14,492 nucleotides of DNA, from NCBI GenBank assembly GCA_041572575.1, contig JBFFSH010000066.1:1-14492 (forward strand), given 5' to 3'. Source of the DNA: Thermodesulfobacteriota bacterium. GTDB lineage: Bacteria; Desulfobacterota_D; UBA1144; Nemesobacterales; N074bin48. The first letter of the stretch is position 1, and each line of letters begins with the position of its first letter. Below are positions 1-14,492 of this stretch, piece by piece. The translations under genes were made by a program, and so were the position numbers. The notes under the pieces are model-generated. The model made no database searches. It was given only the letters and a program-made list of their open reading frames with translations, and was not told the DNA's origin.

Positions 1-36
1 GGAATGCATCCCGGAGCAATGGGCGGCATGATGTAG
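1..36 (+). CDS. groEL: 3' end of chaperonin GroEL (partial)
   Basis: Frame 1 reads GMHPGAMGGMM-stop, the Gly/Met-rich C-terminal tail typical of GroEL; followed by a strong terminator. Only 11 codons are visible. Confidence 0.8.
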   Translation, partial: GMHPGAMGGMM

Positions 37-96
37 TCTCTATGAGACAGATATAACACTTGTTAAACAAGTAAGATAATTTATTTAAAATCAAAC

Positions 97-136
97 AGGG
101 CGGGTTACTATTTATTTAAGTAGCCCGCCTTTTTTT
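97..136 (+). terminator. Rho-independent terminator after groEL
   Basis: Stem GGCGGGTTACT (99-109) / AGTAGCCCGCC (119-129) with one G-U pair, followed by T7. Confidence 0.85.
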
Positions 137-184
137 ATCTAAAATTTATATTGTAAACGAGGTATTTAGCAGCAAAGGAATCTG

Positions 185-730
185 CTACCTTTTTTTATTT
201 AAGGACTGCAGGTTTATCTCAAGATCGAATGTTTCTTTACTATAGTGACCGAATAACCTTGCTACAAAACTCGATGGGAATGAACTTATTTTGGAATTAT
301 AATCTCTAATAATTGCATTATAGTAACTGGAAGACATCAAGAGTTCTTTTTGTACTTCACTTATATCGTCTCTTATCCTTTGAAATTTCTCATCGGTGGC
401 AAGTTTTTCATCGGCTTCAGTTATTTTAAGAATATCTTCAATGCAATCGTCCAGAGGCTTCTCTGTCATGGATTTTTGAAACGGCGAATAAGACTGCATA
501 GCCTTCAACTTGGCTTCAGTTAATTTATCTTCTGTGTCTTTATCTATATCTGTATGGTTTTTGATAAAATCGCTAAGAACTGAAATAAGGTCATACTTTC
601 TAAAAAGTTGTGACTGTACGTTCCCCCAGTACTGCTCTGACATTTTCCTAAGAGCTGAGAGAGATTTAGAAATACCAAAAAATAGGCTAAGCAAAAAGAT
701 TGCAGCTATTATTAATATTAATTGTGTCAC
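185..730 (-). CDS. lemA: LemA family protein
   Basis: N-terminal TM helix, then W.NV.SQL.RKYDLI and YYNAIIRDYN.KI.SFPSSFVARLFG, matching LemA hallmarks; GTG start. Confidence 0.85.
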   Translation of the reverse strand: MTQLILIIAAIFLLSLFFGISKSLSALRKMSEQYWGNVQSQLFRKYDLISVLSDFIKNHTDIDKDTEDKLTEAKLKAMQSYSPFQKSMTEKPLDDCIEDILKITEADEKLATDEKFQRIRDDISEVQKELLMSSSYYNAIIRDYNSKISSFPSSFVARLFGHYSKETFDLEINLQSLNKKR

Positions 731-826
731 TTAATCATCATCCAAACGTAAGATATATATCTAATGAAATATATATTTATTTCAGAAAAAATCTATTAAA
801 AAAAGAGTTTTATCTAATATCTCGTT

Positions 827-2047
827 CTAATCCAGCAGATTAAAAACAAGTCCTGATAAAACTTTTGGATAGAAATATGTGGTCTTTTGAGGAAGTCTTC
901 TGCCAGACTCTGCAAATTCAAGAATATCAACTGCATCTATTTCAGGAAGTATAAACCCAAGCTGATATGTCTTGTCTTTTAAAAGCTCCATTACTTCATC
1001 AAGAGATTTCGTATACTTATAACTAACAGATTCATCTTCGAGTATAGAATCAAGCAGTTGATCATGAAGTTTAACAACTCCAAGCTCACTACTTTCATTG
1101 CCTTTTAAATCTTTGATTCTACTAAGTTTATCAAGCCCCTGAGTCACTACTCCATACTCGCTCTTTCCTATTTTATTAATACCTGTTTTAATGTCCAGTT
1201 TCTCACCATCAAAATCATTTTCAATTTTTCCAAGAATTTCAGAAGCTCGGTCTTCTGTTAGATTTCCAATTAGCCTGTATGTTGGTTTTACTATAAGCCC
1301 CGGCTGCTCAGCTGAAGCCAGGAACATCATTACATATTCGTATGGTTCATTTCCATTTCCTTCAGGGTTTTGTTCTCTTCTGAGATTCCTGTAGTTAATA
1401 GCAGTCTCATACCTGTGATGACCATCTGCTATAAGAAGCTTCTTTTCCTGGAACTTTTCTGCAAGAAACGATAGCAGATCAGAATCGGATACTTTCCACA
1501 AATAATTTTCCACCCCGTCATTATCCGTACTCTTAAACAGCGGATAATCAAACAAAGAATTTTTAAGCGCCAGATTGATCACATGATCAGGGTCAGAAAA
1601 GACTGAAAACACTGGGCTCAGGTTTGCCTTTGAAGCCGTAATGAGCTTTAGTCTGTCAGCCTTATGGTGGGAGAATGTTCTTTCATGCGCAAAGATTTGT
1701 TTGTTTTCAAAATCTTCTATTTTAACAGCCGATATAAAACCTTTTCTTTTATAGGTTTTACCTCCTTCTTCAAAAACCTGTTGGTAGACGTAGATTGAAG
1801 GCTCCTCGTCTCTTATCAGCACCTTGTCTTTGATCCAGTTGTTAAATGTATCTGCGGCTTCTTTGTACTTTGCATCTCCTTCACCCTTTGTAAGGATGAT
1901 TCTTACTACATTATTTATACTCTTTTCATACAACTCATCCCTCTGCTCAGAGCTTATAACATCGTATGGAGGAGCAAGAACTTCATCAAAATTCCTTATA
2001 ACTTCGGGGTTATATCTGTAGCCATGAAAACCGGATATTGTTGCCAT
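827..2047 (-). CDS. DUF1015 family protein
   Basis: APPYDVI, HERT, ANLSPVF, IADGHHRYETA and LPQKTTYFYPK motifs; AGGAG Shine-Dalgarno upstream. Confidence 0.9.
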   Translation of the reverse strand: MATISGFHGYRYNPEVIRNFDEVLAPPYDVISSEQRDELYEKSINNVVRIILTKGEGDAKYKEAADTFNNWIKDKVLIRDEEPSIYVYQQVFEEGGKTYKRKGFISAVKIEDFENKQIFAHERTFSHHKADRLKLITASKANLSPVFSVFSDPDHVINLALKNSLFDYPLFKSTDNDGVENYLWKVSDSDLLSFLAEKFQEKKLLIADGHHRYETAINYRNLRREQNPEGNGNEPYEYVMMFLASAEQPGLIVKPTYRLIGNLTEDRASEILGKIENDFDGEKLDIKTGINKIGKSEYGVVTQGLDKLSRIKDLKGNESSELGVVKLHDQLLDSILEDESVSYKYTKSLDEVMELLKDKTYQLGFILPEIDAVDILEFAESGRRLPQKTTYFYPKVLSGLVFNLLD

Positions 2048-2065
2048 AATTTAAGAGATTCTCCT

Positions 2066-2692
2066 TTAATTCGTAAGATATTTTGCTAATCGAGCCTTTT
2101 CAAGATCACCCTCTCTTAAGACCTCCGGAGGGGTTAGAGTAAAATCCACAATAGTAGAACCTTTAGAAGCGCTTATACTACCAGAGTCGATTACAAGATC
2201 AACCATATTGCCAAAAACACTTATTATCTGGGAGATATCGTACATATTACCAGTCCCGCTCAAATTTGCGCTTGTGGAAATAAGGGGTTCATCAAGATTT
2301 TCCATTAACTGAATAACAAAATTATTATTAGAAATTCTAATCCCAATCGTGTCCCTTCCGCCTGTAATTATCGGATTTAAATATTGTTTTAGTTTCAAAA
2401 TCGCCATAAAAGGCCCTGGCATATATTTTTGTAACATTTCTTTATACTTCTCAGGTACCTGAGCATAGTCCTGAAGCATCTTAAAATCTTTTGCAAGCAC
2501 AGGTAGAGACATTTCAGGCTTTCTGCCTTTTATTTCAAATATCCTCTGCACTGCCTGCTCTTTGGATACTAGCGCACCAAGTCCGTACAAAGTATCAGTG
2601 GGATACACTATCACTCCACCGCTGCTAAGTATTTCAACTGTCCTTTTTACAGCATCCGGACTGTCTGCTTTTATCACTTTTTTAGCACTCAT
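2066..2692 (-). CDS. tsaC: L-threonylcarbamoyladenylate synthase (Sua5/YrdC family, single domain)
   Basis: YPTDTLYGLG, IFEIKGR, PGPF, STSANLSG, STIVD and LREG motifs. Confidence 0.93.
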   Translation of the reverse strand: MSAKKVIKADSPDAVKRTVEILSSGGVIVYPTDTLYGLGALVSKEQAVQRIFEIKGRKPEMSLPVLAKDFKMLQDYAQVPEKYKEMLQKYMPGPFMAILKLKQYLNPIITGGRDTIGIRISNNNFVIQLMENLDEPLISTSANLSGTGNMYDISQIISVFGNMVDLVIDSGSISASKGSTIVDFTLTPPEVLREGDLEKARLAKYLTN

Positions 2693-2812
2693 ATAACTTT
2701 ATACCTGGACAAAAATTATATTTTGATAGTTTCTATTACTACATATATTTTCATTTCACTATAATTCAGCTACAATCTACCATCATTTTGAGTTATCACC
2801 ACTGTAAATAAA

Positions 2813-3505
2813 ATGACGAACACCGTACCAGAAGAAGTAACAGACAGAGCAAAGAACAATGCAGCGCCAAGTGATTCCAAACTACTGGGGCTTGGGCTTA
2901 AGACTTGGTGGCTTCTTCTTATCCGCCCGATTGAAGATTATCTGATTGATAAGCAAATACATCCAAACGTCCTTACGGTATCTTCTTTGATAGTATCCAT
3001 GATCTCGGGGCTCTTTTTTTATTTCGGTCTGATATTTTTGGCAGGTCTTTTAATGCTCTCAGGCTCTACATTTGATATTTTTGACGGCAGGGTAGCACGT
3101 GCACAAAACCTAAGCAGTGAGGCGGGAGCTTTTTTTGATTCATGCCTGGACAGAATTGCTGAAGCCTTTATATATCTTGGTCTTTTAGGCTACTTTCAGG
3201 GTACAGTATTTATATACGTAGTGCTTCTAATCGTAAGCTCTACAATGATGGTAAGCTACGCTAAGGCTCGTGCCGAAGGGCTTGGAGCAAAGTGTGATGT
3301 GGGAATAATGCAAAGAACCGAAAGAGTGGTTTATCTGGGGCTATTCTCGGTCTTTAACTTCGTTGGAAATCTTGTTACAGACGCTCTGAAACTAGAAGGC
3401 AGAGACTACCTTCTAAAATTTGCCCTAATAGTCATGCTCATCTTCTCAGTCTACACCGTAATCCAAAGAATGGCAGCTACAATGAAAGAACTTAATGAAA
3501 GATAG
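2813..3505 (+). CDS. CDP-alcohol phosphatidyltransferase family protein
   Basis: DxxDGxxAR...G.FFDxxxD signature (DIFDGRVAR...GAFFDSCLD), HPNVLT, several TM segments. Confidence 0.92.
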   Translation: MTNTVPEEVTDRAKNNAAPSDSKLLGLGLKTWWLLLIRPIEDYLIDKQIHPNVLTVSSLIVSMISGLFFYFGLIFLAGLLMLSGSTFDIFDGRVARAQNLSSEAGAFFDSCLDRIAEAFIYLGLLGYFQGTVFIYVVLLIVSSTMMVSYAKARAEGLGAKCDVGIMQRTERVVYLGLFSVFNFVGNLVTDALKLEGRDYLLKFALIVMLIFSVYTVIQRMAATMKELNER

Positions 3506-3622
3506 TTCTTTCTGGTTAAATGCTATAAATCTGCATCTATTAATCTAAACCCCACCTCTAACCTTGAATAAAAGGTTATAATTAATATATTAAAATTTAT
3601 CCAAAGCAGGAGGGATAAAAAT

Positions 3623-4141
3623 ATGAGCAATACTACAGAACGCGCAGTGCTTGCAGGTGGTTGCTTTTGGGGAATGCAGGATCTTATTAGAAAACTGCCC
3701 GGAGTAATTTCTACTCGTGTGGGCTACAGCGGCGGCACTGTTCAATACGCTACATACAGAAACCACGAAGGACATGCTGAAGCCATTGAAATATTCTTTA
3801 ACCCCGATGTGATAAGTTTCAGAACACTCCTGGAATTCTTCTTCCAGATTCATGATCCAAGCACACCTAACCAACAGGGAAATGACAGAGGAAGCTCATA
3901 CCGCTCTGCGATATTCTATACATCTAATGAACAGAGACAGACTGCGCTTGATACGATTGCAGATGTGGACGCATCTGGAATATGGCCCGGCAAAGTAGTA
4001 ACGGAGGTTGCACCCGCGGGAGACTTCTGGGAGGCTGAGCCTGAGCATCAGGACTATCTGCAACGCTACCCAAGCGGCTACACATGCCACTACCCAAGAG
4101 AAAACTGGGTGCTTCCTAAAAGAAAGGCAGAGACTGGGTAA
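3623..4141 (+). CDS. msrA: Peptide-methionine (S)-S-oxide reductase MsrA
   Basis: GGCFWG active site, [28 protein letters not shown] Shine-Dalgarno. Confidence 0.97.
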
Positions 4142-4209
4142 CCTTCTGAAACTTAATAAAACCTCACGCATCCAACAAATTTATCCTGTATAATTATATA
4201 AGAGACTAA

Positions 4210-4311
4210 ATGTCTGAAACCGGCACAAAAATAGCTAAACTAATTATCGTCTGCGTGCTGTGCGCAGCCTTAGTCACGGGTATCGTTTATCTTGTAAAAT
4301 GGCTTTTTTAG
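4210..4311 (+). CDS. Putative 33-aa single-pass membrane microprotein
   Basis: Hand translation MSETGTKIAKLIIVCVLCAALVTGIVYLVKWLF-stop: a 19-residue hydrophobic run bounded by Lys; TATAAT at 4189-4194; no clear Shine-Dalgarno. Confidence 0.4.
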   Translation: MSETGTKIAKLIIVCVLCAALVTGIVYLVKWLF

Positions 4312-4350
4312 GCAGGTTTAATTCCAGTATATAAAAGGAGGTTTAACGAG

Positions 4351-4563
4351 ATGAAACAAAATATGGGAACAGCTGATAAGGGTGTTAGGATTTTGGTGGC
4401 CATAGTCATATTTGCGCTGTATTTCACGGGCACTATCGGCGGCACGCTGGGAATAATTCTAATGGTTCTTGCCGTCGTTTTCGTAGGCACAAGCCTTCTG
4501 GGTTCATGCCCGCTCTACATTCCTCTAGGTCTTTCTACGAAAAAAGATTCAAAGTCAGAGTAG
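4351..4563 (+). CDS. DUF2892 (YgaP-like) membrane protein
   Basis: MKxNMGxxDxxxR start, two TM helices, CPLY..LG.ST motif; AAGGAGGT Shine-Dalgarno. Confidence 0.92.
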   Translation: MKQNMGTADKGVRILVAIVIFALYFTGTIGGTLGIILMVLAVVFVGTSLLGSCPLYIPLGLSTKKDSKSE

Positions 4564-4682
4564 CGTACAGGCTCTTTCCAGAAATCTGATTTAGCAAATA
4601 AACCTCGAACGGGGGAGTTTTGCCCTTTATAGAAGCATTTTATTAACTTATACAAAGTAACCAGTAAGCCTTCACCCAAAAG

Positions 4683-4797
4683 CTTCGGGTCAAAAGGTCA
4701 ATGGATTTGGGTCTAGTGTACATAGGCTGACCGTAAGACCCTAAATGGTTTGAATACCTTTATTCCATTTCTAAACATAATGATTTAAAATAATAGG
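4683..4797 (+). repeat. Dispersed intergenic repeat, copy 1
   Basis: Shares CTTCGGGTCAAA, GGGTCTA, TGACCGTAAGACC, TGGTTT, a 30-bp identical block (4760-4789) and TAATAGG, in the same order, with 5509-5615. Confidence 0.9.
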
Positions 4798-4838
4798 TAT
4801 AAATATTTTCAAAATAACTATCCAGGGGGAAAGAAACT

Positions 4839-5473
4839 ATGGGAAAGAAAGATAGAAAGTTTCATGGGATATTATTTATTGCAGTCTCTCTCCTTTTTTT
4901 TGGAATTTATTCTCTAAGCGCTCTAGAGACGCAGAATATAGAAGGCTATCTAATCTGCATAGCACCCGACGATGAAGGAAACATAAAAATAGAGGCAGAA
5001 TTCAGCCAATGTGCCGGCAGTATAGCGCTTGTTAATCTGGAAAATGAGATATACACGATAAGCGGCGCGCAAAACTATATAGACAAACTAAACGACGCCC
5101 CCAAGAGACGAATGGGAGTGCTGATGGATCAAAAGTTACGGGCACGCTGCATGGTCACAAAAGGGCGTTACATATGATGGCAGGAGCTGCAAAGTATATC
5201 GATGAAGGCAAGACCGAAAAGGTAAAAGGGACGATCTACTGCCTGTTTCCAGATTATAAAAAATCATATATGAAATATAAGCTTACAAACAAACCCTGCT
5301 ACAGTGCCAGGCCTCACGCCCACTTTTTACATACAGATGGTAATGAGATTATTGCCATTACAGGAAGCGAAGAGCATATAAAACACATTGAAAGCGCAAC
5401 CGAAAGAAAGGATGTTTATCTAACTGGTAGTTTATCCGGAAGTAAAAACAGCAGATATATCAATCTGAAATAG
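4839..5473 (+). pseudogene. Exported hypothetical protein with two internal repeats, split by a 1-nt frameshift (or sequence error) near 5131-5134; seen as ORFs 4839-5177 and 5174-5473
   Basis: Signal/TM N-terminus; the two ORFs resemble each other (IEGYLICIAPD / VKGTIYCLFPD; ENEIYTISG / GNEIIAITG); the -1 frame from 5132 reads KVTGTLHG, matching YLTGSLSG of the second repeat, and runs into the second ORF. Confidence 0.7.
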
Positions 5474-5508
5474 TATCTCGCTGTTTTCTAAATATTATCA
5501 CTTCAGGT

Positions 5509-5615
5509 CTTCGGGTCAAAGGGTTAGGGTCTATGGTGGAACGGGTGACCGTAAGACCGTAACTGGTTTTCTTGCTCTTATTCCATTTCTAAACATAATG
5601 ATTTAAACTAATAGG
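5509..5615 (+). repeat. Dispersed intergenic repeat, copy 2
   Basis: Direct repeat of 4683-4797; identical block TTATTCCATTTCTAAACATAATGATTTAAA at 5578-5607. Confidence 0.9.
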
Positions 5616-5642
5616 ATAACTGCCGATAATTAGTTGGGATCA

Positions 5643-5702
5643 TTGACAATTTATATGAGTTATGCACAATTTGACTCTTTAAAATTGATGCTTATATAGA
5701 AT
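5643..5702 (+). promoter_or_regulatory. Candidate sigma-70 promoter region of ffh
   Basis: TTGACA (5643-5648), 16 nt, CACAAT (5665-5670); a second TTGACT (5671-5676) with TA-rich -10-like hexamers at 5693-5702. Exact pairing is ambiguous. Confidence 0.4.
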
Positions 5703-5706
5703 AAGA

Positions 5707-7038
5707 ATGTTTGAAGGAATATCCGATAAACTTAGCAATTCGTTAAAAGAGATAAGGGGTACATCCCGAATCTCCGAAGACAACATAAAAGAGACCCTGC
5801 GTCAGGTAAGGCTAAACCTCCTGGAGGCCGATGTAAACTTTCAGGTGGTAAAGGGTTTTATAGACTCTGTGAGGGAAAGGTCGCTTGGCACCGTAGTGGG
5901 TGAAAAGCTAAACCCGGGCCAGCAGTTTGTAAAGATTGTAAATGAAGAGCTGGTTAAAGTACTCGGTGAAGCGACTACAGAGGTTGACCTGCATGCCTCC
6001 CCGCCCGTAGTGTTTATGCTCGTGGGGCTTCAGGGTTCTGGTAAAACGACATCAATTGCAAAGCTTGCAAAATACTTAAGAGATACTCATAAAAGAAATC
6101 CATACCTCGTACCGGCTGATATTTACAGACCCGCTGCTATCGATCAGCTAAAGGTACTTGCAGACTCTGAAGGTTTCGGCGTGTTTGACAGCTCGGCCGA
6201 TATGAAGCCGCTTGACATCTGCAATCAGGCCCGTGATGCCGCACTTACAGGCGGATATGACGTGATGCTTATTGACACTGCGGGTAGGCTGCATATTGAT
6301 GAAGAGCTAATGAATGAGCTTGTTGAGCTTAAAAACGGGCTTAATCCTCACAATATATACTTTGTAGCAGACGCCATGACGGGGCAGGACGCCGTAAACG
6401 TAGCATCAAGCTTCAATGATACCCTGGACATAAGCGGCGTAATACTCACAAAGATGGACGGTGATGCCCGCGGGGGTGCGGCAATGTCCATTAAGGCTGT
6501 TACCGGCAAGCCCATAATGTTTTTTGGAACGGGTGAGAAATTAGACGCCCTTGAAGTCTTTCATCCAGACAGGATCGCTTCTAGAATTCTGGGCATGGGT
6601 GACGTACTTACTTTCATAGAGAAAGCACAGACTGCCATCGAAGAAGAAAAAGCTGAAAAGATGGCAAAGAAAATCCTCAAGAACAGGTTTTCTCTCGGGG
6701 ACTTCAAAGAATCCATGCTTGCTATGAGAAAGATGGGCTCACTCGAAGAAATGGCCGGGATGGTGCCTGGCATAAAAGACCTTACCAAAAATCCAAAGGC
6801 TATGGGAATGGCCGAAAAAGAGATTGATAAGACAATTGCCATTATCAATTCCATGACCAAAAAAGAGAGAAGGGACCATACTCTTATCAATGGAAGCAGA
6901 AGGAAAAGGATTGCCGCAGGAAGCGGAACCAGTGTGCCCGATGTTAACAGAATGATGAAAAATTATGCTAAAATGAGAAAAATGATGAAAAACATGGGAA
7001 ATATGGGTAAACTAGCACAGAGGTTAATGAAGTTTTAA
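5707..7038 (+). CDS. ffh: Signal recognition particle protein Ffh
   Basis: [33 protein letters not shown], Met-rich M domain with [11 protein letters not shown]. Confidence 0.98.
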
Positions 7039-7072
7039 AATAAAGCGAAAAGCACTAAGGGGGTTTTTTGAA

Positions 7073-7309
7073 TTGGTTAAAATAAGACTTATGAGAATGG
7101 GTTCAAAGAAGAGGCCGTTTTACCGTATTGTAGCGGCTGATTCCAGAGCACCTAGAGACGGTAAATTTCTTGAGATCCTTGGACATTACGATCCAAGAAC
7201 CGAGCCCAACAAAATAGAGATTAAGAAAGACAGAATAGATGATTGGGTGTCTAAGGGCGCGCAATATTCCGGCAGGGTACAAAAAATTATTTCTGGTATA
7301 CAGGGTTAG
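7073..7309 (+). CDS. rpsP: 30S ribosomal protein S16
   Basis: [32 protein letters not shown] start; conserved synteny. Confidence 0.98.
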
Positions 7310-7364
7310 TTTCTGACTAATTGTAGAAATACATACTATTGCTGTTTTACAGGAGGTTATTGTT

Positions 7365-7604
7365 ATGGAAAAGCACACAGAGCTTATTAGTTATATCGCT
7401 AAGTCACTCGTTGATAGTCCTGATCAGGTAGAGGTAAAGGAAGTAATAGGTGAACAGACAACTGTTTTGGAATTAAAGGTAGCACAGGAAGATCTGGGTA
7501 AGATCATAGGCAAACAGGGTAAAACCGCAAAGGCCATAAGAACTATCCTGGGCGCTGCTGCTGCAAAGGCTAAAAAAAGAGCAGTATTAGAAATCCTAGA
7601 ATAA
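7365..7604 (+). CDS. khpA: KH-domain RNA-binding protein KhpA (YlqC family)
   Basis: [26 protein letters not shown] (GxxG loop); lies between rpsP and rimM; AGGAGG Shine-Dalgarno. Confidence 0.95.
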
Positions 7605-7625
7605 CCTTAAGACAAAGAACCTTTC

Positions 7626-8141
7626 ATGGGGTTTATCCCTTACGGAGTTATTTCAAAGTCACACGGATTAGCCGGAGGAGTGCGACTAATCATCTATAGT
7701 GGTGACACATCAAACCTGGACTTTATAGAATCTCTATACATACAGGACGGGGATACTGAAGAATTTACCAAGTATAATATAGAGGGTCATTCTCTATCGG
7801 GTAAACATGCCGTGATAAGACTGCAGGGAGTAAACAGTATTGAGCAAGCAGATAAACTCAAGGGAACCGAAGTGTTTGTGGATGACTCTCAAATAGAGCC
7901 TGCAGGAGGAGATGAGTTTTATTACTATGAGCTTGAGGGACTGGAAGTATTTGATACTAATAATAACCTTCTTGGAAAGGTAATAAGATTAAACGACTCA
8001 GGGCCGCAGGAGCTGCTTGAAGCCCAGCTTACTAGCGGCAAAGAAGTTTTAATTCCTTTTATAGAGCCGATACTCGTAGAGGTGGATATTGATAATAAGA
8101 AGATAGTGGTCGATCCCCCGCCCGGGCTTCTTGATCTATAA
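7626..8141 (+). CDS. rimM: 16S rRNA processing protein RimM
   Basis: HGLAGGV, EFYYYELEGLEV, LIPF, PPPGLL; synteny. Confidence 0.95.
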   Translation: MGFIPYGVISKSHGLAGGVRLIIYSGDTSNLDFIESLYIQDGDTEEFTKYNIEGHSLSGKHAVIRLQGVNSIEQADKLKGTEVFVDDSQIEPAGGDEFYYYELEGLEVFDTNNNLLGKVIRLNDSGPQELLEAQLTSGKEVLIPFIEPILVEVDIDNKKIVVDPPPGLLDL

Positions 8142-8228
8142 AAAATACATTATTAATATAACCCCCCTCTGGACTTTTGATCTTTAATACTAATAATTAC
8201 CAAAACTAATTAGAGCGTCTTATAAAAA

Positions 8229-9527
8229 ATGCAGTTTAATATACTTACAATATTCCCGGAGATGTTTGAAGGCGTGTTATCCTCAGGCGTTATTGGGAGA
8301 GCTGCAGACTCGGGCTTGCTGAATATAAACACCTATAATATAAGAGACTACACCACAGATAAACACAGGATGGTGGATGACAGACCCTACGGCGGAGGCT
8401 CAGGGATGGTAATGAAGCCGGAGCCCATTGCAGCAGCTCTAAAAGACGTAACTAACTCGGACGATAAAAGCAAGGTAATCCTGCTAAGCCCCGGGGGTAA
8501 GACATTTAACAATGAAATAGCAAAGGATTTAGCCGACTATGAAACCCTCATATTCATATGCGGCAGGTACGAAGGGGTGGATGAAAGGATAAAGGAAAAA
8601 TACGTTGACATGGAGCTATCGATTGGCGACTATGTGCTTTCGGGCGGGGAGTATGCCGCCATGGCCATCATAGATTCGGTAGCAAGATACATCCCAGGAG
8701 TGCTTGGGAATGATCAGTCCACAGTGGATGAATCATTCAGCTCAGGCCTGCTTGAGTATCCACAGTACACAAGGCCAGAGGAATTTGAGGGTTCAAAAGT
8801 GCCTGAGGTACTGCTATCAGGGGATCATGGCAAGATTGGTGACTGGAGAAGACAAAAGAGTATAGAGAAGACTTTTGCCAGCAGACCAGACCTTATCGAC
8901 CGAAATATACTGGAATTAGACGATATAAATACTGTAGATAACCTTAAGAGAAAACTTGAAAAAAACAGTAATTTGTATATTGCATTAGTGCATTATCCCG
9001 TATACAATAAACGGCTTGATGTTGTAAAAACATCCTTTACCAACATCGATGTTCTTGATATGGCAAGAGCGGGAAGAACTTACGGGGTTAAAGGGTTTTA
9101 CCTTGTTCATCCTGTAGCAGAGCAGAGGGATCTGATCCGCACTGTGATGGAACACTGGACAAAGGGTAAGGGATATGAATACAACACGAGCAGAAAGGAA
9201 TCGCTGGAATATACGTATATTTCGGAGAGCCTTTCTGATACAATAGAAACGATTGAAAAATTAGAAGGCTCAAAGCCAAAAATTATAGTAACAGACGCAA
9301 GGTATAGTGATAAGATGACAGGGTATTTGGAAATGAGAGAGACAATCGAAAGTGATTCAAATCCGTTCCTTTTGCTTTTTGGAACAGGTTATGGACTCAT
9401 AAGAGAAATCATTGAGGGTTCTGATTATAATCTAAAGCCTGTTGTTGGAAGTGAAATATTTAATCATCTGTCAGTAAGGAGTGCCGCAAGCATAATCCTT
9501 GACAGACTTTGCAGTGTGAAAATATAA
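8229..9527 (+). CDS. trmD: tRNA (guanine37-N1) methyltransferase TrmD with a C-terminal SPOUT-type (DUF2168-like) domain
   Basis: VDDRPYGGGSGMV, CGRYEGVDER, SIGDYVLSGGE, EYPQYTRP; extra ~190 aa with LYIALVHYPV, LLFGTGYGL and NHLSVRSAASIILDRL. Confidence 0.96.
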   Translation: MQFNILTIFPEMFEGVLSSGVIGRAADSGLLNINTYNIRDYTTDKHRMVDDRPYGGGSGMVMKPEPIAAALKDVTNSDDKSKVILLSPGGKTFNNEIAKDLADYETLIFICGRYEGVDERIKEKYVDMELSIGDYVLSGGEYAAMAIIDSVARYIPGVLGNDQSTVDESFSSGLLEYPQYTRPEEFEGSKVPEVLLSGDHGKIGDWRRQKSIEKTFASRPDLIDRNILELDDINTVDNLKRKLEKNSNLYIALVHYPVYNKRLDVVKTSFTNIDVLDMARAGRTYGVKGFYLVHPVAEQRDLIRTVMEHWTKGKGYEYNTSRKESLEYTYISESLSDTIETIEKLEGSKPKIIVTDARYSDKMTGYLEMRETIESDSNPFLLLFGTGYGLIREIIEGSDYNLKPVVGSEIFNHLSVRSAASIILDRLCSVKI

Positions 9528-9542
9528 AAAGGAGTAAGTAAA

Positions 9543-9914
9543 GTGGGTATTGTAAGCGAAATTGAGAAGCCATTATTGAGAGAAAACGCCGAGGAGTTCA
9601 GACCCGGCGATACAGTTGCCGTACATTATAAGATTAAAGAGGGTGACAGAGAACGTATTCAGATTTTTGAAGGCGTTGTAATTGCCAAGAAAAATGGCGG
9701 CCTTAGAGAAACATTTACCGTAAGAAAAATTTCATACGGCATAGGAATCGAAAGGATCATCCCGCTTCATTCCCCGCTTATTGAAAAAATAGAGGTTAAG
9801 CGTCTTGGTAAAGTAAGAAGAGCAAAGCTCTACTACCTAAGAGGACTATCCAGAAAAGCCGCCAGAATTCCGGAGAGAACAAAACCGGATATGGTTAAGA
9901 AAAAGAAGGGGTAG
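9543..9914 (+). CDS. rplS: 50S ribosomal protein L19
   Basis: [33 protein letters not shown] start after AAGGAG. Confidence 0.98.
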
Positions 9915-9934
9915 GATTACCCTCTCTTTCTTTT
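9902..9934. terminator. Hairpin overlapping the rplS stop, between convergent genes
   Basis: AAAGAAGGGGTA-ggat-TACCCTCTCTTT (one mismatch, one G-U) followed by CTTTT. Confidence 0.5.
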
Positions 9935-10166
9935 ATATACCAAACAACTTTCTTGCAGTAGGAGAATCAATTAATAAGTTTTCCCCCAGAATTTTAGCAA
10001 ATTCTTGGAAAGCTTTTTTATCTTCATCAAAAGATTTAGCCGGTAATTCATAACAAGTAAAAAGTTGTTTTTTCTTTGATTTTTTATAGATTCTAAAAAC
10101 ATAGATCTTTTTTTCGTCTTCTTTTATTTCAACCATATGATCATATTCAGGTAGTTTCTTTGTCAT
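9933..10166 (-). CDS. Hypothetical protein, 77 aa, Lys-rich
   Basis: Uninterrupted ORF in very AT-rich DNA with protein-like composition; no family recognised. Confidence 0.7.
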   Translation of the reverse strand: MTKKLPEYDHMVEIKEDEKKIYVFRIYKKSKKKQLFTCYELPAKSFDEDKKAFQEFAKILGENLLIDSPTARKLFGI

Positions 10167-10198
10167 TATTATTATTATAATCTTATTTTTTTACATCT

Positions 10199-10247
10199 GG
10201 TCATATATTTTTTGTTAGACCCTAAACCTTAGACCTTTTGACCTGAA
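10199..10247 (-). repeat. Dispersed intergenic repeat, copy 3 (partial, inverted)
   Basis: Reverse complement of 10216-10247 (TTCAGGTCAAAAGGTCTAAGGTTTAGGGTCTA) matches 4684-4715 at 27/32 positions without gaps, followed by 12 nt and TGACC. Confidence 0.85.
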
Positions 10248-10302
10248 CTTATAAAAAAGCAGCATCAGATTAGTAATATAGTATACACATTATTTCCAAT
10301 AT

Positions 10303-10331
10303 TTGACTCGCTATGTTCTATGGCATATCAT
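10303..10331 (+). promoter_or_regulatory. Sigma-70-type promoter of nrfHA
   Basis: TTGACT (10303-10308), 17 nt, TATCAT (10326-10331). Confidence 0.65.
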
Positions 10332-10407
10332 CCAGAGTGTATCGTGGTTGATTGAATTAAAAGCCTTATCAGCGTTATTAAAAAAGCGTGTTTGTGTAGA
10401 TCCTGTT

Positions 10408-10911
10408 ATGACTATGAAGAAAAGAGCAATAATCCTATCTATTGCTGTAGGGGCTTTGATCGGTCTTGGGAGTTATACTATGTATTACGGAGAAGGCCTT
10501 TCATATCTGAGTAAAGACCCAAGGTCTTGTGTTAACTGCCACATTATGCAGTCTCAGTATGATTCATGGCAAAAGGCAAGCCACCACACAGCGGCCACTT
10601 GCGTCCAGTGCCACCTGCCTCATGATTTTGTTAACAAATACATATCCAAAGCTGTAAACGGATATCATCATTCCAAAGCGTTTACACTTCAAAATTTCCA
10701 CGAACCTATAATGATAACCGAGAAAAATAGCATTATATTGCAGAACAACTGTATTGATTGTCATAGGGGTATAACAGAAAATCTTACCCACGGCAGTACT
10801 GCAACCCCCGATGCAATCAAATGTGTTAAGTGCCATAAAGCGGTCGGACACGGAGAAACTACGGGACTGGGCGGTCCCATAAAATCACATGAGACAGGAG
10901 GTATTAAATAA
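10408..10911 (+). CDS. nrfH: Cytochrome c nitrite reductase small subunit NrfH (NapC/NirT family tetraheme)
   Basis: Four CXXCH (CVNCH, CVQCH, CIDCH, CVKCH), SYLSKDP..C..CH.M motif and N-terminal TM anchor; start placed at ATG 10408 (or 10414) rather than TTG 10303. Confidence 0.93.
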
Positions 10912-12371
10912 TGAGCGGAGCATCAAAATTTGGATCTAAAACAGGAATCGCTGTTATAGTTGTGACAGTAGCGCTTTTGACTGCGGGTATTACAGCTTTA
11001 CTTCTGAACATTTTTGAGCGGAAAGTCGAAGCTAGAAATCCTTTTGTCCGGCTTGTTGAAGTTACTGAAACTGATACTGACCCTGAAAAGTGGAAAGTCA
11101 ACTGGCCCAAGCAGTACGATTCATATAAAAAGACCAGCGTGGCTACACGCACGCGTTTTGGCGGCCATGGAGGAAGCGAAGCGCTTCCCGAACAAAAAAT
11201 AGAAAGGGACCCGTGGCTAAAGCGAATGTTCAAGGGTTACGCTTTTTCCATCGACTACAGAGACCGCCGCGGACATGCTTATATGCTAGAAGATCAGGAG
11301 CAAACAGAACGCCAAACAAAACCCCAGTCCGGATCATGTCTGCATTGCCATGCTTCAATCATGCCGCTCTACGAAAAGCTTGGAAACGGCGATGTAATAA
11401 AAGGATTCGAGCAGACGTATAAATATTCGTATAAAGATCTCAATAAACAATTACATGACATGGGTCATGGCAACCCCGTATCCTGTGTTGATTGCCATTC
11501 ACCAAAAACCATGGAACTGCGTGTTACAAGACCGGGCTTTATTCAGGGTATACAGGCATTAGCTGAGTCGGATGCTCCCACGCCACACCTGCCTTCTATT
11601 GAGCAGTGGAGAAAGGGTTCAAAGAGTGAACCATACAATCCCAACACAGATGCGAGCAGGTCGGAAATGCGCTCATATGTATGCGGGCAGTGCCATGTGG
11701 AATATTACTGCGGCGCAGATATGAAACTTACATTCCCCTGGGGTAACGGACTTAAGGTGGAAGATCAGGAGAAATTCTGGGACGAAACGACTCTAAGTGA
11801 CGGAAGGAAATTCTTTGATTACACACATAAGGAAACGGGAGCAAAGATATTAAAGGCGCAGCACCCCGAGTTTGAGTTATGGAGCCAGGGAATTCATGCG
11901 CGAAGTGGAGTTGGGTGTGCCGATTGTCACATGCCCTATATGCGTGATGGCGCCACCAAAGTATCGGATCATTGGGTGAGAAGCCCTCTTCTAAATATTA
12001 ACCGAGCCTGCCAGACCTGTCATAGATTTTCCGAGCAGGAAATAAAAGAACGAGTAGACGGAATACAACAACGTAATTTTGATTTGCTGCAACGAGCCGG
12101 AGCATCGCTTATGGAACTGCTCGATGCTATCAACACAGCTAGGGCCGAAGGCGCAACAGATGTGCAGTTAAAAAAGGCGCTTGATATGCAGCGCAAAGCA
12201 CAGTGGCGGCTGGACTTCATAGCTGCCGAAAATTCAATGGGATTTCATGCTCCTCAAGAGGCTGCAAGAATTCTCGGTGAATCAATAGATTATGCTTGGC
12301 AGGGAACAGTGGCGGCAACGAAATGGAACAAAGTGAACGTGGCAAGCAATGTAGCAGATGAATCTAAATAG
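10911..12371 (+). CDS. nrfA: Ammonia-forming pentaheme cytochrome c nitrite reductase NrfA, CXXCH heme-1 variant
   Basis: Five heme motifs (CLHCH, CVDCH, CGQCH, CADCH, CQTCH), [36 protein letters not shown]; coupled to nrfH by TAATG overlap with AGGAGGT Shine-Dalgarno. Confidence 0.95.
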
Positions 12372-12376
12372 GCTTT

Positions 12377-12414
12377 AATAACATAGAATTAAGGACAGTC
12401 AATTTTATGTTATT
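12377..12414. terminator. AT-rich inverted repeat between convergent nrfA and the PNPOx-like gene
   Basis: AATAACATAGAATT-10 nt-AATTTTATGTTATT: 14-bp stem with one G-U pair. Confidence 0.45.
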
Positions 12415-12424
12415 TATATTCGAT

Positions 12425-12916
12425 CTAATCCACAACATTAAACCACTTATCAGGAGTTTCTCCTAAAATACCGCCGAAAAATTGCTTGTCGACTGTGCTG
12501 AATTCAAATGCCTTCCATGAATCCGGCGTAATGCAAATAGTAGCATCCCCTGATGCTTCAAATACGCCAGCAACTCTGGGATCGTCCATACCTTCTTTAG
12601 TTAGATAACGGCTTATGATCTTTGAGTTTATCTCTTTAGATTTTTCGCCTTTAATGATTTCTGCAGTTCCAACAGCACTCACCCATCGTTCATGACCCTG
12701 GTTTCTTCTGCTGTCTACCAATATGGTGGCTTCTGATCGATTGAGAAGATTCCTAGCCTTTCTCCCCGATGATCCTGTTGTTAAATAAAAGTTTCCATCT
12801 TTAAATAGATACCACACAGGAGTTTGATGAACCGAACCGTCATCATTTAATGTAGCCAGTGTGGCATAATGGCAGCCTGCTAAAAATTCTCTCATTGAAT
12901 CATTTAATTCTGACAT
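12425..12916 (-). CDS. Pyridoxamine 5'-phosphate oxidase-like (split beta-barrel, FMN/F420-binding) protein
   Basis: ATLATLNDDGSVHQTPVWY, RKARNL, V.AVGTAEI; AAGGGAG Shine-Dalgarno. Confidence 0.88.
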   Translation of the reverse strand: MSELNDSMREFLAGCHYATLATLNDDGSVHQTPVWYLFKDGNFYLTTGSSGRKARNLLNRSEATILVDSRRNQGHERWVSAVGTAEIIKGEKSKEINSKIISRYLTKEGMDDPRVAGVFEASGDATICITPDSWKAFEFSTVDKQFFGGILGETPDKWFNVVD

Positions 12917-13035
12917 ATTTATCTCCCTTATTACGAATAAGATTTCATTGATAATTCAACCCTAACACGCTTCTTTCCTTTTAGATACATCGCCATGGAA
13001 GTGGACTCATAAATGAGTAAAATAAGTATGGCCTG

Positions 13036-13374
13036 TTAAATCTCAGATTTCTTATGCTCATATATCATGTGCAGTTTTTCATTTGTGCTGCTAAATTCAA
13101 TACCCATTTTGCTATAGTTACCCGGAGGACTGTCTACCCAGGCAACCTTGCCATAAACAGTAATATTCTCCCAAGTTTCACTGCCATCTGTAATCGTGTG
13201 CTTAACACTTATATCAATTACTATGTCAGACCCTTGAGGTAAGTATGAATCTGATATAATACACATGCCACCCGGTGAAAGGTTTTCGGATTTACCTGAA
13301 CGTGCGGGTTTATTCACACCAAACATAACATCTTCACGTATTTCTACCCTAGGGTATGCTCTTCGTTCTTTAAT
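13036..13374 (-). CDS. Stand-alone PilZ domain (c-di-GMP binding) protein, probable ATT start
   Basis: NLSPGG (D/NxSxxG), GKVAW and MGIEF in the called ORF; in-frame upstream extension supplies ERRAYPR (RxxxR); GGGAGG at 13381-13386. Confidence 0.85.
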   Translation of the reverse strand: MKERRAYPRVEIREDVMFGVNKPARSGKSENLSPGGMCIISDSYLPQGSDIVIDISVKHTITDGSETWENITVYGKVAWVDSPPGNYSKMGIEFSSTNEKLHMIYEHKKSEI

Positions 13375-13527
13375 GATTATCCTCCCAGAATTAATCTTTT
13401 AAAGCACGTATTACTTGAATTAAACATAATTACGTAACTTCTAATAATATATAGTAATTTTAGTGTTTAGAAAATAGCTTTAAAGTAACTATCTTATGTG
13501 AATACAATGAATTAATAATATTGGTAA

Positions 13528-14130
13528 CTAAATTAATGATTTCATATCCATCAGAATAATATCAGAATCCATGGTTGTTCCTTTGTAATGTTTTCTGATA
13601 TTCCCGTTTTTATCTACTAAACTTATTCTGTCTCTATGAGAGATTATATAATTTAAATATGCATTTTCATTGTCGGCGTCATTTTGTTTAGATTCTCTTA
13701 CAGGGAATATCCCTGCGTTAGCAATTAATCTGTAAACGCTTCCGATATTTCCTGTTACAAAATACCAGTTTGATGTATCAAAATTCATATGATGGATATG
13801 TTTTCTTAATTTTTCAGGTGTATCATTTTGAGGATCAATAGAAATTGATACAAACACAACGTCATTGCTAATTGAATCTCTTGCTATATGTGATTTAAAT
13901 ACATTCATTTTTTTATTTATTATATGGCATATATCCGGACAATTTGTATATATGTAACTAACCAATAGAACTTTACCTTTGAGGTCAGAAAACAAGAACT
14001 CTTTTCCGGTATGATCTACAAGTGATATATCATTAGGAAAACTGCCTTTAACAGGTATTTCGTCTTTACAGGAGAGAGGCAATATCAACAATACCAAAAA
14101 CAATATTAAAATATAGTTGTTAACGTTCAT
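13528..14130 (-). CDS. SCO1/SenC family copper chaperone, probable lipoprotein
   Basis: YTNCPDIC (CxxxC), SISIDPQNDTPE, W.FVTG, ISH; signal peptide ending LPLSC; GGAGGT Shine-Dalgarno. Confidence 0.93.
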   Translation of the reverse strand: MNVNNYILILFLVLLILPLSCKDEIPVKGSFPNDISLVDHTGKEFLFSDLKGKVLLVSYIYTNCPDICHIINKKMNVFKSHIARDSISNDVVFVSISIDPQNDTPEKLRKHIHHMNFDTSNWYFVTGNIGSVYRLIANAGIFPVRESKQNDADNENAYLNYIISHRDRISLVDKNGNIRKHYKGTTMDSDIILMDMKSLI

Positions 14131-14184
14131 AGAAATTACCTCCGATAAAGATACTGCTTAACATATCTGGTTTAGTTTTAGAAG

Positions 14185-14201
14185 AGCAATATACATGCCA
14201 A
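14185..14201 (-). promoter_or_regulatory. Sigma-54 (-24/-12) promoter of the SCO gene
   Basis: Minus strand TTGGCATGTATATTGCT = GG-N10-GC, close to consensus TGGCAC-N5-TTGCW, 55 nt upstream of the start codon. Confidence 0.7.
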
Positions 14202-14388
14202 AATAACCAGCCTGCACATTTTTAAATTAACAGTTCTGATTATATATCAATTTTTAGTTAGCAAACGTGATTGCAATTGGTGTCGAATGTAGTTTGACTG
14301 GCACGACAGAGATAGCCGCTATTACGCTACATATGGGGGCAGTATAGGTATTAGATTAGGGCATTAGACGTTGTTAGGAGTAGTATAT

Positions 14389-14492
14389 ATGATAAAGAGC
14401 AATGATAAAGCGGTATTCATGGCAATTAACAGTGGGAAAAATATCACGAATTTTTTCACACGCAAAATATGGAAAAAACAAGACATGCAAGA
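14389..14492 (+). CDS. 5' end of an unknown gene running off the window (partial)
   Basis: AGGAG (14376-14380), 8 nt, ATG; open to the window end: MIKSNDKAVFMAINSGKNITNFFTRKIWKKQDMQ. Confidence 0.45.
   Translation, partial: MIKSNDKAVFMAINSGKNITNFFTRKIWKKQDMQ

Follow-up and report, generated by a model that had tools for sequence, protein, structure and literature searches.

The question raised by this locus is why one short DNA pattern, GGGTCTA-N12-TGACC, stands three times in a single window (the whole 14,492-nt stretch that was analysed) of a Ca. Dadabacteria genome, on both sides of the ffh-rplS genes. The pattern occurs at 4709-4732 (+), 5527-5550 (+) and 10199-10222 (-); the shuffle mean is 0.01 matches, and none of 200 shuffles reached three. 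All three copies are intergenic, and their spacers and left arms are as an earlier, sequence-only reading had described them. That reading took each copy for a one-sided array of GGTC units. The GGTC pentamers are present, but the unit is an imperfect inverted repeat, with inverted pentamers opposite the left ones (4688/4696 vs 4728/4736 in copy 1; 5506/5514 vs 5546/5554 in copy 2). The repeats and their parts are as follows; all three copies were in the training set of the family model.

4681..4747, +, copy 1, a GGTCA-type iteron inverted repeat (family model E 2e-5): pentamers 4688-4692 and 4696-4700, central half-site GGGTCTA 4709-4715, inverted pentamers 4728-4732 and 4736-4740
4760..4797, +, 38-nt tail after copy 1, 97% identical to 5578-5615
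5499..5565, +, copy 2 (family model E 1.3e-7): pentamers 5506-5510 and 5514-5518, GGGTCTA 5527-5533, inverted pentamers 5546-5550 and 5554-5558
5578..5615, +, second 38-nt tail, after copy 2, 97% identical to 4760-4797
10184..10250, -, copy 3, in the opposite orientation to copies 1 and 2 (family model E 9e-5)

The three window copies are degenerate members of a family of inverted repeats of about 60 nt, whose architecture consists of two NNNCA pentamers 8 nt apart, a central GGG-TA-CCC-like dyad and the same pentamers inverted. Copy 3 has lost the outer right pentamer. The window copies keep the pentamers and their spacing while the stem pairing is lost, and they fold no better than shuffles (z -1.1, -1.1 and +0.2). 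They are solo copies, with no adjoining rep gene (described below), and the 38-nt tail of copies 1 and 2 has no other strong match anywhere in the genome.

The guess that many copies would exist genome-wide is borne out as to there being more, and the count is 23 repeat loci in 10 clusters. The exact pattern is present at five places in the 2.6-Mb host genome, all of them family members, and at one in the congeneric genome G001, which has three repeat copies in total, at sites where the host also carries repeats. Two features that had looked general are narrower than they seemed. The 12-nt spacing holds in one subtype (5 of the 23 loci), and other GGTCA copies have 13 nt; standing 5' of a co-oriented gene is not general either, as neighbours occur in all orientations and some copies lie between convergent genes or in tandem clusters far from gene starts. 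The tandem clusters mix pentamer families, several of which coexist in the host.

Repeats are present in 15 of the 120 phylum genomes. Exact patterns gave 0 matches in the 119 other phylum genomes and were too strict, since models did find copies there; for example, a model trained only on 10 GGTCA copies recovered the repeat at the end of the G028 rep gene as well as sister families. In a 44-copy alignment, the arms covary (177 double changes vs 78 in shuffles), the inner five pairs are paired in 42-44 of the 44 copies and G-U pairs are few. A metagenome scan gave three matches, all within coding sequence and judged to be chance, and a scan of a genome collection gave 34 gut Clostridia loci with the same outer arms and a different centre. 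A generic motif-plus-hairpin scan stayed at the control level (382 of 6487 sites vs 288-314 of 5055-6664). No description of this repeat family came up in searches of open-access literature.

The repeat has a regular partner. In 13 of 15 rep loci (17 matches minus one truncated gene and the host dnaB), a repeat coincides with the winged-helix end of the gene or is about 100 nt away at most; in rep loci it overlaps the reading frame and is fused to the last codons. The encoded protein, Rep, has Pfam DnaB and AAA_25 domains, and its PDB profile matches are DnaB, RSF1010 RepA (E 1e-6) and a winged helix (E 0.005); the predicted model (pLDDT 84.7) has three helices and two strands at the C-terminus. 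No nuclease or recombinase domain is recognisable in Rep, a point against Rep as the source of new copies. Searches of IMG/VR, phage and plasmid collections with Rep returned distant helicases only and no close relative. The two partners are also found apart: rep matches are missing from 6 of the 15 genomes with repeats, and repeat-model matches from 4 of the 13 genomes with rep. In the host, the rep gene on contig C31 terminates inside a repeat, a C-terminal rep relic on C3 abuts one, and C77 has an intact lysine-type rep (at 171-1562) that has lost its own repeat; the host rep genes are next to IS-broken contig starts. In G077, rep is bounded by identical direct copies of the repeat. In G093, rep and repeat are part of an integrase/RHH/HTH_17 island at tRNA-Leu, a satellite with the SaPI rep-ori layout, integrase and regulators. 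Such an island of integrase, attachment site and regulators is absent near rep in the genus g13 loci and near the host repeats. A linked gene had been anticipated, but of other kinds: no recombinase, HUH or four-helix-bundle gene is linked to the repeat, and a helicase/initiator-like gene is linked instead.

Where it adjoins the rep 3' end, the repeat likely serves as a replication origin, and its assignment as an origin-type protein-binding site, as predicted from sequence, is well supported. The suggestion that it is a protein-recognised DNA site has gained support from the iterons and the fixed geometry. The residue before 'RA' in the third helix of the winged helix tracks the first base of the pentamer in 14 of 14 loci with DNA (K-G, T-A, F-T, E-C and N-G), which is why we predict that the Rep winged helix likely binds the repeat; the lysine-type Rep of the host is the predicted reader of the GGTCA sites in the window. 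All five independent residue-pentamer pairs, derived from quick and FastTree trees, agree, in a test that cannot reach significance (p 0.0625). The residue and the pentamer are about 70 nt apart, and recombination would carry both together. For homologues available as protein only, back-translation, which has a 48% background and is informative for the K and T rows only, gives 4 lysine-type tails out of 14 that are incompatible with a repeated GGTCA. At 7 of the 23 host loci, the pentamers or states have no match to an intact resident Rep.

The other features of the window show what the copies lie between.

4839..5473, +, cargo gene X, flanked by copies 1 and 2 in direct orientation; no Pfam match; ORFs of 112 and 99 aa
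5643..5670, +, sigma70-like promoter consensus, 5' of ffh and not within the repeat; 10/12 matches
5707..9914, +, ffh-rpsP-KH-rimM-trmD-rplS block, inverted relative to pgsA by comparison with G001 and G004
9933..10166, -, cargo gene Y, 77 aa, 27% GC

Only ffh in this block was checked by domain scan; the genes after it are presumably rpsP, KH, rimM, trmD and rplS, as read from their sequences. Copies 1/2 and copy 3 are located at the two ends of the ffh-rplS inversion. The earlier placing of copies at junctions of core and accessory DNA is supported, and a synteny break is found at the copies. Copy 3 is beside the rplS 3' end, in the same position as a G001 copy. In a comparison that looked for a crossover inside the repeats at the inversion, the left arm of the G001 repeat is closest to copy 1 (22 of 25 vs 16 and 20), and the right flank is non-discriminating (7, 8 and 7 of 15).

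Cargo gene X had been read as a single gene; it consists of two ORFs that overlap at 5174-5177. In its relatives the gene is mostly one ORF of about 200-250 aa, and no indel is listed in the contigs of four runs. Homologues are present in 21 other genomes and absent from G001, and the product is probably a secreted protein of unknown function. Cargo gene Y is likely an orphan immunity gene, a reading suggested because its sole phylum homologue comes after an RHS-type gene. The family model found a repeat nearby in 0 of 19 loci with X homologues, and none is near the Y homologue; mobility of the window's own cargo is therefore conjectural.

In the host, 21 of the 23 loci are solo copies with no rep remnant, and most copies bracket variable cargo, which may be enclosed by two copies of the same family that are sometimes identical. 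For example, the cysS site is repeat-free in four of six related genomes and has different repeat-cargo-repeat modules in the other two: in G081, a GIY-YIG-like gene enclosed by identical direct repeats, and in G015, an AT-rich gene enclosed by inverted repeats that belong to another family. The site shows no visible target duplication, and the spacer is replaced. G015 and G077 each have a HicAB-like pair enclosed by repeats, at core sites that differ between the two. The sequence-only reading had also pictured the copies as empty forms of an element with a gene between its GGTC and GACC arms; however, the cargo lies between two whole repeats. The run evidence consists of contigs. Those of four runs have no joints at the window copies, the C31 rep contig is at chromosomal depth in run X12 (18.1 vs 18.3-20), and the run contigs examined give no sign of current activity, with no excision joints or loose ends among the entries shown. 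RNA runs were placed on the C31 rep locus only and are uninformative on transcription.

We favor the interpretation, with a probability of about 0.6, that the window repeats are solo copies of an origin-derived, Rep-bound inverted-repeat site that now bracket accessory genes as likely mobile modules. The site would have begun as the replication origin of an integrated element of the phage-satellite type. On double-stranded DNA, the winged helix would bind the pentamer pairs, the AAA_25 ring would load and open the central TA dyad, and the DnaB-type N-terminus would recruit the host primase. Most speculatively, Rep supplied in trans (here from the lysine-type gene on C77) might fire at chromosomal copies and release DNA bounded by two repeats; host recombination might then re-insert the released piece, so that copies are added, cargo is exchanged and segments are inverted with no dedicated recombinase involved. 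Rep-driven mobility of repeat-cargo-repeat modules is something we only infer. The broadest version, a recombinase-free mobile system in which the initiator-helicase of a satellite and its miniature origin have turned into a REP-like family, origin pairs delimit cassettes, a helicase copies them in trans, a one-residue code sets orthogonal families and the genome is reshaped by cargo exchange and by inversions such as that of the ffh-rplS operon, can be put forward only tentatively.

The copies could instead be passive relics, each one the origin left by a separate decayed satellite, with the cargo being satellite accessory genes and nothing moving the repeats now. We consider this unlikely, but it would account for a good deal: the complete satellite in G093, the decaying rep beside its repeat on C3, the mixed pentamer families within clusters, the shared sites of the three G001 copies and the lack of activity in the run contigs. 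It is harder to reconcile with the scarcity of rep remnants at the host loci, given that the repeat is fused to the rep 3' end, with the 0-2 winged-helix matches in each of the repeat-rich g13 genomes or with the bracketing of cargo by two copies of one family. Moreover, the 10 host contigs with repeats do not include any that hold one of the 10 integrase matches, and no tRNA gene is present on them (one has a tmRNA 14 kb away). A domesticated operator or nucleoid site, with the C77 lysine-type Rep now a DNA-binding regulator beside ffh and the accessory genes, is improbable and explains little. The intact C77 rep without its repeat, the retention of pentamers and spacing in the window copies and the end of copy 2 about 80 nt upstream of the ffh promoter consensus would suit such a role, the sigma70-like sites in the region being equal in number to chance. 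However, copies between convergent genes and in clusters distant from starts would not, nor would the coexistence of several pentamer families or sites that come and go with cargo.

Even less probable is that an HUH (RAYT/TIRYT) transposase moves the copies as a REP/TIR-type repeat, or that they are four-helix-bundle (IVP) arms, with rep as a passenger. The family does form dispersed intergenic palindromes, often clustered, as expected of REP/RAYT (or BIME) and TIR/TIRYT; a TIRYT-like Y1 gene of the host has terminal repeats that also contain GGGTCA, and IVP genes of relatives have repeated arms of 7-8 nt. But the host Y1 gene has repeats of a different family, which the model does not match; among the 15 repeat-bearing genomes, 8 have no Y1 match listed (G028 and 7 of the 10 in g13); most of the 67 Y1-positive genomes lack the repeat; and the 44-copy alignment has no constant GTAG/CGTC tag. 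The four-helix-bundle/23S-IVS link drawn earlier is not supported either: the host genome has 0 IVP (PF05635/TIGR02436) and 0 PF13366 genes, and the family model matches 0 of 11 IVP loci from relatives. The GIY-YIG and Y1 genes of the host were rejected as cognate genes, both carrying other repeats. In G015, a Y1 transposase gene is about 1.1 kb from one weak repeat-model match, an observation that counts against the favored interpretation. Finally, a structured RNA (terminator, riboswitch or small RNA) is very improbable; the strongest-folding copies reach z -6.4 and -6.8 and the arms covary, but the pairing is almost purely Watson-Crick, the window copies fold no better than shuffles, the repeat overlaps the reading frame in rep loci, there is no terminator call at copies 1-2, and an Rfam scan gave three weak matches, none at the copies.

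The preferred reading, that of origin-derived sites, points to a non-transposase source of dispersed bacterial palindromes, namely satellite replication origins. If Rep moves the modules, gene capture and spread could run on a helicase and host recombination. Even if the copies are passive, they supply an uncharacterised DnaB-N/AAA_25/winged-helix initiator with a candidate origin of about 60 bp, and the predicted one-residue recognition code (K-G, E-C, F-T and T-A) is open to direct testing.

Several known systems resemble this family. In integron attC arrays, accessory genes are separated by imperfect palindromes of about 60 nt at fixed core sites. The family shares that layout, with cargo that includes toxin-antitoxin and defence-like genes; unlike integrons, it has both orientations, and the repeat is absent from empty sites. 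The attC identity was rejected: the 44-copy alignment lacks RYYYAAC...GTTRRRY ends, no integron integrase is beside the arrays and no tyrosine recombinase is on the repeat-bearing host contigs. IVP genes also have short units of 7-8 nt, direct on one side and inverted on the other, but these arms are loose and flank one gene, whereas here both arms are within one 60-nt unit with a fixed centre.

REP/REPIN/BIME-RAYT and TIR-TIRYT (10.1101/279083, PMC3733652) are dispersed intergenic palindromes in lineage-specific sequence families, which also stand as tandem dimers or trimers, have a low-copy cognate gene next to a repeat of its own and persist where the gene is missing, all as here. Their cognate gene is an HUH Y1 transposase, whereas ours is a helicase/initiator-like ATPase. 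Furthermore, the 44-copy alignment has no GTAG/CGTC or GGGGWSAS tag at the hairpin foot, the repeat is fused to the last codons of rep, and what defines a family is its pentamer, which follows a single protein residue.

The closest resemblance is to the SaPI/PICI rep-ori (PMC9371898; 10.64898/2026.10.17.759575). SaPI Rep uses its C-terminal winged helix to bind iterons that lie directly 3' of rep, with two or more on either side of an AT region and in opposite directions (PMC9371898). Likewise, we find a helicase with a C-terminal winged helix, by sequence and predicted fold, an origin-like repeat immediately at the 3' end of its gene (solo window copies excepted), pentamer iterons, two per side of an A/T centre and opposed, and an integrase-bearing island (G093). 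The differences are that the helicase is DnaB-N plus AAA_25 (RecA fold, RSF1010 RepA-like) instead of SF3/MCM, the site measures about 60 nt where SaPI has 6-12 iterons in about 300 bp, its centre consists of a short TA dyad flanked by G/C, rep has no neighbouring primase gene, and two lineages have rep without integrase and many solo sites around cargo. The solo copies around accessory genes likely make up a new kind of gene-carrying mobile unit.

The element that the sequence-only reading had described in the window is real, and there is more to the finding than was first reported. GGGTCTA-N12-TGACC does occur there three times, against 0.01 expected, and the copies are intergenic as claimed: two flank an accessory gene, itself split, that precedes ffh, and the third lies behind rplS. 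Contig C66 of an assembly totalling 2.6 Mb (completeness 96%) makes up the window, and the names of homologues place the host in Ca. Dadabacteria.

4681..4747 (+), copy 1
4839..5473, gene X, two overlapping ORFs
5499..5565 (+), copy 2
8229..9527, trmD, 432 aa
9933..10166 (-), gene Y
10184..10250 (-), copy 3
10303..12371, nrfH/nrfA-like cytochrome c nitrite reductase pair, adjoining copy 3

Copies 1 and 2 are direct repeats around gene X, each with a private 38-nt tail. Relatives of gene X are mostly one ORF of about 200-250 aa; the family has two similar halves, each Cys-containing, and no Pfam match. Gene Y shares 47% identity with a small G080 gene (L247:1500-1710) directly behind an RHS-type gene and, judged by this resemblance, is likely an orphan immunity gene. 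The trmD product is equally long in the genomes G001 (a congener) and G004, about twice the usual length, and its C-terminal extension resembles a second RNA methyltransferase domain.

The genome scan that had been proposed did find further copies. The exact pattern is present at five places in the host, all family members; a profile of eight seeds gives ten GGTCA-type loci, and a covariance model built solely from ten GGTCA copies adds eight host loci with other arm sequences, plus three in G001, two in G032 and one in G028. The plan common to 44 aligned copies is two NNNCA pentamers with a spacing of 8 nt, then TA at the centre with CCC behind it, and finally the pentamers in inverted form. 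The spacer of exactly 12 nt, which separates the central half-site and the inner of the inverted pentamers, belongs to one subtype only. A second model, from the 44-copy alignment, matches 23 host loci on 10 contigs (10 GGTCA-type, 6 ACCCA-like and 7 others), 21 of which belong to its training set. Some clusters are block duplications (C21/C98 dimers, C15/C58 triplets).

The two arms of the repeat covary. Double changes in the arms of the 44 copies number 177 versus 78 +/- 7 in shuffles, relatedness inflating such counts; 78% of the arm cells are paired versus at most 46% when slid, and G-U pairs are few. Those on C22 and C98, which are preserved best, form almost perfect inverted repeats of about 60 nt with folding z of -6.8 and -6.4. 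Folding of the window copies is not stronger than that of shuffles (-1.1, -1.1 and +0.2), and despite this they retain the pentamers and their spacing. An Rfam search returned nothing at the three copies.

The copies also coincide with a rearrangement. The ffh operon of G001 and of G004 has its rplS end facing a convergent pgsA; that of the host runs the other way round. A single GGGTCTA-N12-TGACC copy stands between pgsA and rplS in G001, at a place where the model search found no repeat in G004. Copy 3 has the position of the G001 copy, next to rplS, and copy 1, on the pgsA side, has the left arm most similar to it (22/25). Copies 1/2 and copy 3 are mutually inverted, one set in each of the two breakpoint intervals, which fits inversion of the operon by recombination between them, at a crossover position that the data do not fix. 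The window arrangement is unchanged in contigs from four runs of four studies, each possibly the source of the DNA; among the matches listed, these contigs have no joint at the window copies and no indel at the gene X split, and two runs contain a low-depth copy with other flanks.

In G028 the match lies in frame within the last codons of a gene (rep) to which Pfam assigns a DnaB and an AAA_25 domain. Two full homologues, on C31 and C77, and one C-terminal relic, on C3, are present in the host: the C31 rep ends inside a repeat and the C3 relic abuts one. Homologues are present in 11 of 120 phylum genomes (13 with a C-terminal query), and in 13 of the 15 rep loci examined the repeat is located at the C-terminal domain or immediately after it, the exceptions being C77, which has no repeat, and G084, which has at most a partial one. 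A PDB profile search with Rep found DnaB N-termini, RSF1010 RepA and, weakly, a winged helix; in the structure prediction (pLDDT 84.7) the C-terminal end consists of three helices plus a wing of two strands, and DnaB helicases top the Foldseek ranking. An IS end lies directly upstream of both host rep genes. Two IS families break the host assembly at contig ends (C77, C22, C98, C26, C54, C36, C25, C8; C31, C75, C14).

In the third helix, the residue that precedes a conserved 'RA' tracks the pentamer in 14 of 14 loci with DNA:

K, GGTCA
T, A..CA
F, TGACA
E, CGCCA or CGACA
N, GGACA

The permutation p is 1e-5 with kinship ignored; on a tree built without the winged helix, five of five independent pairs go in the same direction (p 0.0625). 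The residue-base pairs E-C, K-G and F-T match contacts that are common between proteins and DNA. For protein-only homologues, a repeated GGTCA is compatible with 10 of 14 lysine-type tails and does not fit the other four, and all four threonine-type tails are compatible only with AGTCA, the background for any pentamer being 48%. Co-evolution is not proven, because recombination could move residue and repeat together. Two broken rep genes of G079, at the starts of C10 and C2 (L174, L175), are sisters by their ATPase part and share a duplicated upstream region of about 900 nt; their helix residues differ and their pentamers differ, which suggests that a winged-helix and repeat module was swapped. 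The window copies are predicted to be read by the C77 Rep, which has K.

The family model matches 15 of the 120 genomes, including all ten of genus g13; five of the 15 contributed no training sequence. Repeat and rep are together in nine genomes, the repeat is alone in six and rep in four, kin not being independent. In g13, the same core sites, beside alr, pntB and mqnC (gene names taken from the sequences), have repeat arrays with cargo varying by genome. Host repeat pairs bracket AT-rich genes (27% GC on C22, 32% on C48, genome 37%), the C48 gene having a Schlafen AlbA_2 domain. A HicAB-like pair sits between repeats at different sites in G015 and G077, and identical direct copies flank the rep of G077:C101. 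The cysS 3' site is repeat-free in four of six genomes; in G081 it holds a GIY-YIG-like gene between two near-identical direct copies, and in G015 an AT-rich gene bracketed by an inverted pair of copies from another family. A target duplication is not seen there, the intergenic spacer being wholly different.

How the repeats spread can be explained in several ways. Passive decay of many satellites may have left them; a G093 island at tRNA-Leu carries rep and a short repeat with integrase, RHH, HTH_17 and sigma70-r4 genes. However, decay predicts rep and integrase remnants, and these are mostly missing: 21 of the 23 host loci have no rep remnant, and contigs bearing host repeats have no integrase match or tRNA gene. 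In the g13 regions read, rep stands without integrase. An operator role is conceivable. A Y1 transposase is an unlikely mover. The host Y1 gene (G000:C6:51352-52723, L067; 312 aa) is of the TIRYT type (10.1101/279083, PMC3733652), with its own GGGTCAGG-type terminal repeats; these are also at C6:4793-6136, C26:16230 and L141 ~5270-5400, with a few solo copies elsewhere and, next to the G001 repeat, one pair. The distribution of Y1 genes does not follow that of our repeat; one Y1 gene (G015:C8:99575-101002) is separated by about 1.1 kb from a weak match to the model.

The suggested link to four-helix-bundle/23S-IVS-type genes found no support. Such genes occur in 19 of the 120 Dadabacteria genomes (L090-L118), most with 7-8-nt repeated arms upstream and the reverse complement downstream; the host has none, and the arms do not match the model. 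In gut Clostridia, mostly Lachnospiraceae, 34 intergenic palindromes (L030-L063) have GGTCA period-8 outer arms as here; they differ in having a centre of the TGCTTGCA type and outer flanks that are conserved.

The repeats are origin-like iterons belonging to an initiator-helicase of the satellite type; as solo copies they have spread in at least two lineages of Dadabacteria, where they delimit accessory DNA. Their identity as predicted Rep-type binding sites is well supported (probability about 0.8); that Rep actively moves them is a hypothesis, and a rather doubtful one. Searches of the open-access literature returned no description of this family. The nearest likeness is to SaPI rep-ori, with opposed pentamer iterons at the rep 3' end and a predicted C-terminal winged helix in Rep. 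According to PMC9371898 and 10.64898/2026.10.17.759575, SaPI Rep uses its C-terminal winged helix to bind iterons of five or six nucleotides that directly follow rep, and an AT region of the origin is flanked on both sides by two or more opposed iterons; the wing, not the helix, reads the bases (10.64898/2026.10.17.759575). Since rep and repeat are laid out as in the SaPIs, the repeat would most simply be a miniature origin.
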